Below are positions 1 to 64,000 of a stretch of DNA of 64,000 nt, one piece after another. Location of the stretch: the NCBI GenBank assembly GCA_013373175.1, contig JABXII010000023.1, positions 9,945 to 73,944 of the forward strand, written 5' to 3'. The notes under the pieces were generated by a model. It made no database searches, was not told the origin of the DNA, and saw only the letters and a program-made list of their open reading frames with translations. Made by a program: the position numbers and the translations under genes. This DNA comes from Campylobacteraceae bacterium. GTDB lineage: Bacteria; Campylobacterota; Campylobacteria; Campylobacterales; Arcobacteraceae. Numbering within the stretch: position 1 is the stretch's first letter; each line of letters starts with the position of its first letter.

Positions 1-461
1 TTAAGTTTAAAAGCATAAAGTTCTTTAAATAAATCATCTTCATTTGATTCTTCTTCACTGTTTTCAAGCTTTTTGATTGAACTTAATAAAGAAGAAATCA
101 AAGTATCATAATTTACTGGTTTTTGTATAAACTCATTTATCCCAAGTTTTTTAAACTTCATTATATTTTCTTCATACCCATGGGCAGATATTATCACTAC
201 TTGTGTATTAGGACTAAACTCTAATAACTTTGCAATAAACTCATGTCCATCCATTTGAGGCATTGTTAAATCACTTAAGACTAAATCAGGTAAATTCTTC
301 TTAAAAACTTCTAAACCAACTAAACCATTATCTGCTACATAAACCTCTTTAAAAAGCTTACCAACAAAGTTTTTCATCTGCTTTTGAATATGTTTACTAT
401 CTTCTACTATTAAAACACTATATTCACTTGCTTTATTTTTTAGCTTTATTAATTCAGACAC
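1..461 (-). CDS. Response regulator (receiver domain), 3'-truncated by window edge
   Basis: Manual translation from GTG at 461: MSELIKLKNKASEYSVLIVEDSKHIQ...DLVLSDLTMPQMDG...IISAH...FIQKP, which are the REC motifs. Overlaps the stop of the upstream kinase. Frame stays open to position 1, so it is absent from the ORF track. Confidence 0.9.
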   Translation of the reverse strand, partial: MSELIKLKNKASEYSVLIVEDSKHIQKQMKNFVGKLFKEVYVADNGLVGLEVFKKNLPDLVLSDLTMPQMDGHEFIAKLLEFSPNTQVVIISAHGYEENIMKFKKLGINEFIQKPVNYDTLISSLLSSIKKLENSEEESNEDDLFKELYAFKL

Positions 462-2997
462 TTTCACCCTTTAATACTATTTCAAAACAAGCACCAAAAT
501 TTTGATTATATGCTTTGATTTTACCTTCTAAATGTTTTTCTACAATTGTTTTTGACATATAAAGACCTAGTCCTGTGCCTTCAAGTTCATTTTTTGTAGT
601 AAAATATGGTTCAAAAATATTATGAATAATCTCTTCTGGTATTCCACCTGCATTGTCACATATCTTTATTATGATATTTTCACTATCTAAATATTCATAA
701 ATATCTATTCTTCTGTTTTCTATTTCTCTTTGAACTAAAACTTCTTTTGCATTTTTTAAAATATTTATAATTACTTGTAAGAATTCTTTTTCAAAACTAT
801 TTACTTTTTTGCCAGAAGTAAACTCTTGATTTAATTCTATATTATTATTCTCTAATGTTTTTCCCATAACTGAAATTGCATCTTTAAATACATCTTCTAC
901 ATAAAAACTCTCTTTTTGTTTATTTGGTTTAAAGAAGTTCCTAAAGTCTTCAATTGTTTGGGATAGATATTGAGTTTGAGATATTATATCTTGGGCATTT
1001 TCTTTTAATGCTTCTTTATCTAACATATCAAGTTCTATATCCATTAAAATGTTGTTTGCACTCATTGCTACTACAGAGATTGGTTGTCTCCATTGATGAG
1101 CAATCATACTTATCATTTCACCCATTGCAGCATGTCTAGATTGAGCAATCATTAACTCTTCTTTATCTTTTAGCTCTTCTTGTAGTTTTAGCTCTTTTGT
1201 TATCTCTTGTTTGATTGCCATATAGTTGATAATTTTTTTATCTTTTTTAGAAAAAATTGGGAAAATAATAGCTCTTTCCCAAAACTCTTTTTTACTTTTA
1301 CTAATATTTTTAAAAACTCCACTCCATGTTTTTCCAGAAGAGATTGTCTCCCATAGAGCATTGTACTCTTCTTCATCCATAGTATCTGATTGTAAAACAT
1401 CAATATTTTTTCCTGTAATCTCAGAAAAACTATATCCGCTTACTTTTGTAAAGTGAGAATTCACATACTCAACCTCACCATTTACATTTGTAATAACAAA
1501 AGAAATAGGAGCTTGTTCAACTGCTTGTCGTAAAATTGAAAGTTCATTTTGAATCAATGCAAACTCAGTAATATCTTGAATTGTCCCTATTACAAGATTA
1601 ACCTCTTTACTTTTATCCTTTTTAAACTCTATATTACAATTAACATGTCTTACTTCTTTATCTGATTGTCTTATGATTCTATATTCTGTTCTATATCCTC
1701 TTTTTTTATATTTACCTAAAAAGAATCTTTTCACAACATTTTCTCTATCTTCTTCATGGGTAAAATTTTTAACTAAATCTTCAAGGGTAATTTTAGTCTC
1801 ATCATCTAAACCAAAAACAGTTTTGATATTTTTTGATAAAGTTAGAATATTGTTTTTAAAGTCATATCTAAAGTGCCCTAAGTTTGACATCTTTTCTGCT
1901 TTTAGAAGATTTTTCTCACTTGACATTAAACTTACTTCTAACTCTTTTTGTTTTGTAATATCAGTATGGAAACCAACCATTCTAATAGCAATACCATTTT
2001 TATCAAAAATAGTTTTACCTCTATCTAGAATCCAAACCCAATGTCCATCTTTATGTTTAAGTCTATGGACATTTTCATAATGTGTTGTTTTGCCTCTATG
2101 ATTTGCTAATATATCTTTTGTAGCTAATTCAATATCATCGGGGTGAACTAACTTTTTCCATGTTTCTAAAGAGTTTGTTAATTCATTCTCTTTATAACCT
2201 AACATCTCTTTCCATATTTTTGAAAAATAGACTTTGTTTGAACTTAAATCCCAATCCCAAAGACCATCTTTTGAACCATTTATTGCATGCTCATATCTTT
2301 GAGATAAAACTTTATTTTTATCTGAGATTGTCATTATTGTTCTATGTTTTTTATAAATATTATTTACAAAATAAATTAATACTAAAAATACTAATAAAGT
2401 GATAAAGAAACTAAATAACATATAATAATCTCTTTTTTTATTTGCATTTATATAAAACTCTTGATAATCACTTGTATCTAAAGTAACTCTAATTCCCCCT
2501 CTTATATCTCCTATTTTATAACCTTGAGAAGAGTGGCATTCTAAACATGCTCTTGTTACAGTCAACGAAGCCATATATTTTAATTTATTTCTATTATTGT
2601 TAAATTCAAAAAACTCTGTTTTATCTTTTTTCTCAAACTCTTTTAAAACCTTTCTTTCAAAATAGTTAGGTTTATTATTCTCATTATTTGGGTTTAAACT
2701 TGTGATTTTGTAGCTTTGAATATTACTTCTACTTGATAGGTCAAAAATTTGTTTTGTCATAGTTATAGGACTAATTATTGAATATTTATCATCTTCTTTA
2801 ATATAAACCCCATTATTTGTTGTATTCCACATTTTAATTGTAAGAAAACTGCTAAAACTATTTCTTGCTTCTTTTAATATATTATTTTCATAAATCTTGA
2901 TTTGATTTGATATTGAAAAATTTATATAATACACTTGCAATAAAAATGCAAAGATAACAACAGAAATAGTAAGTAAAATAGCCTTAGTTTGGTTCAT
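454..2997 (-). CDS. Sensor histidine kinase with periplasmic c-type-heme (DUF3365/Tll0287-like) domain and PAS/PAC domains
   Basis: Two TM segments flanking a CLECH (CXXCH) motif. PAS/PAC repeats (DGLWDWD, VHPDD, HKDGHWVWILDRG). H-box MIAHQWRQP. HATPase motifs (DNAGGI, EPYFTTK, GTGLGLY). Confidence 0.92.
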   Translation of the reverse strand: MNQTKAILLTISVVIFAFLLQVYYINFSISNQIKIYENNILKEARNSFSSFLTIKMWNTTNNGVYIKEDDKYSIISPITMTKQIFDLSSRSNIQSYKITSLNPNNENNKPNYFERKVLKEFEKKDKTEFFEFNNNRNKLKYMASLTVTRACLECHSSQGYKIGDIRGGIRVTLDTSDYQEFYINANKKRDYYMLFSFFITLLVFLVLIYFVNNIYKKHRTIMTISDKNKVLSQRYEHAINGSKDGLWDWDLSSNKVYFSKIWKEMLGYKENELTNSLETWKKLVHPDDIELATKDILANHRGKTTHYENVHRLKHKDGHWVWILDRGKTIFDKNGIAIRMVGFHTDITKQKELEVSLMSSEKNLLKAEKMSNLGHFRYDFKNNILTLSKNIKTVFGLDDETKITLEDLVKNFTHEEDRENVVKRFFLGKYKKRGYRTEYRIIRQSDKEVRHVNCNIEFKKDKSKEVNLVIGTIQDITEFALIQNELSILRQAVEQAPISFVITNVNGEVEYVNSHFTKVSGYSFSEITGKNIDVLQSDTMDEEEYNALWETISSGKTWSGVFKNISKSKKEFWERAIIFPIFSKKDKKIINYMAIKQEITKELKLQEELKDKEELMIAQSRHAAMGEMISMIAHQWRQPISVVAMSANNILMDIELDMLDKEALKENAQDIISQTQYLSQTIEDFRNFFKPNKQKESFYVEDVFKDAISVMGKTLENNNIELNQEFTSGKKVNSFEKEFLQVIINILKNAKEVLVQREIENRRIDIYEYLDSENIIIKICDNAGGIPEEIIHNIFEPYFTTKNELEGTGLGLYMSKTIVEKHLEGKIKAYNQNFGACFEIVLKGESV

Positions 2998-3167
2998 TAT
3001 TCTCTTCTTGCTAATAAAATATTATCATTATATATAAGTTTACTAATATTCTATCTTATTAATATTTAATTTTTTTTTTACAATTATTTTCTTTACTAAT
3101 TAAAAAATTATAATATTTATGCGTTATTAGTTAAAATATATTTAATACATGAAGGAGGAGTTTAATT

Positions 3168-5150
3168 TTGAAAAAATTAGTCTATCTTATACTTCCTCTA
3201 ATGGTATCTTTTCTTTATGCCAAAAGTTTATTAACAAAAGAAGAAGTATCATTTTTAGAAAAACACAAAGAATTAAAAGTTTGTATCGACCCAAATTGGA
3301 TGCCTTTAGAAAAAAATGAAAAAGGTAAACATGTGGGAATGAGTGCTGATTATTTAAGATTATTTGAAAAAAGCTTAAATATAAAAATGACTATGGTTCC
3401 AACAAAAACCTGGAATGAGTCATTAAAGTTAGGTAAAAATAAAAAATGTGATATTTTTTCCCTTGTAATGCCTATAGAAGAAAGAAAAGAGTTTTTAAAT
3501 TTCTCCAAACCTTATTTAGAAATACCCTTAGTTCTTGCAACAAAAGATAATGAAGTTTTTATTGACGATATAACAGAAGTAACTAAAACAATGGGAGTTG
3601 TAAAAGGCTACGCTTATGCAGAAGTTTTAAAAGACAAATATCCAAATTTAAATTTAGTCTATGTAGAAAATATTGAAGATGGTTTACAAAAAGTTGACCA
3701 AGGGAAAATTTTTGGGTTTATTGGTATTCTTTCAACTATTGGATATAACATACAAAAAAAATATACTGGAAACTTAAAAATAGTGGGAAAATTCAATGAA
3801 AAATTGAACTTAGGAGTAGGTATTAGAAAAGACTACCCTATTTTAGTAGAAATTTTCAACAAAGCAATTGATAATATTAAATACGAAGAACATCAATTAA
3901 TTTTAAATAAATGGCTATCAATCAAATATGAAAAAGTGACTTATAAATATCTACTTGAAATAGTAGTAGTTTTCTTTTTAATCTTAGGAATAATCATATT
4001 TGTAAATAGAAAACTATCAAATGAAATCCAAAAAAGAAAAAGAATAGAAAGTCACTTAAAACGTGTCATCAAAGGAGCAAAGCTTGGTACTTGGACTTGG
4101 CATATTAATGAAGACAAAAATGTCATAAATAATAGACTAACTGAAATTCTTGGATATACAAAAGAAGAATTAAGCAATAAAAATCATCTTTTATTTATTG
4201 TAGAAGAAGATAGAGCTTTTGTAAATAAAGCATTAGAAGAACATATAGAAGGAAAACAACCTTATGAAGTATGTTATAGAATGCTAGCTAAAGATGGTTC
4301 TATAAAATGGATTTTATCAAATGGTAGTATTGTAAAAAAAGATAATGAAGGAAATCCTTTAATTATGGCAGGTATCCATCAAGATGTCACAGAGAGCAAA
4401 AAACTTGAACTAGAACTAAAAAGACAAAATGAATTTATTGTACAACAATCAAGACAAGCAGCAATGGGAGAAATGCTTGAAAACATTGCCCACCAATGGA
4501 GACAACCTCTTTCTGTAATCACTACTTCTGCAAGTGGAATAAAAATAAAAAGTGAACTTTCTCAGTTAGACCAAAAAGAGTTATTTGAATTTATGAATGA
4601 GATAATTAAAAGTGGAATGTATCTATCTCAAACAATAGAAGATTTTAGAAACTTTTTCAAAAAAGACAAAAAAGAGCGAAATATTCTCTCAACTGTTTTA
4701 ATAGAAAAATCTTTACAATTTTTAAAATCAAAAATTAAAAATAGAGAAATTAAAGTAATAACAGATATTCAAATAAAAGAACTAGTAGTATATGAAAATG
4801 AATTTATACAAGCATTAATTAATGTTTTCAGCAATGCAATAGATGCCTTAGAAAAAGTAGAAAACAAAAAATATATTTTTGTAACTATAAAAGAGAGCAA
4901 AAATAAATATATTATTGAAATAAAAGATAATGCAAAAGGTATTGAAGATAAAGTACTTCCAAGAATTTTTGATCCATATTTTACAACAAAACACCAAAGT
5001 CAAGGTACAGGAATTGGTCTTTATATGACTAAAGAAATTATTGAAAAGCATTTTTTAGGTAAAATAGAAGTTACTAATGAAGATTTTAACTATCAAGGAA
5101 ACTCATATACAGGAGCTTGTTTTAAAATCAAAATCCCTAAAAATGGTTAA
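3168..5150 (+). CDS. Sensor histidine kinase with periplasmic solute-binding (SBP_bac_3) domain and PAS
   Basis: Signal peptide, LKVCIDPNWMPLE PBP fold, TM, PAS, H-box ENIAHQWRQP, GTGIGLY. Strong AGGAGG SD before the TTG start. Confidence 0.92.
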   Translation: MKKLVYLILPLMVSFLYAKSLLTKEEVSFLEKHKELKVCIDPNWMPLEKNEKGKHVGMSADYLRLFEKSLNIKMTMVPTKTWNESLKLGKNKKCDIFSLVMPIEERKEFLNFSKPYLEIPLVLATKDNEVFIDDITEVTKTMGVVKGYAYAEVLKDKYPNLNLVYVENIEDGLQKVDQGKIFGFIGILSTIGYNIQKKYTGNLKIVGKFNEKLNLGVGIRKDYPILVEIFNKAIDNIKYEEHQLILNKWLSIKYEKVTYKYLLEIVVVFFLILGIIIFVNRKLSNEIQKRKRIESHLKRVIKGAKLGTWTWHINEDKNVINNRLTEILGYTKEELSNKNHLLFIVEEDRAFVNKALEEHIEGKQPYEVCYRMLAKDGSIKWILSNGSIVKKDNEGNPLIMAGIHQDVTESKKLELELKRQNEFIVQQSRQAAMGEMLENIAHQWRQPLSVITTSASGIKIKSELSQLDQKELFEFMNEIIKSGMYLSQTIEDFRNFFKKDKKERNILSTVLIEKSLQFLKSKIKNREIKVITDIQIKELVVYENEFIQALINVFSNAIDALEKVENKKYIFVTIKESKNKYIIEIKDNAKGIEDKVLPRIFDPYFTTKHQSQGTGIGLYMTKEIIEKHFLGKIEVTNEDFNYQGNSYTGACFKIKIPKNG

Positions 5151-5156
5151 ATATTT

Positions 5157-5465
5157 ATGAAAAGACTTTTAAAAATTACACTAGTTGCTGCTATATTAGG
5201 TGCAATCTTTAGTTATGGTGCCTTGAAATTCTTATATTACAAGATGGAACAAGAACTTATTACTTATTTGGTATTAAATGAAGAAGCAAAAAACCTTCAA
5301 GATATATATGCTTTATGTAATGGATTATTAACTTCAAATCCAACAAAAGAAAATTTATTAAGTTGCAATAGTATTGTATCAAAGGTGGATAGGCTAACTG
5401 TGCAAATAGAAGAGAAGTGTCCATATATAAATTTTTATACTACTTATATAAATAAATTAGAATAA
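5157..5465 (+). CDS. Hypothetical membrane-anchored protein
   Basis: 102-aa ORF directly after the kinase, N-terminal hydrophobic helix, three Cys. Confidence 0.7.
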   Translation: MKRLLKITLVAAILGAIFSYGALKFLYYKMEQELITYLVLNEEAKNLQDIYALCNGLLTSNPTKENLLSCNSIVSKVDRLTVQIEEKCPYINFYTTYINKLE

Positions 5466-5514
5466 AAAAAAGGAAACCCTATAAGGTATTATAATAATAC
5501 CAAGGTTTCCTTTT
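5464..5514. terminator. Bidirectional intrinsic terminator-like hairpin
   Basis: AAAAGGAAACC(5468-5478)...GGTTTCCTTTT(5504-5514) with an inner GGTATT/AATACC stem. T4 tail on the + strand, T8 tail on the - strand. Confidence 0.75.
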
Positions 5515-5701
5515 AGATATGCATGAAATTAATCTTTGTAAGATTACTCCCTTTTTTCTGAAAACACCCTTAAAAATTCATAAGATTTACTTATATAACT
5601 ATTAGCTATTTACAATTTGTTGCTTTTCATTGTAATAATAATTTAATATTATACAGTATAATTTGATTTTCTTTGAAATGTAATTTTGATATAATAGTCC
5701 T

Positions 5702-6232
5702 ATGAATTTAAAATACATTAATAAAGAATTAGCACTAAGATATTTAGACTATGATATCAAACTATATAAAAATATTCTAGAAGGTTTTAAAGAACAATAT
5801 AATAGTCTAGACTTTTTAAAACTTGAAGACTCTTCTTTTTTCAAAGAAGTTCATCAATTAAAGTCAATAAGTAAAAATATTGGAGCTAACGAGCTTTTTA
5901 AACTTGCTGATGATATGAATAAAAACAAAAATAGAAATGATGAAGTTTTACTGCAAGAGACTTTAGAAGAAGTATTAAAAGAGATAGATAGACTATCACT
6001 TGCAGATATAAACAATACTACAAATACTACATGTGATAATAGTTCAAAAGAAGAGTTATTTGAACAAATTTTAAATGGAGCAATAAAAAATCGACCTAAA
6101 AAAGTTGAAGAACCTCTTGAAAAATTAAAACAGAAGCAAAACCTTACAGAAGAAGAAAAAAATTTAATCTCAAAGCTAGATAAAGAAATTAAAGTATATA
6201 ATTTTAGGAACATTGTAAATATTCTTTCATGA
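5702..6232 (+). CDS. Stand-alone Hpt (histidine phosphotransfer) domain protein
   Basis: HQLKSISKNIGA matches the Hpt HxLKGxSxxIGA motif. Overlaps the next gene (ATGA). Confidence 0.85.
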   Translation: MNLKYINKELALRYLDYDIKLYKNILEGFKEQYNSLDFLKLEDSSFFKEVHQLKSISKNIGANELFKLADDMNKNKNRNDEVLLQETLEEVLKEIDRLSLADINNTTNTTCDNSSKEELFEQILNGAIKNRPKKVEEPLEKLKQKQNLTEEEKNLISKLDKEIKVYNFRNIVNILS

Positions 6233-6243
6233 CTAGGGGAAGT

Positions 6244-7359
6244 ATGTCTAAACCTTTAATTCTTATCGTTGATGATAATCAAGCAAACATAAAAATACTT
6301 GTTGAATTCCTATCTAATGACTATGAAGTCATTGTATCTATGACAGGAGAAGAAGCATTAGAAATAATAGAGGAAGAAGAAATAGATCTTCTTTTATTAG
6401 ATATTTTCATGCCTCATATGGATGGATTTGAAGTATGTGAAAAAGTTTATGAAAAACATGGTATGTATGATATTCCTATTATTTTTGTAACTGCAAGTAG
6501 TAATGACCAAGACATTGAAAAAGGTTTCAAGTTAGGTGCGGTAGATTATGTTACAAAACCCTTTAGAAAAGTAGAAATTCTATCTAGAGTAAAAACTCAT
6601 ATTCTTTTAAAAGATTATAAAAACAATTTAGAAGAAAAAGTAAAAGAAGAAATAAAAAAGAATAAACTAAAAGAAAAAATCATGTTTCACCAATCAAAAC
6701 TTGTAAGTATTGGAGAGATGACAAATAGTATTGCCCATCAGTGGAGACAGCCTCTAAATTCAATTAATTCAGCTGTTATGGGAATTGACACTTGCATGAT
6801 GAGAAATAATATTGAAAATGAAGAGATAAATGCAAAACTTGAAGAAATAGAGATACAAACTCATTATATGTCTAAAACAATTGAAGACTTTAGCAACTTT
6901 TTAAACCCTAACAAACAAAAGGGAGAAAACGATTTAAAAGAGATTGTTAGAAAAACCCTTACAATAATACACACAAAGTTTTCTAAAAATAGTATCAATT
7001 GTGAGGTAATAGAAAAGAACAAATCAATAGTCTCTTGTACTGAAGGAGAGATTATTCAAGTATTAATTGTCATATTAAATAATGCTGTAGATGCTTTAAA
7101 AGAGAATGAAATAAAAAATCCTCAAGTAACTATAGAAATTGATACAAATAATATAAGTATTACAGATAATGCAGGTGGAATAAAAAAAGATAATCTGGAT
7201 AATGTATTCTTACCATATTTTACTACTAAAAAAACAGATGAAGGTCTTGGAATTGGACTTCATTTAGCAAAAGCTATTATAGAAGAGTCTAATAATGGTA
7301 AACTTTCAGTAAAAAATGTTGATTGTGGTGCTAGATTTGAGATAAGTTTTAATAGATAG
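6244..7359 (+). CDS. Hybrid receiver-histidine kinase (REC + HisKA + HATPase)
   Basis: ILIVDD...LLLLDIFMPHMDG...DYVTKP, then SIAHQWRQP and GLGIGL. Start at 6244 (GGGGA SD) preferred over the ORF-track start 6229. Confidence 0.92.
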   Translation: MSKPLILIVDDNQANIKILVEFLSNDYEVIVSMTGEEALEIIEEEEIDLLLLDIFMPHMDGFEVCEKVYEKHGMYDIPIIFVTASSNDQDIEKGFKLGAVDYVTKPFRKVEILSRVKTHILLKDYKNNLEEKVKEEIKKNKLKEKIMFHQSKLVSIGEMTNSIAHQWRQPLNSINSAVMGIDTCMMRNNIENEEINAKLEEIEIQTHYMSKTIEDFSNFLNPNKQKGENDLKEIVRKTLTIIHTKFSKNSINCEVIEKNKSIVSCTEGEIIQVLIVILNNAVDALKENEIKNPQVTIEIDTNNISITDNAGGIKKDNLDNVFLPYFTTKKTDEGLGIGLHLAKAIIEESNNGKLSVKNVDCGARFEISFNR

Positions 7360-7446
7360 TGGTGCGAATGGTGAGAATCGAACTCACACTCCGAAACCGG
7401 AATGGGATTTTAAGTCCCACGCGTCTACCTATTCCGCCACACTCGC
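7360..7446 (-). tRNA. tRNA-Leu(UAA), copy 1
   Basis: GCGAGTGTGGCGGAATAGGTAGACGCGTGGGAC-TTAAAA-TCCC...GTTCGATTC...CACCA. 87 nt, long variable arm, encoded CCA. Confidence 0.97.
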
Positions 7447-7458
7447 ACTTCTATATAA

Positions 7459-7534
7459 TGGAGGAGGTAGCCGGACTCGAACCAGCGCATACAGGATTTG
7501 CAATCCCGGGCATTACCAACTTTGCTATACCTCC
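7459..7534 (-). tRNA. tRNA-Cys(GCA)
   Basis: GGAGGTATAGCAAAGTTGGTAATGCCCGGGA-TTGCAAA-TCCTG...GGTTCGAGTCC...TACCTCCTCCA, 76 nt. Confidence 0.96.
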
Positions 7535-7549
7535 ACAAATTGGAACGAA

Positions 7550-7558
7550 ATTATATCA
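7550..7558 (-). promoter_or_regulatory. Extended -10 promoter (TGaTATAAT) for the tRNA-Cys/tRNA-Leu pair
   Basis: Minus strand TTTGATATAAT, 15 nt upstream of the tRNA-Cys 5' end. Confidence 0.7.
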
Positions 7559-7577
7559 AAAATAGCTTAAATTTTTT

Positions 7578-8465
7578 TTAATCTTTTTTCTTTCTTTCCA
7601 CTTTTATTAAATATAACCCAGATGCAATTACAATTATAGCTCCTAATATTGTCAAATTATCAGGGATATCATCAAAAATAATCCATCCTAATAAAGTAGC
7701 ACTAATTATTTCTAAATATTGAAATGAAGCTATAGAGCTAGCATTTGCATAGTACAATGCATTTGATACAAGAAGTTGACTAACTATTGTAACTACTGCT
7801 AATAAAAAAACTAACCACCACAAAGAGTGGTCAAGTTCATTAAAAGAGACCATTTCAAAATCTGAAGTTTGAGTAAATAAAAGAATTATAGAGATAATAA
7901 CAGAGGCTACAATACCTATCCAAAAATGCATTGTAAAACTATCTTTAATATCTTTTGAAACTCTAATAGTCATAAGATAAAGAGCATAAAACATTGCTGC
8001 TAAAATTGGTAAAATAGCTGCAGTTCCATATGCTGACCAGTTAGGTCTTATTATAATCATTGTTCCAATGAGTCCAACAACTAAAACTCCAATTAAACTT
8101 CTAGTAATTTTTTCTTTTAAAAATATAATTGATAAAAAAGTTAAAATCAAAGGTTCTATAAAAAATAAAGCAATATTATTTGCTAAAGGTAAATATACTA
8201 ATCCCCAAAAGATAAAAAACATACAAGAAGAAATGAAAAAAGCTAAATAAAGATAAATCATCTTAAATGATCTAATTTGTTTTCTTAAAATTTTTGCTAA
8301 AAAATATATTAAAATAGCTTGTAATACAAATCTAAAAAAAGTGATTTGCATAGGAGAATATGTAGAAGAAAGCCATTTTCCAATTGCATCTGAAAAAGGG
8401 ATAACAAATACTGCAATAAGCATAAAAATCATTCCTTTTTGACTATCTGTTATAGAACTATTCAA
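7578..8465 (-). CDS. DMT/EamA family transporter
   Basis: About ten hydrophobic helices in two EamA-like halves (FLSIIFLKEKI; LLGWIIFDDIP). AGGAG SD. Confidence 0.9.
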   Translation of the reverse strand: MNSSITDSQKGMIFMLIAVFVIPFSDAIGKWLSSTYSPMQITFFRFVLQAILIYFLAKILRKQIRSFKMIYLYLAFFISSCMFFIFWGLVYLPLANNIALFFIEPLILTFLSIIFLKEKITRSLIGVLVVGLIGTMIIIRPNWSAYGTAAILPILAAMFYALYLMTIRVSKDIKDSFTMHFWIGIVASVIISIILLFTQTSDFEMVSFNELDHSLWWLVFLLAVVTIVSQLLVSNALYYANASSIASFQYLEIISATLLGWIIFDDIPDNLTILGAIIVIASGLYLIKVERKKKD

Positions 8466-8574
8466 AATAATATTCTCCTTGAGTATTTATAAACTTTTTA
8501 TTTTTATTTACAAAAAATGTTTTAAGTTTTTAAAGTATTATGTAAAAAAGGTTTTTGATTGATTTCATGAAAAG

Positions 8575-8663
8575 TGGCAGTGAGTGAGGGATTCGAACCC
8601 TCGGAGGCGTGAACCTCGCCGGTTTTCAAAACCGGTACTTTCGACCAACTCAGTCAACTCACT
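8575..8663 (-). tRNA. tRNA-Ser(UGA)
   Basis: AGTGAGTTGACTGAGTTGGTCGAAAGTACCGGT-TTTGAAA-ACCGG, long variable arm, GGTTCGAATCC, ends ACTCACT-G-CCA. 89 nt. Confidence 0.95.
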
Positions 8664-8683
8664 ACAACATTTAAATTTATAAG

Positions 8684-8770
8684 TGGTGCGAATGGTGAGA
8701 ATCGAACTCACACTCCGAAACCGGAATGGGATTTTAAGTCCCACGCGTCTACCTATTCCGCCACACTCGC
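8684..8770 (-). tRNA. tRNA-Leu(UAA), copy 2 (identical to 7360-7446)
   Basis: Base-for-base identical to copy 1. Confidence 0.97.
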
Positions 8771-8817
8771 ACTTATTGGTAGGATTTAAAAACATATTGT
8801 TTTCAAATTGGACTGGA

Positions 8818-8846
8818 ATTATAATAGCTTTTTTAATATTTGTCAA
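8818..8846 (-). promoter_or_regulatory. Consensus sigma70 promoter of the tRNA-Leu/Ser unit
   Basis: Minus strand TTGACA(8846-8841)-17 nt-TATAAT(8823-8818), with A-tracts upstream. Confidence 0.85.
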
Positions 8847-8960
8847 GAGTTTTTTAAAAAAAATTGAAAAATTTTTGAAATTTAAATATTTAATCATTTT
8901 TGAACAGCAAAAAAAGTATAATGTCCGACATATTATAATAGCGCTATTAAAGGATATTAA

Positions 8961-10649
8961 TTGAGAAGTAATGAGATAAAAAAAGGCTATGACAGAACGC
9001 CTCATAGGTCACTATTAAGAGCTACAGGATTAAAAGATGAAGATTTTGATAAACCATTTATTGGTGTAGCAAACTCTTTTATTGAGCTAATTCCAGGACA
9101 CTTCTTTTTAGATAAAGTTTCTGCAATCATAAAAGAAGAGATTAAAGCAAATGGTTGTGTTCCATTTGAGTTTAATACTATTGGTGTTGATGATGGTATT
9201 GCAATGGGACATGATGGAATGTTATTCTCACTTCCATCAAGAGAATTAATTGCTAACTCTATTGAAACAGTAATGAATGCCCACAAACTTGATGCAATGA
9301 TTGCTATTCCAAACTGTGACAAAATTGTTCCAGGGATGATTATGGGTGCATTAAGAGTTGATGTTCCAACTGTATTTGTTTCTGGTGGACCAATGCAAAA
9401 AGGTCATACTAAAGATGGTGCTCCTATTGATTTAGCTACTGCTTTTGAAGCAGTTGGTAAATTTGAAAAAGGTGATATGAACGAAGAAGAGTTAAAAGAT
9501 ATCGAATGTAATGCCTGTCCAAGTGGTGGTTCATGCTCTGGTATGTTTACTGCTAACTCTATGAATACTTTAATGGAAGCTATGGGTATTGCTCTTCCAG
9601 GAAATGGAACTATCTTAGCACTTACTCCTGAAAGAGAAGAGTTATATAGAAAAGCAGCTAGAAGAATTTGTGAAATTGCAAAAGATGAAAAAGCAAGTGA
9701 AGAGTTCAAATTAAGAAATATTTTAAATGAAAATGCAGTAAGAAATGCTTTTGCAGTTGATATGGCAATGGGTGGTTCTTCAAATACTGTTTTACATATG
9801 TTAGCAATCGCAAAAGAAGCTGGTGTTAATTTTAATTTAGAAGATATTAACTCTATTTCTAAAAAAGTTTCTCATATTGCTAAAATTTCTCCATCATTAT
9901 CTACTGTTCATATGGAAGATATCAATAAAGCTGGTGGTGTAAATGCAGTTATGAAAGAGATGTCAAAAAGAGGTAAAGATATTTTAATTGACAATCCAAC
10001 TATTGGTGGAATTTCAACTTTAGAAAAAATCAAAGACGCTGAGATTAAAGATACAAATATCATTCATACTATTGATAACCCATATTCACAAGTTGGTGGA
10101 TTAGCGATTCTTTATGGTAATCTAGCAGAGCAAGGTGCTGTTATAAAAACTGCTGGTATCACAGGAGATAGAGTTTTCACAGGGAAAGCTGTATGTTTTG
10201 ATGGACAACCAGAAGCAATCAAAGGTATTGTAGAAGGTAAAGTTCAAGCTGGTAATGTAGTTGTTATTAGATATGAAGGTCCTAAAGGTGGCCCAGGGAT
10301 GCAAGAGATGCTAGCGCCTACTTCACTTATCATGGGAATGGGTCTTGGAGATAAAGTTGCATTAATAACTGATGGTAGATTCTCTGGAGCTACTAGAGGT
10401 GCTTCAATTGGTCACGTAAGTCCAGAAGCTGCAGAAGGTGGAATGATTGGTTTATTAAAAGATGGTGATGAAATTCACATTGACGTTGACCAATATATTT
10501 TATCTGTAAATTTAAGTGATGAAGAAATTGCAAAAAGAAAAGCAGAATTCACACCTCTTAAAAAACCTCTTAACTCTTCTTGGTTAGGACAATATAGAGC
10601 ACTTGTAACAAATGCAAGCTCTGGTGCAGTACTTAAAACTGACCTTTAA
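8961..10649 (+). CDS. ilvD: Dihydroxy-acid dehydratase
   Basis: [60 protein letters not shown]. Confidence 0.98.
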
Positions 10650-10654
10650 TCTAT

Positions 10655-10686
10655 AAACAAAGTATGAGAAGACTCATACTTTGTTT
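10655..10686 (+). terminator. Intrinsic terminator after ilvD
   Basis: AAACAAAGTATGAG-AAGA-CTCATACTTTGTTT perfect stem ending in a T run. Confidence 0.85.
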
Positions 10687-10787
10687 TCACAATTCTTTAT
10701 TTTGTATTAATCTTTTATTTACAATTTATTCAGAAATAGTTTACATTTAGCTATTATAATTCTTTTTAAATATATTAGAAAGGATAA

Positions 10788-12212
10788 ATGAAAATGTTAA
10801 AAAAACTATTTTTCACAGTAATATTTATTGCTACATGTTCGTTTGCTGAATCAGTAAACTTTCAAATGGCTGACAAAAATCCGCAGAGAGTAGCTCCAAG
10901 TAACCCAAACCAAATTTTGTCATTTAATGATAGTATCAAAGATCCAATGAAATCAGTTGTAAATATTGCTGCAAAAAGAAGAGTATCTTCAAATGCAGGG
11001 AATATTCCATTTCAAATGTTCAATGACCCATTTTTGAGAAGATTCTTTGGTGACCAATTCAACGAGCAATTTGGACAAAACAGAATTCAAAGATCACTTG
11101 GTTCTGGTGTTATCATTTCAAAAGATGGATATATCGTAACAAACAATCATGTTATTGAAAATGCAGAAGAGATTATAATCACTATTGCAGACAATCCAAG
11201 AGAATATAATGCAAGAGTTATTGGAAAAGATTCAGATAGTGATTTAGCCGTTATCAAAATTGAAGGAAAAGATTTTGATGCTATTAATTTTGGCTACTCT
11301 GAAAACCTTCAAGTTGGAGATTTAATCTTTGCTATTGGTAATCCATTTGGTATAGGTACAACTGTAACTCAAGGTATTATCTCAGCACTTAATAAAGACC
11401 ATGTAGGTATCAATAGATATGAAAACTTTATTCAAACAGATGCATCTATTAACCCTGGAAACTCAGGTGGTGCTTTAGTTGATAGTAGAGGTGCTTTAAT
11501 TGGTATAAATAGTGCAATTATCTCTAAATCTGGTGGAAACAATGGTATTGGATTTGCAATTCCTGTTTCTATGGTAAAAGATGTTGTTAAAAAACTTATT
11601 GAAGATGGAAAAGTTACAAGAGGATACTTAGGTGTTGTTATTGGAGAACTTGACCAAAGAGTTTCAAAACTTTATAAAAGATCAGGCGGTGCACTTATTT
11701 TAGATGTTGCAAGTGATACACCAGCTTCAAAAGCAGGACTAAAAAGAGGTGATTTAATTTACTCTATTAATAATCTTCCAATCAAAGATAGAAAAGATTT
11801 ACAAAATGTTATTGCATCATTTAAACCAAATCAAACAATAACTGTAAAACTTGAAAGAGATAAAAAAGATGTAAAGATAAACGTAACTTTAGGAAATAGA
11901 GCGGGACTTGTAACTTCTGATTCAAATAATGGTAAGTTCTTAGGTGGACTTTTATTATCAGAACTTAATGCAAATGTTATTAAAAGATTTAGACTAAGTT
12001 CAAACACAAAAGGTGTTTTAGTAGTAAATGTTGAGCCAAATTCAGACGCTGAGAAAGTTGGATTTGAACCAGGAGATGTTATTATACAGATTGAAGATAT
12101 TGAAGTTAAAAGCTTCCCTGATATGCAACAAGCAATAAGAAAGTATAATAAAAAACTAAAAAGAATTTATGTAAATAGATATGGTCAGACAATTGTTCTA
12201 GCTATAAAATAA
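10788..12212 (+). CDS. htrA: HtrA/DegP/DegQ (Do family) periplasmic serine protease, two PDZ domains
   Basis: LGSGVII, TNNHVI, DLAVIKI, IQTDASINPGNSGGAL catalytic triad motifs, plus PDZ domains. Confidence 0.96.
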   Translation: MKMLKKLFFTVIFIATCSFAESVNFQMADKNPQRVAPSNPNQILSFNDSIKDPMKSVVNIAAKRRVSSNAGNIPFQMFNDPFLRRFFGDQFNEQFGQNRIQRSLGSGVIISKDGYIVTNNHVIENAEEIIITIADNPREYNARVIGKDSDSDLAVIKIEGKDFDAINFGYSENLQVGDLIFAIGNPFGIGTTVTQGIISALNKDHVGINRYENFIQTDASINPGNSGGALVDSRGALIGINSAIISKSGGNNGIGFAIPVSMVKDVVKKLIEDGKVTRGYLGVVIGELDQRVSKLYKRSGGALILDVASDTPASKAGLKRGDLIYSINNLPIKDRKDLQNVIASFKPNQTITVKLERDKKDVKINVTLGNRAGLVTSDSNNGKFLGGLLLSELNANVIKRFRLSSNTKGVLVVNVEPNSDAEKVGFEPGDVIIQIEDIEVKSFPDMQQAIRKYNKKLKRIYVNRYGQTIVLAIK

Positions 12213-12222
12213 AGGATTTCCT

Positions 12223-12897
12223 ATAATACAAGTACTAATGATAGAAGATGATTTAGAATTAGCTCAAATCATCACAGAGTATTTAGCCTCACAAGATATT
12301 GAAGTAACAAATACAGATAGCCCATACAATGGGCTATCTATGTTAAATCTAAAAAACTATGAATTAGTGATTTTAGACCTTACATTACCTGAAATAGATG
12401 GACTTGAAGTTATTCCTAAAATTAGAGAAAAATCTGATATTCCTATTATTATTTCAAGTGCAAGGGATGATATCCTTGATAAAGTAATGGGTCTAGAAAG
12501 AGGAGCAGATGATTATCTTCCTAAACCATATAATCCAAGGGAACTTCAAGCTAGAATCAAAGCCATTTTAAAAAGAATTGGTGGAACTGAAAAGAAAAAA
12601 GAAGAAGAGAAAAAAAGTGACTTTATACTAAAAGAAGATGATATGCAAATCATTTTTAAAGATGAATCACTTAATCTTACTCTTGCAGAATATGATATTT
12701 TAAGACTTCTTATTCAAAGAAATGGTGCAGTTATTGCAAGGGAAGATTTTATCTATACTAGTGACCATATTGAAGATGACAGCAGTTTAAAAAATATTGA
12801 TGTTATGATTTCAAGAATAAGAACAAAAATAGCTAAAATAGATGACTCAAAAACATATATAAAATCAGTACGTGGAATTGGTTATCAACTAGTATGA
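12223..12897 (+). CDS. OmpR-family response regulator (CprR/ArsR-like), probable ATA start
   Basis: REC (MIEDD, DLTLP, YLPKP) plus wHTH (SVRGIGYQL). In-frame ATA-ATA-CAA-GTA-CTA after AAGGA restores the first beta-strand (MIQVLMIEDD). The ORF track starts at 12238. Confidence 0.9.
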   Translation: MIQVLMIEDDLELAQIITEYLASQDIEVTNTDSPYNGLSMLNLKNYELVILDLTLPEIDGLEVIPKIREKSDIPIIISSARDDILDKVMGLERGADDYLPKPYNPRELQARIKAILKRIGGTEKKKEEEKKSDFILKEDDMQIIFKDESLNLTLAEYDILRLLIQRNGAVIAREDFIYTSDHIEDDSSLKNIDVMISRIRTKIAKIDDSKTYIKSVRGIGYQLV

Positions 12898-14114
12898 TTC
12901 GAAATATTTCTATCTCTGCTTTTATTAATACTATTTTTATTTTAGCTTTAATTGCTGTTTCTATTACCTTTGCAATTTTTATAAAGCTTGATAAGCAAAG
13001 ATACAATATCACTATGCAAAAAAAGTATGAACTTGTAGCAGAAAATATACTTAAATCACTTGAAAGTAAGCCTAATAATGCTGGCGTTAAGTTTATTGTT
13101 GGGCAATTTAAAATGGTGCAAGTTGATAAAAAAGAACTAAAACTAAAAATCATAAACAACGGTAAACCAATAATCCTAAGAGATACTCTTGATGGAGTAT
13201 ATAGAATTATTAGCTTAGATAATATTTTATATATTTATGTGCAAAGAGATGGTTATAACTTGATGATAAAAGATACTCAAAGTTATACTTATAATCTAAT
13301 GATTATTTCCCTTGCTATTGCTATTTCTCTTGGTGTACTTTTTTTACTATATTATATTTTAAAAAGAAAATTAAAACCTCTTAGAAGACTAAATAAAGAG
13401 ATTAAGAAGTTCTCAGAAGGTGACTTTAACGTAAAAATAAAATCAAATAGTAGTGATGAAATAGGAACTATTGCAAAAACTTTTGATGAAGCCTTAACAC
13501 ATATAAATAATCAAAGAAAATCAAAAGATTTATTTATGCGTAATATGATGCATGAATTAAAAACACCAATTACAAAAGCTATGTTTATTGCAGAGACTTT
13601 AGAAGATGAAAGAAAAAGAGATATGCTTCAAAAAGCTTTCCACCGTATGGACGATATCATCAAAGAGCTTGCAATGGTTGAAAAACTAACTTCAAGTAAT
13701 ACTTTTGTCTATAAAGAATTAACTTCATTTTTCAAAATTTATAAAAAGACTTTAGATATAGCCCTTTTAAGTCCAGATAAGATAAGTTCAAAGATAAAAG
13801 ACTTTAACCTAAATGCAGATACAGGAATGCTTTCTGTAGCACTTAAAAACCTAATTGACAATGCAATAAAGTTTTCACCAAACTCTCATGCGATATTAAA
13901 TGCGAATAAACACAGAATAGATATTATCTCAGAAGGGGAACCTTTAAAAGAGAGTCTTGAATACTACACAGAACCTTTTTCTCAAGAAGAGAAAAGAAGT
14001 GATGGTTTTGGTTTAGGTTTATATATTGTAAAAACTATTGCAAACTTGCATGGATTTAAATTAGTTTATAATCATAACAAAGGCAAAAACATCTTCTCTA
14101 TTTTGATAGATTAA
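12894..14114 (+). CDS. Sensor histidine kinase with HAMP domain (CprS/ArsS-like)
   Basis: Two TM, HAMP (SDEIGTIAKTF), H-box MHELKTP, NLIDNAIKF, GFGLGLYIV. Confidence 0.93.
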   Translation: MIRNISISAFINTIFILALIAVSITFAIFIKLDKQRYNITMQKKYELVAENILKSLESKPNNAGVKFIVGQFKMVQVDKKELKLKIINNGKPIILRDTLDGVYRIISLDNILYIYVQRDGYNLMIKDTQSYTYNLMIISLAIAISLGVLFLLYYILKRKLKPLRRLNKEIKKFSEGDFNVKIKSNSSDEIGTIAKTFDEALTHINNQRKSKDLFMRNMMHELKTPITKAMFIAETLEDERKRDMLQKAFHRMDDIIKELAMVEKLTSSNTFVYKELTSFFKIYKKTLDIALLSPDKISSKIKDFNLNADTGMLSVALKNLIDNAIKFSPNSHAILNANKHRIDIISEGEPLKESLEYYTEPFSQEEKRSDGFGLGLYIVKTIANLHGFKLVYNHNKGKNIFSILID

Positions 14115-14523
14115 CGTTTTTCATTGCTTCAAACCAGTTTCTATTAAAATTCTTTTTAATATATCTTTCTTTGTGTGGGACTAAACATCCTGCACAGTTT
14201 TGATGGATATAGTCTTCACCTTCAAATTGTGCACCATCTTTTGAGTCAATACTACAATAAGAGTAAAGAGTCTTATCGTCTTGTTTTTTTACACCATCAT
14301 CATCAAACCTAAAGTTGGGACAGGCACAGAAGTAGCAATTTAATTCTTTATAATCATGGCACTTTTTATTGTCTTTATATAAAGGACAAAAGTCAGGTTC
14401 ATTTTTTACCATATTATCAAACCTAAAATACTCAATAACCTCATCTTTAGTTTTGTCTTTTAATTTTTCCATTATCTTTGCATGTTTATTTCCATGTTCT
14501 AAATACCACTGTTTGTATGTCAT
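14098..14523 (-). CDS. Cysteine-rich small-domain (zf-like) protein
   Basis: FCPLY...C...LNCYFCACP...C...CxxCxxPH pattern. Confidence 0.75.
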   Translation of the reverse strand: MTYKQWYLEHGNKHAKIMEKLKDKTKDEVIEYFRFDNMVKNEPDFCPLYKDNKKCHDYKELNCYFCACPNFRFDDDGVKKQDDKTLYSYCSIDSKDGAQFEGEDYIHQNCAGCLVPHKERYIKKNFNRNWFEAMKNVNLSK

Positions 14524-14532
14524 TTTCTCTTC

Positions 14533-15219
14533 TTAAATATATATCATTTTTTTGGTCATTCCACCATCAATAGTAAAGTTACTACCTGTAATAAAACCTC
14601 TATTTTTTAATAAAAATTTTACTGTATCAACTATATCTGTTGGTGTACCTACTCTTCCTACAAGATGTTGTTCTTTATCTTCTTTTGTTGGAATATACTC
14701 TTTATTAGTATTTATCCATCCAGGACTAATAGAGTTTACTTTTATACCTTTTTCTAAAGAGTTTGCTAAAGCATGTGTTAAAGAACTAATTGCTCCTTTT
14801 GAAGCACTATATGCTTCAGTACCTTTTTCAGACATAACAGCTCTTGTAGAAGAGATATTTATAATATGCCCTTTTGATTTTTTTAATCTTTTAGCAAACT
14901 TTTTTGATAGTATATATGGTGCTCTTAAATTTATATTTAAAGTTTTATTCCACTCTTTAATAGTTTGCTCTTTTAAAGGTTTGTGTGAAAAAACAGCAGC
15001 GTTATTTATAAGAGCATAGATATCTTTGTGCTCTTTTTTTATCTTTTTTATTGTTTCTAGAAGCTCTTTTTTTGAACTCAAATCACAAGAATAAAACTCT
15101 ACACCCTTTGTATTGTTTTTTACAATATCAATATTTATAATTTTATATTTTTTTCGTAAAGCTTTTGCTAGTGCTCTTCCTATACCATTTGAAGCGCCAG
15201 TTATAATTATAGTTTTCAA
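14533..15219 (-). CDS. SDR family oxidoreductase
   Basis: TGASNGIG Rossmann motif, NNAA, YSASK, SPGWI. Confidence 0.93.
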   Translation of the reverse strand: MKTIIITGASNGIGRALAKALRKKYKIINIDIVKNNTKGVEFYSCDLSSKKELLETIKKIKKEHKDIYALINNAAVFSHKPLKEQTIKEWNKTLNINLRAPYILSKKFAKRLKKSKGHIINISSTRAVMSEKGTEAYSASKGAISSLTHALANSLEKGIKVNSISPGWINTNKEYIPTKEDKEQHLVGRVGTPTDIVDTVKFLLKNRGFITGSNFTIDGGMTKKMIYI

Positions 15220-15665
15220 TTTAACTCTTTACTGTCTATTATAAAAGTAACTGGACCATCATTTTGAATACTTACATCCATATATGCTCCAAACACTCCA
15301 CTTTGTACTTTTATACCTTGCATTGCAACTAGGTCTTTAAACTCTTCATAATATTCATTTGCAATTTTAGGGTCTTCACTTGCATCAAAACTAGGACGTC
15401 TTCCTTTTTTGATATTTCCTGCAAGGGTAAACTGAGAGATAATCAAAGCCTCCCCACCAACATCTAAAAGGGATAGGTTCATCTTGTCATTTTCATCTTG
15501 GAAGATTCTTAGATTTACTATTTTGTTTACTAGCTTTTGAATGTCCTCTTTTGTATCACCTTTTTTAACTCCAAGTAAGATATTTAGACCTTGTTTTATT
15601 TGCCCTACTATTTTATCCTCTACTTTTACAGAGGAAGATTTTACTCTTTGAATAACTGCTATCAT
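15216..15665 (-). CDS. dtd: D-aminoacyl-tRNA deacylase
   Basis: VIQRV, SQFTL, GRRPSF, FGAYM, NDGPVT. Confidence 0.97.
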   Translation of the reverse strand: MIAVIQRVKSSSVKVEDKIVGQIKQGLNILLGVKKGDTKEDIQKLVNKIVNLRIFQDENDKMNLSLLDVGGEALIISQFTLAGNIKKGRRPSFDASEDPKIANEYYEEFKDLVAMQGIKVQSGVFGAYMDVSIQNDGPVTFIIDSKELN

Positions 15666-16848
15666 TTATTTTCATCCTTGATTAAAATACCTGTTTCTAT
15701 GAAGTTGTTGATTTCAAGAAATTTTTCTTTATTTAGTCCTCTAATAATTTCTAATTGATAAAGATATAAATATAATACTTTTATATACCGCTTATTGTCT
15801 TTTACAAATTGAACAAATAAATCATTCTTGGACTGTTCTGATATTAATTCTTCATCTACTCTATCAATATTTACTCTATTTTTTTTAATACAAAAGTTGT
15901 TGAATAAGCTTAATAATGTAGATTGGTTAGAAAAAGTAGACAATAACTGTCTTAAATATAAATATTCTTCACCTTTATTATTTAATATAAAAATGAAAGA
16001 AGAATGAGTATTAATAAAGCAAATATTAGTAAGAATTAAAGCACGTACTATACTATCATTTACTTCTCTTTTTTTATCCCACTCTAAAAGATTATTTAAT
16101 ACTTGAATATATATTCTTGCATTTAATTCTTCTGTTTCTTCTATTGTTTTAAGTATTAACTCCCTATGTTCTTCTAAGTCTTTATATTTTTCTTCACTAT
16201 CAAATATTAAATTAAACAACTCTTCTATATTTGGATTATAGTACAAGTATTTTGATACAGTTTTCTCTTTTACATTTGAGAAAATATCTTTCTCTTTTCC
16301 TTCAAATACATCATCGTTTAGGATAATCACTATCTTACACCAAAGTTTAAAGATAGTTGTGTAATAAAACCAAAAAGGTCATTTAGGTCTATCTCTTTTG
16401 ATTTTCTTTCAAAATCATCAAAACAAATTATTCCACCATTGTTTAATCTTGATAAAGCAACTCTTTCTATATTATCTTCTTGCTCTTCTCGTAACCCATT
16501 TGCAATTTTCTTTGACCCAAATCTTTTCATTCTTTTTGTAAAAGTTGAAAAGCCATTAGTTACAAAGTTTTTTCCACCAATTGCATCATAGTAAACTTGT
16601 GAAAAAATATCATTTTCTATCTCTTCTATTGAGCTTTTACCATAAAGGCTAATATATGCATAAACTTCTCGTTTCTTTTTTAGCTCTTTTTTTAATTCTT
16701 CCCTTGCAATTTTATCTTGCCAAAAATGAGTTTTACCACTTCCCCATTTCCCTGATAGCATGATTACCTTGCCATTATTGTCATCACTTCTTAAATAACT
16801 AGTCTTACTACCTACTAAATATTCTTCTAAAACTTTTTGATTTGCCAT
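15662..16848 (-). pseudogene. KAP-family P-loop NTPase split by a 1-nt frameshift (ORFs 16330-16848 and 15662-16330)
   Basis: Walker A LSGKWGSGKT, YISLYG and Walker B ICFDDFERK lie in the first ORF. At ~16335-16341 TTT GGT GT AAG ATA GTG ATT ATC CTA AAC GAT reads FG(C)KIVIILNDD if one T is restored, which is the strand expected after Walker B. Confidence 0.75.
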
Positions 16849-16857
16849 TTTTACTCT

Positions 16858-17463
16858 TTACTTGTATTCTAAGGATTTAACTACTAACTTCTTATTCTTA
16901 AAGGGGTCAATTACCGCTTCTATCTCATCTAGTTTATACTTCAAAGGAAATCCTATTCTAGAGTTTGTTGCTGTTGTTTCTAGTTTATAATAAGCTTGAC
17001 CATTTACATAAAGAGCTTTTTTATTTGCTAATTTTTCTTGTAATTTTACTATTACAAAAACATGCTTTGGTACAAAGACAAAATAGGCTTCATAGCCTTT
17101 TGTTTTAAGTAGTGAGATAAGCAAGTTTGACTTATCATCACAGTCTCCAAAGTTTTGGTCAACTACATGCTTTGGACTTCTTGCCACACTTTTATTTACT
17201 TTATAAGGAATTCTTGTCACAAAATCAAGCATTGATTGTACTTCACAAAGTTCATTTCCTAAACAATTTTTTGTAAGAAAGTTTGAAAGTCTTTGTGTAT
17301 AGTAGTCTTGTCTAACTTGGTTTACATAAGTTGCGCCATCTATACTTATGAATTGATTTTTAACGATAAAAAATGATTTAAATAAAAAGGTTATCAAAAT
17401 AGCAAAAAATAGTACTGAAACTATAACTGCAATTTTATTTGCTAACTTACTATCAAAAAGCAT
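16858..17463 (-). CDS. Transglutaminase-like domain membrane-anchored protein
   Basis: N-terminal TM. FGDCDDKS, HVFV and LETT give a Cys-His-Glu/Asp triad-like arrangement. Confidence 0.82.
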   Translation of the reverse strand: MLFDSKLANKIAVIVSVLFFAILITFLFKSFFIVKNQFISIDGATYVNQVRQDYYTQRLSNFLTKNCLGNELCEVQSMLDFVTRIPYKVNKSVARSPKHVVDQNFGDCDDKSNLLISLLKTKGYEAYFVFVPKHVFVIVKLQEKLANKKALYVNGQAYYKLETTATNSRIGFPLKYKLDEIEAVIDPFKNKKLVVKSLEYK

Positions 17464-18391
17464 TTAAAGCCTTTTTTAAACCCTTAATATTGTTTAAAGA
17501 ACCCACATAAAAACTCACAAAGTATTCATCTATAAAATCATATTCTAAACAAGAGTTTATCATTACTCCATGCTTTTGAATTTGTTTTTTAAACTCATTT
17601 GAATCAATATTTTTAAGTCTTATTAAAAGTGAATTAGAATTACTTTGAAACATAGAATCTACAAACTTATGTTCTTGAAGTATTTTTTCTAGTTCTATTC
17701 TATTTTTGATATATATTGAGTTTGAGATAGTTGCAAATTTCTTATCTTTTAAGGCTTCTTCTAAATACTTTATCTCAAAACTTGATATCTTGTTTTCAGG
17801 TTCATATTTTCTTAAACTCTCAATACTCTTTTCACTTGCGAAAACTGTAGCTATGTTTAGATTCTTTCTAGCGTAAAACTTACTTAAATCTTTTACTATA
17901 AATAAGTTTTCATACTCTTCTAGGTATTTTATACATGAAGTTTTTCCACAAAAATCAATTAGTGTTTCATCTATAATAATTTTTGCATTTTTACTTGCCC
18001 AATACTCAAATAATTTATCAAGTTCATAAAATGTTCCATCTAAAAAAGAAGGGTTCATAAAAACCACTACACTCTCATCTTTGATTGGCAAATATATATT
18101 TTCAAATCTATTTATCAATCTTGTTTCATATCCTAAGTTATTTGAAGCTTCTTTATACTCTAAATTACAAGGAGAATAGATATAACAAAACTTTGAGTTT
18201 AAATATTTTAGAAGTGAATAAATAGAAGAAGAGAAGCCATTAAAAAGCTCTATATTTGTTTTATTTATTTTATATCTTTGTTCTAGTTGTGATAAAAGAG
18301 ATTGGTAACAATTACTTTCATCACATACTTCATTAAAATCAATTTGAATATCTGGCTTTAAAAAGTTAACTTCACTTCTAAAATCAAACAT
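17453..18391 (-). CDS. PLP-dependent aminotransferase class I/II (CobD/HisC-like)
   Basis: FMNPSFLDG, IIIDETLIDF, DLSKFY (PLP lysine). Confidence 0.8.
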   Translation of the reverse strand: MFDFRSEVNFLKPDIQIDFNEVCDESNCYQSLLSQLEQRYKINKTNIELFNGFSSSIYSLLKYLNSKFCYIYSPCNLEYKEASNNLGYETRLINRFENIYLPIKDESVVVFMNPSFLDGTFYELDKLFEYWASKNAKIIIDETLIDFCGKTSCIKYLEEYENLFIVKDLSKFYARKNLNIATVFASEKSIESLRKYEPENKISSFEIKYLEEALKDKKFATISNSIYIKNRIELEKILQEHKFVDSMFQSNSNSLLIRLKNIDSNEFKKQIQKHGVMINSCLEYDFIDEYFVSFYVGSLNNIKGLKKALNAF

Positions 18392-18991
18392 CTACAGACC
18401 TAAAAAGTTTTTTATTCCCGTAAATACAATTTGAGCAGATAAAGCTGCTAAAAAAAGTCCAGTGATTTTTGAGATTACAAGAAGTCCTTGCTTTCCTACT
18501 AATCTTTCTATGATAGAAGAAGAGTAAAGCATAATTCCTATAACTACAATTGCGCAGACAAGTGCTAAACTTCCTAAAAACATAGAACCATTTGTATCAA
18601 AGCCAGCACCCATTACAAGTAAAACCCCAATTGTTCCAGGGCCAATTGTAATAGGAATAGAAAGAGGTACAACTGCAAGTTCTTCGATATCTTTTTGTTC
18701 TACTTTTTGAGTATCTTTATTTCCTTTGATTAACTCCACTGCTGAAAGAAATAGTAAAGCCCCTGCTCCAATTCTAAAGGCATCTAAGGTGATACCAAAT
18801 ACTGCAAAAATATGCTTTCCAAAATAAAGTAATATTAAACTAATTATAATCACGGATAGAGTTACTTTAATAGCTAATGCTCTTTTTTGAGAAGAGCTTG
18901 CATCACTTGTAACTGTTAAAAAAACTGATAACACAAAAAATGGTGTCATAATGAAGAACATTTTTAAAAATGTCGAAAAGAATAATTCCAT
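18392..18991 (-). CDS. MarC family membrane protein
   Basis: IMTPF, FGITLDAFRIGAG, VVPLSIPITIGPG, KITGLFLAA. Confidence 0.93.
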   Translation of the reverse strand: MELFFSTFLKMFFIMTPFFVLSVFLTVTSDASSSQKRALAIKVTLSVIIISLILLYFGKHIFAVFGITLDAFRIGAGALLFLSAVELIKGNKDTQKVEQKDIEELAVVPLSIPITIGPGTIGVLLVMGAGFDTNGSMFLGSLALVCAIVVIGIMLYSSSIIERLVGKQGLLVISKITGLFLAALSAQIVFTGIKNFLGL

Positions 18992-19050
18992 TATACTTCC
19001 TAAAAACTATTAAGGAAGTATAACAAAATATAGTTTTATTTATTTTAGAA

Positions 19051-20811
19051 TTATTTAAAGTTTTTGTTTATAACTTCTAAAAACTCTTGTGGATTTTTAT
19101 ATCCAATTATTTTAGCTGCTTTCATTTCTTGATTATTTTCATCATAAAAGATTAAAGCAGGAGGCCCAAATACTTGGAATTTTTTCATTAAAGCTTTGTC
19201 TTCATCTGTATTTTTTGTAACATCAGCTTTTAAAAGAGTAAACTTCTCAAGTACTTTTAAAACCTTTTCATCTTTAAAAGTGATATTATCTAACTCTTTA
19301 CAAGAAACACACCAACTAGCCCAAAAATCAAGCATAACTGGTTTATTTGAAGCTTTTATTGCCCGGTCAAGTTCTTCTAGATTTTTAATCTTAACAAAAT
19401 CCAAGTCACTTGAACTTGTAGCTACAACTTTTGAAGAAGTAAATTTTTCAAGTGGCTTTAATACATTTGTAGCACCACTTATTGCTCCAATAAATGTTGC
19501 TGCACCATAGATTAAAAGTACAGTTGCAAAAAGTTTCACTAAAATGTGCTCAAATGTTTTGATAAATAATCCAGCTCCTAAGAATAATAAAGCCCATAAA
19601 TACATAATTAAAGTTGGGTTTAGTACTCTATCTAACATCCAAACTGCAATTGCAAGCATTACAATACCAAATACTTTTGTAACTTGTTCCATCCAGCCAC
19701 CAGGTTTTGGCATAAATTTACCAGCTCCAAGTCCAATAAGAAGTAAAGGAACACCCATACCTAAACTCATCACAAATAAAGCAGCTCCACCTAATACGGC
19801 ATCACCTGTTTGACCAATATAAACTAAAGCTCCTGCAAGAGGTGGCGCAACACAAGGACCAACAACAAGGGCTGATAAGAATCCCATTACGGCAACTCCA
19901 AATACCCCTTGCTTTTCTTTTCCTTCTGTTGTTTTATTTAGTTTTGTTTGGAAGCTTTGAGGTAGTTCTAATTTGAAATATCCAAACATAGAGAAAGCCA
20001 ATACTACAAAGATAAAGGCAAAAGATACTAAGACGTATGGATTTTGTAAAGCAACTTGTAAATTAGCTCCAAATATTCCTGCTATAACTCCTGCAATCGT
20101 ATATGCTAATGCCATTGCTAAAACATAAACTAAAGATAAAAAGAAGCCTTTAGAAGCTGTTAATTTTTCACTATCTCCTGCTTTTACAATGATAGATGAA
20201 AGAATAGGAATCATTGGGAAAACACAAGGAGTTAGAGATAATAAAAGTCCAAATCCAAAGAAAGTTGCAAGAACTAAAATTGCACTTTTATCTTTAAGAG
20301 TATTTACAATTGAATCACTCTCAGAAATATTTTCATCAGCACTTGTTTCAGTTGTAGTTAGTTCTTTTTTAACTTCATTACTTTTTGAAGCTTCTAATTT
20401 TGAAGCTAAATTTACAGAAATAGTTTCACTCATAGGTGCATAACAAAGTCCTGCTTTTGAACATCCTTGAAAGTTTAATTGAATCTCATAATTATCAGAT
20501 TGTACTTCTTGTTTCAGTAGTGAAAAAGGAATATCTATAGAGATTTCATTGAAATGAACAATAAATTCATGATACTCTTCAGGTTTTGGCATATTAAGTT
20601 TAGATGTTATCTCTTTTTTTTCTGGTTTTGTAATTAAAACTTTTAATTGCTCATCATAAAGATAAATATCTTTACCTAATTTTATAGTTGCAACAACTTT
20701 ATTTTGTTGTTCTTCTAGTTTTACTTTAAATGCTTCATGTGGTTCTAAAAATGATCTTTGTATAGAAAAAGCATATACAACCATAAACATTAATAATAGT
20801 ATTTTTTTCAT
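19051..20811 (-). CDS. dsbD: Protein-disulfide reductase DsbD
   Basis: QGCSKAGLCY, LTPCVFPMIP, GPCVAPPL, WASWCVSCK. Confidence 0.96.
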   Translation of the reverse strand: MKKILLLMFMVVYAFSIQRSFLEPHEAFKVKLEEQQNKVVATIKLGKDIYLYDEQLKVLITKPEKKEITSKLNMPKPEEYHEFIVHFNEISIDIPFSLLKQEVQSDNYEIQLNFQGCSKAGLCYAPMSETISVNLASKLEASKSNEVKKELTTTETSADENISESDSIVNTLKDKSAILVLATFFGFGLLLSLTPCVFPMIPILSSIIVKAGDSEKLTASKGFFLSLVYVLAMALAYTIAGVIAGIFGANLQVALQNPYVLVSFAFIFVVLAFSMFGYFKLELPQSFQTKLNKTTEGKEKQGVFGVAVMGFLSALVVGPCVAPPLAGALVYIGQTGDAVLGGAALFVMSLGMGVPLLLIGLGAGKFMPKPGGWMEQVTKVFGIVMLAIAVWMLDRVLNPTLIMYLWALLFLGAGLFIKTFEHILVKLFATVLLIYGAATFIGAISGATNVLKPLEKFTSSKVVATSSSDLDFVKIKNLEELDRAIKASNKPVMLDFWASWCVSCKELDNITFKDEKVLKVLEKFTLLKADVTKNTDEDKALMKKFQVFGPPALIFYDENNQEMKAAKIIGYKNPQEFLEVINKNFK

Positions 20812-20981
20812 TTATAGTACAACCTTATTTTAAATCTTGTTGGTATTATAATCTATTTATGTGAAGTATTTGTTTATATATGGATTATAACTTTCTTATA
20901 TTTTAGAATTATAATTAAATATTATAAAATATTTGATATTTATTAGTTATTATTTTGAATAATTAATTATAAGGAATACTA

Positions 20982-21338
20982 ATGAGTAAAGTTATTGATT
21001 TATCAGTAGATGAAATTGAAAAAATGATAAATGAAGATGTGGTAATGATTGATGTAAGACGTGATGATGAATTTAAACACACTGGTATAATCAAAAATTC
21101 ACATAAAATGACTTTCTTTGATATGTTTGGAAACTGTGATGTTCCGACATGGTTAGCTCAATTTGAGAAATTAGTAAAATCAAAAGATCAATTAGTAGTT
21201 TTAATCTGTGCTCATGCAAATAGAACAAGAGTTATTGGAGATTTTTTAACTCAAAATCATGGCTATACTAATATTGCACATTTAGAAGGTGGTATGGCAA
21301 ATTGGTTAGACCACAATAAAGAAACAGTTTTTAATTAG
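20982..21338 (+). CDS. Rhodanese-like domain protein
   Basis: IDVR, VLICAHANRT, LEGGMANW. Confidence 0.9.
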   Translation: MSKVIDLSVDEIEKMINEDVVMIDVRRDDEFKHTGIIKNSHKMTFFDMFGNCDVPTWLAQFEKLVKSKDQLVVLICAHANRTRVIGDFLTQNHGYTNIAHLEGGMANWLDHNKETVFN

Positions 21339-21351
21339 TGCAAAGAAGAGA

Positions 21352-21585
21352 TTACTCTTCCTCTTCTTTTTTCTTCGCACTTGCTTCTTGTAAAATTTCA
21401 ATTACATTATCTAAGTTTTCATATGGAATATGTGATTTCCACTCAATATCTTTTCCATTTAATGAAATTCCAATACTTACAACATCAGGTGTTCCCTTAC
21501 CATATGGCTCAGAAACATTTGAGATAGATATTACCCCTTTTTTTGTTCCACTTAAAGGAAGAGTTCCTAATTCTGTAGTTGCCAT
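21352..21585 (-). CDS. Hypothetical protein (77 aa)
   Basis: Compact ORF with AAGGA SD, co-oriented with the upstream gene. Confidence 0.75.
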   Translation of the reverse strand: MATTELGTLPLSGTKKGVISISNVSEPYGKGTPDVVSIGISLNGKDIEWKSHIPYENLDNVIEILQEASAKKKEEEE

Positions 21586-21639
21586 GTGTAATCCTTTTTT
21601 TAATTTGTTTAAATTTTACTAAAAATAACTTTTATTTAG

Positions 21640-24144
21640 TTAAAAAAGTGGTGCTGGTTCACCTAAATAGAAACCTTGGTACTCATCTGCGTCTAATTTC
21701 TGCAATATTTTATATACTGTTTCGTTATGAATAAATTCTACTACAACAATAATTTTTAAAGATTTACAAAAATCAATTATAGATTTTACCATTTCATAAG
21801 AAGTTTGGTCCGTATCAATATTTTTAATTAAAGAACCATCAATCTTTATATATTCTGGTTTTATATTTAAAACGTGAGTAAAGTTAGAATATCCCGTACC
21901 AAAATCATCAATTGCGAATTTAATACCCTTTTTTCTAAATGTTCCTATAAAATCATCTAAAACCTTATGGTCTGAGATAAAATCACTTTCAAGTATTTCA
22001 AAAACTACCTTTTCTCTTTGTTCTTTAGTTAAAAGATTCACTTCTCTTTCAATAAAGTCCATAAAGTCTAAATTCAAGATATCTGAGAAACTGATATTTA
22101 CAGATACAAGTTTTCCTATTCTGTCTAAATTATCAAATGCTTTTTTTATAATTATTTGATTTAATTTAAAATACTGTTTTGTTTTTATTGCCACATCAAA
22201 AAAGTTTCCTGGAGCTAGGAATTTTTCTTCTCCATCTACAGTATCTTTTATTCTCATCAGAGTTTCATATTTGATTAGGTTTTCATCTTTGTCAAAGATT
22301 GGTTGAAAAAATGGAATTACATTGTCGTTTATAATTGCATTTTTGATTTTATCTTTCCAATGCATCATTTTTTTGATATTTTCTTTTACATCAATATTTT
22401 TATTATAAACAACTGTTCTTTGAGAAGTTTGTTTTGCTTTGTTTAAAGCAGTGTTTGCACACTTTACAGGTTGGTTTTGAGAGATTGAAGTACCAACTGT
22501 AACTGATAGATATAAATCAACACCTAAGCCTTCTATTTTAAACTCTTTGACAAATAACTCATGTATCTTATCTATCATTTTTTCATAAGCTAAAAACCTA
22601 ACAATACTTGTATCTTTTAATGCAAAGATGTCACCATTTACTCGATATAGAGTTAAATCATGCTCTTTTGCAAACTCTTTTAATCTTTCAGTGATTTTGA
22701 TTAAAAGCTCATTTCCTATTTGGAAACCATAAAGTTCATTTATATCATCAAAATTATTTATATCGATAAAATTTATTGCAACAAACTCTTCATCTTTGAT
22801 ACTATCAATTAAACATTCTCTATTTTCTAATCCTGTTAAATCATCATAATAAAGTTTTTTTCTTAACTCTTCTGTTCTTTCTTCTATTTTTTCTTCTAGA
22901 TTTTTTGTATTTTCTTGAATTGAGTCTAACATCTTATTAAAGTGATTTGCTAAAATACCTAACTCATCGTTACTTTGAACAGGAGTTCTTACTTCTAAGT
23001 TCCCTTCTTCTACTAATCTAGCATTTTCCGATAAGTCTTGAATAGGTTTTAAAAGTTTTTGTAAAAATACTATTGCTATAAAGACTACTATAAAAAGAAG
23101 AATTATTGATAAGTTAATCAACATTGAATCAATCTCTTCAACTTTTTTCTCTAAATCTTTTTTATAAATTGAAGATATTATATACCAACCAAAGAAATCA
23201 TTATATTCAACCCAACCAAGTTTTTCATAGCTAAAGTTTTCTGGGTCTTCTTCTGTATTCCAAGTATATTTCCAAACATTTTTGCTTAAAGAAGCTTCTT
23301 TAAGCTCTCTTGATAATTTTGGAACATTAAGATATTTTCCATACTTACCTAAAGCTAAAGAGTCTCCTATTAAAGACTTATTTGGATGAGCAATAACTCT
23401 AAACTCTTCATCTAAAATAAATATATCTCCATACCCTTCTTTAAAAAGAGTATCAATCAATGGAGTAAGGTTTTGAACAGCTTTTTCTTTTTGGGCATCT
23501 ATTTCCATTTGAATATTTGATTTAGCTGTTACTGAAGAAATAATAATATCAAAAGGCTCAAAATAGATACTATGTACAATCTTATCTGAGACGATATCAG
23601 AATTTAATTTTTTCCATGAATAATTACTATAAGTCTCTTTTTCTTGTATTACATTAGTAATAATTGTAGGAGCAAAAACTCTGCCCTTTGCATCTTTTGC
23701 ATTGTAAAAGTTTTTTCCTATATTAGATTTATCAGGATGAAATAAAATAGTTCCTTTTAAATCAATAATATATAAATAAGCTTCATCATCATAAGAGATT
23801 TTAGAGATAATAGAAATAGCTTTTTTTAGTGCTTCTTCTTTTGAGTAATTATTATTTTCAAAATCTTTGTAATAATCTTCAAAGATGTCATAGGCAAAAT
23901 AAGAAAGATTTCTTATTCTTTGTCTATACTCTTTATCTTTGAAGGTTTCAAATTCACTTATTTGTTCTTTTTTTGAGTCTACTATATATGATATTTTTTC
24001 AAGTTGTAATTTTACTTGAGTTTTTTCAAAGTCTAATAAATATTTTGTTATTTTTGGTGAGATAATAAATGTTATAAAAAGTAGATATACTGAAATGATA
24101 AGAATAAAAGTTGCCCCAATCTTTAAGAAAATTTTATTTTTCAT
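21640..24144 (-). CDS. Cache/HAMP sensor with degenerate GGDEF and EAL domain (c-di-GMP phosphodiesterase)
   Basis: Cache-like periplasmic domains, HAMP (DELGILANHFN), DDLTGL...RVNGDIFAL, FFQP, YETLMR, IDDFGTGYS, KIDGS, QGFYL. Confidence 0.92.
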   Translation of the reverse strand: MKNKIFLKIGATFILIISVYLLFITFIISPKITKYLLDFEKTQVKLQLEKISYIVDSKKEQISEFETFKDKEYRQRIRNLSYFAYDIFEDYYKDFENNNYSKEEALKKAISIISKISYDDEAYLYIIDLKGTILFHPDKSNIGKNFYNAKDAKGRVFAPTIITNVIQEKETYSNYSWKKLNSDIVSDKIVHSIYFEPFDIIISSVTAKSNIQMEIDAQKEKAVQNLTPLIDTLFKEGYGDIFILDEEFRVIAHPNKSLIGDSLALGKYGKYLNVPKLSRELKEASLSKNVWKYTWNTEEDPENFSYEKLGWVEYNDFFGWYIISSIYKKDLEKKVEEIDSMLINLSIILLFIVVFIAIVFLQKLLKPIQDLSENARLVEEGNLEVRTPVQSNDELGILANHFNKMLDSIQENTKNLEEKIEERTEELRKKLYYDDLTGLENRECLIDSIKDEEFVAINFIDINNFDDINELYGFQIGNELLIKITERLKEFAKEHDLTLYRVNGDIFALKDTSIVRFLAYEKMIDKIHELFVKEFKIEGLGVDLYLSVTVGTSISQNQPVKCANTALNKAKQTSQRTVVYNKNIDVKENIKKMMHWKDKIKNAIINDNVIPFFQPIFDKDENLIKYETLMRIKDTVDGEEKFLAPGNFFDVAIKTKQYFKLNQIIIKKAFDNLDRIGKLVSVNISFSDILNLDFMDFIEREVNLLTKEQREKVVFEILESDFISDHKVLDDFIGTFRKKGIKFAIDDFGTGYSNFTHVLNIKPEYIKIDGSLIKNIDTDQTSYEMVKSIIDFCKSLKIIVVVEFIHNETVYKILQKLDADEYQGFYLGEPAPLF

Positions 24145-24159
24145 ATTCAGTAAACCTTT

Positions 24160-24190
24160 TTATAATATAGCACTTATAATATAGCACTTA
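24160..24190. repeat. Tandem 14-bp duplication (TTATAATATAGCAC x2.2) containing an extended -10 box
   Basis: TTATAATATAGCAC at 24160-24173 and 24174-24187, then TTA. Minus strand reads AAGTGCTATATTAT twice. Confidence 0.9.
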
Positions 24191-24195
24191 TTTAA

Positions 24196-25002
24196 CTAGT
24201 TTTTTTGGCAGATCTTTTGTCCATACTTTATAGACTGACCTGTTAAGTTTTCTAATTGAACAAATCCTTTTTCCCAGAACATAACTACAGTAGAACCCAT
24301 TTTAAAGTAACCTAAGCAATCACCTTTTTTAATCATTTTATTTTCATATTCATAAATTTGAATATCTCTGATTTTTGTATTTGTTTCCACTTTTGGTTCA
24401 AATTCAAATACCATTTGTCCTACATTTAGTGCACCTACAAAAACCATGTAAAATAATTTGTTTTCATGAACACACTCTAAAATAACTCTTTCATTTTCTG
24501 CAAATAAATCAATTTGTTTATTTAAATATTTTAAGTTCACTGGATACAATTTTCCTGGTACATGAAGTAATCTCTTTACTTCAAAATCACAAGGAGAATG
24601 ATATCTATGATAATCTCTTGGAGAAAGGTAGAAATTCATGTATTTACCATTTAATAACTTTTTAAAATTATTAGAACAGTTATAAGTTAGTAGTTCTTCA
24701 AAAGAGTATTCCATTCCTTTGATTTGTAAAGCTAAATCTCCATTTACATCTCCACATTGAGTAATTAAACTATCTGTTGGAGAAATAAATACGTTTTCAT
24801 CTTCGTTGATTTGTCTTGCAATTGCTAGCTCTCTTGTAAAAAGATCATTTAGTGATTTATAAAATTTTTCATTTCTAAATTCACTCATATCTAACTTCAT
24901 ACTTTTCACATATACTTTATTAATAAATTTTTGAATAAATGATGGAAACTCTGTTTTTGCAAACTTTCCAAAGTATTGAGAGATAATATTTGTAATATGC
25001 AT
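24196..25002 (-). CDS. psd: Phosphatidylserine decarboxylase
   Basis: LNDLFTR, ISPTDS, YLSPRDYHRYHSP, NERV, VGALNVG, FKMGSTVV (self-cleavage GST). Confidence 0.96.
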   Translation of the reverse strand: MHITNIISQYFGKFAKTEFPSFIQKFINKVYVKSMKLDMSEFRNEKFYKSLNDLFTRELAIARQINEDENVFISPTDSLITQCGDVNGDLALQIKGMEYSFEELLTYNCSNNFKKLLNGKYMNFYLSPRDYHRYHSPCDFEVKRLLHVPGKLYPVNLKYLNKQIDLFAENERVILECVHENKLFYMVFVGALNVGQMVFEFEPKVETNTKIRDIQIYEYENKMIKKGDCLGYFKMGSTVVMFWEKGFVQLENLTGQSIKYGQKICQKN

Positions 25003-25143
25003 TTTTTCCCTTGTTTAGTGTAATATATATATTTTATCCAAATTATACTTGATTTTTTTAAAGCAATTTCATAAATTATTATTCTAAGTCTATTTAAAAA
25101 AAATTTTGATAATCTTCAAAAAAATATTATAGGAGAATTTTTA

Positions 25144-25383
25144 ATGCACAAAGTTATTGTAGAAAAAGAGTGTGGTTGTTTTAAAAGAAGTGATTTACAA
25201 AACAACTTAGAATTTAACTCAAAAGATGATGCTTTAAGTAAAGCAATTCAAATGAAAAACCAGATGAATTTAGAATTTTGTAAAAAACATGAATTTGATT
25301 TAGTAGAACATGGAAACAATTTTGTTATTGATTTCAGACAAGAAGCTCCATCTTCATGTTGTGGTTCAGGGTGCTGTAGCTAG
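25144..25383 (+). CDS. Small cysteine-rich hypothetical protein
   Basis: AGGAG SD, ECGCFK, FCKKH, C-terminal SCCGSGCCS. Confidence 0.8.
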   Translation: MHKVIVEKECGCFKRSDLQNNLEFNSKDDALSKAIQMKNQMNLEFCKKHEFDLVEHGNNFVIDFRQEAPSSCCGSGCCS

Positions 25384-25395
25384 CCAAGTAAGTAG

Positions 25396-26520
25396 TTATT
25401 CTTTAGTACTACTTGGCACAAACTCTTTAGGAACAAGGATAGTAAGCTTTCCTTGTTCTTTCATACCACCTGCATAAATTTCAGCATCTTTTCCAGTTCC
25501 ATAAAAGAAATCAGCTCTAATTTCACCTTTAATTGCACCACCAACATCTGCTGCAACCATAAGTCTATTTATTTTTTCTTGTGTAACTGAATTTTTTGTA
25601 TTGATAAATACAGGCATACCTAATGGTATATATTTTCTATCAACAGCTAAATTTCTTCCAGCAATTAACTCTGTACCTAAAGCTCCTGTTGCACCTTGAG
25701 CTCTTTTTGAAAAGAAGATATAACTTCCGTTTGCATATAAAATTTCATCAACTCTTTGGGGATTGTCTTGTAAGTAAGCTTTAATGCCTTGCATAGAAGC
25801 TCCATACCCTTTTAAAACACCTTCTTGTAAAAGCATTCCTCCAATTCCTTTATATTTATGCCCGTTTTGATTTGCATAACCCACATTTAAAATTTCACCC
25901 GTTTCTAATTGAACTTTTCCTGAACCTTGAATATGTAAAAAGAATAAATCAAATCTATCATCCACATAACAAATAGCTTCTAAATCATCTCTTTCATTAA
26001 TAGCTTCTCTATCATCGTAAGGAATTACCTTATTCCCTTTTAATTTACCTCTTAATCTATACTTTTTAAGCTCCGGATAAATAGAAGATAAATCAACTAT
26101 ATACATATCTTTTGGTGTTTTATAAATTGGATATTTGTATTTTTCTGTTTTTACTAAACTACCTCTTAATAAAGGTTCATAATAACCTGTAATTACACCA
26201 GTATTTGTTTCGTTATTGTTATAAAGTTCATAGGCAACAAAGTTTTCAGTGAAAAATTTTGAGCCATTTGTATAGTCATTTGCTTTAGAACAAGCTTCTT
26301 TAAAAAGTTTATATCTTTTTGCTCTTTTACAATCTTTTTTAAATACTTCTAAGGCATAATTTAAATCATCTTCATAAAAACCTTGGATTTTATTCAAATC
26401 TACTTTTAAAACTTTTGCTTTTGATATTTTATCTAGTTTCTCAAGGGGCAAAGGCTCTTTTTGAGAACAACCTGTAAAAAATAGGATTAAAAATGAAATA
26501 GAAAGAATTATTGCTTTCAT
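25396..26520 (-). CDS. mltA: Membrane-bound lytic murein transglycosylase A (lipoprotein)
   Basis: Lipobox FTGC, TGYYEP, FFLHIQGSG, YANQNGH, AVD, DVGGAIKG, RADFFYG. Confidence 0.93.
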   Translation of the reverse strand: MKAIILSISFLILFFTGCSQKEPLPLEKLDKISKAKVLKVDLNKIQGFYEDDLNYALEVFKKDCKRAKRYKLFKEACSKANDYTNGSKFFTENFVAYELYNNNETNTGVITGYYEPLLRGSLVKTEKYKYPIYKTPKDMYIVDLSSIYPELKKYRLRGKLKGNKVIPYDDREAINERDDLEAICYVDDRFDLFFLHIQGSGKVQLETGEILNVGYANQNGHKYKGIGGMLLQEGVLKGYGASMQGIKAYLQDNPQRVDEILYANGSYIFFSKRAQGATGALGTELIAGRNLAVDRKYIPLGMPVFINTKNSVTQEKINRLMVAADVGGAIKGEIRADFFYGTGKDAEIYAGGMKEQGKLTILVPKEFVPSSTKE

Positions 26521-26574
26521 ATTAGAAGTCCTTCAAAGTTTTTGGAATTCTAACATCTAAAAGTTAATAAAAGA

Positions 26575-26877
26575 TTACATAGAACAATTAGATGATGAGC
26601 TTAGGGGATAGACCTCTTTTAGTCCACATGTTTTACATGTATATTCAATATCATTAACCCCAGAACATCCATGATTTTTTAATACTCTTGTAGAAATTAC
26701 ATCTACTTTAAAAGTGCTTCTTGTTCTTTCATCATAAAAGGTTTTAGCTTTATCTTTACATGAAGGACAAATGCCTTTATTTAGTTGATCTACTCTTGAG
26801 TGTTTGTTTTTAAAATAAAGTAAGATAGAGAAGATTACTATTAAAAAAGTTAATAGTAAAAAAATAAGAGTTTGCAT
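26575..26877 (-). CDS. Membrane-anchored protein with two CxxC pairs (Zn-ribbon-like)
   Basis: N-terminal TM, CPSC...CKTC. Begins 10 nt after the dnaK stop. Confidence 0.75.
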   Translation of the reverse strand: MQTLIFLLLTFLIVIFSILLYFKNKHSRVDQLNKGICPSCKDKAKTFYDERTRSTFKVDVISTRVLKNHGCSGVNDIEYTCKTCGLKEVYPLSSSSNCSM

Positions 26878-26887
26878 GAAGTAGAGA

Positions 26888-28780
26888 TTACTCTACTTCT
26901 GCATCGATAACATCGTCATCGTCTTTTTTAGCTTTTTTATTTGGTTGTGCACCAGCACCTGCTTGGTCACCACCTTCTTTTTTGTACATTGCTTCAGCTA
27001 ATTTATGAGAAACTTCAGTTAAAGCTTTTACTTTTTCTTCAATTTGCTCTTTAGTTGCATTTTCATCTTTTAGAGTTTCCTCTAAAGCTGCTGCTGCATC
27101 AATAATTTTTTGTTTTTCTTCAGCAGAAACTGCATCTTCATTCTCTTCTAATGTTTTCTTAGTTGAGTGTAATAATGCGTCAGCTTGGTTTCTTACTTCA
27201 ATTACTTCTTTTCTTTTTGCATCTGCATCTTTATTTGCTTCTGCTTCATTTACCATTTTTTCGATTTCTTCATCAGATAATCCAGATGAACCAGAAATAG
27301 TAATTTTGTTCTCTTTTCCAGTACCTTTATCTTTAGCAGATACATTTAAAACACCATTTGCATCAATATCAAATGTTACTTCAATTTGAGGAACACCTCT
27401 TGGAGCTGCAGGGATATCAGATAATTCAAACATACCTAAAGATTTATTATCTTTAGCAAATTCTCTTTCACCTTGACCAACGTGAATTGATACTGCTGGT
27501 TGATTGTCTTCTGCTGTAGAGAATACTTGTGATTTTTTAACAGGAATTGTAGTTCCTTTTTCAATCAGTTTAGTCATAACTCCACCTAAAGTTTCAATAC
27601 CAAGTGATAATGGAGTAACGTCTAGTAATAATACATCTTTAACATCTCCTCTTAATACACCAGCTTGAACAGCAGCACCTTTTGCAACAACTTCGTCTGG
27701 ATTTACACCTTTATTTAAATCTTTTCCAAAGAACTCTTTAACAACAGAGTTAGCTTTTGGTAATCTTGTTGAACCACCAACCATAATAACTTCTTGAATC
27801 TCACCTTTATCTAATCCAGCATCTTTCATTGCAGTTTTAATGTGATCTAAAGTCTCAGAAATTAAGTGCTCAGTCATAGACTCAAATTTTGCTCTAGTTA
27901 ATGATTTAACTAAGTGAACTGGACCTGCGTTACCCATAGAAATAAATGGTAAGTTAATTTCTGTTGATTCCGCTGAAGATAACTCTTTTTTAGCATTTTC
28001 AGCTGCATCTTTTAATCTTTGTAATGCCATCTTGTCATTTTTAATATCAAAACCATTTTCAGATTCGAACTCTTTTGCTAACCAATCAATGATTGCGTTA
28101 TCAAAGTCATCTCCACCTAAGAATGCATTACCATCAGTTGAAAGTACTTCAAATGTTCCATCACCAATTTCAAGAACAGTAACGTCAAATGTACCACCAC
28201 CTAAATCGTATACAAGAACTTTTTCTTCACCTTTTTTATCAAGTCCATATGCTAATGAAGCTGCTGTTGGCTCATTGATAATTCTTAATACATTTAAACC
28301 AGCAATAGTACCAGCTTCTTGAGTTGCTTTTCTTTGTGCATCATTGAAGTATGCAGGAACTGTAATAACTGCATCAGTTACAGGTGCTCCTAAATACTCT
28401 TCTGCATCAGCTTTTAATTTTCCTAAAATTTTTGCAGAAATTTCTTGAGGAGTATAAACTTTATCAGCAATTTCAACTGCTGCTGCACCGTTTCTATTAA
28501 CGATTTTATATCCTACTTTTTCTTGTGCTTCTTTAGCATTTTCTTCGTCCATCATAAGACCCATAATTCTTTTTACAGAATAAATAGTCTTTTCTGGGTT
28601 TGTAATAGCTTGTCTTTTTGCTGGATCACCAACTAATACTTCACCTTTATCAGTGAATGCAACGATTGATGGAGTTGTGTTTTTTCCTTCTTTATTAGGA
28701 ATAACTTTAGCTTCACCACCTTCATAAACTGCCATACAAGAGTTTGTTGTACCTAAGTCAATACCAATTACTTTACTCAT
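26888..28780 (-). CDS. dnaK: Chaperone DnaK
   Basis: [39 protein letters not shown]-terminus. Confidence 0.99.
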
Positions 28781-28812
28781 ATTTTTTCCTTTATTTTATG
28801 TTATAAAATCAA

Positions 28813-28903
28813 GGGAACCTTTCATTATAATCTTCTTTAGCGCTTGAAATAAATTCAAGCTAAGAAGCAATCTAAAGCACAAGCAGAAGCTTGTGTAATT
28901 CCC
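28813..28903. other. Structured 91-nt intergenic element (two hairpins inside GGGAA/TTCCC ends)
   Basis: GGGAA(28813)...CTTCTTTAGCGCTTGAA-ATAAA-TTCAAGCTAAGAAG...CACAAGC-AGAA-GCTTGTG...TTCCC(28903). More GC-rich than its flanks. Confidence 0.6.
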
Positions 28904-28963
28904 AACTTTTTTTATTAATTTTTATTTTTATTTCAATAGTTTATAGACATTACGGTCATTTAT

Positions 28964-29557
28964 TTAATTAGCGATGCTAACCATTGATGCTCTAAGAAGT
29001 CTATCTTTAAACTTATAACCTTTTTGCATCACTTGAACGATTTCACCTGTTTTATGGTTTTCACTATCTACTTGCATTACTGCGTCATGGAAATTTGGAT
29101 CAAACTCACCATCTGTTTCGATTATTGAAATATCATGTTTCTCAAATGCTGTGTAGAAGTTTTTAATTGTTAATTCAACGCCTTCTTTTAACTTTGCAAG
29201 AAGCTCTTCTGCTGGAAGCTCTTTTGCTGCTTCTTCAGCTGCAAGTGCCATCTCTAAAGTATCAATTGGCATTAATAAATCTTTTGCAAACTTTTCACTA
29301 GCATAATCAATTGCTTGATATTTTTCTTTTTCTAATCTTTTTTTAATGTTCTCAAAATCTGCATGAACTCTAAAATATTTGTCTTCAGACTCTTTTAACT
29401 TTGCTTCAAGCTCCGCAATTTTTTCTTCTGGTGTTAATTCTTTTGCTTCACAAGATTCATCTTGATTTTCACAAGCTTGTTCTTGTTCTTCAACAGTTTG
29501 TTCAACTTCCTCTTGATTTACTTGCTCTTCATTTAATTCTTCTTTGTTTTCACTCAA
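28964..29557 (-). CDS. grpE: Nucleotide exchange factor GrpE
   Basis: [37 protein letters not shown]. Confidence 0.97.
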
Positions 29558-29567
29558 AATATATCTC

Positions 29568-30359
29568 CTAACTCATATTTATTTTGTTATAAAAATACTC
29601 ATAGTCTTTTGATAACTCACCAACTACTAACATTTTTATATTTTTATTTTCAATTTTACAATTATGACAAACAGCTATATAGCCTTGTGGAATAATATTA
29701 TCAAAATAAATTCCTTCTTCTAAAGAATCAAGAATTCTTCCTTTTAAAAATCCGTTAATACTTTTTTCATCATAATTATATTTCAATGATAAAGAGAAAA
29801 ACTCTTTAGTATTATAAATATGAAAATTTTTGTTTTGTAAATGCTGACTTACTTTTTCATAGATTTCATATGCCCCAACTTGTCTTGAGATATTTACAAT
29901 ATGAACTAATTCTAAACCTTGCATATCATTTAAAAATCTATAAAGTGCATCAGAATATTTAACTGTAATTGCAAAAGAACTAAACTCTAAAATCATATAC
30001 CTATTCTCAACATTTAGAATGTCATTTAAAGTATCTGACTTTTGCTCTTGAACAAAAACTGTAATTCCCAGCTCTTTTGAAAAATACTCAATTGCTTTTT
30101 CATCTACAAAATCAAGTTTAAAATCTAATTTATTAGTCCAATATTGTTTTAAAGCTTCAGTAGTTGGAGTTCTTCCTGAACTCACATGTTCTTGAGCTAA
30201 AAAACCTTCTTCTCCTAACTTCTTAAAATAACCTCTAATAGTTGCAGGAGAGTAAGCAATATCATACATTGATTTTAACTGTGTAGAACCAATTGGTTCT
30301 AAGTGTTCAATGTATGCTTTGATTATTGAATGTAATAAATACTCTTTTTTATCAATCAT
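29568..30359 (-). CDS. hrcA: Heat-inducible transcription repressor HrcA
   Basis: LHSIIKAYI...PIGS...SPATIR...HVSSGRTPT. First gene of hrcA-grpE-dnaK. Confidence 0.93.
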
Positions 30360-30372
30360 AATTTACTCACTT

Positions 30373-30399
30373 TTAGCACTTGAATTCTCAAACTGCTAA
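30373..30399. promoter_or_regulatory. CIRCE-like HrcA operator 1
   Basis: TTAGCACTT-N9-AACTGCTAA versus consensus TTAGCACTC-N9-GAGTGCTAA. Lies between the -10 box and the hrcA start. Confidence 0.8.
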
Positions 30400-30403
30400 A
30401 AAT

Positions 30404-30432
30404 ATTATACTATATGAGTGAGTAAATGTCAA
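30404..30432 (-). promoter_or_regulatory. Consensus sigma70 promoter of hrcA-grpE-dnaK, overlapped by a HAIR-like site
   Basis: Minus strand TTGACA(30432-30427)-17 nt-TATAAT(30409-30404). CTTGACA-N7-ACTCATA resembles the HspR HAIR site CTTGAGT-N7-ACTCAAG. Confidence 0.85.
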
Positions 30433-30439
30433 GTTCTTT

Positions 30440-30466
30440 TTAGCAAAAGATTTATAAAAGTGCTAA
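30440..30466. promoter_or_regulatory. CIRCE-like HrcA operator 2
   Basis: TTAGCAAAA-N9-AAGTGCTAA immediately upstream of the -35 box. Confidence 0.7.
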
Positions 30467-30552
30467 TTTTTCTACATAGCCCTTTTTTCTGCTTTAGTTT
30501 GGTATAAAGTTAAAGTAACTATAATAAAATAAAATATATTTAAAGAGTTTAA

Positions 30553-31503
30553 ATGAAAAAATTAATTGCTATTTTTGCCCTATTGTCAGTTAAAATATCA
30601 CTATTTGCAGCTGCTGAGTTTGTAACAATTGGTACAGGAAGTATAACAGGAACATATTATCCAACTGGTGGAGCTATTTGTAGGTTAGTAAATAAATACA
30701 AAAAGGAGACAAGAATTAGATGTTCTGTTGAATCAACTGGTGGCTCTGTTTATAATATAAATGCAATTAGTATGGGTGACTTAGATTTTGGAATTGCACA
30801 ATCAGATGCAGTTTATCATGCAATTGAAGGTAAAAAGACTTTTAAAAAGAACCCTATGAAAAAGCTAAGAACAGTAATGTCTATTTATCCAGAACTTCTT
30901 GCTTTAGTAGTAAAAAAAGACTCAAATATAAACTCTATCTATGATATAAAAAACAAAAGAATAAATATAGGAAACTTAGGAAGTGGAAATGAAACTACTG
31001 TTTCTTATTTATTAAACCATTTGAATATCAAAAAATCTGATTTGAGTTATGTTGGTAAATTAAAAGTTGGGGAAGCCCCTGATGCTTTAAGAGAAGATAG
31101 AATTGATGGCTATTTTTATATGGTAGGACATCCAACTGCAAATATAAAAGATGCTTCAAGCTCTTCAAATATAAAGTTAGTTCCAATTACTGGGAAACAA
31201 ATTGATAAATTTATAGAGAAAAATCCTTTTTATGTAAAAGGTGAAATTCCAGCAGCAATTTATAGTGGTGTTTCCACTGCAACTCCTACTTTTGGTTCAA
31301 AAGCAGTTTTAATAACAAGTTCTGATGTAAGTAACAAAGCAGTATATACTTTAGTAAAAGCGATATTAGAGAATTTTGACAAATTCAAAAAATTACATCC
31401 TGTATATAGATATATAACAAAAGAGTCTTTACTTGAAGGATTAAGTGCCCCATTACATGATGGAGCTATTAAATATTATAAAGAGAACAACTTTATTAAA
31501 TAA
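30553..31503 (+). CDS. TAXI-family TRAP solute-binding subunit
   Basis: FVTIGTGSITGTYYPTGGAIC, STGGSVYN, GIAQSD, PLHDGAIKYYKE. Confidence 0.93.
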   Translation: MKKLIAIFALLSVKISLFAAAEFVTIGTGSITGTYYPTGGAICRLVNKYKKETRIRCSVESTGGSVYNINAISMGDLDFGIAQSDAVYHAIEGKKTFKKNPMKKLRTVMSIYPELLALVVKKDSNINSIYDIKNKRINIGNLGSGNETTVSYLLNHLNIKKSDLSYVGKLKVGEAPDALREDRIDGYFYMVGHPTANIKDASSSSNIKLVPITGKQIDKFIEKNPFYVKGEIPAAIYSGVSTATPTFGSKAVLITSSDVSNKAVYTLVKAILENFDKFKKLHPVYRYITKESLLEGLSAPLHDGAIKYYKENNFIK

Positions 31504-31515
31504 AGTTGCTTCCTT

Positions 31516-32235
31516 TTATTTCTTTAGTTGTTTTTCGATTATGTATCCATAACCTTTATGAGAGATAATAAAGTCATCATCTTTAACTTTATCTTTTAAT
31601 CTTTTCATTACTGTTCTAAAAGCAGAATCATTTGTATTTATATCATTCCAAACATCTTGTTTAAATTTCTCTACAGGAACTACTTCCCCTAAATTGTCAA
31701 TTAAAACTTTTAAAATATCTAACTCTTTTTTAGATAGTTTTACTATTGATTCTTGATTATATAACTTATCTGTTTTTGTATCATAAGTATATCTTTTGTT
31801 TAAAGTAATTAATACTTCATGTGTATTTAGTGCAGCATTATCAGCTAAAACTTCTTCTTTTGCTTTTTTTAGCATTTCCATCATATTATCAATATTTAAA
31901 GGTTTAACGAAATACCCAAGTACTCTTAAGTTAATTAGTTTTAATAGGTCATCTTCATTTTTATGAGCACTTACTATAATAAATCTTTGATTTGGAACTA
32001 ACTCTCTAATGTCATCAATCATAGAGATTCCATCTTTATTTGGCATCTTTAAATCAGTTAAGACTAGGTCGAAAGTTTTGTTTTCATCAAAGTCTTTTTT
32101 GAATATATTGCTTGCTTCTTGTCCATCACAGGCAACAACTACTTCATCAAAAATAGTATTAAGATAAAAAGATAAGGTTTTTCTTGCTACATCTTCATCT
32201 TCAACTAATAACACTCTTGTTTTATAATTTTTCAT
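31516..32235 (-). CDS. Response regulator with C-terminal winged-helix domain
   Basis: LLVEDE, LTDLKMP, YFVKP, AFRTVMKRLKDK, HKGYGY. Confidence 0.92.
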   Translation of the reverse strand: MKNYKTRVLLVEDEDVARKTLSFYLNTIFDEVVVACDGQEASNIFKKDFDENKTFDLVLTDLKMPNKDGISMIDDIRELVPNQRFIIVSAHKNEDDLLKLINLRVLGYFVKPLNIDNMMEMLKKAKEEVLADNAALNTHEVLITLNKRYTYDTKTDKLYNQESIVKLSKKELDILKVLIDNLGEVVPVEKFKQDVWNDINTNDSAFRTVMKRLKDKVKDDDFIISHKGYGYIIEKQLKK

Positions 32236-32271
32236 TATTCTTCCCAGGCAATTAATTATTTTATTATATCT

Positions 32272-34851
32272 TTAAAGTGGTAAAATAATAGTAAAAACTA
32301 CACCACCATCAATATTTTTAACATTTATGTTACCATTCATATTCTTTTCAATAATTGTCTTAGCCATATATAGACCTATCCCTGTTCCTTGGTCTTCAAA
32401 CTTAGTAGTAAAATATGGTTCAAACATCCTTTCCATAATCTCAGCTTCTACTTCACCACAATTGTTTTGTAGTAGAATTTTTACATTATTTTTTTCTTTT
32501 AATATCTCAATTTTTGTTTTTGCTTGAAAGTTTTCTTTACTATTTTTTATCTCAGCAGCATCATTTGCATTGTTTAAAATATTTAAAATAACTTGTTGGA
32601 ACTCATTTTTATAACTTACAATTTCTATACTCTCTCCAAGGACTTCAACATCCATATGTGTTTTTTCTAACTGTGTTTCAACTATTTTTACACAAGAGTT
32701 TATAGAATCTTTTATGTTAAAGCTAGCCTTATCTTTTGTAGGTTGATAGAAATTTCTAAAATCATCAATTGTTTGCGACATATAATCAATTTGAAGTTTT
32801 GTATCTGAAGTTATATCTTCTATATCTTCTTTTTTTAGATTTTCAAAATTATCTCTTATAAAGTGAGTTAGAAGATTTATATTATTAAGCGGTTGTCTCC
32901 ATTGATGGGCAATATTTCCAAGCATTTCACCCATTGCTGCAAGTTTACTTTGATGAACTAAGAGTCTATCTTTTTCTATATTTTTAGCTAACTCTTCTTC
33001 TACTTTTGATTTCAACTCTTCTTCTGTTAATTTCATTTTTGTAATATCAGTTATATATCCATAAAGATGAGTTACATTTCCAAAGTCATCTTTTAAGAAA
33101 ATTGTTCTATTAAATACCCATCTTATTGTTCCATCTTTTTCAATAACTCTAAACACTTTAGTAAAAGATTTTGCATCTTTTTTTATAGACTCTTTTAACT
33201 CTTTTTGTAACTCTTTTGCATCATCTTTATGAACAAAATTTAAAAAACTATCTTTTTTATTTTCAAAGTTATTTGTTGCATAACCAAAAGAACTAATTGA
33301 TTTAGATACATACTCAGGGGTTAAGAAATCATCATTTTTCCATTTAAAAATAACTATTCTTCCATATTCAACTAGTAAATCAACATATTGAAGTTCCTTA
33401 GAAAGCCTTTTTCTTCTTTCAATATCCATTGACATCATTAACATACGTTTTGGCTTTTTATCTTTATCTCTAAAAGCTTTACCTCTAACTAAAACCCATT
33501 TATATTCATTCCATTTGTTTTTAATTCTATATTCACTAATAAAGTGTTCTGTTTTTCCTTCAAGATGAGTTTTCAATCTATTTTCTACAATTGGTCTATC
33601 TTGTTGATGAATTATATTTAACCATTCATGTAAACTTTTTATTTCACCTTTTTTATAACCAAACATCTCAAGCCATTTTTTAGAAAAGAAGATATTACCA
33701 TTTTCTAAATCAATATCCCAAAGACCATCATTTGATGCAATAATAGCAAGCTCATATCTATCTTTCCATTTCTTGTACATTTTATTTCTAGTCTCTAATC
33801 TTTTATTGTATCTATGGAAAATAGAGTTTATAAACTTAGTAAACACGGTAGAAGCTAAAATTAAAAATAACGCTATCAATACAACAATGGCAATAGATAC
33901 AGATAGTTTTGAATTATATTTATAGTTTAAATCAGCTAATTTACTAGGAAGTGTATAACTTTTTATAGAGACTAAAAAATTGTATTTTGTGAAATTATAT
34001 GTTTTATGACTCTTGTTTACTTCATTTTCAGTTATATATTTTCGTAAGACTTCACTTGAACTGTCAAATCTGTCTTGTTCTAAAATATATTTTGCATTTA
34101 ATTTTTGTCCCTTATTATAATAGTTATAAACATAACCTTGGTTATAATCATAGAACCAAAAATAACTGTCTGAATAGTATTTACTTTTTTGTACAATTGA
34201 GTTAAGAATAACCTTTCTAATAGAGTCTTCCATATCATCAATTTTTGAAAAAGCTCCAAGGTACCAATTTTTATTTTTTATATCTTTAAAATAACTAAGT
34301 CTAATTTTATGATTAGTTTTATCAATCCAATAGATTAAATTATCATCTCCAATATATAAAATGTTTTCTAACATATGTTTTCTAAATCTTGTTATTTCGA
34401 TTTTTGAATCAGTGATAACTCTTAAGTAATTTATCACTTCTTTTCCGTAGATAATATTTAGTTTTTCTTTGTCAAAAATCACAAACTCAAAATTACTGTT
34501 TCTTTCAAGGTCTTCAATAAAACTTTTAATATCTTTTAATTTAGCTTCACTTTTTGAATATTTTAAAAAACCACTCAAAGAAGTAACTGCATCAACCAAG
34601 GCAACCTCTTCTCCATCAAAAGATGAGTTTGCTTTAAACTTTATGTCATTTATATATTGATTTAAAATATTTCGTTTTTCAAATTGTTCTTTTTGGGTTA
34701 AAAGTTTTTCCTCATTTTTTTGCTTAACTTCTAAAACGGAAACAATAACAATCATAGAGATAATGGCAGAAACAAATACAAAAATTAAAGGCGTATATAT
34801 AAGATGTTTTTTTATATCACTAAGAGTATAAAACTTTCTTTTTTTAAACAT
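32272..34851 (-). CDS. Sensor histidine kinase with Cache-like periplasmic region and two PAS domains
   Basis: Two TM, DGLWDID PAS, VHKDD PAS, H-box NIAHQWRQP, GTGIGLY. Confidence 0.92.
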   Translation of the reverse strand: MFKKRKFYTLSDIKKHLIYTPLIFVFVSAIISMIVIVSVLEVKQKNEEKLLTQKEQFEKRNILNQYINDIKFKANSSFDGEEVALVDAVTSLSGFLKYSKSEAKLKDIKSFIEDLERNSNFEFVIFDKEKLNIIYGKEVINYLRVITDSKIEITRFRKHMLENILYIGDDNLIYWIDKTNHKIRLSYFKDIKNKNWYLGAFSKIDDMEDSIRKVILNSIVQKSKYYSDSYFWFYDYNQGYVYNYYNKGQKLNAKYILEQDRFDSSSEVLRKYITENEVNKSHKTYNFTKYNFLVSIKSYTLPSKLADLNYKYNSKLSVSIAIVVLIALFLILASTVFTKFINSIFHRYNKRLETRNKMYKKWKDRYELAIIASNDGLWDIDLENGNIFFSKKWLEMFGYKKGEIKSLHEWLNIIHQQDRPIVENRLKTHLEGKTEHFISEYRIKNKWNEYKWVLVRGKAFRDKDKKPKRMLMMSMDIERRKRLSKELQYVDLLVEYGRIVIFKWKNDDFLTPEYVSKSISSFGYATNNFENKKDSFLNFVHKDDAKELQKELKESIKKDAKSFTKVFRVIEKDGTIRWVFNRTIFLKDDFGNVTHLYGYITDITKMKLTEEELKSKVEEELAKNIEKDRLLVHQSKLAAMGEMLGNIAHQWRQPLNNINLLTHFIRDNFENLKKEDIEDITSDTKLQIDYMSQTIDDFRNFYQPTKDKASFNIKDSINSCVKIVETQLEKTHMDVEVLGESIEIVSYKNEFQQVILNILNNANDAAEIKNSKENFQAKTKIEILKEKNNVKILLQNNCGEVEAEIMERMFEPYFTTKFEDQGTGIGLYMAKTIIEKNMNGNINVKNIDGGVVFTIILPL

Positions 34852-35573
34852 TAATAATAAACCTTAGCTAAATAAAGCCCATAAGGACTTGCTGGTGTTT
34901 TAAATTTATGTTCTTTTTTATTAAGTTGTTTTTTTAAATCCTCACAACTCAATTTCCCATCAGAGATTTTAAGAAGTATTCCAACCATAAGTCTCATTTG
35001 AGAGCGTAAATAAGAGTTTGCACAAAAATTAAAAACATAGATATCTTTATGTTTATAAAACTTTGTAGAAAAGACTTCTCTTACAGTATTATCTTTATCA
35101 CTTCCTTTTTTATGGAAGTATTCAAAATCATGAACACCTTCAAAAAGTTTTATAGCTTCTTTTATTTTTTCTTCATCAATGTTTTCATGATAAGAGATAT
35201 AATCAGCATTGAAAACTGTAGGTTTCTTTGTAGTTACTAAATATCTATAAACTCTTTTTGTAGCATGGAATCTTGAATGAAAATCTTTATTTACTTCTTG
35301 AATAGACTTTACTGAGATAGATGAAGGAAGATGTTTATTAAATACTTTTTTTAACTTTTTTAAATCAGACCAAAAAAGGGGTAAAATACAATTAAAAACT
35401 TGTCCTGTAGCATGAACATCTTTATCTGTTCTTCCACTAAGAATAATTTTTGTATCAATATTAATTTCTCTAAAAGCTTTTAAAAGTGCATCTTCAACAC
35501 TTAGTCCATTTGGTTGGGTTTGACTTCCTTGAAATTTTGTTCCATCATAGGATATTACAAATTTTGCATTCAT
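34851..35573 (-). CDS. truA: tRNA pseudouridine(38-40) synthase
   Basis: YDGTKFQGSQ, SGRTDKDVHA, FHSRF, YGLYL. Confidence 0.96.
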   Translation of the reverse strand: MNAKFVISYDGTKFQGSQTQPNGLSVEDALLKAFREINIDTKIILSGRTDKDVHATGQVFNCILPLFWSDLKKLKKVFNKHLPSSISVKSIQEVNKDFHSRFHATKRVYRYLVTTKKPTVFNADYISYHENIDEEKIKEAIKLFEGVHDFEYFHKKGSDKDNTVREVFSTKFYKHKDIYVFNFCANSYLRSQMRLMVGILLKISDGKLSCEDLKKQLNKKEHKFKTPASPYGLYLAKVYY

Positions 35574-35574
35574 C

Positions 35575-36591
35575 TTAATATTGTTGTTTGATTGTTTTTA
35601 CATATATAAAATATGTACTAATAATCCAAATTGTAGGCAAGATAAATAAGGAATTTAACAAGAACTTATCTGTTAAAACTTCTAAAAGAATATAAAAGGC
35701 TACAACTGAAACCATAGCATAAGAGACAGCCTTATTTTTGTCATATCTAGGATTATAATATCCAAAAGCAACAACTAAAAATAAAGACATTAAAGGGAAA
35801 AAAGAAGTTAAAATATAAAAAGAAAATTTATCTCGCTTTCCATTTGCACTAAGTTCTTTTATCCAAAAATCATAACTATCTAAAAAGAAACCTTGATTAT
35901 TTTTAGAAACAGAATCGTTTATATCAAGTCTTTTATAATCAATTTGATTTAACTCTTCATTATCAATTAAAAAAGATTTTCCCTCAAAAAGTTTAAAACT
36001 AAGTTTCCCTTGATCATTTACAAGTTTCGCATTCTCTGAAATAATAAATTGGTCTTTGTTATTTTCAGTTTTAAATAGTTTTACTTCTTCGTAAGTTTTA
36101 TCACTTTTTGAATCAATATATATTAACCATTTACCAAACTTTTGCCCAAATTCAGAGGCTTTGATATTAAAATTTGCTTCTTTTTGTTTTTGCTCTAAAA
36201 ATCTTTCATTTAAAAACTTTGCTTTTGGAATAAGTCCAACAGAAATAAACAATAAAGACAGAGTTAAAGCTACAGTTACAGGAAGGAATATTTTTAAAAT
36301 TCTTAAAGGGTTTAAACCAAAAGAAGTAATAACAATAAGTTCATATTCACTTGATAATTTACCTAAAGTAATAACTAAAGAAACAAAAAATGAAATAGGC
36401 AAAGTATAAAAGACAATTGTTGGAATAACATATAAATAAAGTCTTAAAAGTTCTAAAACATTCATTGTAATAACAGATGTTAATGCTGCAATTTTTACTA
36501 AAAAAATGATTGATGTTATAAAATACAGTCCTAAAAATATAGGAAAAAAAGTATGTGCAAATTGATTAAGTAAATAGTGTTTTAATTTCAA
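35575..36591 (-). CDS. lptF: LptF/LptG family LPS export permease
   Basis: Three TM + periplasmic domain + three TM. KLSSEYELIVITSFG. Confidence 0.85.
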   Translation of the reverse strand: MKLKHYLLNQFAHTFFPIFLGLYFITSIIFLVKIAALTSVITMNVLELLRLYLYVIPTIVFYTLPISFFVSLVITLGKLSSEYELIVITSFGLNPLRILKIFLPVTVALTLSLLFISVGLIPKAKFLNERFLEQKQKEANFNIKASEFGQKFGKWLIYIDSKSDKTYEEVKLFKTENNKDQFIISENAKLVNDQGKLSFKLFEGKSFLIDNEELNQIDYKRLDINDSVSKNNQGFFLDSYDFWIKELSANGKRDKFSFYILTSFFPLMSLFLVVAFGYYNPRYDKNKAVSYAMVSVVAFYILLEVLTDKFLLNSLFILPTIWIISTYFIYVKTIKQQY

Positions 36592-37346
36592 AAAATAACC
36601 TTTGTAATCTCAAAAAAGTATTCAAATAAAAAGCCTAATGATAAAAATGGTATGAATGGAATTTCTATCTCTTTATTTTTATACTTATAATATAAACTTG
36701 CTATTATAGCAAAAATTGAAGCAAAAAATATAGCAACAAAAGAACCAAGGGTTCCAAGTACTATTGCAAAACTTGCTATTACAGGAATATCACCTTCTCC
36801 TAAAGCCTCTTGTGTTTTTAATGACTCATCTTTAAAAATTCTTGCTTTTATATTTTGAATATAAAAGGTCACTAAAAAGTTTAATAAAACAAAAGCCCCA
36901 GCTAAAATGCAAGCTGCTTTTAAAGCCTCTATAAAATTCTGTTTTGATATGAAAAAAGCAAAAACAAAAATAAGAAGCAACAAATAATCTGGAACTGCTT
37001 TATACTTTAAATCAATAAAAGATAAGACTATTAATGTATAAAAAAAGATAGAAGATAATAGTAACTCCAAAGAAAAACCAAACTTTGTAAAAAGTGCAAA
37101 AGTTATAAGTGCAGATAAAATCTCTACTATAAAATATTGAAAAGATATTTTTTCATTACAACAAGAACTTTTACCTTTTAAAAGTAAAAAAGAGATTATT
37201 GGAATATTGTTATACCAAGGAATGCTTTCATTGCAATTTGGACATTTACTTCTTGGAAGTATCGACTTATTTTTAGGTAATCTTAAAATAAGTACATTTA
37301 AAAAAGAGCCAAAAATAGCCCCAATAATAAAACTAAATAGCCCCAA
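36588..37346 (-). CDS. Prepilin peptidase (A24 family)
   Basis: GSFLNV..RLP, SKCPNC, NIPIISF, FIDL, LGEGD, IPFIPFL. Confidence 0.92.
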   Translation of the reverse strand: MGLFSFIIGAIFGSFLNVLILRLPKNKSILPRSKCPNCNESIPWYNNIPIISFLLLKGKSSCCNEKISFQYFIVEILSALITFALFTKFGFSLELLLSSIFFYTLIVLSFIDLKYKAVPDYLLLLIFVFAFFISKQNFIEALKAACILAGAFVLLNFLVTFYIQNIKARIFKDESLKTQEALGEGDIPVIASFAIVLGTLGSFVAIFFASIFAIIASLYYKYKNKEIEIPFIPFLSLGFLFEYFFEITKVIF

Positions 37347-38025
37347 ATCTTCGTTCTCTGTTTACAAAATCACTTATCATATCATCTAACTCTGAAGTTC
37401 TAAATTCAGGCCAATAAGTATTTGTAAAAAATAGTTCAGCATAGGCATTTTGCCATAGAAGATAGTTTGATAATCTTATTTCTCCACTTGTTCGAATTAA
37501 CATATCAACATCAGGGATATCTGCTGTATCAAGGCAAGACTCAAAATTCTCTTTTGTAACTTCTAGTTGCTTTTCATTTAACTTCTTTATAGCTCTTAGA
37601 ATTTCATCTTGAGAACCATAATTTAAAGCTAATACTTGCGTAAGATTTTTACCATTAGCTGTTTTTTCTTCTGTTTTTTTGATTATTTCTTGTAAAGATT
37701 TAGAGAATTTTGATAAATCTCCAATTGCTTTAAATCGAATAGAGTTTTCTAAATAAACTTCAAGTTCACTTTTTAAATACTTCTCCAAAAGTTTCATCAA
37801 GAATTCAACTTCTAATTTTGGTCTAGCCCAATTTTCAGTGGAAAAAGCATAAAGAGTTAAATATTTAACCCCAATTTTTGAACAGTGTTTAGTTATTCTT
37901 CTAACTGTTTTTGCACCTTCTTCATGTCCAGCTGTTCTTTTTAAGCCTTTCTCTTTTGCCCATCTTCCATTTCCATCCATTATCATAGCAATATGAATAG
38001 GGTCTTGTTTTTTAGTTTCACTCAT
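37333..38025 (-). CDS. uppS: Undecaprenyl diphosphate synthase
   Basis: HIAMIMDGNGRWA, LYAFSTENWARP, LIRTSGEIRLSNYLLWQ, RERRFG. Confidence 0.97.
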   Translation of the reverse strand: MSETKKQDPIHIAMIMDGNGRWAKEKGLKRTAGHEEGAKTVRRITKHCSKIGVKYLTLYAFSTENWARPKLEVEFLMKLLEKYLKSELEVYLENSIRFKAIGDLSKFSKSLQEIIKKTEEKTANGKNLTQVLALNYGSQDEILRAIKKLNEKQLEVTKENFESCLDTADIPDVDMLIRTSGEIRLSNYLLWQNAYAELFFTNTYWPEFRTSELDDMISDFVNRERRFGAI

Positions 38026-39238
38026 GGGCAAACTTTTGGGCTAGTTTTTCTATTATTTCAAAAGAGATTTCATCTTTTTGTCCTTCAAAAGAGAAACTAT
38101 CTTCTTTGAAAATCAATTCAATTGCATTATCACTTGTTCCAAATGAATTTTTATCTTTTAAAATATTTAAACAAACTGCATCAAGCTTTTTCTTTTCAAG
38201 CATTTTTATAGCATTGTTATTTGCTACAACCTCATCCATTTCTGCTTTAAAACCAATTGAGATTAAACCTTCTTTATCTAAAGAGTTTAAAATATCAATA
38301 TTTTGTTTAAGCTTTAAATCCCAAGTTTGACCTTTAATCTCTTTTTTTATTTTCCCTGAAAAGTCATCTTGTGGAACATAATCACTAACAGCTGCAACCA
38401 TAAAAAGATAAGGTTTTTTCTCTTCTTTTTTTGCTTTTTTTGTTAAGATATTTAAATCTTCATACATAGCAAAAGTGCTTTGTACACTTACTGTATTAAT
38501 TTCATCAATAAGGTTTTCATGACCTCTTGTACTAACTAAAGAAACATTAGCACCTTTTATATATAAAGCAAGAGCTAAAGAAGAAGCCATTTTTCCTGAA
38601 GAATAGTTTGAGATATATCTTACATCATCAATTTTTTCAACTGTTCCACCACCACTTAAAATAGCACTTCTTTTTTCCCAATACTTTTCTTTTAATAGCT
38701 CTCTTGCTGTTTTATAAAATATAGTTTCTGGTTCTGCTAAAGCTCCATTGCCTACATCTTTACAAGCTAACTCTTTTATTTGAGAATTGATTAGTTCAAA
38801 GTGAAGTTTTTTTAACTTTTTTATGCTTTTTACTGTAATTTGGTTTTCAATCATATTTGTATTAGCTGCTGGTGCTATTATTTTTTTACCTTTAAAAGCT
38901 AAAACTGTTTGAGTTAATAAATTATCAGCAATTCCATTTGCTAATTTATTTATTGTATTTGCACTACATGGAGCAACTACTAAAATATCTGCCCATTTTC
39001 CAATATCAATATGATTATAGTCTTGATTTTTTTCCCATGATTCAGAAGCTTCATCTAAAACTTTATTTTGAGAAATTGCTTCAAAAGACAGTTTTGTTAC
39101 AAACCTTTGTGAAGCCTCTGTCATAAGAACTTTTACATTTGCACCACTTTTTACATAAAGTCTTGTTAACTCTAATGCTTTATAAACTGCGATTGAGCCA
39201 GTAACGCAAAGTAAAATATTTTTGTTTTTTAAAAGCAT
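38018..39238 (-). CDS. coaBC: Bifunctional phosphopantothenoylcysteine decarboxylase/ligase
   Basis: VTGSIAVYK, HIDIGKW, APCSANT, PAANTNM, DDVRYISNYSSGKM, AAVSD. ATG at 39238 preferred. Confidence 0.96.
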   Translation of the reverse strand: MLLKNKNILLCVTGSIAVYKALELTRLYVKSGANVKVLMTEASQRFVTKLSFEAISQNKVLDEASESWEKNQDYNHIDIGKWADILVVAPCSANTINKLANGIADNLLTQTVLAFKGKKIIAPAANTNMIENQITVKSIKKLKKLHFELINSQIKELACKDVGNGALAEPETIFYKTARELLKEKYWEKRSAILSGGGTVEKIDDVRYISNYSSGKMASSLALALYIKGANVSLVSTRGHENLIDEINTVSVQSTFAMYEDLNILTKKAKKEEKKPYLFMVAAVSDYVPQDDFSGKIKKEIKGQTWDLKLKQNIDILNSLDKEGLISIGFKAEMDEVVANNNAIKMLEKKKLDAVCLNILKDKNSFGTSDNAIELIFKEDSFSFEGQKDEISFEIIEKLAQKFAHE

Positions 39239-39242
39239 GACT

Positions 39243-40538
39243 TTACTTCTTACTCTCAAAGTGTTTATAAAAGTAGTCCTCAACAACTCTTTTTTTAGCC
39301 CTAGTTGTATAAAGTTGTCCTTTTTTTAAGTCACTTGTAACTGTACTTCCTGCACCAATAAGAACATCATCTTCAACAGTTATTGGAGCTACAAATTGAG
39401 TATCACTTCCTACAAATACATTTTTACCTATAATTGTTTTATACTTATTGATTCCATCATAATTACAAGTGATTGTTCCACAACCAATGTTTGTACCTTC
39501 ATCAATTTCACAATCCCCAAGGTATGTTAAGTGTCCTGCTTTTACACCATTTAATTTAGCTTTTTTTGTTTCTACAAAATTTCCAATATGAGTTTTATCA
39601 AGTTCACTACCTGGTCTAATCCTTGCCATTGGTCCTGCATCTGAATCAACTAAAATAGAGTCTTCTATTACTGTATTTGTCTTAATATGAGAGTTTATAA
39701 TTTTAGAGTTTCCTAAAAGTGTTACCCCATTTTCTAAAATAGATTCACCTTCAATTTCAACACCCTCTTCTATATAAATAGTATCTGGTAATCTCATAAT
39801 TACACCCTCACTCATAAAGGCTTTTTTGATTCTATTTTGGTGAATTACTTCTGCTTGGGCTAGTTCTACTTTTGAGTTTACACCTTTAAAGTTTTCTTCG
39901 CTTACTATAATTGGTTTTAAAACCTTTTTCTGCAAGATTGCCATTTCTATTAAATCGGTTATATAGTATTCTTTTTGGGCATTATCATTTGAAAGTTTTG
40001 GTAGATTTTCTAGTAAAAATTTTGTATCAAATTGATAGATTCCTGCATTTGCAGTTGTTATTTGAAGTTCTTCTTCTGTTGCATCTTTTTGTTCAACTAT
40101 TTTTTGAACACTATCATTTTCTATTACAACTCTTCCATATCCAGAAGCATCGTCTAATTGAAGTACTGACATTACAATGGTTGCATTTATATTAAACTTC
40201 TCTAATTCGCTAGCTTGAATTAAAGGCATGTCTGCATTTAAAACTAGTGTTTTTTCGTACTTAGGAGTTATATTCATAACTGCCCCACCTGTACCTGGAT
40301 AATTTTCATGGTCTTGAATTACAAAATTAATATTTGAAAAATATTTTTCCATTTCTTCTTGCACAAGTTTTGCTTGATGATAAATAACAACGGTTACATC
40401 ATCACTGATTTTTAAAGCCTCTTTTATAGAATAATATAACATTGATTTACCAGAGATTTTATGTAAAACCTTAGGTGTAGTTGACTTCATTCTAGTTCCT
40501 GCACCTGCTGCTAAAATTATAATTGATTTACTTGACAT
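39243..40538 (-). CDS. glmU: Bifunctional UDP-GlcNAc pyrophosphorylase/glucosamine-1-P acetyltransferase
   Basis: LAAGAGTRMKS, GTGGA, EYYITD, GNFVETK, HLTYLGD, NIGCGTITCNYDG. Confidence 0.98.
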   Translation of the reverse strand: MSSKSIIILAAGAGTRMKSTTPKVLHKISGKSMLYYSIKEALKISDDVTVVIYHQAKLVQEEMEKYFSNINFVIQDHENYPGTGGAVMNITPKYEKTLVLNADMPLIQASELEKFNINATIVMSVLQLDDASGYGRVVIENDSVQKIVEQKDATEEELQITTANAGIYQFDTKFLLENLPKLSNDNAQKEYYITDLIEMAILQKKVLKPIIVSEENFKGVNSKVELAQAEVIHQNRIKKAFMSEGVIMRLPDTIYIEEGVEIEGESILENGVTLLGNSKIINSHIKTNTVIEDSILVDSDAGPMARIRPGSELDKTHIGNFVETKKAKLNGVKAGHLTYLGDCEIDEGTNIGCGTITCNYDGINKYKTIIGKNVFVGSDTQFVAPITVEDDVLIGAGSTVTSDLKKGQLYTTRAKKRVVEDYFYKHFESKK

Positions 40539-40544
40539 TTGTTA

Positions 40545-42485
40545 TTATCCCTCTAGTGCTTCATTTATTTCTTTTTTCAAATTATCTACAACTTCTTGAA
40601 GAGCTTTTTTCATTTTTTCATCGGATAGATTTGCATTAATTAACTTATCTAAATTTCCTTCTCTCTCTTTAAAAAATTTTGCAACAGATTTACTCTTTTT
40701 TCTATGGTTATACATCAAAATACCAGAAGCAATTAAAACGACAACTAATCTTGTATGTCCTAAAATTGCTGCATAATTAAGAATTGTAAATCCTGCATAA
40801 TCAGCTGCATTTATATCAGCTCCTGCTGAGATTAAAAGTCTTGCAATTTTATAATTACCTTTCCATTGAGTATGATGAAGAGCTGTTCTTCCTTGCTTGT
40901 CTCTAATATCTAGATTACTTTTCTTACTTAATAATTTCTCAACAACTTCTATGTCATCAGCCATTACTGCTTTGTGGAAGATAGTTCTTCCATCTTTGTC
41001 CACAGTATCAATATCCACTCTAAATTTAAGTAAAAAAACTAATCTTTCTAAAAACTGCTCTTTTTCTCTTTGTCTTGTTATTTTAAGACCATTATCTATC
41101 ATATGAGATAGAGGTGTTACCCCTTCATTATCTTCTACATTTAAGTCTGCACCTGCATTAACTATAAGTTTGATAATGTCCAAATTATTTTCATTTACTA
41201 AATCAAAAATAAGTGTTCTTCCATTTACTCGGGGTTGATTTATTTTTGGTTTAAATAGAAGCATTTTCTTTAATAATACGAAATAGTCTTCTGTCTCACT
41301 TAACTCTAAAAATCTTTTTAAAGTAGGTTTTTTATTGTTTCGTGTAATTAGTATTGCTTCACATAAATCATCTATCACTGTTCTTTCTGAATAATCCCTA
41401 TGGTCTATATCTACACCATTTTCTATTAAATGGTCTATCATTTTCATATTTGAAGGACCTTTTAAAACTGCATCAAAAAGAACTGTTCTTCCTTCATTGT
41501 CTTGAGCATTTATATCTGCTCCTGAAGCTAAAAGGAAATTTATAGTGTCATAGTTTTTTCTTTCTACTTCTTTGTATAAAACAGTTTTACCTTGGGAGTC
41601 TGTTCTATTTATTGCAAGACCATTATCAATCAAATAGCCTGTTAACTTTAAGTAGTTTCTTTCTGCATTAACAAATCTATATTTACCCTCTACTTTAATG
41701 TCATCCATTTTTGAGATTGCAAGTATTTTTAAAATTTCATCTAAAAGTGTTTTGTCAGCATGGTCTTTTATATTAAGTTTCACTCCTGCTTCAAGTAAAG
41801 CTTCAATTGTGGAAATAGCCTTTGAACCAAAAACTATAGCATTGAATAAAACATTTTGTCTTTTCTTATCTAATACATTTACATCTATACCATTTGAAAT
41901 TAAATATTTTGTGATTTTATCATTGTCTTTTAATACTGAGTGAAAAAGTACTGTTTGTCCGTTGTTATCAGTGATATTTATATCATCGACATTATTTACA
42001 ACTTCTTTTATAATTTCTAAATTTCCACCTTCAACTGCATCAAAAAGAACAGTTCTTCCATAATGGTCAGTTATTGTAAGGTCAGGCTCATGAGCCATTA
42101 AAATTTTAAATACTTTGTCATTCTCTTCTAAGGCAGCATCTTGAAGTACAGTTCTTCCAGAAGAATTGATATGGTTTACAGAAGAGCCATTGTCAAGTAG
42201 GAATCTTATCATCATTCCATCCATTTTATCAGCAGCTTCACTTAATACTGTTTTTCCATAATTATCTTCAGCATTAATATCGATTCCATTTTTAATTAAA
42301 ATTTTTATTGATTCAATTCTTCTTTTTGCAGCAAGTTCAAATAATAAAGTTCTACCTTTACCATCTTTTTTATTGATATCTACGCCACCATTTATTAAAG
42401 ATTGTATTTTCTTTTCATCAATATAGTTTTTAAGAAGCTCCTTATGGAGGGCTTCTGTATTGTCACCTTTGAACATACCTAACAT
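40545..42485 (-). CDS. Ankyrin-repeat protein (646 aa)
   Basis: More than a dozen GxTxLxxA...G.D.N..D units (e.g. GADINAQDNEGRTVLFDAV). Confidence 0.93.
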   Translation of the reverse strand: MLGMFKGDNTEALHKELLKNYIDEKKIQSLINGGVDINKKDGKGRTLLFELAAKRRIESIKILIKNGIDINAEDNYGKTVLSEAADKMDGMMIRFLLDNGSSVNHINSSGRTVLQDAALEENDKVFKILMAHEPDLTITDHYGRTVLFDAVEGGNLEIIKEVVNNVDDINITDNNGQTVLFHSVLKDNDKITKYLISNGIDVNVLDKKRQNVLFNAIVFGSKAISTIEALLEAGVKLNIKDHADKTLLDEILKILAISKMDDIKVEGKYRFVNAERNYLKLTGYLIDNGLAINRTDSQGKTVLYKEVERKNYDTINFLLASGADINAQDNEGRTVLFDAVLKGPSNMKMIDHLIENGVDIDHRDYSERTVIDDLCEAILITRNNKKPTLKRFLELSETEDYFVLLKKMLLFKPKINQPRVNGRTLIFDLVNENNLDIIKLIVNAGADLNVEDNEGVTPLSHMIDNGLKITRQREKEQFLERLVFLLKFRVDIDTVDKDGRTIFHKAVMADDIEVVEKLLSKKSNLDIRDKQGRTALHHTQWKGNYKIARLLISAGADINAADYAGFTILNYAAILGHTRLVVVLIASGILMYNHRKKSKSVAKFFKEREGNLDKLINANLSDEKMKKALQEVVDNLKKEINEALEG

Positions 42486-42546
42486 ATAAGTTTCCTCAAG
42501 TTTTGCCTTTCACCTAAAGGATTTATTTTACCAAAAAAATGTTTAA

Positions 42547-44106
42547 TTATCTTCGCCTATCTCTTCTTGGATTTCTTCGCGGGTTTTTGTGATTACTATT
42601 ACGTGGATTAAAAAACTTTTTCTTATCATCTCGTTTTTCTACTTTTAGGTTACTTTTCAGTGATTTTTCAATAAAAGAGTTAAAAGAGTTTCTTAAAATT
42701 AAAGCTTTTTCATGATCAACAAAAATATCTGGAAATTTATAAGAAAGCCAAAGATATAAAGAGATTTTTTTAACCTCATCTTCAACAAGTAATAAATCTT
42801 TTTGAGTTATTGCTTTTTTTGGTAAAGTAATAGAAGGTTTATACCTACAGACTCTATTTTTTATAACTGCTACTATATAAGCTTCATAAGCTTGCAAAAT
42901 AATATTTGATTTAGTTGTAATAGGAGCTTGTGCTAATAAATATTTTGCTTCTAAATCTAGGTTTTCTCTTTTGTCAACTATTGTTGAAGCTTCAATTAAA
43001 GATGAAATATTTGAAGCAATAAAAGGACCATCAAACTTCATATTTGTTTTAAAGAATCTTAATATCTTAACTAATGATTTTGTTTTTATATGATTACTTA
43101 GTTCAAGTAATTGTTCCGTTGAAATTTTCACTTTATAAGGAGGTTTTATCGTAGCAATTGGTTGTTCAAACTCCTCTTTAATATAAGATAAAACATCTCT
43201 TCTAGTTGCACCTAAAAAACCTGCATCAAAAAGTTTATATCTTCCTGCACGACCTGCAATTTGAACTATTTCGTTTACAGATATCTTTCTTCTACTTACT
43301 CCATCAAACTTTGTATCAGTAGTAAAAAGTATATTTTTAATTGGAAGATTTAGACCCATTGCAATTGCATCTGTTGCAATTAAAATATCACTTTTTCTTT
43401 CTCTAAACCTTCTTGCTTCATCACGCCTAACTTCAGGAGATAAGTTTCCATAGATAACTGAAACCCTATATTTCTTTTGTAACTTTTGTTTTAGTTTTAA
43501 AACATCCATTCTAGAAAATGCAATAAGTGCAGTTGCTGGTTCTAAATTATCTAAAGAGGTATGTCTAGGCATCACCTTTAAAGGAGTTTTTCTTTGATGC
43601 TTTACTATTTCTAACTCTTCTCCTAAATAAGAAGCTATTTTTTTAACAGCATCTAAAGCATTTACGCTTCCTGTCATAATAACAGTTTTAGCTGGAGCTC
43701 CAATAATAGCATTTACCCATGCCCAACCTCTGTCAATATCATCTAACATCTGTATTTCATCGATTATTGCTACATCTACATCAAGATTAAAATCAAGCAT
43801 CTCAATAGTTGAGCAAACATGAGCTGCATCTTCGTTTATTTGTTGTTCTTCACCTGTGATAAGTGAGTTTTCAATTCCTGCTTCTTTTAACTCTTCATGG
43901 CCTTCTAGGGCAAGTAGTCTTAAAGGAGCTAAATAAAGACCTGAATTAGCCTCTTTTAACTCTTTCATAGCATTATATGTTTTCCCTGAGTTTGTAGGTC
44001 CTACAAAAAACTTTAGTTTTCTATTCATAGATCTTGCAAGGGGGAAAAGCTGTTTTAAATCACACTTTAAAAGTGTTTGTAATTGTTGTTGGAAAGTTTC
44101 TTTCAT
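42547..44106 (-). CDS. SUV3-like SF2 helicase
   Basis: GPTNSGKTY, LAPLRLLA, DEIQM, FSR, YGNLSPEVR, ATDAIAMGLNL, QIAGRAGR. Arg-rich C-terminal tail. Confidence 0.93.
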   Translation of the reverse strand: MKETFQQQLQTLLKCDLKQLFPLARSMNRKLKFFVGPTNSGKTYNAMKELKEANSGLYLAPLRLLALEGHEELKEAGIENSLITGEEQQINEDAAHVCSTIEMLDFNLDVDVAIIDEIQMLDDIDRGWAWVNAIIGAPAKTVIMTGSVNALDAVKKIASYLGEELEIVKHQRKTPLKVMPRHTSLDNLEPATALIAFSRMDVLKLKQKLQKKYRVSVIYGNLSPEVRRDEARRFRERKSDILIATDAIAMGLNLPIKNILFTTDTKFDGVSRRKISVNEIVQIAGRAGRYKLFDAGFLGATRRDVLSYIKEEFEQPIATIKPPYKVKISTEQLLELSNHIKTKSLVKILRFFKTNMKFDGPFIASNISSLIEASTIVDKRENLDLEAKYLLAQAPITTKSNIILQAYEAYIVAVIKNRVCRYKPSITLPKKAITQKDLLLVEDEVKKISLYLWLSYKFPDIFVDHEKALILRNSFNSFIEKSLKSNLKVEKRDDKKKFFNPRNSNHKNPRRNPRRDRRR

Positions 44107-44191
44107 GGGCGTATTATAGTAAATAGAATATAATATCAGATTAAAAAAATAAAATAGTATAAATTAAATTTAAAAATAGGTAGAACAAAAA

Positions 44192-45313
44192 ATGAATTGT
44201 GAATATTTTGGAAAATGTGGAAGCTGTACTCTATATGAAAAAACATATGAAGAACAACTAGATTATAAAGTTCAAAGAGAGAAGCAAAGATTTGCACAAT
44301 TTGATATTCCAGATATTGATATTATAAAGAGTGAAGAACAAAATTTCCGTACAAGAGCAGAGTTTAGAATCTGGAAAAACTTTGATAATGAAAATAATCC
44401 TACTATTTCTTATGCTATGAATGACTTTGATAAAAATGCATTAGAAATTGAGTCTTGTCAAATTGTTTCAAAAGATATTGCCTGTTTAATGCCTAAACTT
44501 TTAGAAAAAATACAAAATGATGAAGAGTTAAAATTTAAACTTTTTGCCTGTGAATTTTTAAATTCAACTACAAATGATATGCTTGTAACTTTAATCTATC
44601 ATAGAAAACTTGAAGAAAAATGGATAACAAAAGCCAAAGCACTAGAAAAAGAGTTTGGAGTTAAAATTATTGGAAGAAGTAGAAAACAAAAAGAGATATT
44701 AAGTGAAGACTTTATTGAAGAGACGTTAGAAATAGAAAATAAGAAATTCCACTTCCAATACAAAGAAGGTGGTTTTACTCAACCAAATACAAAAGTAAAT
44801 ATTAAAATGATTGAGTGGGTTTTAGGACAACTTGAAACTTCTTCTAAAGACCTTTGTGAATTATACTGTGGAGGTGGAAACTTCACAATTCCTTTAAGCC
44901 AAAAGTTTAATAAAGTCCTTGCAACTGAGATTTCAAAAACCTCTATAAAATCAGCCCTTACTAACTGTTCTTTAAACAATATCTCAAATATTGATTTTAT
45001 CCGTATGAGTGCTGAGGAGTTTGTTGAAGCTTTAGAAGAAAAAAGAGAGTTTAATAGACTTAAAAATATTGATTTAAAAGCATATGACTTTGAAACAATA
45101 TTTGTTGACCCTCCAAGAGCTGGACTTGATGATACAACAAGAGCCTTAAGTAAAGAGTTTGATACTATTATTTATATTTCATGTAACCCCCAAACACTAC
45201 ATAGGGATTTGGAAGAATTAACTAAAACTCACAAGATAATTAATTTTGCACTCTTTGATCAGTTTTCATATACTGAACATATAGAGAGTGGCGTTGTTTT
45301 AAAGAGGCTTTAA
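44192..45313 (+). CDS. trmA: tRNA (uridine(54)-C5)-methyltransferase
   Basis: FRTRAEFRIW, FTQPN, ELYCGGGNF, VDPPRAG, YISCNP, FDQFSYTEHIESG. Confidence 0.95.
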   Translation: MNCEYFGKCGSCTLYEKTYEEQLDYKVQREKQRFAQFDIPDIDIIKSEEQNFRTRAEFRIWKNFDNENNPTISYAMNDFDKNALEIESCQIVSKDIACLMPKLLEKIQNDEELKFKLFACEFLNSTTNDMLVTLIYHRKLEEKWITKAKALEKEFGVKIIGRSRKQKEILSEDFIEETLEIENKKFHFQYKEGGFTQPNTKVNIKMIEWVLGQLETSSKDLCELYCGGGNFTIPLSQKFNKVLATEISKTSIKSALTNCSLNNISNIDFIRMSAEEFVEALEEKREFNRLKNIDLKAYDFETIFVDPPRAGLDDTTRALSKEFDTIIYISCNPQTLHRDLEELTKTHKIINFALFDQFSYTEHIESGVVLKRL

Positions 45314-45336
45314 AATGTCAAAGGATAGAATATTAT

Positions 45337-45540
45337 ATGGAAAATAACTCAATCCCAAAAGATATTATCAAAATTCAAAAAAAGCTTTGTAGTTTTGAAA
45401 AAGGTTCAAGGAACTATATAAAATATACAAAGATACTTAACAAGCATCTAAAGAAGCATGCAATGAAAAAAAGGGTTCTTAGTAATATAAAAACTATTGA
45501 AGCCATAAAAAAAATAGAAAAAAAGTCAAAAAGTAGTTAA
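45337..45540 (+). CDS. Small basic hypothetical protein
   Basis: AAGGA SD, 67 aa, very Lys-rich. Confidence 0.65.
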   Translation: MENNSIPKDIIKIQKKLCSFEKGSRNYIKYTKILNKHLKKHAMKKRVLSNIKTIEAIKKIEKKSKSS

Positions 45541-45564
45541 ATTTAATCTAATTTTAAGAATTGG

Positions 45565-45703
45565 TATGTGATAATTTCACATAAGTTATATAGGGATCAA
45601 TGGATTCCAAAGGACTAAATCCTATGCTTGGGCATTGCACAAGAATGTATTTAAGGCTGTAAAATACTTATTTTACAATGTGTCATAATTAAAAGGATTT
45701 ATT
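45565..45703 (+). promoter_or_regulatory. Flagellin promoter/leader: TGTGA-N5-TCACA palindrome, four ANGGA motifs, 20-bp palindrome
   Basis: TATGTGA-TAATT-TCACATA (45565-45583). AGGGA 45592, ATGGA 45600, AAGGA 45610, AAGGA 45693 (SD). TGTAAAATA-CT-TATTTTACA near 45658-45677. Confidence 0.6.
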
Positions 45704-48310
45704 ATGAGAATTAATACTAACGTATCATCTATTACTGCACAAGAATCAGCAGTTAATACTGGTAAAAACATCAAAAACTCATTAGAGAAATTATCTTCAG
45801 GTCTTAGAATCAACAAAGCGTCAGATGATGCATCTGGTCTAGCAATTGCTGATAAATTAAGAACTCAAGCAACTTCTATTAATCAAGGTGTTTCAAATGG
45901 TAATTCAGCAGTTACATTACTTCAAATTGCTGATAAATCAATGGCTGAGCAATCAAATATTCTTGATACTATAAAATCTAAACTTATCCAAGCTAATACT
46001 GATACTACATCACCAGATGGTAGAGAATCTATTAGAAAAGATATTGTTAAACTTTTAGAGCAACTAGATAATATTGCTGAACAAACTAACTATAATGGTA
46101 ATGTATTACTTCAAGCTGCAGCTGATGACAAAGGTGAGTCAAGCTCATTATCTTTCCAAATTGGGGAATCAAATGCAGACATTATCAAAAATACTTCAGT
46201 ACAATCAAATACTGATGGATTAGGTTCAAAAACAGTTTATTCTCAAAAAAATGATAATAATACTATTGCTGCTACTGAATCAAAAACAGTAGCAAGTACT
46301 GGAACTATTTCTTTAACAGCAACAAATTCTTCTGATGAAAATACAGCAGAATCTATTTCTTTATCGGGAGATGTAGACTCTATTGCATTAAAAGAAGGAA
46401 TGACTATTTCAGGAATGGATTCTGCAACTCAAAGTGCTTTATTAGCTCATTTAACTACAGAAGGTACTAGTTATACTCAAAGTGGTAATACATTTACTAT
46501 AAATGAAGATACAACTTTAGATTTATCTTCAGTTGATTCTGTTACTGCAACTATCGTTACTACTGCTGAAAGTTCAAGTAGTTTTTCACCATCTGAAGGT
46601 GATATTGTTACTGCTTCAACTACAAATACAGGAAGTGCTTTAGCTACTGCTTTAACTGATGGTAGTAAATTTGTAGATAATTTAGATGGTACTTATACTG
46701 CAAAAGCAGGTGTAGGTTCACTTACACTTGAAGCTGGTGAATCTGTTGATTATAGTCAAGCAACTTTAGATAATACATTTACTACAGGTGATGTACTATC
46801 AGCTGTTACTACAAAAGCTGGAAGTGCTTTAGCAAATGCATTAGGAGATCCGGCTAAATTTAATGATAATGGTGATGGTACTTATACTGCATTAGCAGGG
46901 GCTGGTACTGTTTCTGTAGGTTTAGGAGAGAGCTTTACTGTAGATACTCCTACTAACTTAGCTGCAGATGTTGGAGATATAATTGATGTTAGTGGAACTG
47001 CTCCTAATGGAGGTAGTGCTCTTGAAACTGCATTAAATGATCCTTCTAAATTTGAAGATTTAGGTGGTAACAAATACAAATCTCTTCAAAATGGTCAAAG
47101 TATTGCTTTAGAATCTGGGGAATCTGTTGAGAAACTTGATGCAAAAACAGTTGGTATTGGTGCTTCATCAATCCCTGCAGGTTCAGTTGTTACATTAAAC
47201 TCTACTTTTGGTGGTGGAGCAACAGGTAGTACAGGTACTGACTTAGATAATCAATTATCAAATGCTTCTAAATTTACTGATAATGGTGATGGTACATTTA
47301 CTGTACTTGCAGACTTTACTGCTGACAACTTAAAATTAGTTGATGGAGAAAGTATTACAGTAACTTTAGCTGAAGAAGTTGGATTAACTGGAGCATCTGA
47401 TGCTGCTATGATTAATGATGCAAATGTTCAATTAAATGGTAGTGCAGCTGATTATGATTCTACTAATGGTAAAGTTGTAGGAGAAGGTTCAGCAGATGGT
47501 TCAGACCCACTAGTTGCATCTACTGTAGTTGATTTAGAATTCACTGTAACTGCACAAAGTGATGGAGATACATTTGAGTTCAAAGCTGGTGATACAGTTT
47601 CTTCGATTGCTGAAACATCAACTAATGGTAATGGATTAAGTGAATCAATTATTGAAAGTGGAAACTGGATTGACAATGGTGACGGTACTTATACAGCAAT
47701 TGCGGATCAAACTGTAACATTTGATGATGCAAATGATAGTTTAGGTGTTACTAGACAAGTAGGAAGTTCAGCAACACCAGTAACGCATACAGGTGATGCA
47801 GCTACAACTGTTGAAAGAGTAGCAAGTACTATAACAGGTACTTCAGCTACAGGTAATGTAACACCAAGTGAAGCAGTATCAGTTGATATCACTACAGATT
47901 CTACAGTTAATGTTACTAATAATGGTGGAGCAACAGACACTCTTACTATTACTGGTACTGAAGAAGTTTCAAATGGTGGAACTCAATTATCAGCATTAGC
48001 AGAACTTGCAAGTGGAACATTAACAGCAGCTAAAGCTTCTGAATTCCAAGCAGTAGTTGATGATGCTATTACTGACCTGAATGGATATAGAGGGGACATC
48101 GGTTCGACTCAAAACCAAGTTGAATCTGCCGTTAGAAACTTAATGACACAAGCAACAAACGTTAAAGCTGCTGAGTCTATTATTAGAGATGTTGATTATG
48201 CAAAAGAATCTGCAAACTTCAACAAACAAAATATTATTTCACAAGCTGGTTCATATGCTATTTCACAAGCAAATGCAACTCAACAAAATGTATTAAGATT
48301 ATTACAATAA
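45704..48310 (+). CDS. flaA: Flagellin, unusually large (868 aa) with repetitive central domains
   Basis: N-terminus MRINTN...LSSGLRINKASDDASGLAIA. C-terminus YRGDIGSTQNQ...IRDVDYAKES...VLRLLQ. Roughly 600-aa S/T/G/D-rich insert. Confidence 0.97.
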   Translation: MRINTNVSSITAQESAVNTGKNIKNSLEKLSSGLRINKASDDASGLAIADKLRTQATSINQGVSNGNSAVTLLQIADKSMAEQSNILDTIKSKLIQANTDTTSPDGRESIRKDIVKLLEQLDNIAEQTNYNGNVLLQAAADDKGESSSLSFQIGESNADIIKNTSVQSNTDGLGSKTVYSQKNDNNTIAATESKTVASTGTISLTATNSSDENTAESISLSGDVDSIALKEGMTISGMDSATQSALLAHLTTEGTSYTQSGNTFTINEDTTLDLSSVDSVTATIVTTAESSSSFSPSEGDIVTASTTNTGSALATALTDGSKFVDNLDGTYTAKAGVGSLTLEAGESVDYSQATLDNTFTTGDVLSAVTTKAGSALANALGDPAKFNDNGDGTYTALAGAGTVSVGLGESFTVDTPTNLAADVGDIIDVSGTAPNGGSALETALNDPSKFEDLGGNKYKSLQNGQSIALESGESVEKLDAKTVGIGASSIPAGSVVTLNSTFGGGATGSTGTDLDNQLSNASKFTDNGDGTFTVLADFTADNLKLVDGESITVTLAEEVGLTGASDAAMINDANVQLNGSAADYDSTNGKVVGEGSADGSDPLVASTVVDLEFTVTAQSDGDTFEFKAGDTVSSIAETSTNGNGLSESIIESGNWIDNGDGTYTAIADQTVTFDDANDSLGVTRQVGSSATPVTHTGDAATTVERVASTITGTSATGNVTPSEAVSVDITTDSTVNVTNNGGATDTLTITGTEEVSNGGTQLSALAELASGTLTAAKASEFQAVVDDAITDLNGYRGDIGSTQNQVESAVRNLMTQATNVKAAESIIRDVDYAKESANFNKQNIISQAGSYAISQANATQQNVLRLLQ
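46631..47698 (+). repeat. About five copies of a ~63-aa module inside flagellin
   Basis: GSAL..AL.D.SKF.DNxDGTYTA units starting at 46631, 46820, 47012, 47234 and 47627 (spacings 189, 192, 222, 393 nt). Confidence 0.88.
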
Positions 48311-48334
48311 TCTCAATAACTAAAATAATATTTC

Positions 48335-48365
48335 AAAACCCAAGACATATGTCTTGGGTTTTTTT
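48335..48365 (+). terminator. Intrinsic terminator after flagellin
   Basis: Perfect palindrome AAAACCCAAGACATATGTCTTGGGTTTT followed by more T. Confidence 0.92.
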
Positions 48366-48474
48366 ATTTCTACATAAAAATTTAATTACAAAATGCAATA
48401 AAATCTAATACTTTAAAAAAATTGTGCTAAAATTCCAACATATTAAAAAAGACACCAATAATTTAGGAAATAAA

Positions 48475-49506
48475 ATGGATGAAAATCAAAAAAAATCACT
48501 TGATTTAGCAATTAAACAAATAGACAAAACATTTGGAAAAGGTACTCTAATTAGACTTGGAGATAAAGAAGTGGTTCCAACTGAAGCTATCTCTACAGGT
48601 TCTTTAGGACTGGATTTAGCATTAGGTGTAGGAGGTCTTCCAAAAGGTAGAGTTATAGAGATTTATGGACCTGAAAGTTCTGGTAAAACAACTCTTACTC
48701 TTCATGCAATTGCAGAGTGCCAAAAAGCAGGTGGAGTATGTGCTTTTATTGATGCAGAGCACGCTTTAGATACTATTTATGCAAGAAATCTTGGGGTTGA
48801 TATTGATAACTTACTTGTTTCTCAACCTGATTATGGTGAGCAAGCACTTGAAATTTTAGAAACAGTTATTAGATCTGGAGCTGTTGATTTAGTAGTAGTT
48901 GACTCTGTTGCTGCTCTTACTCCAAAAGTAGAGATTGATGGAGATATGGATGACCAACAAGTTGGTGTTCAAGCAAGACTTATGTCTAAAGCTTTAAGAA
49001 AAATCACTGGACTACTTAATAAAATGTCTTGTACAGTAATCTTTATTAACCAAATTAGAATGAAAATTGGTATGACAGGTTACGGAAGTCCAGAAACTAC
49101 AACAGGTGGAAATGCACTTAAATTTTACTCTTCTGTTAGACTTGATATTAGAAGAATTGCTACACTTAAACAAGCAGAAAACTCTATTGGAAACAGAGTA
49201 AAAGTTAAAGTTGTTAAAAATAAAGTTGCGCCTCCATTCAAACAAGCAGAATTTGATATTATGTTTGGAGAAGGTATCTCAAAAACAGGTGAACTTATTG
49301 ACTATGGTGTTAAACTTGATATTGTTGATAAAGCAGGAGCATGGTTCTCTTATGACAATACAAAAATTGGTCAAGGTAAAGAAAACTCAAAAGTATTCTT
49401 AAAAGACAACCCAGAAATCGCAGATGAGATAGAAGGGAAAATTCTTACAGCAATGGGTGTAAGTGATGAAATTATTCAAGGTGAACCAGAGCCAGAAGAA
49501 GATTAA
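48475..49506 (+). CDS. recA: Recombinase RecA
   Basis: [52 protein letters not shown] 48475 (AGGA SD) preferred over 48424, which coincides with a TGcTAAAAT promoter box. Confidence 0.99.
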
Positions 49507-49514
49507 TCTATATA

Positions 49515-49540
49515 TGTACTTCAAAACTTTTTGAAGTACA
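49515..49540. terminator. Palindromic hairpin after recA
   Basis: TGTACTTCAAAA-CT-TTTTGAAGTACA. No long U tail. Confidence 0.55.
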
Positions 49541-49658
49541 TCCCCCTACTTTACTATAACCTTTAAAAATACATTTTTTTATCATTTTTATTTACCAAAG
49601 CAACTCAAAATAAATTTTTTTGTATAATATTTAGATTTAATGAATTTAGGAGACCTAA

Positions 49659-50936
<1,278 letters not shown>

Positions 50937-50939
50937 TTC

Positions 50940-51182
50940 ATGAGAGAAAACCTTCATGAGCTAAAAAAGTTTTCGCTAATAGCAATAGGTTCTATTGCTA
51001 TTACGATGCTTCTTAGCTATCATGTTGCAAATATTCTTTTTGGAGATAACTCTTTAGAAGTTTATACTTCTTTAAAAAATAAAAAAGAGTATCTTCAAAG
51101 CGAAATTAAAAGATTACAGCTTGAAAATGCTCATTTGCAAAAAGAGTATTTTGAACTAAAAAATTTGGAGCCGGAAGAATGA
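50940..51182 (+). CDS. ftsB: Septum formation initiator FtsB/DivIC-like
   Basis: One TM followed by a leucine-zipper coiled coil. Located directly after eno, the conserved position. Confidence 0.75.
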   Translation: MRENLHELKKFSLIAIGSIAITMLLSYHVANILFGDNSLEVYTSLKNKKEYLQSEIKRLQLENAHLQKEYFELKNLEPEE

Positions 51183-51880
51183 AAACTTTATTTACACTGT
51201 TACTACTTTTACCCCTATCAATATTTGCTAGGGAAAATCCTTTTCAACCAACTAATGCTTATGAAGAAGAACAAGCAAGAATGATTGAACTAAACGAGAT
51301 GGATGAAAATTATGCAATTGAATTCCAAGCAGAACAACATTATATAAATGAAGTATATGAGAAAATGAACAATCCTGCTGAAGAAAAAAAAGCAGAGAAA
51401 AAAGAGCCAAAAAAACCAGCACTTACAAAAGAAGAAGTTAAAAAGCTAATTGAAAAAGCTAAAAAAGAGACAGAAAAAAAGACAAAAGAGATTGTTAAAA
51501 AAGCTGTTGATGAAAAGCCAAAAGAAATAGAGCAAGTTGTTTATGTAAAACCTAGACTTGACGTTACTTATGAAAAAGAGATTCTTCCATTTGTAAAAGT
51601 TGAGTATGACAATGACAAGATTGATATTCACTCAGATTATAAAGTTTCAAAAAAATTAACTCTACCAGGGAAAAAGAAAATTATCTTAGACTATACTGCT
51701 AATAAAAACTTCTATACTGTAAGAGAAAAATTAGAGTCAACTAACTTCTTAAAAGTAGCAGTAGGAAATCACAAAAAAGATGGTTACTTTAGAATTGTTG
51801 TTGAATTAGCACAATTACCAGAAAACTACGAAGTATCATATAATGATAATAGAGTTACTATCGTTAGACTTTATGAATAA
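51179..51880 (+). CDS. AMIN-domain-containing periplasmic protein
   Basis: Signal peptide then RENPF. C-terminal KIILD...VAVGNH...YFRIVVEL AMIN-like domain. Confidence 0.8.
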   Translation: MKTLFTLLLLLPLSIFARENPFQPTNAYEEEQARMIELNEMDENYAIEFQAEQHYINEVYEKMNNPAEEKKAEKKEPKKPALTKEEVKKLIEKAKKETEKKTKEIVKKAVDEKPKEIEQVVYVKPRLDVTYEKEILPFVKVEYDNDKIDIHSDYKVSKKLTLPGKKKIILDYTANKNFYTVREKLESTNFLKVAVGNHKKDGYFRIVVELAQLPENYEVSYNDNRVTIVRLYE

Positions 51881-51882
51881 TA

Positions 51883-51922
51883 ATTTAGAAGATTTTAGAT
51901 GCTTTTCTAAAATCTTCTAAAT
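51883..51922. terminator. 17-bp perfect inverted repeat at the convergence of the eno operon and the neu cassette
   Basis: ATTTAGAAGATTTTAGA-TGCTTT-TCTAAAATCTTCTAAAT. Overlaps the last codons of neuA. Confidence 0.75.
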
Positions 51923-52565
51923 CTTCTATACTATCAATATCTAAACTTTTTTCTAAACTCATTTCATAAGAAATAGTTTTATCTGTAAAAAAACTTTCAT
52001 TTTTTAAAAACTCTTCTACATTTATAATATAAATTGCACCATTACTCATATAAGTTTTAGGTAAATCTTGTCTTCTCATAAAAGGATATTGGTTATTAGA
52101 AATACCTTCAATATATCCAAATTTATTTTCCTTAAAAGCTTTCAGTATCTTATTATCATATTCACAGACACTTATTAAAGCACTAGCTTCTGAAGTAAAT
52201 AGTTTTTCAAAAGCATTATCAATATCGTTAGCATCTCTTAAAGGTGAAGTAGGTTGTAATAAAACTATATAATCAAATTTTTCTTCAATACTTTCTAGGA
52301 GATGCTTAACCACAACTTCACTTGAAGATGTATCTGTCGCAAATTCATCAGGTCTTTTTATTATTTCTGCACCATATTTTATTGCAATTCCTAAAATCTC
52401 CTCACTGTCACTACTTACTATAGTTTTTGAAATATATTTTGAATTAAGACTAGCTTTAATTGTCCATGAAATAAGAGGTATCCCTGCTATATCAATAATA
52501 TTTTTCCTAGGAAGTCCTTTTGACCCTCCTCTTGCAGGAATAATTGCTAATACCTTTTTAGTCAT
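51885..52565 (-). CDS. neuA: Acylneuraminate (CMP-nonulosonate) cytidylyltransferase
   Basis: IIPARGGSKGLPRKN, VSSDS, LLQPTSPLR, RRQDL, NGAIY, DIDS. Confidence 0.93.
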   Translation of the reverse strand: MTKKVLAIIPARGGSKGLPRKNIIDIAGIPLISWTIKASLNSKYISKTIVSSDSEEILGIAIKYGAEIIKRPDEFATDTSSSEVVVKHLLESIEEKFDYIVLLQPTSPLRDANDIDNAFEKLFTSEASALISVCEYDNKILKAFKENKFGYIEGISNNQYPFMRRQDLPKTYMSNGAIYIINVEEFLKNESFFTDKTISYEMSLEKSLDIDSIEDLEDFRKASKIF

Positions 52566-53787
52566 CAAATCCATCTTTGTTTACTGTATGTCTTAGCTTC
52601 CATTCACCATCAACTTCTTTCCAGATGTGTGGACTTCTATGTTTATTAACTGTCTCCCAAAACTCTTCTTCTGTTGAATCAATATATTCTAAAAACTCTT
52701 CAAAGTATTTTGCAGGGAATTCAGTATCATACTTTTTAACTAAATATGCTGCTTCTTCTCTTGTGATTTTACCATTTCTAACTTCTTGTGCAGCATCATA
52801 TGTAGCTCTACCTATTCCAAATTTAATCAAAGTTGTAAAATAATGAAAAGGATCAATTTTATCATCAATACTACTGTATTTAGAATAACTTCCCTCTGTT
52901 CTAACTGTATTAGCTTCAAATCCTGTATTATCTGCTGCATAATAATAGCACTCTTGAGGATCCCACTTTAAATAATATCCTAAATAATGTACTTCCACTC
53001 CTGCATCAATTAGTTCTTGCTTATTAGGAGCAATATATGGAGCAAAGTCATCTTTTGTGTATTTCCCCGTATCTATATACTCTTGCATAGTAACTCCACC
53101 AAACTTCATTTCAAGCGCATTATCATTTGAAAAGAAATCCATATTCATAATTGGATTTGTATTTTCTTCAATTGCATTTCCATATTCTGCTTGATTTTCT
53201 CCATACATTACTAATTGAACACCAAATTTTTTGGCCATAGCAGGACCAATAATTCTCTGTCCTACGATAAAGGGTTGAAAAGGATGTAGTAAATTATGAA
53301 AAGCATTTTTTGTCATTTCTCTATGAAGTTTTCCATTTGGTGTATATAATATATTATCATGTCCACCTACATGCATCCAATTTTGAAAGTTTTTCCAACC
53401 AATATCTGTATAAAGATGAGGCGCCCATGTAACAGTAAGAGGGTTCATACCATACTTATATTTTAAAATATGAGAAGTATATGCACTATCTTTACCCCCA
53501 CTACCTGGAACAATTACATCATATGAACCATCTTTGCTTCTAAATTTAGCAAGTAATTCTCTAAGTTTTTCATCTCTTTCTTCCCAATCAATACCCGTCT
53601 CTTTCTCTTCATGGTAAACACAAGCAGAACAAACATCTTCTTCATTAAAATTAATTACTTTTTTCTTTTCACCCTTATCACTTTTAAACTCAACTGTTGA
53701 ACTAGGTCTTTGATTAGATATTACACATTTTTTACAAAATTTAACTTCATTTGGTAACCCATAATATGCTTCTAACTTTTCAGCCAT
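52558..53787 (-). CDS. N-acetyl sugar amidotransferase (WbuX/PseA/PtmG family)
   Basis: CKKC...C..C N-terminus, PP-loop VPGSGGKDS, MYGEN, YLGYY..WD, SIDD, KFGIGRA. Confidence 0.92.
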   Translation of the reverse strand: MAEKLEAYYGLPNEVKFCKKCVISNQRPSSTVEFKSDKGEKKKVINFNEEDVCSACVYHEEKETGIDWEERDEKLRELLAKFRSKDGSYDVIVPGSGGKDSAYTSHILKYKYGMNPLTVTWAPHLYTDIGWKNFQNWMHVGGHDNILYTPNGKLHREMTKNAFHNLLHPFQPFIVGQRIIGPAMAKKFGVQLVMYGENQAEYGNAIEENTNPIMNMDFFSNDNALEMKFGGVTMQEYIDTGKYTKDDFAPYIAPNKQELIDAGVEVHYLGYYLKWDPQECYYYAADNTGFEANTVRTEGSYSKYSSIDDKIDPFHYFTTLIKFGIGRATYDAAQEVRNGKITREEAAYLVKKYDTEFPAKYFEEFLEYIDSTEEEFWETVNKHRSPHIWKEVDGEWKLRHTVNKDGFDD

Positions 53788-54424
53788 TTTTTCTTTCCTC
53801 ACATAAATCTACAAAATTTTTCATTATTTTTAAGCCAATTTTTCCACTTTTTTCTGGATGGAATTGACATCCATAAATATTATCTTTTTTTACAGAAGAA
53901 CAAAACTTATAATCTGAATATTCAGTAAATGCTAATATATTTTCATCATTTCTAGGTGACACAATAAAACTATGAACAAAATACATATCTGAGTTTTCTT
54001 CTATATCTTTAAGTATTGTATTTTCCCAACTCTTATTTCTTTGTATTTCATTCCAGCTTACATGTGGAAGTTTTTCACTATTTGAGCTTTGTATAGGTAG
54101 TTTTATTACTTTACCCTCTATTAATCCCAATCCTTTATTGAGTCCAAACTCTTCACTCTCTTCCATAAGCATTTGCATTCCCAAACATATACCCATAAAA
54201 GGCTTTTTAGTTTCTACAAAATCATTGATAGTCTCAATTAACTCATACTTCTTAAGATTTTTCATGCCATGGGCAAAAGCCCCTACTCCAGGAAGAATTA
54301 CGCCATCAGAACTTAATATAACTTGCCTATCATTAGTTAAAATAGGTTCTATACCTATTTTTATAAAAGCATTAATAATACTTTTAACATTTCCAATGTC
54401 ATAATCAATTATTGAAATTTTCAT
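53780..54424 (-). CDS. HisH-like glutamine amidotransferase (glycan-locus paralog, WbuY-like)
   Basis: IIDYDIGNVKS, LPGVGAF, GICLGMQ, YFVHS, QFHPEKS. Confidence 0.92.
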   Translation of the reverse strand: MKISIIDYDIGNVKSIINAFIKIGIEPILTNDRQVILSSDGVILPGVGAFAHGMKNLKKYELIETINDFVETKKPFMGICLGMQMLMEESEEFGLNKGLGLIEGKVIKLPIQSSNSEKLPHVSWNEIQRNKSWENTILKDIEENSDMYFVHSFIVSPRNDENILAFTEYSDYKFCSSVKKDNIYGCQFHPEKSGKIGLKIMKNFVDLCEERKNG

Positions 54425-55179
54425 ATTCTAACCTTGATATCTTTCTCGATGATAGAATTTTTAATACTCTTAATATCTTCAATATTATAATGTATTGTAG
54501 AAGCTGTTGCAATTGCATCAATATTTGCTTTTGTAAATAAATTTATTGCATCTTTACTATTTCCCATTCCACCACTTGCAATTATAGGAATAGAAACTAC
54601 ACTTTCTACTTCTTTATAAAGTTCTGTTTCAAAACCTTTTTTTGTTCCCTCTTTATCTAAAGAAGTTAACATTATTTCTCCAGCTCCTAACTCTTCTAAT
54701 TTTTGAACCCACGTTATAACATCAACTCCTGTTGGTTCCCTTCCATTTTCAATATAAGCTTCCCATTTATTATCTGATATTTTTTTTGCAACAACTGAAG
54801 CTACAATGCACTGAGAACCAAAAATTTCTGATGCTTCTTTTATAAAATTAGGGTTTTCTATTGCTTTTGTATTTATTGCAACTTTATCAGCACCTGAATT
54901 TAGTGCTTTTTTTATATCATCAATTGTTCTTATTCCACCACCAACCGTAATTGGAACAAAAACTTCTTCACAAGCTTTTTCAATAATATGACTTAAACTA
55001 TTTCGATCATAATATGCAGCAACTGCATCCATAAAAACTATTTCATCTATTCCTTCATCATAGTACTTTTTTGCTAAAATATTTGGGTCTCCTACTTTAC
55101 GAAGTCCTTCTAAATGGATACCTTTAATTACATATTCATTCTTTATATCTAATCTAGCAATTATTCGTTTTTTAATCAT
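54421..55179 (-). CDS. HisF-like cyclase (glycan-locus paralog, WbuZ/HisF2-like)
   Basis: RIIARLDIK...VIKG, VPITVGGGIR, GADKVAINT, GAGEIML, PIIASGG. Confidence 0.92.
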   Translation of the reverse strand: MIKKRIIARLDIKNEYVIKGIHLEGLRKVGDPNILAKKYYDEGIDEIVFMDAVAAYYDRNSLSHIIEKACEEVFVPITVGGGIRTIDDIKKALNSGADKVAINTKAIENPNFIKEASEIFGSQCIVASVVAKKISDNKWEAYIENGREPTGVDVITWVQKLEELGAGEIMLTSLDKEGTKKGFETELYKEVESVVSIPIIASGGMGNSKDAINLFTKANIDAIATASTIHYNIEDIKSIKNSIIEKDIKVRI

Positions 55180-56302
55180 TTACAAAATCCTGGAATTGTT
55201 TTTGATGTTCTACTTCCCACAGTTTATTATTTGATAAAAGTTCAAGAAATTGTTTATCACTATTTCCTTCTCCAAATAAGTTATTATCTGTTTCTTCTAC
55301 TTTATATTCTTTCATCAATTTTATTGCATGTAAAATTTCTGTTTTTTCATAACTAGTATGAATAATAGATTTTAATTTTGCTCTATTTAACTGTCTTGTA
55401 CCTATATCAATTGTTGGTATATTATAAAAAGGAGCTTCTCTAATTCCAGCACTAGAGTTTCCTATTATAAAATCACTTTGTTCTAATAATCGTAAAAAAA
55501 ACTCAAACCTAAGGGAAGGAAAGATTTTGATTTTCTTAGAATTAATTTTATTATATTCATTTAAAATCTCATTGGAACCTATATCATTATTTGGGTACAC
55601 TAATATATAATTTTTACCACTTTCTATTATAGCGTCTACAAAGTTTTTAGAATATTCTATAATATTGTCATATTCAGTAGTTATAGGATGAAACATCCCT
55701 ATTGCATAGTTTTTAAAGTCAATTTCATAGTAATCTTTGACAAATTCTATAGAAGGAAGTCTTGAAGGTTTCATTAAGTCTAAATCAGGCGAACCTATTA
55801 CATGTACTGAATTAGAAAACTCTCCTAATTGTATAAGTCTTTTTTTTGCTTCTTCATTTGCTACTAAATGAATGTGAGAAAGTTTACTTGTTGCATGTCG
55901 AATAGATTCATCGATTGTTCCCGAAATTTCTCCTCCTTCAATATGTGCAACTAATATATTATTTAAACTTCCAACAATAGCTCCTGCTAAAGCTTCTACT
56001 CTATCTCCATGAATAACAATAAGGTCAGGTTTATATTCTGCAACAAACATTGAAAAACCATTTATAGTTCGAGCAAGAGTTCTATCCATATGTTCTACTG
56101 TATCATGATTAATATATTGAAATATATTCTTAAAGCCTGATTTATATATTTCATCCACTGTATAACCATATTTAGTATTTAAATGCATTCCCGTTGCAAA
56201 AATACTAATGTCAAATAATTCTGAATCTTGAGTTATTTTAATCAATGATTTTAGCTTTCCAAAATCAGCACGAGTTCCACTTAAAAAAACTATTTTTTTC
56301 AT
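55172..56302 (-). CDS. neuC: UDP-N-acetylglucosamine 2-epimerase (hydrolysing)
   Basis: SGTRADFGK, TGMHL, HGDRVE, HIEGGE, DESIRHA, GNSSAG, GTRQ. Confidence 0.95.
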   Translation of the reverse strand: MKKIVFLSGTRADFGKLKSLIKITQDSELFDISIFATGMHLNTKYGYTVDEIYKSGFKNIFQYINHDTVEHMDRTLARTINGFSMFVAEYKPDLIVIHGDRVEALAGAIVGSLNNILVAHIEGGEISGTIDESIRHATSKLSHIHLVANEEAKKRLIQLGEFSNSVHVIGSPDLDLMKPSRLPSIEFVKDYYEIDFKNYAIGMFHPITTEYDNIIEYSKNFVDAIIESGKNYILVYPNNDIGSNEILNEYNKINSKKIKIFPSLRFEFFLRLLEQSDFIIGNSSAGIREAPFYNIPTIDIGTRQLNRAKLKSIIHTSYEKTEILHAIKLMKEYKVEETDNNLFGEGNSDKQFLELLSNNKLWEVEHQKQFQDFVND

Positions 56303-56982
56303 TTTATTATAAATGCAATATTATGAGAATAATCTAACTTTTGAATAATTACTCTATCTTCAAAAAAATCATCTATTGCCTTATTAGCTCCTGCAAAATC
56401 TCCATAATCATCAAATATAATTATTCCACCCTTTACAACATGAGAAAATAACAACTCTAAAGATAATTTTGTAGCTTCATATAAATCAACATCTATGTGT
56501 AGTAAAGAGATTTTCAGTTGAGGGTTTTTTTTCAAGTACTCTGGTAAAGTTTGTAAAATATCACCTTTTATAAGTTCTACATTTTTATTTAGTTTCTGTT
56601 TTTCCAAGAGGTCATTTAATTCTTCTAAAGATATACCTCTTCCCCCATCAGTCTCTTTAATAAATAATTCCCTTTCTTTCTTATCCTCTTCAAATTCAGT
56701 TACAGGGAAATCACCAAATACATCAAAAGCAATAATTTTTCTACTATAAGTATTTTCTAGTAATTCTCTAAATTTTATCCATCTAAAAAGAGAATTTCCT
56801 TTAAAGACACCTAGTTCTACTATCTCACCACGTATACAAGTTGTTCTTTTAAAAAACTCTAAATGAGTCAATATTTTACTTAATCTTCGTGGTTCTGCAG
56901 TTGCATAAAAACCATTTTCATATTCAAAATTTTTTTCTAAATCATATAACATTTTTTCTCTTTCAAATTTCAATATTTTCAT
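56299..56982 (-). CDS. TylF/MycF-family methyltransferase
   Basis: GEIVELGVFKG, FDVF, LLHIDVDLYE, GGIIIFDDY. Confidence 0.88.
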   Translation of the reverse strand: MKILKFEREKMLYDLEKNFEYENGFYATAEPRRLSKILTHLEFFKRTTCIRGEIVELGVFKGNSLFRWIKFRELLENTYSRKIIAFDVFGDFPVTEFEEDKKERELFIKETDGGRGISLEELNDLLEKQKLNKNVELIKGDILQTLPEYLKKNPQLKISLLHIDVDLYEATKLSLELLFSHVVKGGIIIFDDYGDFAGANKAIDDFFEDRVIIQKLDYSHNIAFIIK

Positions 56983-56990
56983 CTTCAATT

Positions 56991-58028
56991 TTAATTAATA
57001 TCTTCCCAACTTAAATGAGTATCACTTAAAATACTTTTTGAAGCTTTTTTACCAATTATATCATTGTAGTACTCTGCTTTAATAGGACCAGTACCAGGCC
57101 TTTTTACCCAAAGATTGTCTTTCGTGAACTCTTCACCTTTTTGAATGTCTTTAATTGTTACAACTGTTGCAAAAGCAAAATCTATTGTAACTTGTTCTTC
57201 TGCTGCTGGTTCTTTTACTCCACCTCTCATTAGTGATATTTCTTTACTACCAATAATAAGTTCTTTTAATGCAATTGGATCCATTGAATTAATAATATCA
57301 GGACCTGTTCTTTCCATTTTATCTGTAAAATGTCTTTCTAAAATACATGCTCCTAGTGCTGTTGCAGCAAAACAAGCTCTATTTGAAGTAGTGTGGTCAG
57401 ATAAGCCTACAATAGCATTAGGAAACTCTTTTTGGAGTTCTTGCATTGCACCAAGTCTAACAAGATGTACAGGAGTAGGATAAAGATTTGTTGTATGAAG
57501 TAAAGCATAAGATACATTTTTTCTTTCTAGTATGTCAACTGTTTTTTTTACTTGTCTAATATCATTCATTCCTGTACTTACAATCATTGGTTTACCAAAA
57601 GATGCAATATGCTCTATGAGTGGATAATTATTACACTCCCCAGAACCAATTTTATATGCGCTTACACCTATTCTTTCAAGTCTATCTGCTGCTGCTCTTG
57701 AAAAAGGAGTACTAATAAAAATCATTCCTTTTGACTCAATATAGTCTTTTAACTTTTTTTCGTCTTCTTCACTTAATGCACATCTTTCCATTATTTCATA
57801 AATAGACTCAGATGCATTTCCTGGAACAACATTTTTAGCTTCTTTACTCATTTCATCTTCCACTACATGTGTTTGATGTTTTATAACTTCTGCTCCAGCT
57901 TTCCAAGCTTCATCAACCATCTCAAGAGCTGTTTCTAAAGACCCTTCATGATTAATACCAATTTCTACTATTACTAAAGGAGGTTTTTCTAAACTTATTT
58001 CTCTGTTTTCTATAATTAACTTTTTCAT
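56991..58028 (-). CDS. neuB: N-acetylneuraminate synthase (Neu5Ac-type NeuB/SiaC)
   Basis: [52 protein letters not shown]-terminal SAF domain (WVKRPG). Confidence 0.95.
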
Positions 58029-58144
58029 AAGATTTCTTTAAATGATTTATTCTTTTAGTATAGCTATTTTTTTATTATTTTTTAATGATTTTATTTTAAT
58101 TATAAACTTGCTATTATGATTATACAAATTAAAGTGGATAAAGA

Positions 58145-60145
58145 ATGAATGATATAACAAATAAAGTACTTAAAACATACAATAATAATTTAGAATTTCT
58201 CAAACAGAAAGACTCAGAATTATATAATAAAGTAATTCTTTTAGAGCAAGCTATCGAAGAAAATTTATATAAAGAAAATTTTTTTTTAGAATTTAAAGAT
58301 GATAAATACTTTGATATTTTTGCAGATAATTCACAAAGTTTTATTTATAACCAAGACACTTACTTGTATGGAGAAAAAGAAGCAAAAAAAGTCAATTATT
58401 TGCCAAGTGAAAACTCATTTAAAACTTTTTATGACTTTTCTAATATACCAAATAATTTATTAACTTCATATAGTTTAATGGATGTTAATGGACATCACTT
58501 TTCATGCATTGCATCCATTCTTTCTTATATTAATACAAATACTCCTAAAAAACAAACACTACAAAAAATTAATAAGTTTTTATTTTTAGGTGTAGGATTA
58601 GGTACTCATATCCAACCTATTCACAATAAAATAAAAGCAAACACATATTTTATTGCTGAAGAAAATCTTGAGATATTTAGACTTTCTTTATTTACCACTA
58701 ATTATTATGAGATAGCAAAAGATTCAGCTATTAAATTTTCTATTTCAGATACAGAGGAAGTATTCAAAAAAAAATTTAATGATTATTTCAATTATGGATT
58801 TGTTTTTAATCACTTTTTAAAATTTAATTTATTTTCAAAAAATGCTGAAAAATTTGTTACTCTTATTCAATCTTGTCTTACAGAACAAGACCATTATTTA
58901 TTTCCATATCATAGGCCATATACCACTATTGAAAGATTATTTAATAGAAAAAAAGAAAATATTTTGGATGTGAGTAAATTACATGAATCTTTTAAAAATA
59001 CAGATAAACCTATTTTAATATTAGCTTCTGGTCCCTCTTCTAAGTACAACGAGGAGTGGTTAAAAGAAAACCAAGATAAGTTTATAATTGTTGCTATTTT
59101 TGCATCTTTGAGTTTTTGTGAAAAGAATAGTATTAAACCAGATATTATAATACAAATAGATGAATATGAAATTGCTACAGAGATAATCTTAAAGAAGGTA
59201 AAATCAAAAAAGTTATTTGAAGATTCAATTTTTGTATTAGGTTCTGCTGTTCATCAAAATATCGAAGAAGAATTCCAAAAAAATAAAAAATTTTTCGTTC
59301 AAATGAATCGAATTAATATGCATGAATCTTTAGGAAGAATTTCTGCTACAAGTGTAGGAGAATTTACTTATTGTTTATTGTTAAAATTAGGATTTAAAGA
59401 AATTTATCTATTAGGACTTGATTTAGCATTAGATCCAACTACTAATAAATCTCATGCTGATGACCACCATGCAAATAAAGAACTTAATAATAATGATGAA
59501 ATAGAAGAAGTATTTAGTATTACAAATAGTACTTTTAAAATAAAAGGTAATTTTCAAAAAGAAGTTTATACAACAACACTTTTTTATACTTCTATTAAAC
59601 TTTTTAATCAAATGAGTAGAGTACTTAAAGAAGATTGGCAAAATGTTTACAATTTAAATAATGGAGCATTCCTAGAAGGTGCACAACCGAAAAGAGTTGA
59701 AGAAATTGATATGTTAAACTTTAAAAATCTTGATAAACTCAGTTTAAATCAGGATTTATTTTCATCTCTTAACTCAATAAGTAAAAATATCATTAGTGAA
59801 AGCGATTTAGAGATATTAAATATTAAACTTAATAATGCATATAAAGTTAAAAAAGTTATTGATAACTTCGCAGAAATAAAAAGTTATAGTAATAGTAGTA
59901 TATATATGAAAAAAATACTAGAATTGATTTCAACAATTGTGAAACATAAGGATATAGATAATCTATCTGATATTTTATATAACTATTTCCAATTTATCAT
60001 TCATTATATTGTTTATTTTTTCCATTTAAAAGAAGTTGACAATCATAAAAAACATATAAAAAAGATTAACAAACTACTTATAAAAGAATTATATAGATTA
60101 GTAGATAAATATATTGAACATTATGAAGAATTACTAAAAAAGTAA
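58145..60145 (+). CDS. maf: Motility-associated factor (Maf) flagellin glycosyltransferase
   Basis: FLGVGLGTHI, EENLEIFRLSL, ILASGPS, KPDIIIQID, SVGEF, LLGLDLA, VYNLNNGA (Maf/DUF115 architecture). Confidence 0.88.
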   Translation: MNDITNKVLKTYNNNLEFLKQKDSELYNKVILLEQAIEENLYKENFFLEFKDDKYFDIFADNSQSFIYNQDTYLYGEKEAKKVNYLPSENSFKTFYDFSNIPNNLLTSYSLMDVNGHHFSCIASILSYINTNTPKKQTLQKINKFLFLGVGLGTHIQPIHNKIKANTYFIAEENLEIFRLSLFTTNYYEIAKDSAIKFSISDTEEVFKKKFNDYFNYGFVFNHFLKFNLFSKNAEKFVTLIQSCLTEQDHYLFPYHRPYTTIERLFNRKKENILDVSKLHESFKNTDKPILILASGPSSKYNEEWLKENQDKFIIVAIFASLSFCEKNSIKPDIIIQIDEYEIATEIILKKVKSKKLFEDSIFVLGSAVHQNIEEEFQKNKKFFVQMNRINMHESLGRISATSVGEFTYCLLLKLGFKEIYLLGLDLALDPTTNKSHADDHHANKELNNNDEIEEVFSITNSTFKIKGNFQKEVYTTTLFYTSIKLFNQMSRVLKEDWQNVYNLNNGAFLEGAQPKRVEEIDMLNFKNLDKLSLNQDLFSSLNSISKNIISESDLEILNIKLNNAYKVKKVIDNFAEIKSYSNSSIYMKKILELISTIVKHKDIDNLSDILYNYFQFIIHYIVYFFHLKEVDNHKKHIKKINKLLIKELYRLVDKYIEHYEELLKK

Positions 60146-60148
60146 GAA

Positions 60149-60835
60149 TTAAATTACTTTTTCTGGTATTTTAATAACGTACCCTTCTCTTTTTATAGTT
60201 TGAATCTCTAAGTCAGGTACTTTTTTTCTTAGTCTAAAAAGAAGTTGTCTTCTATTTTCATCACAAGTTATACTATCATGCCATAAAGCTAAATCAATAT
60301 GCTCATTTGAAACTATATGATTTTTATTCTGTATTAATATATGCAAAAATTGTTCTTCTTTTTTTGTAAGTTTTATATTTGTACTTCCTTTCATAAGAGT
60401 TCTATTTTTTGCATCATAAACATAGTTATTTGGAAGAGGTATCTCTTCTATTTTATCACTTAGTCCATATCTTAAAGACGCGAGTTTAACCTCTCTTAAA
60501 AGATGACTATCTAAATATGGTTTTACTATATAACCTGTGAAATCCACATTTGAAGCTTCTCTTAAAGTGTTGTCATCATGATATGAAGTTAGAAAAATAA
60601 CGGGAACATTGAAATTATTTTGTATTAATCTTGCAGTTTCAATACCATTAATCTCCCCTTTAATATTGATATCAGCAATAATAATATCAATTTCATTTTG
60701 GAACATTACTTCTAAAGCATTTTCACTTCTACTTGCAATGGCAACTACATGATAACCAGCCCACTCTAATGTTCTTTTCATTTTTTGTGCAGTTAAAATT
60801 GTATCTTCTATAATTAATATATTAATTTTTTTCAT
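60149..60835 (-). CDS. Response regulator with winged-helix output domain
   Basis: ILIIED, IIADINI, VIFLTS, YIVKP, LTKKEEQFL, QLLFRLRKK, IQTIKREGY. Confidence 0.92.
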   Translation of the reverse strand: MKKINILIIEDTILTAQKMKRTLEWAGYHVVAIASRSENALEVMFQNEIDIIIADINIKGEINGIETARLIQNNFNVPVIFLTSYHDDNTLREASNVDFTGYIVKPYLDSHLLREVKLASLRYGLSDKIEEIPLPNNYVYDAKNRTLMKGSTNIKLTKKEEQFLHILIQNKNHIVSNEHIDLALWHDSITCDENRRQLLFRLRKKVPDLEIQTIKREGYVIKIPEKVI

Positions 60836-60841
60836 AATAAC

Positions 60842-60878
60842 ATTTTATCACTTCTACGTTATATTCATCGTTATATTT
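60842..60878 (-). promoter_or_regulatory. RR promoter: TAACG direct repeat (12-bp period), 9 nt, TGaTAAAAT, 6 nt, ATG
   Basis: Minus strand AATATAACGATG AATATAACG TAGAAGTGA TAAAAT GTTATT ATG. Confidence 0.75.
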
Positions 60879-60925
60879 TAAAAAGATTACTTTTTTTATG
60901 ATAAACTCTTTAAAAAAAGAGTTTT

Positions 60926-62806
60926 ATGCGTATTTCTATTATTTTATTAGTTTTTTTATATATAAATTTACAAGCAAGTATTTTGGTCAATACACCAAAT
61001 AATATAGACCTTCTTCCCCACTCCAAAATATACCATGATATAGGCAATAAAGAAACTATAAACAGTATTTTTAAAAAAAATGATAAATTTATTACGACAA
61101 ATAAAAAAGTTATTGATTATTGTATTTTGGCTCCTGAAAGTGTATGGATAAAATTTAAACTTCATAATCCTACATCTTCCCATATAAAAAAGATAATTAG
61201 TTTTGAAAATATCTTTTTAGAAGAAATTGAGCTTTACAAAATAGAAAATCAGAAAATAGTATCTAAAAAAACTACTGGATTTTACCATCTAAAAAGTTTT
61301 GAAGGTACAGTCAAACTTAACGTTCCGGTAATTCTTAATCCAAATACTACACAAGATTATTATCTTCATGTAAAAAATGAAAAACTCTCTTTATGGTTTA
61401 AACCAATAATACATGATCCAAAAGAATTTAAAAAAGAAGACACAGCAAAGCAAGTAATTTGGGCACTTTTTTTTGGTGGAATATTGTCTCTTGTTTTATA
61501 TAATATTTTTCTATTTATTTTTACAAGAGATAAAATCTATTTGTATTACTTTCTATACCTTATTGCGACACTTATGCAAAGTGAGTTTTCTTCATATATA
61601 AGATTTTATTTTCTACCTATGGATGATATTGAATTTGTAAAAAAAAGCTTGTATTTTAATCTTTTTTATATAAATGTTTTTGTTACCTTTACTATGACTC
61701 TTTTTATTCGATATTTTTTAAATACAAAACTTTATCCTAAAATTGACTTATCATTGAAGTTAATCATTTTTATAATACCTATTTATTATATTTTACAAAC
61801 TTTTAATATCTTTACTATTCCACAGGTAATTCTTTTTCAGTTTCTTACTCCCTACTATTATTTTGGGATTGGGATTTATGCTCTTTATAAGAAAAACCCT
61901 CAAGCAAAATTCTTTTTACTAGGGTGGAGTTTTGCTCTTTTAGCATGGTTATCACTATTTTTTAAATTTTTGGGACTAATACCTGAAAAGTATGTATTTA
62001 CTTATACTTTTGAAACTCTTATTATGGCAGAGGTTATTTTATTTGCTATATCTTTAGCATATCGTATCAAAATATTAGAAAAGAAAAAAAATGATTTAAC
62101 AAAGTCACTTTTAATACAACAGCAAAATGAATCCAATCGTTTAGAAAAAATTGTAACTATCAGAACACAAGAGTTAAACAATGAATTAAAACAAAATGAA
62201 CTCTTACTAAAAGAACTACACCATAGAGTGAAAAATAATATGCAATTTATCACTTCCTTGTATGCACTAAAACTCAATGACAATGGGGATAAATATATCC
62301 AAGAAAAGCTTCATGATGTGGAAAGAAAGATTCATGCTATGAGTATAGTACATCAGATGCTTTATAATCAAAAGAACCTTGTAACTATAGATGCAAAAGA
62401 GTATTTTGAAAAAGTTTTACAAAACATAAAAGATAGCTTTGAACTTGAAAATATTACATTTGAACTTGATATAAACTCTTTTCTTGACACCGAAGAAGCT
62501 ATTTATTGTGGTCTTATTGTAAATGAGTTAGTTACAAATGCCATAAAACATGCTTTTGACTCAAAAGGAGGAATCATAAAAATCTCTCTAAATAGTGTAG
62601 ATAATGGAACATTATTAGAGGTTTCAGACAATGGTAGAGGGAAAAGTGCTAATACAAAAGCAAGCTTTGGGGAGATGATGGTCGAATCACTTGCAACTGA
62701 CCAATTAGAGGGGAAACTTCAAATAGTAGTTGATAAGGGTACACACATCTCTTTATGGTTTAAAAATAAAAACCAAAAAAGTAACGACGAAAGTAACGAT
62801 AGCTAA
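60926..62806 (+). CDS. 7TM-DISM sensor histidine kinase (HisKA_2/HWE-type)
   Basis: DISMED2-like extracellular domain, seven TM (YNIFLF...YLYYFLY), ELHHRVKNNMQ, NELVTNAIKHAF, SDNGRG. Confidence 0.92.
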   Translation: MRISIILLVFLYINLQASILVNTPNNIDLLPHSKIYHDIGNKETINSIFKKNDKFITTNKKVIDYCILAPESVWIKFKLHNPTSSHIKKIISFENIFLEEIELYKIENQKIVSKKTTGFYHLKSFEGTVKLNVPVILNPNTTQDYYLHVKNEKLSLWFKPIIHDPKEFKKEDTAKQVIWALFFGGILSLVLYNIFLFIFTRDKIYLYYFLYLIATLMQSEFSSYIRFYFLPMDDIEFVKKSLYFNLFYINVFVTFTMTLFIRYFLNTKLYPKIDLSLKLIIFIIPIYYILQTFNIFTIPQVILFQFLTPYYYFGIGIYALYKKNPQAKFFLLGWSFALLAWLSLFFKFLGLIPEKYVFTYTFETLIMAEVILFAISLAYRIKILEKKKNDLTKSLLIQQQNESNRLEKIVTIRTQELNNELKQNELLLKELHHRVKNNMQFITSLYALKLNDNGDKYIQEKLHDVERKIHAMSIVHQMLYNQKNLVTIDAKEYFEKVLQNIKDSFELENITFELDINSFLDTEEAIYCGLIVNELVTNAIKHAFDSKGGIIKISLNSVDNGTLLEVSDNGRGKSANTKASFGEMMVESLATDQLEGKLQIVVDKGTHISLWFKNKNQKSNDESNDS

Positions 62807-62813
62807 ATATAAT
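62778..62813 (+). promoter_or_regulatory. Adhesin promoter: TAACG direct repeat (12-bp period), 9 nt, TATAAT
   Basis: AAAGTAACGACG AAAGTAACG ATAGCTAAA TATAAT. Embedded in the final codons (SNDESNDS*) of the kinase. Confidence 0.75.
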
Positions 62814-62864
62814 ACTTGAATATAAGAAAGAAGAAGAAAGGTTCTTCTTATTCAAGGATATATC

Positions 62865-64000
62865 ATGAAATTAAATCACAACTATTCAAATAGATTCCGT
62901 ATTCTAAAAGGTGGAAAGATAAGCTTAGTAGTATCTGCTTTATTAGGAGGTATAACTCTAAGCTTTGCAGCTCCTAGTGGTGGAGTGGTAACTTCAGGGT
63001 CTGCTACTATTTCACAAAGTGGAAATACAACCAATATAAATCAATCCACCTCCAAAGCTAGTATAAACTGGAATAAGTTTAATATAGCCTCACATGAAAC
63101 AGTAAACTTCAATCAACCAAATGTAAATAGTATAACTCTAAACAGAGTAATAGGAAATGAAAGAAGTATTATAGATGGAGCACTTAATGCCAATGGTCAA
63201 GTTTGGATATTAAACTCAAACGGAGTACTCTTTGGTAAAAATGCAAGTATCAATACAAGTGGACTATTAGCTACAACTAAAGATATCTCAGATACTAACT
63301 TTCAAAAAGGAAACTATACTTTTAGTGGAGACTCAACGGAGTCTATTATCAATCAAGGTACTATAAAAGTTAAAAATAATGGTTATGTAATATTTGCTTC
63401 AAATGAAGCTAAAAATAGTGGAGTGATAGAAGCTATAAAAGGAAGAGTACAACTAACAGGAGCTGATGAATATACTATAAATCTAAATGGTAACTCTTTA
63501 ATAGATTTATCTGTAGATAAAGGAACCTTAGATGCTTTAGTTGAAAACTCTGGAACTATTCTTGCAGATGGTGGAGAAGTATATCTAACTACTCATGCAG
63601 TAGATGAACTTCTAAGAGGTGTAGTAAATAATACAGGTATCATAGAAGCAAATTCTTTAGATGGTATTTCAGGACATGTGGAACTATATGCCCATGGAGG
63701 AACTGCAAATATAGCTGGAACTATAAAAGCTAAAGGTGGGTTTGTAGAGACTTCAGGAAAAGAGCTAAGTGTAGCTTCTACAACTTTAGTAGAAGCTTCT
63801 AAATGGCTACTAGATCCTACAGATATTGTTATAGAATCAACAGGTGGAAGTGATATAACAGGAGCTAGTGTAAGTGCAACTGCTATAGAGTCTAACTTAG
63901 CCTCAACAGATATAGAACTTCTTGCAGATAATGATATTACTGTAAATGAAGATATCACTTGGGGTGAAGCTACAAAGCTTACTTTAACTGCAGGTAATGA
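62865..64000 (+). CDS. Filamentous-haemagglutinin-family (TpsA) exoprotein, 3'-truncated by window edge
   Basis: Manual translation from ATG 62865 (AAGGA SD): MKLNHNYSNRFRILKGGKISLVVSALL...APSGGVVTSGSATI...INWNKFNI...VNFNQP...LNRVIGNERSIIDGALNANGQVWILNSNGVLFGKNASIN. This is a TPS secretion domain. Open to the window end, so it is absent from the ORF track. Confidence 0.93.
   Translation, partial: MKLNHNYSNRFRILKGGKISLVVSALLGGITLSFAAPSGGVVTSGSATISQSGNTTNINQSTSKASINWNKFNIASHETVNFNQPNVNSITLNRVIGNERSIIDGALNANGQVWILNSNGVLFGKNASINTSGLLATTKDISDTNFQKGNYTFSGDSTESIINQGTIKVKNNGYVIFASNEAKNSGVIEAIKGRVQLTGADEYTINLNGNSLIDLSVDKGTLDALVENSGTILADGGEVYLTTHAVDELLRGVVNNTGIIEANSLDGISGHVELYAHGGTANIAGTIKAKGGFVETSGKELSVASTTLVEASKWLLDPTDIVIESTGGSDITGASVSATAIESNLASTDIELLADNDITVNEDITWGEATKLTLTAGN

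Follow-up and report, generated by a model that had tools for sequence, protein, structure and literature searches.

The flagellin gene and its neighbours

The analysed window (the whole stretch of 64,000 nucleotides) belongs to a marine member of the Arcobacteraceae, with Halarcobacter, Poseidonibacter and ‘Arcobacter sp. CECT 8989’ as nearest named kin, and carries on its forward strand a gene for a protein of 868 aa (P0001; 45704..48310; 88 kDa, pI 4.05). This gene is flanked by trmA and a 67-aa ORF upstream and by recA and eno downstream, and is followed on the same strand by a hairpin resembling an intrinsic terminator (48335..48362; stem of 12 bp, loop of 4 nt, T run). An earlier, sequence-only reading of this DNA had described an 868-aa product with its own terminator and no tandem flagellin, and the ORF, the hairpin and the neighbouring genes all agree with that description. 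Neither a sigma-54 nor a sigma-28 promoter was found when the leader of the gene was read by eye.

Judged by its sequence, the protein is a genuine flagellin, with family membership evident at both termini. It begins with the canonical flagellin start (MRINTN), and Pfam returned full-length matches to Flagellin_N (PF00669, aa 3-138; E 3e-35, 121.7 bits for a cut-off of 26.6) and Flagellin_C (PF00700, aa 784-867; E 6e-26, 91 bits for a cut-off of 23). The corresponding D0/D1 core comprises aa 1-175 at the N-terminus (45704..46228), where alignment columns are nearly invariant across 16 homologues, and aa 763-868 at the C-terminus (47990..48307). The top NCBIfam matches are the Campylobacter/Helicobacter FlaA/FlaB models, and the nearest solved structures in the PDB come from the same phylum (C. 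jejuni FlaA and H. pylori FlaA/FlaB; 6x80, 9ygu and 9yh1, E 1e-53 to 1e-55). Similarity to these proteins is limited to the D0/D1 core plus the residues immediately outside it, and leaves the repeat array of the outer region unmatched.

Arcobacteraceae flagellins are usually described as short (~300 aa), and in 151 genomes from this family flagellin reading frames were mostly 280-315 aa long. By the size classes that Thomson et al. (2018; PMC6248924) used, a flagellin of 868 aa counts as “large” (>800 aa) but falls short of the “giant” class (>1000 aa).

Repeat units of the outer region

Between the two core segments, the outer region opens with a proximal part (aa 176-298, 46229..46597; AlphaFold2 [AF2] pLDDT 83-92) made of beta strands and then a possible degenerate unit 0 (aa 233-290). 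Five recognisable units follow. Unit 1 (aa 299-357, 46598..46774) is delimited by a DNA repeat, the unit HMM and the unit count across homologues, and unit 2 (aa 362-420, 46787..46963) by a DNA repeat and the unit HMM; in the unit tree the latter pairs with unit 2 of FlgK. Unit 3 (aa 424-484, 46973..47155; unit HMM) carries the hairpin motif DLGGNKYK, and unit 4 (aa 493-560, 47180..47383; unit HMM) has a Gly-rich insertion after its first strand. A non-repeat, beta-rich insert predicted by AF2 (aa 561-628, 47384..47587), which is also conserved in the FlgK block discussed below, separates unit 4 from unit 5 (aa 629-689, 47588..47770; unit HMM and unit tree), and a distal region predicted as all-beta (aa 690-762, 47771..47989) leads back to the core.

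Several lines of evidence relate the units to one another. At the DNA level, a repeat family of five 79-nt copies was detected (spacing 189, 192, 222 and 393 nt), of which copies 1 and 2 contain both nucleotide strings quoted in the sequence-only reading; the long identity that it had noted between units 1 and 2 amounts to 72% over 121 nt (range 72-76% over 79-121 nt). In the protein, DN[GL]DGT[YF]T recurs at aa 325, 388, 526 and 657, with GGNKYK at aa 454, a Glu-Ser pair is conserved close to the end of each unit, and the unit HMM recovers five domains of 74-89 bits each. Alignments between units score 5.6-18.6 SD over shuffled sequences, with the exception of units 3 and 5 (1.5 SD). The view of a large flagellin whose extra length consists of tandem small domains is thus upheld, as is that of a Ser/Thr/Asp-rich, Lys/Arg-poor centre (T 15.0%, S 12.8%, D 8.8%, K 3.1%, R 0.3%). 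The degenerate units suspected on both sides fared less well: aa 233-290 shares the predicted strand-helix-strands order, which speaks weakly for one, while the all-beta aa 690-762 is not a unit. As a sixth unit, aa 233-290 was rejected on sequence similarity, which is not significant (HMM -0.7 bits; z <=3.5).

The AF2 model of the full protein is confident over aa 180-760 (pLDDT 83-93), has low confidence in the core helices (pLDDT 30-50), and shows the same strand-helix-strands order in every unit; per unit, the prediction comprises a strand, a short helix and four to five strands. A three-unit model reached pLDDT 87 and pTM 0.53, with confidence dropping at the linkers, which fits separate domains on flexible links. 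Searching with this three-unit model returned nothing below E 0.15 in the PDB or BFVD, the best match being major vault protein repeats, and the full-length model matched flagellin cores only. By sequence, neither the unit block nor the two flanking outer segments had a significant match in the PDB, and Pfam held no relative of the unit. The predicted unit would thus be a small alpha/beta domain without a Pfam, PDB-sequence or PDB-fold relative, and no described flagellin outer-domain family matched the module in the Pfam and PDB searches.

An Ig-like nature, which had been proposed earlier, is not supported. The outer part of C. jejuni and H. pylori flagellins consists of two Ig-like domains (PMC11532411), and Ig-like outer domains (clusters 1-4 and 6 of the same study) are all-beta sandwiches, whereas the predicted unit contains a helix; in the PDB fold search it had no match at E<0.1, no significant one of Ig type and none to flagellin outer domains. 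The flagellin of Geovibrio thiophilus (793 aa, PDB 9au6), with outer domains D2-D5, a 24-nm filament and an unusually negative surface (PMC11532411), matches ours by sequence in the core only, and was not a significant fold match to the three-unit model in a PDB library that runs to April 2026 and should include this entry. Overall, the outer domains of flagellins have been sorted into 682 structural clusters (PMC11532411). No Arcobacter entry is present in the supplementary tables of PMC6248924 and PMC11532411, and no gammaproteobacterial flagellin was among the matches of our homologue searches, the unit profile included.

A further suggestion, that the DNGDG motif possibly binds calcium, is not supported. 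The motif reads D-N-G-D-G-T rather than DxDxDG and shifts to DNLDGT (unit 1) or DLGGNK (unit 3); most homologues have, in its place in unit 2, a longer Gly-rich hairpin (KFTLxSGxAGxxGAVYT). With this variation between units and between homologues, no set of metal ligands is conserved, and no D-x-[DN]-x-[DN]-G calcium loop or EF-hand pattern is present in every unit. These observations also bear on a broader alternative, in which the array is chiefly a binding device, i.e., a Ca2+-stiffened or ligand-binding adhesin rod with the DNGDGT[YF]T hairpin as its functional site, and not a passive glycosylated coat. The very acidic character of the array and the conserved Glu-Ser pairs would suit such a rod, as would the recurrence of the hairpin motif in many large repetitive proteins of surface or adhesin-like character (Cadherin_5, Big_9, T9SS-tagged) matched by the unit profile. 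However, in the non-flagellar proteins (P0023-P0046 and others) among its 74 matches in 1.84 billion proteins, the unit profile covers mainly the DNGDGT[YFW]T hairpin; each repeat scores 8-14 bits, and these matches are significant because many repeats are summed. The closest of them, among the matches listed, are Bacteroidota-type repeat proteins (P0026, P0027, P0033 and P0042) and one Flavobacteriaceae locus (L015); we do not claim domain homology of the module outside flagellar proteins. In addition, no known binding domain matched the units by fold or by sequence, and we consider the binding device unlikely.

Probable glycosylation and inferred place in the filament

The outer region is as acidic as had been anticipated (pI 4.05, net charge -62) and contains 163 Ser and Thr residues (27.8%). 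The window also encodes a candidate machinery for their modification. An operon on the reverse strand (51885..58028) specifies a nonulosonic-acid pathway, with a NeuB-like synthase, a TylF-type methyltransferase, a NeuC-like 2-epimerase, HisF-like and HisH-like proteins, a WbuX amidotransferase and a CMP-sugar cytidylyltransferase, and beside it on the forward strand lies the gene for a Maf-type flagellin glycosyltransferase of 666 aa (58145..60145; Maf_flag10_N and MptE-like domains). Maf enzymes O-glycosylate flagellin Ser/Thr residues with nonulosonic acids (PMC4065374, PMC3426422), and in C. jejuni and H. pylori flagellins, enzymes of this family attach pseudaminic or legionaminic acids by O-linkage to the Ser/Thr-rich outer domains. 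The Maf and nonulosonic-acid genes lie 3.6-12 kb downstream of the flagellin, a loose linkage since recA, eno and other genes fill the 3.6-kb gap. A relative (locus L023) has helicase, trmA, small ORF, flagellin, Maf, PseB, PseC and NeuB in this sequence, with Maf directly adjacent to the flagellin. The glycosylation proposed from sequence is therefore plausible: judging from gene content, the Ser/Thr residues of the outer part are probably O-glycosylated by the nearby-encoded Maf, and the 51885..58028 operon probably supplies the sugar for this modification of the flagellin.

In every flagellin, the conserved N- and C-terminal helices form the filament core. Here, the helices of aa 1-175 and 763-868 would likewise build the core, from which a middle of ~590 aa would leave, pass through a series of small alpha/beta domains that each fold on their own (five clear units of ~60 aa, perhaps one more that is degenerate, and a beta-rich insert), and return to it. 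On the assembled filament, into which we infer from sequence that the protein is incorporated, these domains would form a thick and strongly acidic outer layer, and their exposed Ser/Thr residues probably bear an amidino- or methyl-modified nonulosonic acid added by Maf.

The thickness of this coat is suggested by analogy with characterised large flagellins (PMC6248924, PMC11532411). In the marine Oceanospirillales Bermanella marisrubri and Oleibacter marinus, the flagellin gained its size when an outer “domain extension” (DE) was duplicated in tandem within the protein; vertical inheritance followed, and thick filaments were shown (PMC6248924). Enlargement through tandem duplication of outer domains, as in the giant flagellins of Thomson et al. 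(2018), is thus found here too, and a large repeat-built flagellin is by itself unsurprising. The architectures differ: two large DE regions in the Oceanospirillales, against five units of ~60 aa in a member of the Campylobacterota, with the block also present in FlgK.

Whether this protein is the main subunit depends in part on a second gene. The sequence-only reading had taken the flagellin to be single; no second flagellin adjoins the gene, which agrees with this, but a 275-aa flagellin-family ORF lies on contig C3 of the same genome, and these two account for all Flagellin_C matches in a genome that is 99.98% complete. The filament might contain this paralogue or even consist of it. If it built most of it, like the 280-315-aa flagellins typical of the 151 Arcobacteraceae genomes, P0001 would be a minor, specialised or secreted protein (e.g., an adhesive cap-proximal or sheath-like subunit), a scenario that we regard as quite improbable. 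The shorter protein lacks the first ~20 positions of the Flagellin_N profile, scores lower than P0001 (97 and 61 bits vs. 122 and 91), and is encoded alone, with a kinase fragment and a lipoprotein-like ORF as neighbours; in build it is similar to FlaC of Campylobacter, a secreted, non-filament protein. P0001, by contrast, has the MRINTN start, a core nearly invariant among 16 homologues and a conserved locus next to Maf in the relative.

Unit number and a shared block in FlgK

The block was present in seven of the 151 species genomes sampled from the family Arcobacteraceae. Across 22 homologues, down to ~40% identity, the number of units is either three or five: all flagellins of 868-905 aa and all five FlgKs have five, and all flagellins of 726-753 aa have three, namely units 3-5. 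In the unit tree, units group by position and not by protein, flagellins and FlgKs together. The block tree (FastTree, midpoint-rooted, ~250 aligned residues) interleaves three-unit and five-unit flagellins, which implies more than one loss or gain of units 1-2. The picture of an expanding array drawn by the sequence-only reading is not supported, given this clustering by position and the restriction to two forms; rather, the array stems from old internal duplications and is now conserved position by position. That slippage or recombination still adds or drops units, giving rapid antigenic or phage-receptor variation, is very improbable, since the DNA identity of units 1 and 2 and the interleaving of the two forms are outweighed by the occurrence of only two unit numbers, by units that group with their positional counterparts (FlgK included) and not with their neighbours, and by Tandem Repeats Finder, which found no array in the DNA of the gene.

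FlgK is the hook-filament junction protein, and what is new here is that, as sequence comparison indicates, in uncultured bacteria closely related to the one studied the whole five-unit block takes the place of the repeats at the centre of FlgK. Metagenomes SRR14865018, SRR14865024 and SRR14865031 contain these FlgK variants. Residues 285-705 of the flagellin are collinear with aa 400-812 of one such FlgK (P0013; 40% identity, E 5e-80). This protein is encoded within a flgH-flgK-fliD-fliS operon syntenic with the FlgK locus of the genome under study, and the neighbouring proteins are 48-85% identical. The FlgK of the latter genome (870 aa) has about five IN-like repeats at the cassette site instead. 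Flagellin_IN modules (PF07196), known from flagellins and hook-associated proteins, resemble the units in being short, in their strand-helix-strand build and in recurring along the exposed central part of axial proteins, although they measure ~40 aa vs. ~60 aa. Kinship between the two was considered and rejected: hhalign against the FlgK IN-like repeats gave a probability of 0.5%, hmmsearch gave 3-7 bits, and PF07196 had no match in P0001 at E<=1.

In the block tree, all FlgK blocks fall into a single clade (support 1.0), which has P0001 and its homologue P0002 as sister group (0.90) and is nested within the flagellins. The FlgK block was thus most likely copied from a flagellin of the subclade to which P0001 itself belongs, with the direction read from this topology, and the block would act as a portable cassette, which a sister lineage has in the central, outward-facing part of its FlgK. 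Taken together, we think it likely that P0001 is the main filament subunit, bearing a chain of small domains that forms an acidic, probably glycosylated coat, and that its block is portable and conserved by position. It is more tentatively, as one possibility, that we see in this block a “coat cassette” of unclassified alpha/beta fold, whose copying from flagellin to FlgK in place of IN-type repeats would have given junction and filament the same surface, probably glycosylated by Maf.

The outer domains of flagellins set how thick and how charged the filament is, which glycans it displays, how phages recognise it and how it behaves in viscous media. For such properties, relatives with three or five units, each conserved by position, offer a clean natural series in which the role of extra outer domains can be tested. 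Beyond flagellin, the ~400-aa block at an orthologous FlgK locus of a sister lineage provides direct evidence for the movement of multi-domain surface blocks from one axial protein to another. If the cassette interpretation is true, the outer layers of axial proteins would be exchanged as ready-made multi-domain blocks, and the target of selection would be a uniform flagellar surface and not the single proteins.

The flagellin gene and its outer region

The flagellin gene (window 45704-48310, forward strand) spans 868 codons in an open frame, and its product, P0001, matches Flagellin_N (aa 3-138, E 3e-35) and Flagellin_C (aa 784-867, E 6e-26) in a Pfam search, with no real Pfam match in between. 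Campylobacter/Helicobacter FlaA/FlaB models are the top NCBIfam matches, confined to both ends, and flagellins of H. pylori and C. jejuni, the nearest relatives with a solved structure, are likewise matched via the core (E about 1e-53 to 1e-55). The gene is flanked by trmA and a small ORF on one side and recA-eno on the other, so that no second flagellin gene is adjacent, and a hairpin (12-bp stem, T run) lies 3' of it at 48335-48362, which bears out a sequence-only reading that had given it its own terminator and no tandem partner. The small ORF (67 aa, Lys-rich, window 45337-45540, forward strand), between trmA and the flagellin gene, has a counterpart in a relative's locus (L023 5571-5837, 88 aa, about 60% identity over 60 residues); kept at the same position, it is probably a real gene linked to the flagellin locus.

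P0001 is not, as had been proposed, a single flagellin. The genome (99.98% complete) holds three Flagellin_N matches, namely P0001, a 454-aa FlgL-like gene and a 275-aa, core-only flagellin-family gene on contig C3 (locus L002 1465..2292, forward strand). Both end domains of a flagellin are present in the 275-aa protein, whose N-terminus diverges (MQINNVQLDQSPY...) and whose profile match begins only at position 20 and scores below that of P0001; its gene lies away from other flagellar genes. We take it for a paralogue made up of the core alone and similar in build to FlaC of Campylobacter, with P0001 as the likeliest main filament subunit.

DNA repeats, a unit HMM and pairwise alignments agree on the five units (u1-u5) recognized earlier in the centre of P0001 (aa 299-357, 362-420, 424-484, 493-560 and 629-689). 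The DNA repeat family comprises five in-register copies of 79 nt (spacings 189, 192, 222 and 393 nt); the first two copies show 72% identity across 121 nt and include both nucleotide strings previously quoted as common to them. The HMM built from the five units scores each at 74-89 bits, and pairwise unit alignments stand 5.6-18.6 SD above shuffles, except for u3-u5. Tandem Repeats Finder detected no array at the flagellin gene, which marks the repeat copies as old. Of the degenerate units thought to flank these five, a candidate at aa 233-290 shares the predicted secondary-structure order of the units, but its sequence similarity to them is not significant. The Ser/Thr/Asp-rich, Lys/Arg-poor composition noted earlier is confirmed (Thr 15%, Ser 12.8%, Asp 8.8%, Lys 3.1% and Arg 0.3% in the middle), and the outer region (aa 176-762; 163 Ser+Thr) is acidic, with a pI of 4.05 and a net charge of -62.

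Predicted fold and the hairpin motif

An AlphaFold2 model of full P0001 with 16 homologues reached pLDDT 83-93 over aa 180-760, with the core helices at low confidence; in every unit it predicts a single strand followed by a helix of 6-7 residues and four or five further strands. For a three-unit model (aa 290-490, built from 15 sequences, FlgK rows among them) pLDDT was 87 and pTM 0.53, and confidence dipped at unit boundaries, a predicted pattern that fits separately folded domains on flexible links. Foldseek searches of the PDB returned nothing beyond flagellin cores for the full model and nothing below E 0.15 for the three-unit model (top, major vault protein repeats, probability 0.23); a BFVD fold search found no match, nor did PDB chains yield one to the unit block or to either flanking outer segment in profile and sequence comparisons. 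These results, with the helix in the predicted unit, argue that the module is neither Ig-like, as had been suggested, nor a described flagellin outer domain. A profile-profile test of the unit as a relative of Flagellin_IN repeats failed.

Searched against 1.84 billion representative proteins, a five-unit profile gave 74 matches, and the module appeared at full length outside flagellins in FlgK, the hook-filament junction protein. Elsewhere the matches are large repetitive surface proteins, aligned mainly in a DNGDGT[YFW]T hairpin; each repeat scores 8-14 bits, and only the sum over repeats reaches significance. We therefore treat them as having a short sequence motif in common with the unit and withhold a claim of homology. 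Proteins of this sort (metagenomic P0026, P0027, P0033 and P0042, and locus L015 from an uncultured Flavobacteriaceae) are Bacteroidota-type secreted proteins with many near-identical repeats, alternating 'VDNGDGTYxFTNANGDTITVDV' and 'GDVVTNIQNQGxIYNEIINIL...FVDNGDGTFTHT' and matching no Pfam model, which have the DNGDGT hairpin in common with the flagellin unit, perhaps more. The calcium binding once proposed for this motif is not supported: DNGDGT is not a DxDxDG loop, and no set of ligands is kept across units or homologues (DNLDGT in u1, DLGGNK in u3 and, in most homologues, KFTLxSGxAGxxGAVYT in place of DNGDGT in u2). The motif has the look of a turn in a beta-hairpin.

Unit number among relatives and the block in FlgK

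A search with P0001 aa 150-780 found 21 proteins, comprising flagellins of 726-905 aa (Poseidonibacter ostreae, Halarcobacter, 'Aliarcobacter sp.', 'Arcobacter sp. CECT 8989' and metagenomes) and five FlgK proteins of ~1055 aa. By iterated unit HMM, all 868-905-aa flagellins and all FlgKs have five units, and all 726-753-aa flagellins have three. In a tree of all units these group by position, the short-form units being u3, u4 and u5, with u1 and u2 as separate groups, which indicates an old array conserved position by position rather than expanding or homogenized. This grouping, together with unit numbers of only 3 or 5 among the relatives compared, argues against the expanding array envisaged earlier. 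Three- and five-unit flagellins interleave in the u3-u5 block tree, which suggests more than one loss of u1-u2. Within the family, where flagellin frames are mostly 280-315 aa, the block occurs in 7 of 151 species genomes (3 of 22 genera), always in a flagellin frame of 722-902 aa. Flagellins of 722-766 aa in three genomes of the same genus (G129, G141, G105) and one of another genus in the family (G027), at loci L011-L014, share with P0001 just the C-terminal portion of the block (insert + u5, or u3-u5), pointing to an outer region that is mosaic across the genus.

P0001 aa 285-705 are collinear with aa 400-812 of P0013, a FlgK of an uncultured sister lineage (40% identity, E 5e-80), in an alignment that takes in u1-u5 as well as the non-repeat insert separating u4 from u5. 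That P0013 is a true FlgK is seen from its FlgK_D1 and rod-type end domains and from the place of its gene, on three metagenome contigs, within a flgH-flgK-fliD-fliS operon. The P0013 contig is syntenic gene for gene with own-genome contig C8 (proteins 48-85% identical), making the two FlgK genes orthologous. The own-genome FlgK (870 aa; C8:136424-139036, reverse strand; locus L019 925..3537) matches P0013 at both ends, and its middle (aa 413-610) holds IN-like repeats, about five in tandem and each of ~40 aa (consensus L-x-I-N-G-x-x-F-S-T...Y-x-D-L-x-x-x-I-N; sub-threshold Pfam Flagellin_IN match at aa 565-612) at the exact site of the block in the related FlgKs; in this genome the module is found only in the flagellin. 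In the block tree, rooted at midpoint only, all FlgK blocks fall in a single clade (support 1.0) that is sister to P0001+P0002 (support 0.90) and sits within the flagellin blocks. This placement suggests that the block was copied once, from a flagellin of the P0001 subclade into FlgK, a direction that we infer from the sequence tree.

Putative glycosylation and comparison with large flagellins

Genes for a CMP-sugar cytidylyltransferase, a WbuX N-acetyl-sugar amidotransferase, HisH-like and HisF-like proteins, a NeuC-like 2-epimerase, a TylF-type methyltransferase and a NeuB-family synthase lie on the reverse strand at window 51885-58028, divergent from the genome's sole Maf glycosyltransferase gene (58145-60145, forward strand, 666 aa). 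Contig C25 carries another NeuB homologue. The WbuX, HisH/HisF-like and TylF-type genes beside Maf suggest an amidino- and/or methyl-modified sugar. At the locus of a relative's 819-aa flagellin, P0021, upstream synteny is as in the window and Maf directly abuts the flagellin (SUV3-like helicase, trmA, small ORF, flagellin, Maf, PseB, PseC, formyltransferase, NeuB). Maf enzymes attach nonulosonic acids to flagellin Ser/Thr (PMC4065374, PMC3426422), so the Maf and nonulosonic-acid genes in the window make glycosylation of the Ser/Thr-rich outer layer a well-founded inference; of the heavily glycosylated coat suggested earlier, the genes are present and the modification itself is putative. Overall, that reading's observations stand and its interpretation only in part.

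P0001 is of the known large-flagellin kind: Thomson et al. call flagellins >800 aa large and >1000 aa giant, and for these thick filaments have been shown, with growth traced to tandem duplication in the outer region followed by vertical descent (PMC6248924). About 17,000 predicted outer domains fall into 682 clusters, and a solved 793-aa flagellin bears four outer domains, its surface being strongly negative (PMC11532411). The main texts of both papers mention neither Arcobacter nor FlgK, and the portion of their supplementary files consulted holds no Arcobacter entries. What is distinctive in P0001 is the small unclassified module, the series of three versus five units, and a block common to flagellin and FlgK.

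Follow-up and report, generated by a model that had tools for sequence, protein, structure and literature searches.

Several described systems share parts with the locus reported here, an operon beside a maf gene in a 64,000-nucleotide stretch of DNA (the window) from a Campylobacteraceae bacterium that GTDB places in the Arcobacteraceae. Maf-linked Neu5Ac has been predicted for the FGI type I island of Geobacillus (De Maayer & Cowan 2016, PMC5109656), and the Maf of Geobacillus kaustophilus (GkMaf), expressed in E. coli, O-sialylates flagellin Ser/Thr with Neu5Ac (Khairnar et al., bioRxiv 10.1101/2020.06.03.131540). As in that island, maf and flagellin genes have Neu-type neuB, neuC and neuA as neighbours in our locus, and three Bacillaceae islands contain a homologue (45-52%) of the window's methyltransferase. 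By contrast, the Geobacillus island lacks the amidotransferase trio and belongs to Bacillota, not Campylobacterota, and the window's Maf is ~25% identical to that of a Gracilibacillus island (the one Bacillaceae Maf compared).

The lipopolysaccharide of L. pneumophila carries 5-acetamidino legionaminic acid, in which a D-glycero-D-galacto nonulosonate bears the amidine at N5. The cluster responsible comprises the same six enzyme families as our operon, and its N-acetyl sugar amidotransferase (NASAT; PDB 8WEX) is the closest structurally characterised relative of the window's enzyme (505 bits); both have an extra loop, residues 55-69, that is said to be absent from other NASATs (PMC10607449). 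However, the Legionella NeuB and NeuC are of the LegI and LegG types (NeuB with other active-site columns), LegC and NeuD genes lie alongside, the target is the O-antigen, and the cluster contains neither maf nor a methyltransferase. Maf-dependent glycosylation of flagellin with an amidinated and methylated nonulosonate is the function of the C. jejuni/coli ptm-leg locus (LegB/C/H/G/I/F, PtmG, PtmH and Maf4), but its core enzymes are 30-37% identical to ours, PtmH belongs to another methyltransferase family, and LegB, LegC and PtmE/F/A have no counterpart in our operon. In the Neu5Ac pathway of N. meningitidis and of Campylobacter LOS (SiaA/B/C; NeuC1/B1/A1), NeuB is 62-63% identical to the window's and has the same active-site residues, and Campylobacter LOS-type genes match the window's NeuC and NeuA at 53% and 51% identity. 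There, by contrast, Neu5Ac reaches capsule or LOS via sialyltransferases, is neither amidinated nor methylated, and has no link to maf. We know of no structurally established case of an amidino-methyl true sialic acid.

A seven-gene operon divergent from maf

The minus strand between 51885 and 58028 holds a single tightly packed operon of seven genes (Table 1), as the original prediction had it: neighbouring genes are separated by 2-bp gaps or overlap by 4-23 bp, and the sole terminator-like hairpin inside the operon lies at the neuA 3' end. Two further predicted features were found, the divergent arrangement with maf, across a spacer in which no promoter rose above the background of the AT-rich DNA, and the flagellin gene, whose end is 3.6 kb from neuA.

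Table 1. Features of the nonulosonate operon and its surroundings (positions in the window)
Feature	Position	Strand	Evidence or remark
neuB, Neu-type nonulosonate synthase	56991..58028	-	345 aa; PF03102 (NeuB) + SAF; TIGR03569 396.5 bits
TylF/CalS11-family SAM-dependent sugar O-methyltransferase	56299..56988	-	229 aa; PF05711 TylF 77.9 bits
neuC, hydrolysing UDP-GlcNAc 2-epimerase	55172..56302	-	376 aa; TIGR03568 413.7 bits, cut-off 235.9
hisF-like, HisF paralogue (WbuZ type)	54421..55179	-	TIGR03572 WbuZ 274 bits
hisH-like, HisH paralogue (class-I glutaminase)	53780..54424	-	TIGR01855 224 bits
wbuX/NASAT, N-acetyl sugar amidotransferase	52558..53802	-	TIGR03573 361.3 bits, cut-off 203.2
neuA, CMP-nonulosonate (CMP-sialic acid) synthetase	51885..52574	-	229 aa; PF02348
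Terminator-like 18-bp hairpin, operon 3' end	51882..51923	-	at neuA 3' end
Divergent AT-rich spacer neuB/maf, 116 bp	58029..58144	.	presumed site of both promoters
maf, flagellin nonulosonate glycosyltransferase	58145..60145	+	666 aa; PF01973 + PF20157
Flagellin, presumed acceptor	45704..48310	+	868 aa

We consider it reasonably probable that this operon directs the synthesis of a true sialic acid bearing a methyl group and, in place of N-acetyl, a charged acetamidino group, and that it is the donor module of a flagellin island in which Maf attaches the sugar to flagellin. NeuC would hydrolyse and epimerise UDP-GlcNAc to ManNAc, NeuB would combine ManNAc with PEP to give Neu5Ac, and NeuA would convert Neu5Ac to CMP-Neu5Ac. 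Probably at the CMP-sugar stage, the PP-loop NASAT would use ATP and ammonia to turn the 5-acetamido into a 5-acetamidino group (Neu5Am), the ammonia being produced by the HisH-like glutaminase and reaching it via the HisF-like barrel. The TylF/CalS11-type methyltransferase would add an O-methyl group, and Maf would transfer the sugar to Ser/Thr of the flagellin's long acidic central domain. The chemistry of every step, the sequence in which amidination and methylation occur, the position of the methyl group and the role of flagellin as acceptor are all inferred from the genes and their relatives.

Backbone enzymes and the tailoring cassette

NeuB carries every signature motif quoted in the original prediction, and its assignment to the Neu type, not to LegI or PseI, is borne out: identity is 62% with N. 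meningitidis SiaC (PDB 1xuu, E = 3.6e-136), compared with 37% for Campylobacter LegI, 35% for the LegI of Legionella and 30% for PseI, and the protein falls in a 100/99-supported clade with SiaC and Campylobacter LOS-type NeuB. Its active-site columns are those of SiaC, and regions 23-27, 51-57, 68-88, 127-136 and 180-188 are as in SiaC, unlike both LegI references; region 70-85 and positions 132 and 184 have been described as determinants of sugar specificity (PMC7371886). The TIGR03569 score lies slightly below the NCBIfam equivalog cut-off (399.65). In five clusters, however, near-identical NeuBs of the Neu clade are accompanied by a Polysacc_synt_2 dehydratase, an SDR and an enzyme resembling PtmE, so that clade membership does not strictly prove ManNAc as the substrate.

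The other two backbone enzymes likewise group with the Neu type, NeuA at weaker resolution. NeuC, the only NeuC-type gene product of the genome, belongs to a 67-row NeuC clade (SH-aLRT 95) apart from the A. baumannii and Campylobacter LegG references, and its motif HIEGGEISGTID is the same as in human GNE, whereas LegG has a one-residue insert. Within this enzyme family, the NeuCs from amidino cassettes form a sub-clade of their own (16 rows, SH-aLRT 98). NeuA matches the V. cholerae (191 bits) and N. meningitidis (123 bits) NeuA structures and is placed with the latter and away from LegF in a poorly resolved tree, in which a PseF reference also lies, on a long branch, inside NeuA's broad clade.

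The NASAT has the PP-loop SGGKDS and a CxxC...CxxC motif; since its relatives are 409 aa long, translation may in fact begin a few codons after the listed GTG. In the NASAT tree, the enzymes that accompany a Neu-type NeuB, the window's among them, form one clade (SH-aLRT 100), which in the loci compared never occurs alongside LegI or LegC. Its sister clade consists of 78 relatives of the Legionella NASAT, and here the synthase is of the LegI type in all 51 loci in which a NeuB-family synthase was seen, usually together with LegG and LegC. The HisH paralogue retains the GICLGMQ and HPE motifs, and the HisF paralogue has Val in place of the second catalytic Asp of the housekeeping copy (VASVVAKK vs VVAIDVKK); housekeeping hisF and hisH genes are present on contigs C18 and C5, respectively. 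Ammonia probably reaches the amidotransferase through the HisF paralogue. Loci of Sulfurimonas, Halarcobacter, Flavobacteriaceae, Alphaproteobacteria, Neptuniibacter, Nitrospirales and Neomarinimicrobiota share the six-gene order neuB-neuC-hisF-hisH-NASAT-neuA. In E. coli O145, WbuXYZ are encoded near neu genes, yet reportedly amidinate L-FucNAc, not sialic acid. Putative CMP-Neu5Am peaks have been described in C. jejuni (bioRxiv 10.64898/2026.04.20.719630, 2026 preprint).

The methyltransferase gene is inserted between neuB and neuC, a placement seen across four phyla, both in loci with the amidotransferase trio and in loci that lack it (three examples). Among PDB entries, its product best matches the TDP-rhamnose 3'-O-methyltransferase CalS11 (E = 4.8e-16), and it has no similarity to Campylobacter PtmH. 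A methyltransferase is thus present, as predicted, but of the sugar O-methyltransferase type and not a PtmH-like N-methylase.

The flagellin island and alternative products

Like its counterparts in congeners, the flagellin is encoded at the trmA-flaA position; its central 610 aa are acidic with 27.7% Ser+Thr. In three congeners the corresponding site, marked by the suv3 helicase gene and trmA-flaA, is taken up by maf and a set of Pse or Leg genes, in the order trmA-flaA-pseI-maf in two and trmA-flaA-flaA-maf-LegI in the third. The island for flagellin glycosylation thus has a fixed place, and the operon is likely to be its donor module. Two other genera of the family likewise have Neu-type neuB and neuC next to maf and genes for flagellin, and in one locus two maf genes follow the cassette. 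The window's maf is the sole MptE/Maf gene of the 2.76-Mb genome, and among the Mafs of 150 genomes of the family none exceeds 38% identity to its product; the donor type is not reflected in Maf similarity, with Neu-adjacent and PseI-adjacent Mafs in one subgroup. The position shared with the islands of the three congeners strongly supports flagellin as the probable target of the operon's sugar.

The original prediction held that no dehydratase, aminotransferase or acetyltransferase for a Pse/Leg precursor is present. This stands for the operon: a scan of the ORFs at 32-64 kb turned up neither a 4,6-dehydratase nor an acetyltransferase of the NeuD type, and the window's contig has no DegT-type aminotransferase. 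It fails genome-wide, because contig C25 carries a second nonulosonate cluster, with genes for a dehydratase, an aminotransferase of the LegC family (576 bits) and a NeuD-like acetyltransferase. The genome's diamino-sugar genes, with its sole NulO-type aminotransferase, are confined to C25; the other DegT gene is flanked by nadE and lpxK. The C25 enzymes could in principle supply a 2,4-diacetamido-2,4,6-trideoxy sugar in trans, from which the operon would make a 5-acetamidino legionaminic acid derivative, and the NASAT-hisF-hisH-neuA-neuB-neuC content shared with the Legionella cluster, the high score between the two NASATs and the lack of a NeuC-type epimerase in the C25 cluster all speak for it. 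We nevertheless regard such a product as very improbable, given that neither NeuB nor NeuC falls within the LegI and LegG clades, the active-site columns are of the Neu type, and the NASAT clade keeps apart from LegI and LegC. Moreover, the C25 genes sit in a polysaccharide locus with its own cytidylyltransferase, two NASATs and a synthase that groups with PseI (100/92); this synthase has a bulky residue at a position that is Gly in Neu and Leg types, so a 2-epimerase is probably superfluous there. These legB/C-type genes are therefore unlikely to feed the window operon.

The Pse-like C25 sugar could also be the Maf donor for flagellin, leaving the modified sialic acid for LOS, capsule or another glycoconjugate. 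The Maf of relatives usually lies beside pseI (six loci), and the amidino cassette is also found in polysaccharide loci of non-flagellated Flavobacteriaceae and, as a second copy, in a polysaccharide-like locus of Halarcobacter (cassette loci L030 and L018). Against this, the operon sits in the position of the congeners' Pse/Leg islands, maf is its divergent neighbour and the only transferase gene in or adjoining it, and the genome contains no GT42 sialyltransferase (in a search with a positive control) and no GT52 match (in one without). The C25 cluster, by contrast, is surrounded by GT1/GT2 genes and a PglK-like exporter, which suggests a polysaccharide fate for its own product, and we think it quite improbable that the two sugars have exchanged roles. 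It is unlikely, though not far-fetched, that a Neu backbone reaches flagellin with different tailoring: the trio might act on another group or sugar (the carboxylate, or UDP-HexNAc before NeuC), the amidine might be N-methylated, or the methyltransferase might be inactive. The NASAT substrate has been determined for no member of the family (PMC10607449), and acetimidoyl UDP-HexNAc has also been seen (bioRxiv 10.64898/2026.04.20.719630). The separate NeuC sub-clade of amidino cassettes would fit an altered substrate, and N-methylacetimidoyl Leg is made by C. jejuni. However, the active site of NeuB shows no change near the N-acetyl pocket, and the sister NASAT clade is Leg-associated, in keeping with the 5-acetamidino Leg of the Legionella O-antigen. 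N-methylation of the amidine is disfavoured by the loci that have the methyltransferase without the trio, and by its membership of an O-methyltransferase family unrelated to PtmH.

The overall interpretation, an amidino/methyl-modified Neu on flagellin, is supported at the level of sequence by the NeuB, NeuC and NASAT clades, the active site and synteny. The claim that the system is undescribed needs narrowing, because Maf-linked true sialic acid had been predicted in Geobacillus and sialylation by GkMaf seen in E. coli; the combination with an amidotransferase and a methyltransferase is new. What the locus adds, within a flagellin island of Campylobacterota, is a dedicated Neu-specific amidotransferase lineage together with a sugar O-methyltransferase.

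Predicted product and layout of the operon

The operon may encode a native pathway to methyl-Neu5Am (Neu, neuraminic; Am, acetamidino), a sialic acid both zwitterionic and O-methylated, which would be O-linked directly to flagellin Ser/Thr. The route would run through a Neu-specific lineage of the amidotransferase NASAT, sister to the Legionella Leg5Am enzyme (Leg, legionaminic), that has spread as a six-gene cassette in at least six phyla. We regard this reading, taken whole, as evenly balanced between right and wrong, and its chemistry is predicted from sequence at every step.

The source genome (2.76-Mb, about 28% G+C, family Arcobacteraceae) has its closest named DNA in a Halarcobacter ebronensis MAG. 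Genes were called by ORF listing and by Pfam and NCBIfam scans, which bore out the layout in the original prediction: a seven-gene operon, a divergent maf and a flagellin gene 3.6 kb away. Successive operon genes are separated by 2-bp gaps or overlap by 4-23 bp. The genes recA and eno, an ftsB-like gene and one unassigned ORF lie between the flagellin gene and neuA. In the AT-rich spacer between neuB and maf, promoter and sigma-factor motifs matched as often as in shuffled background, and none was called. Compared with H. ebronensis proteins, the products of hisF, NASAT, hisH and neuC are 92-99% identical and those of neuB and neuA 82-83%, and because of these unequal identities the operon looks mosaic in origin. 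Outside the operon, the ankyrin-repeat protein is 76-77% conserved in congeners, at the same position.

Features of the window and of compared loci (L, fetched loci; G, genomes; C25, a contig of the source genome)
Feature	Position	Strand	Basis	Remarks
neuB	56991-58028	minus	Pfam/NCBIfam	
TylF-family methyltransferase	56299-56988	minus	Pfam	
neuC	55172-56302	minus	NCBIfam	
HisF paralogue	54421-55179	minus		
HisH paralogue	53780-54424	minus		
WbuX/NASAT amidotransferase	52558-53802	minus	NCBIfam	
CMP-nonulosonate synthetase (neuA)	51885-52574	minus		
Terminator-like hairpin	51923-51882			at operon end
maf	58145-60145			divergent from operon across 116 bp
Flagellin gene	45704-48310			868 aa; end 3.6 kb from neuA
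233-aa ORF	51179-51880	plus		convergent with neuA; no Pfam match
646-aa ankyrin-repeat protein	40545-42485			between glmU and SUV3-like helicase
Pyruvyl-transferase-family gene	L091 15432-16532			
Pyruvyl-transferase-family gene	L089 5905-7020			
Pyruvyl-transferase-family gene	L016 15460-16566			
Pyruvyl-transferase-type gene	L018 15432-16535			by position and size only
Second nonulosonate cluster	C25:38000-50000 (L009 8085-19396)			inside polysaccharide locus
Syntenic site, congener G178				flaA-pseI-maf
Syntenic site, congener G151				pseB/C/F/G/H/I-maf-flaA
Syntenic site, congener G114				flaA-flaA-maf-LegI-neuD-legC

Sugar type of NeuB, NeuC and NeuA

NeuB, predicted to condense ManNAc with PEP, joins a catalytic PF03102 domain (239 bits) to a C-terminal SAF/antifreeze-like PF08666 domain (47.6 bits) and scores 396.5 bits against the NCBIfam equivalog TIGR03569, 3 bits under its cut-off of 399.65. 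It matches the Neu5Ac synthase SiaC of N. meningitidis (PDB 1xuu) at E = 3.6e-136, and is 62% identical to SiaC versus 35-37% to LegI. In an 87-row ML tree, with LegI and PseI references from a Campylobacter genome (G018) that has a canonical ptm/leg/pse locus, the window NeuB, SiaC and the LOS-type NeuB of Campylobacter all belong to one 82-row clade on a long stem (UFboot/SH-aLRT 100/99), and LegI and PseI fall outside it. The sites that set sugar specificity surround hexosamine C2 and C4-C6 (region 70-85, Gly132 and Asn184 in SiaC numbering; PMC7371886). At these columns the window NeuB is the same as SiaC (EIG, KHQTH, [18 protein letters not shown], KIGSGE and TTNLYPT), whereas LegI of Campylobacter and Legionella has EAG, KFQ[ST]F and KIPSGE, and PseI too differs at [18 protein letters not shown], KIGSGE and TTNLYPT. 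In line with the original prediction, NeuB thus groups with neither LegI nor PseI.

NeuC scores 413.7 bits against TIGR03568 (cut-off 235.9) and sits in a 67-row NeuC clade (SH-aLRT 95) apart from the LegG proteins of A. baumannii (5zlr) and Campylobacter. The window NeuC and human GNE have the motif GGE[IV]SGTID in common; LegG proteins carry a one-residue insert there that the window NeuC does not have. NeuA shares a 29-row clade (SH-aLRT 95) with N. meningitidis NeuA, with LegF in another, in a weak tree whose broad clade also holds a PseF reference on a long branch.

Our initial expectation was a ptm-like Leg locus as in Campylobacter, with Leg5Am7Ac or Leg5AmNMe7Ac as the product. It was rejected: the enzymes of the G018 locus (L111) are 30-37% identical to those of the window, and PtmH is unrelated. 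The Campylobacter locus has LegB/LegC/LegH, LegI/LegG and PtmH, whereas the window operon contains no LegB/LegC/LegH genes, no LegI/LegG-clade enzymes and no PtmH-type methyltransferase. A Legionella-like arrangement, in which Leg-type precursors reach the operon in trans from contig C25, would draw on the second nonulosonate cluster of the genome. This cluster lies in a large polysaccharide locus with a PglK-like exporter, GT1 and GT2 genes and fnlA/fnlC-like genes. It encodes a Polysacc_synt_2 dehydratase, a LegC-family aminotransferase (576 bits), a NeuD-like acetyltransferase, a GT2 and a methyltransferase, and for the late steps a NeuB homologue, a cytidylyltransferase, two NASATs, HisH/HisF copies and a PtmE-like enzyme. 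The C25 synthase groups with PseI (100/92) and shares 29% identity with the window NeuB. The search for a NeuC-type epimerase in the cluster was negative, and the scanned ORFs of the cluster include no recognisable PseG. With a full set of late-pathway enzymes of its own, the locus seems to be a pathway apart, leading to a 5,7-diamino sugar bound for polysaccharide. The original prediction had counted legB/C-type genes elsewhere, as a source of Leg precursor, against itself. Such genes are indeed present, but they come with late enzymes of their own, and the clades of the window NeuB, NeuC and NASAT conflict with supply in trans, which we consider highly improbable.

Two further genes were considered and rejected. 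The only DegT-type gene of the genome besides that of C25 has nadE and lpxK as its neighbours on contig C37, which places it in a lipid A context; it was set aside as a candidate for a bacillosamine/Leg precursor enzyme. A second Epimerase_2 on C25 follows an FnlA-like gene and has no NeuC similarity by tblastn; rather than LegG, it is probably FnlC-like.

Neu-clade NeuB proteins also occur in another setting. In the loci L145 (8743-17325), L032, L037, L044 and L077, such a NeuB stands beside a 396-aa Polysacc_synt_2 dehydratase, a PtmE-like nucleotidyltransferase and a distant NeuC (about 33%). It is 76-83% identical to the window NeuB in L145, L032, L037 and L077, and 73% in L044. In L145, where the active-site motifs were checked, they are identical to those of the window NeuB, and a 287-aa SDR was also seen. 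No aminotransferase was found in these dehydratase/PtmE-like sets. The clusters may make a 9-deoxy sialic acid by dehydration and reduction, and since Neu-clade NeuBs also adjoin dehydratase/SDR/PtmE-like sets lacking an aminotransferase, their substrate range may be wider than ManNAc.

Amidotransferase trio and predicted O-methylation

The trio of NASAT with HisH-like and HisF-like proteins is already known for Leg, Pse (pseudaminic) and FucNAc sugars. The window NASAT scores 361 bits against TIGR03573 (cut-off 203) and carries a PP-loop SGGKDS and a CKKC...CSAC tetracysteine motif; the family hallmarks are a PP-loop SGGxDS and a tetracysteine zinc motif (PMC10607449). It matches the L. pneumophila enzyme (LpNASAT; 8WEX) at 505 bits, and the extra loop described for LpNASAT (PMC10607449) is present in it too. 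We fetched 80 relatives of LpNASAT and inspected their loci: wherever a synthase is visible it is LegI-type, usually accompanied by LegG, LegC, NeuD and PtmE homologues. NASATs 74-97% identical to the window's are found in the fixed order neuB-neuC-hisF-hisH-NASAT-neuA, which lacks an aminotransferase and includes a Neu-type NeuB, in Sulfurimonas, Halarcobacter, Flavobacteriaceae, an alphaproteobacterium, Neptuniibacter, Nitrospirales and Neomarinimicrobiota. The Neu-linked and Leg-linked NASATs are reciprocally separated in a 96-row tree (SH-aLRT 100 each), and PtmG, PseA and the C25 copies fall far outside both sets. This split is the strongest new evidence that the trio may act on a Neu-type product. 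Its predicted action, suggested by the clade-specific co-occurrence with Neu-type NeuB, is to convert the acetamido group at N5 of Neu5Ac to acetamidino, with N5 as the predicted position by homology with the Leg5Am enzyme.

The HisH-like and HisF-like genes beside NASAT are dedicated ones, with housekeeping copies on contigs C5 and C18. In the HisF paralogue, Val replaces the second catalytic Asp of the housekeeping HisF (C18) and the first Asp is retained; the HisH paralogue retains its Cys and His-x-Glu. This combination fits a putative role of the pair in ammonia supply. A 2026 preprint describes putative CMP-Neu5Am in C. jejuni extracts and suggests that such enzymes act on nucleotide sugars (bioRxiv 10.64898/2026.04.20.719630); our literature search turned up no publication in which Neu5Am is established as part of a glycan.

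The methyltransferase scores 77.9 bits against PF05711 (cut-off 23). Its best PDB match is CalS11, a TDP-rhamnose 3'-O-methyltransferase (4.8e-16), and NovP also matches (6.7e-6); it has no similarity to Campylobacter PtmH. Homologues 69-73% identical lie between neuB and neuC in trio-less loci of Smithella, Helicobacteraceae and Winogradskyella, and others (45-52%) in Bacillaceae maf-neuBCA islands. A related-locus search with the methyltransferase alone returned one locus. Because PtmH is unrelated, CalS11 is the closest solved relative and homologues occur where the trio is absent, the best reading is that the enzyme would O-methylate the Neu sugar independently of the amidine. In Halarcobacter and Sulfurimonas amidino cassettes, the next gene after neuA belongs to the polysaccharide pyruvyl-transferase family (366-371 aa). 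The window has the methyltransferase in place of this gene, which points to modular tailoring.

Two observations from relatives belong here. The H. ebronensis MAG (CP182347.1) has two six-gene amidino cassettes (L018 and L091) with identical NeuB, NeuC, NASAT and NeuA, one beside recA, eno and a 730-aa flagellin gene and the other in an apparent polysaccharide locus. In another genus of the family (L143 13617-15578), a flagellin-maf island has genes for a B12-binding radical SAM enzyme and a class-I methyltransferase between its Neu-type neuB and its neuC, which suggests further, different tailoring of a Neu-type flagellar sugar.

Maf, flagellin and an apparent donor-module swap

Maf-dependent nonulosonate glycosylation is well known. 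The window Maf contains PF20157 and PF01973, is encoded beside the flagellin and CMP-nonulosonate genes, and is the product of the sole MptE/Maf gene of the genome. No GT42 sialyltransferase was found in the genome by a search with a positive control, and no GT52 match by a search run without one. The window Maf is weakly similar to that of M. magneticum (5mu5; E = 5e-7), a related-locus search with Maf alone found nothing, and none of the maf products from the 114 of 151 sampled Arcobacteraceae genomes that have the gene is more than 38% identical to it. Maf similarity was not informative as a predictor of the donor. Neu-type NeuB occurs in 10 genomes of the same sample and is absent from all its other members of the genus. 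Maf length is 1077-1409 aa in congeners and in another genus (L228 12826-16488, L230 12250-15483, L143 5985-10214), with an extended C-terminus that has no Pfam match; the window Maf has 666 aa.

We inspected the syntenic site (glmU-ankyrin-suv3 helicase / trmA-flaA) in three congeners. The window holds the Neu-type operon and maf where the congeners carry Pse or Leg genes and maf, and is by this comparison an apparent donor-module swap within a fixed flagellin glycosylation island. Neu-type neuB and neuC directly adjoin maf and flagellin genes in two other genera (L143, L144), and in a Sulfurimonas contig (L089) two maf genes come right after the amidino cassette. The window flagellin has 868 aa versus 433-491 aa in congeners at the same trmA-flaA site, and the extra length is an acidic, Ser/Thr-rich centre: its central 610 residues have a Ser+Thr content of 27.7% and a strongly acidic composition.

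A Neu5Ac-type flagellin island has been predicted in Geobacillus (PMC5109656), and GkMaf O-sialylates flagellin in E. coli, its authors stating that no native flagellin sialylation was known (bioRxiv 10.1101/2020.06.03.131540). What is new here is that a Campylobacterota flagellin island combines a predicted Neu backbone with a Neu-specific NASAT lineage and a CalS11-like O-methyltransferase. If the reading is correct, this would be the first native case in which protein Ser/Thr is O-sialylated with a Neu-type sugar made de novo, and the sialic acid family would have in 5-acetamidino-neuraminic acid a member that is widespread yet has gone unrecognised chemically. The usual view of sialic acids is that they are host-like and carry negative charge; an amidino sialic acid would be net neutral at physiological pH. 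It would probably also be invisible to acid-hydrolysis assays, and an Am-to-Ac shift on hydrolysis is noted in the 2026 SugarBase preprint. The Neu-specific amidotransferase clade would serve as a genetic marker by which such sugars could be traced in many phyla, and the operon enzymes as a defined set for chemoenzymatic CMP-Neu5Am synthesis. The general picture of Maf-dependent flagellin glycosylation is unchanged by these findings. In the genus, one fixed chromosomal island carries Pse, Leg or Neu-type donor modules by species, and these swaps are a natural experiment on how Maf and flagellin adapt, with a bearing on Maf donor promiscuity and on glyco-engineering.

What the first reader, a model, noticed from the sequence alone, without database searches (positions are those of the whole stretch)
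60836..62813. Same promoter architecture at the RR gene and the TPS adhesin gene defines a self-contained regulon
Seen: RR (minus strand) AATATAACGATG-AATATAACG-TAGAAGTGA-TAAAAT and adhesin (plus strand) AAAGTAACGACG-AAAGTAACG-ATAGCTAAA-TATAAT. Both have TAACG twice at a 12-bp period and exactly 9 nt to the -10 hexamer, with the repeat replacing a -35 box. The adhesin copy is encoded in the kinase's last codons (SNDE-SNDS*). Known: 7TM-DISM kinases are thought to sense carbohydrates or surfaces, and wHTH regulators bind direct repeats, usually at 10-11 bp. Inference: an HK/RR/adhesin module in which the RR autoregulates and switches on a TPS adhesin, with an atypical 12-bp-period operator predicted directly from sequence.
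Basis: partly seen in the sequence, partly recalled or inferred. Interest (0 to 1): 0.72.

Follow-up and report, generated by a model that had tools for sequence, protein, structure and literature searches.

The report
Adhesin regulon of a two-component system
A marine Arcobacter carries a movable gene island in which a membrane sensor and its DNA-binding partner seem to control the partner's own gene and several surface-adhesin genes through one short repeated DNA signal; the logic is classical, but this case is undescribed and unusually clean.

Summary
TAACG-N7-TAACG-N9-TAnAAT lies at 60842-60873(-), upstream of an OmpR-family response regulator (RR), and at 62782-62813(+), upstream of a TPS adhesin, inside the last codons of a 7TMR-DISM/HisKA_2 kinase (HK).

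In the 2.76-Mb genome a PWM finds four sites at 40-47 bits and nothing else above 12 bits. They are the RR promoter, two adhesin 5' ends and an autotransporter gene.

Of 184 Arcobacteraceae genomes, 16 have the RR orthologue. All 16 have at least two sites, one always ending exactly 6 nt before the RR ATG, which predicts a leaderless mRNA. Among the other 168 genomes, only one (with a paralogous HK-RR system) has at least two sites.

Where no target gene follows the HK (two genomes), the operator has decayed. Targets elsewhere are type V adhesins, a cadherin-like lipoprotein and a PAS/HD-GYP protein. The island sits at different chromosomal sites in close relatives.

Best reading: phosphorylated RR binds the 12-bp-period repeats at about -42 to -22, activates -35-less promoters and autoregulates. 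Binding, transcription starts and the sign of regulation are untested.

The parts
60149..60835 (-). Response regulator gene, 228 aa, OmpR/PhoB type. Phospho-acceptor set is E10-D11, D55, T83, K105. Recognition helix is DENRRQLLFRLRKK.
   Evidence: Pfam Response_reg 9e-21 and Trans_reg_C 1.5e-9. Alignment with orthologues and paralogues. It is the only RRQ-type helix in the genome.
60857..60877 (-). Operator at the RR promoter: two 12-bp-period units, AATATAACGATG-AATATAACG. The half-sites TAACG lie at 60873-60869 and 60861-60857.
   Evidence: Conserved in all 16 orthologous loci. PWM score 40.3 bits.
60842..60850 (-). Extended -10 of the RR promoter (TGa-TAAAAT). It ends 6 nt before the ATG, so the A of the ATG (60835) is the predicted +1, giving a leaderless mRNA with no SD.
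   Evidence: The 6-nt distance is invariant in 16 genomes while the 6 nt themselves vary. An in-frame stop lies inside the -10.
60899..60907 (+). Candidate extended -10 of the HK promoter (TGa-TAAACT), 28 nt from the operator. An SD-like AAAGAG follows at 60916-60921.
   Evidence: Conserved, with no indels between operator and -10, in 12 orthologous intergenic regions. This is an inferred promoter.
60926..62806 (+). Sensor histidine kinase, 626 aa: 7TMR-DISMED2 + 7TMR-DISM_7TM + HisKA_2 + HATPase_c. The variable C-terminal tail KSNDESNDS is encoded by the adhesin operator.
   Evidence: Pfam hits. Tails and stop positions vary among orthologues.
62778..62798 (+). Operator at the adhesin promoter: AAAGTAACGACG-AAAGTAACG. 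The half-sites lie at 62782-62786 and 62794-62798.
   Evidence: PWM 46.9 bits. Conserved upstream of target genes in relatives. Decayed in G024 and G008, where no target follows the HK.
62808..62813 (+). -10 hexamer TATAAT of the adhesin promoter, 9 nt after the second half-site, with no TG extension and no -35. Predicted TSS is near 62820.
   Evidence: The simple sigma-70 scan finds no -35/-10 pair here.
62815..62858 (+). Adhesin leader. Inner hairpin at about 62826-62853. A possible outer helix pairs CUUGAAU (62815-62821) with AUUCAAG (62850-62856), overlapping the SD AAGGA (62854-62858).
   Evidence: RNAfold gives a hairpin in every system-1 target leader, with different stem sequences. The outer helix is 95.6% paired, with 2 pairs showing compensatory changes and 13-24 of 500 shuffles as good. 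Function unknown.
62865..64000 (+). 5' part of a two-partner-secretion (TpsA) adhesin gene. It is open at the window end, and the contig ends 198 bp later.
   Evidence: Pfam TPS domain 1e-32. Contig break. A likely continuation plus TpsB lies at the C26 end.

Best explanation
The region is the control core of a portable adhesin island. The island holds a 7TMR-DISM/HisKA_2 sensor kinase and a divergently transcribed OmpR-family response regulator.

Inferred mechanism: when phosphorylated at D55, the RR binds as a head-to-tail dimer to two direct repeats (consensus AAWR-TAACG-NNR, period 12 bp). The repeats lie 9 nt upstream of a -10 hexamer, at roughly -42 to -22. From there the RR recruits or stabilises RNA polymerase at promoters without a -35 element, in a PhoB-like class II arrangement.

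One such site drives the RR's own gene, giving positive autoregulation. That promoter has a TGn-extended -10, which could supply basal expression, and it starts transcription at the A of the ATG, giving a leaderless mRNA.

The other sites have TATAAT without TG, so they are probably activator-dependent. They drive type V secreted surface proteins. In this genome these are two TPS adhesin genes and an autotransporter; in relatives they also include an inverse autotransporter, cadherin/Ig-like proteins and a PAS/HD-GYP protein.

The adhesin operator lies in the last codons of the kinase only because the promoter cassette abuts the kinase gene. The peptide tail it encodes is not conserved.

Shown: the sequence elements, their conservation, their phyletic coupling to the RR, and their decay when unused. 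Inferred: RR binding, the transcription starts, activation rather than repression, and the signal sensed.
For: Genome-wide specificity. A PWM built from 33 distinct sites gives four hits of 40-47 bits in the 2.76-Mb genome and nothing else above 12 bits. N7 is the only enriched spacing.

Phyletic coupling. 16 of 184 Arcobacteraceae genomes have the RR orthologue (72-80% identity). All 16 have at least two sites, one of them ending 6 nt before the RR ATG. Of the 168 others, only G005 has at least two, and it carries a paralogous HK-RR operon with the same repeat. G149 has one site, about 1.9 kb upstream of the start of a 48%-identity paralogue (one kinase-gene length). Three genomes have single hits with a TAACA first half, likely chance. 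The reversed-pattern control never gives two hits in one genome.

Position. Every real site sits 6-53 nt upstream of a gene start, always in the same orientation.

Functional constraint. The pentamers are invariant while N7, N9 and the flanks vary. In G024 and G008 the HK is no longer followed by a target gene, and the HK-tail copy has decayed: TAACG to TATTA or TAATG, and TATAAT to TATAAC or TAGAAC. A second TPS system in this genome (C34), not linked to the HK/RR, has no motif.

The RR as binder. The helix D-x-x-RRQ-x-x-FRL is shared by the orthologues, the 49% paralogue and the 38% 'system 2' RR, all linked to TAACG repeats. It is absent from the other OmpR-type RRs examined and occurs only once in the genome.

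Basal versus dependent promoters. RR promoters carry TGn before the -10; target promoters do not.
Against: There is no experimental datum.

The exact-pattern searches fixed N7, N9 and the orientation. Sites with another geometry would be missed in other genomes. Spacing was varied only in G000 and within the fetched loci.

Many target promoters are paralogous cassette copies, so they are not independent observations. The independent comparisons are RR promoter versus target cassette versus the system-2 promoters.

A 12-bp period is unusual for OmpR/PhoB regulators (own knowledge: mostly 10-11 bp), and no structural check was made.

A site overlapping the -35 region could equally serve repression in bacteria whose promoters need no -35.

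The genome is a 38-contig draft, so more copies may be collapsed or missing.
Confidence: 0.72

Rival explanations
1. Same operator and same RR, but the RR is a repressor. Bound at -42 to -22, it occludes promoters that are intrinsically active (perfect TATAAT, AT-rich upstream DNA). The kinase signal relieves or imposes repression, and autoregulation is negative.
For: Target promoters have a consensus TATAAT. Promoters of this bacterial group generally work without a -35 (own knowledge), so no activator is strictly needed. The site geometry alone cannot tell activation from repression.
Against: The geometry mirrors the PhoB class II activator layout: direct repeats in one fixed orientation abutting the -10 (own knowledge). 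Repressor sites more often cover the -10 or the +1.

The split between TGn-extended RR promoters and non-extended target promoters fits a basal regulator with activator-dependent targets.
Confidence: 0.17
2. The repeats are a real cis-element, but they are read by something other than the adjacent RR, such as another regulator or a nucleoid protein. Alternatively they are only shared ancestry of duplicated promoter cassettes.
For: Target promoters are clearly homologous cassettes over about 100 bp, including the 5' coding region. No binding data exist. In G024 and G008 another OmpR-type RR gene lies next to a motif-bearing gene.
Against: The RR promoter and the system-2 promoters share only the pentamers, their spacing and the distance to the -10 with the cassettes, not the flanking sequence.

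Coupling to the RR orthologue is 16 of 16, against 1 of 168 without the orthologue that have two or more sites.

The neighbouring RR of G024 is a core gene. It is 99% identical in this genome, where it sits beside an empty site with no motif.

The RRQ helix is unique to this RR.
Confidence: 0.08
3. Chance resemblance of two AT-rich promoter regions.
For: The genome is 28% G+C, so TAnAAT-like hexamers are common.
Against: The expected number of full motifs per genome is about 0.0006, against 3-4 observed. There were 0 matches in 100 shuffles. The motif is conserved across four genera.
Confidence: 0.01

Closest known systems
PhoB/PhoR and the pho box (E. coli); OmpR/PhoB-family class II activation in general
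   Same: An OmpR-family winged-helix RR. Two direct repeats in one orientation ending about 10 nt upstream of the -10, taking the place of a -35. Autoregulation of the regulator's own gene. A small regulon definable from sequence.
   Different: The half-site is TAACG with a 12-bp period, not the 11-bp pho box. The kinase is a 7TMR-DISM/HisKA_2 type rather than HisKA, and is transcribed divergently rather than in an operon. The RR mRNA is predicted to be leaderless. The RR is only distantly related to solved family members (best full-length match DrrD 1kgs, E 3e-14). The comparison with PhoB rests on my own knowledge.
BvgAS control of fhaB (Bordetella filamentous haemagglutinin)
   Same: A two-component system next to a TPS adhesin gene. 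It autoregulates and switches the adhesin on through repeated binding sites upstream of the promoter.
   Different: BvgA is a NarL/FixJ-type HTH regulator and BvgS is a periplasmic-domain hybrid kinase. Here the RR is OmpR-type and the sensor is 7TMR-DISM. There is no sequence relationship, so this is an analogy of logic only (own knowledge).
7TMR-DISM sensors RetS/LadS (Pseudomonas aeruginosa)
   Same: The same sensor module, 7TMR-DISMED2 plus seven transmembrane helices, linked to the choice of surface-attached lifestyle.
   Different: RetS and LadS are hybrid kinases that act through GacS/Rsm small RNAs, not through a dedicated DNA-binding RR with an operator. Here the transmitter is HisKA_2 and the output is direct transcription control (inferred).
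Campylobacterota OmpR-type regulators with direct-repeat sites (e.g. C. jejuni DccR, PhosR, CprR; H. pylori HP1043)
   Same: The same phylum and the same regulator family, with direct-repeat operators at -35-less promoters.
   Different: The published sites I recall have an 11-bp period and different half-sites (own knowledge, not checked here). None is linked to a 7TMR-DISM kinase or to type V adhesins. Literature searches found no description of this system.

Membership tests
OmpR/PhoB-family response regulator | Receiver domain plus C-terminal winged-helix Trans_reg_C domain | tested here: met
   PF00072 9e-21 and PF00486 1.5e-9.
OmpR/PhoB-family response regulator | Conserved phospho-acceptor residues (acidic pair, Asp, Thr/Ser, Lys) | tested here: met
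   E10-D11, D55, T83 and K105, read from the sequence and conserved in the alignment.
OmpR/PhoB-family response regulator | Binds direct repeats with a 10-11 bp period as a head-to-tail dimer | tested here: not met
   Direct repeats are present in one orientation, but the period is 12 bp in all of the roughly 60 sites seen. Binding itself cannot be tested with these tools.
Two-component sensor histidine kinase (HisKA_2 class) with 7TMR-DISM input | 7TMR-DISMED2 + 7TMR-DISM_7TM + H-box dimerisation domain + HATPase_c | tested here: met
   PF07696 3e-13, PF07695 6e-29, PF07568 3e-20 and PF02518 1e-7. The H-box is ELHHRVKNN.
Cognate HK-RR pair | Conserved adjacency and phosphotransfer | tested here: inconclusive
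   The two genes are adjacent and divergent in all 13 loci inspected, and form an operon in the paralogous system 2. Phosphotransfer is not testable here.
Two-partner secretion (type Vb) adhesin | N-terminal TPS domain after a signal peptide, with a TpsB transporter partner | tested here: met
   PF05860 1e-32. TpsB (PF03865) genes lie at C26:65837-67519 and C34:220067-221743. The link between the window's adhesin and the C26 TpsB crosses a contig gap and is inferred.
Class II (pho-box-like) activator-dependent promoter | Operator abutting the -10 at about 10 nt, no -35, and activator needed for transcription | tested here: inconclusive
   The geometry is met: 9 nt to the -10 and no -35. Dependence on the activator is not testable here.
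Leaderless mRNA | Transcription starts at the A of the start codon, with no SD | tested here: inconclusive
   The -10 ends exactly 6 nt before the ATG in 16 of 16 genomes. The 6 nt vary and contain no SD, and an in-frame stop lies upstream.
BvgAS-type virulence regulon | NarL/FixJ-type RR and BvgS-type hybrid kinase | tested here: not met
   The RR is Trans_reg_C type and the HK is 7TMR-DISM/HisKA_2.

The most novel reading that the evidence does not exclude
A self-contained, horizontally mobile adhesion module that carries its own sensor, regulator and cis-code.

Its regulator would use an unusual 12-bp head-to-tail geometry and would be made from a leaderless, positively autoregulated mRNA.

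Each target cassette would also carry an insulator: a helix between the bases just upstream of the start site and the SD. This helix can form only in read-through RNA from the upstream gene, so adhesin translation would depend strictly on RR-driven initiation.

It would be the first defined regulon for a 7TMR-DISM/HisKA_2 kinase.
Probability: 0.2. Interest if true: 0.65.

Novelty: new member of a known kind. Interest (0 to 1): 0.5.

Why it matters
If confirmed, it would matter in four ways.

1. It gives 7TMR-DISM/HisKA_2 kinases, a widespread sensor class with almost no known outputs, a concrete and very small regulon. That makes a clean experimental handle for finding the signal, because reporter fusions to four promoters would suffice.

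2. It explains how Arcobacter-group bacteria switch on type V adhesins (TPS, autotransporter and inverse autotransporter). Genome papers use these genes as virulence or colonisation markers, but their regulation is not described in the literature I could search.

3. It offers a natural test of how much half-site spacing an OmpR-family dimer tolerates (12 bp).

4. It shows sensor, regulator, operators and targets moving together as one island between chromosomal sites.

The regulatory logic itself is textbook, so the value lies in the quality and testability of the prediction rather than in a new principle.

Tried and rejected
- Consensus sigma-70 and terminator scan of 60700-63000. It does not call either promoter, as expected with no -35, and finds no canonical terminator. 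It is uninformative for this bacterial group.
- Literature. There is no description of this system. One paper lists an RR plus 7TMR-DISM pair on an A. cryaerophilus plasmid that also carries a haemagglutinin gene, without any regulatory link (PMC6690266). I found no paper on 12-bp OmpR-family sites.
- Earlier scan notes: none concern this locus.
- Solved structures: no close relative of the RR, so specificity cannot be transferred.
- Alternative binder: the second OmpR-type RR next to the island in G024 and G008. Rejected because it is a 99%-identical core gene that in this genome flanks an empty site without a motif.
- The idea that the kinase tail peptide (SNDE-SNDS) matters. Rejected because tails and stop positions differ among orthologues: the stop lies inside the first repeat in G018 and before the repeats in the G014 paralogue.
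- A third 12-bp unit upstream or downstream of the two repeats: not seen, only a weak A/C-W-A-G preference after the second half-site.
- Other half-site spacings: not enriched.
Full report
**1. What is in the window**

The finding spans four features:
- A 228-aa response regulator (RR) gene on the minus strand (60149-60835), with Response_reg and Trans_reg_C domains.
- A 90-bp divergent intergenic region.
- A 626-aa sensor kinase (HK) gene (60926-62806), with 7TMR-DISMED2, 7TMR-DISM_7TM, HisKA_2 and HATPase_c domains.
- The 5' part of a two-partner-secretion adhesin gene (62865 to the window end), with a TPS domain at 1e-32.

The window is G000:C17:9945-73944 of a 2.76-Mb, 28% G+C, 38-contig draft genome. 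The contig ends 198 bp after the window, inside the adhesin gene. Orthologous loci belong to marine Arcobacter/Halarcobacter genomes, for example Arcobacter iocasae KX21116.

**2.

- On the minus strand, TAACGATGAATATAACG-TAGAAGTGA-TAAAAT occupies 60873->60842.
- On the plus strand, TAACGACGAAAGTAACG-ATAGCTAAA-TATAAT occupies 62782-62813.
- No dinucleotide shuffle of the window gave a match.
- In the whole genome TAACG occurs 888 times, so 0.14 TAACG-N7-TAACG pairs are expected. Three are found, and every other spacing from 0 to 20 gives 0-1.
- All three have TAnAAT exactly 9 nt downstream; that hexamer has a frequency of 0.004 per position.
- The HK stop codon (62804-62806) lies between the repeats and the -10.

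**3. The regulon in this genome is four promoters, not two**

A position weight matrix built from 33 distinct sites gives four hits at 40-47 bits and nothing else above 12 bits. The four hits are:
- the RR promoter;
- the window's adhesin promoter;
- C19:4795-4826, upstream of a second, nearly identical adhesin 5' end where contig C19 breaks off;
- C19:139-170, upstream of a 796-aa classical autotransporter (PF03797, 3e-43).

On C19 the gene upstream of the cassette is an unrelated TPR-like protein. Its reading frame also runs into the operator and ends ...KSNGEYNDS*.

A second TPS system in the genome (C34: TpsA 221754-225485, TpsB 220067-221743) is not linked to the HK/RR. It has no motif and serves as an internal negative control. 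An adhesin C-terminus followed by a TpsB gene sits at the end of C26. This is probably the continuation of one of the broken adhesin genes.

**4. Comparative evidence**

- The RR has orthologues (72-80% identity) in 16 of 184 Arcobacteraceae genomes, spread over four genera.
- All 16 have two to five exact matches to TAACR-N7-TAACG-N9-TAnAAT. In each genome, one match ends exactly 6 nt before the RR ATG.
- In the 13 loci I inspected, a further match lies one kinase-gene length (about 1.94 kb) from the RR promoter, at the 3' end of the HK. The exceptions are G024 and G008; see section 6.
- Among the 168 genomes without the orthologue, only G005 has two or more matches.
- G005 and G008:C62 carry a paralogous 'system 2': an autotransporter gene and a 7TMR-DISM/HisKA_2 HK-RR operon, transcribed divergently, each preceded by TAACG-N7-TAACG-N9-TATAAT.
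- G149 has one match, about 1.9 kb upstream of the start of a 48%-identity RR paralogue (one kinase-gene length). G014:C22 has the same arrangement with a 49% paralogue and a TPS adhesin.
- Three genomes have single matches of the TAACA type with no such context.
- The reversed-pattern control never gives two hits in one genome.

Every non-chance site lies 6-53 nt upstream of a gene start, in one orientation.

Downstream genes across species:
- TPS adhesins;
- classical autotransporters;
- an inverse autotransporter (PF11924);
- a cadherin/Ig-like lipoprotein;
- a Big_9 outer-membrane protein;
- a PAS/HD-GYP protein.

**5. The conserved thing is a DNA element**

The two pentamers are invariant, apart from G/A at the last base of the first. 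The 7-nt and 9-nt spacers and the flanks vary.

The RR promoter and the system-2 promoters share nothing with the adhesin cassettes except the pentamers, their 12-bp period and the 9-nt distance to the -10.

The kinase tail that overlaps the operator is not conserved as a peptide. The tails seen are KSNDESNDS, KSNGEYNDS, KSNTKNNDS and KSNDKSNASLI. In G018 the stop codon is the TAA inside the first repeat. In the G014 paralogue the HK ends before the repeats.

**6. A natural experiment**

In G024 and G008 the adhesin genes lie on the other side of the RR, and the HK is followed by ychF instead. There the HK tail still aligns with the cassette, but both half-sites and the -10 have decayed:
- G024: AAAAGTATTAGTGAAAATAATGAGAACTAAATATAAC
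- Intact form: AAAAGTAACGGTGAATATAACGATAGCTAAATATAAT

The element is therefore kept only where it has a gene to drive.

**7. The adjacent RR is the likely reader**

The recognition-helix segment D-x-x-RRQ-x-x-FRL is shared by the orthologues, the 49% paralogue and the 38% system-2 RR. All of these are associated with TAACG repeats. It differs in the two other OmpR-type RRs of this genome that I aligned. A six-frame scan finds the RRQ-type helix only once in the genome.

A different OmpR-type RR that borders the island in G024 and G008 is a core gene. It is 99% identical here, where it sits directly next to ychF with no island and no motif.

**8. Promoter anatomy**

*RR promoter.* It has a TGn-extended -10 (GTGA-TAAAAT; in relatives TAAAAT, TACAAT or TAGAAT, nearly always preceded by TGn).
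- The hexamer ends exactly 6 nt before the ATG in all 16 genomes, although those 6 nt differ (GTTATT, ATTTTT, ACTTAC, TAAAGA and others).
- The 6 nt contain no SD, and an in-frame stop sits in the -10.
- With the usual -12 to -7 numbering, the A of the ATG is +1. This predicts a leaderless RR mRNA.

*Target promoters.* They have TATAAT without TG and a 43-53-nt leader with a good SD.

The contrast between a -35-independent extended -10 at the regulator gene and a plain -10 at the targets fits basal regulator expression with activator-dependent targets. That step is inference.

*HK promoter.* The HK gene has its own conserved extended -10 (TATG-n-TAAACT or TAGAAT) 28 nt from the operator, with no indel in 12 orthologues. 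The single operator may therefore also influence the HK promoter from about -49. This too is inference.

**9. Island behaviour**

G024 shares 90-94% nucleotide identity with this genome in core flanks. Its island (inverse autotransporter, TPS adhesin, TpsB, RR, HK) lies between a core RR gene and ychF. In this genome those two genes are adjacent (C34:11001-12853).

Here the HK/RR/adhesin module sits on C17 beside the maf/sialic-acid-like glycosylation genes, and it is only about 76% identical to the G024 module. Together with the patchy distribution (16 of 184 genomes in four genera), this indicates that sensor, regulator, operators and targets move as one unit.

**10. Mechanism proposed**

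The HK senses an unknown extracellular cue. The DISMED2 domain is thought to be carbohydrate-binding-like (own knowledge). The HK phosphorylates the RR at D55. The phosphorylated RR dimer binds the two 12-bp-period repeats at about -42 to -22 and activates transcription in a PhoB-like class II manner. This raises its own leaderless mRNA and switches on type V adhesins.

My confidence:
- about 0.85 that the element is the operator of this two-component system;
- about 0.8 that this RR is the binder;
- about 0.65-0.7 that it activates rather than represses.

The main rival is repression.

**11. What is and is not unusual**

- The logic matches PhoB and the pho box, and by analogy BvgAS and fhaB (own knowledge).
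- The RR is a distant family member. Its best solved full-length relative is DrrD, at E 3e-14.
- The 12-bp period is outside the usual 10-11 bp of the family (own knowledge; my literature search for precedents found nothing useful).
- The pairing of a HisKA_2 7TMR-DISM kinase with an OmpR-type RR, the leaderless RR mRNA and the mobile island are features of this system, not new principles.
- I found no publication describing it.

**12. Leader structure, followed only partly**

All system-1 target leaders contain a hairpin a few nucleotides before the SD. The stem sequences differ between cassettes: AAGAAGAAG/CTTCTTCTT, GGAGAAG/CTTCTCC, and A7/T7.

RNAalifold also proposes an outer helix, CUUGAAU/AUUCAAG, whose 3' arm overlaps the SD. 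It is 95.6% paired, with two pairs showing compensatory changes and 13-24 of 500 shuffles as good. The support is modest.

The 5' arm lies at or before the predicted start site. The outer helix would therefore exist mainly in read-through RNA from the upstream gene. It may act as an insulator or as the HK terminator. This is speculation.

**13. Limits**

The exact-pattern surveys fix the spacing and the orientation. The target cassettes are paralogous. The genome is a draft, and the adhesin genes are broken at contig ends.

Noticed in passing
G000 C34:11001-12853 versus L069/L021 (G024:C23): In a close relative (core flanks 90-94% nt identical) the whole island (inverse autotransporter, TPS adhesin, TpsB, RR, HK) is inserted between a core RR gene and ychF. 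In this genome that site is empty and the module lies on C17 at only about 76% identity, so the module behaves as a mobile island.
   Followed up: partly
L021:5490-5530 (G024) and L022:5460-5500 (G008): Decayed relic of the operator and -10 in the kinase tail where no target gene follows: TAACG to TATTA or TAATG, and TATAAT to TATAAC or TAGAAC.
   Followed up: yes
window 62815-62858; also C19:171-225: A conserved leader hairpin with different stem sequences in each cassette, plus a possible outer helix CUUGAAU/AUUCAAG that overlaps the SD. Its 5' arm lies at or before the predicted start site, so it may act as an insulator or terminator for read-through from the kinase gene. The SD region UUCAAGGAUAU also resembles a CsrA-type GGA site (own knowledge).
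   Followed up: partly
G000 C19:1-4972: A 5-kb contig with the operator-promoter cassette at both ends. The copy at 139-170 is in front of an autotransporter (215-2611). The copy at 4795-4826 is in front of an adhesin 5' end. An unrelated TPR-like ORF (3329-4816) reads into the second cassette and acquires the tail KSNGEYNDS*, like the kinase.
   Followed up: partly
L067 (G008:C62:119000-127500), L068 (G005), L071, L072: Paralogous 'system 2': an autotransporter gene and a 7TMR-DISM/HisKA_2 HK-RR operon transcribed divergently, each preceded by TAACGCAAGACGTAACG-type repeats. Further autotransporter genes elsewhere carry the same site. G008 has both systems with the same half-site, which raises the question of cross-talk.
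   Followed up: partly
window 60899-60921: The kinase gene has its own conserved TGn-extended -10 at a fixed 28 nt from the RR operator, so one operator may serve both divergent promoters.
   Followed up: partly
L059:2783-4052 and L064:2815-4052: In some relatives the first gene after the kinase, driven by the operator in the kinase tail, encodes a PAS/HD-GYP protein (a likely c-di-GMP phosphodiesterase). This links the system to c-di-GMP signalling.
   Followed up: no
G000 C34:220067-225485: A second TPS adhesin/TpsB pair with an unrelated promoter and no TAACG repeats. Not all TPS systems of the genome belong to the regulon.
   Followed up: yes
window 58145-60145: A Maf-type (MptE-like plus Maf_flag10_N) gene converges on the RR gene. 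The adhesin module abuts the flagellin-glycosylation region in this genome only.
   Followed up: no
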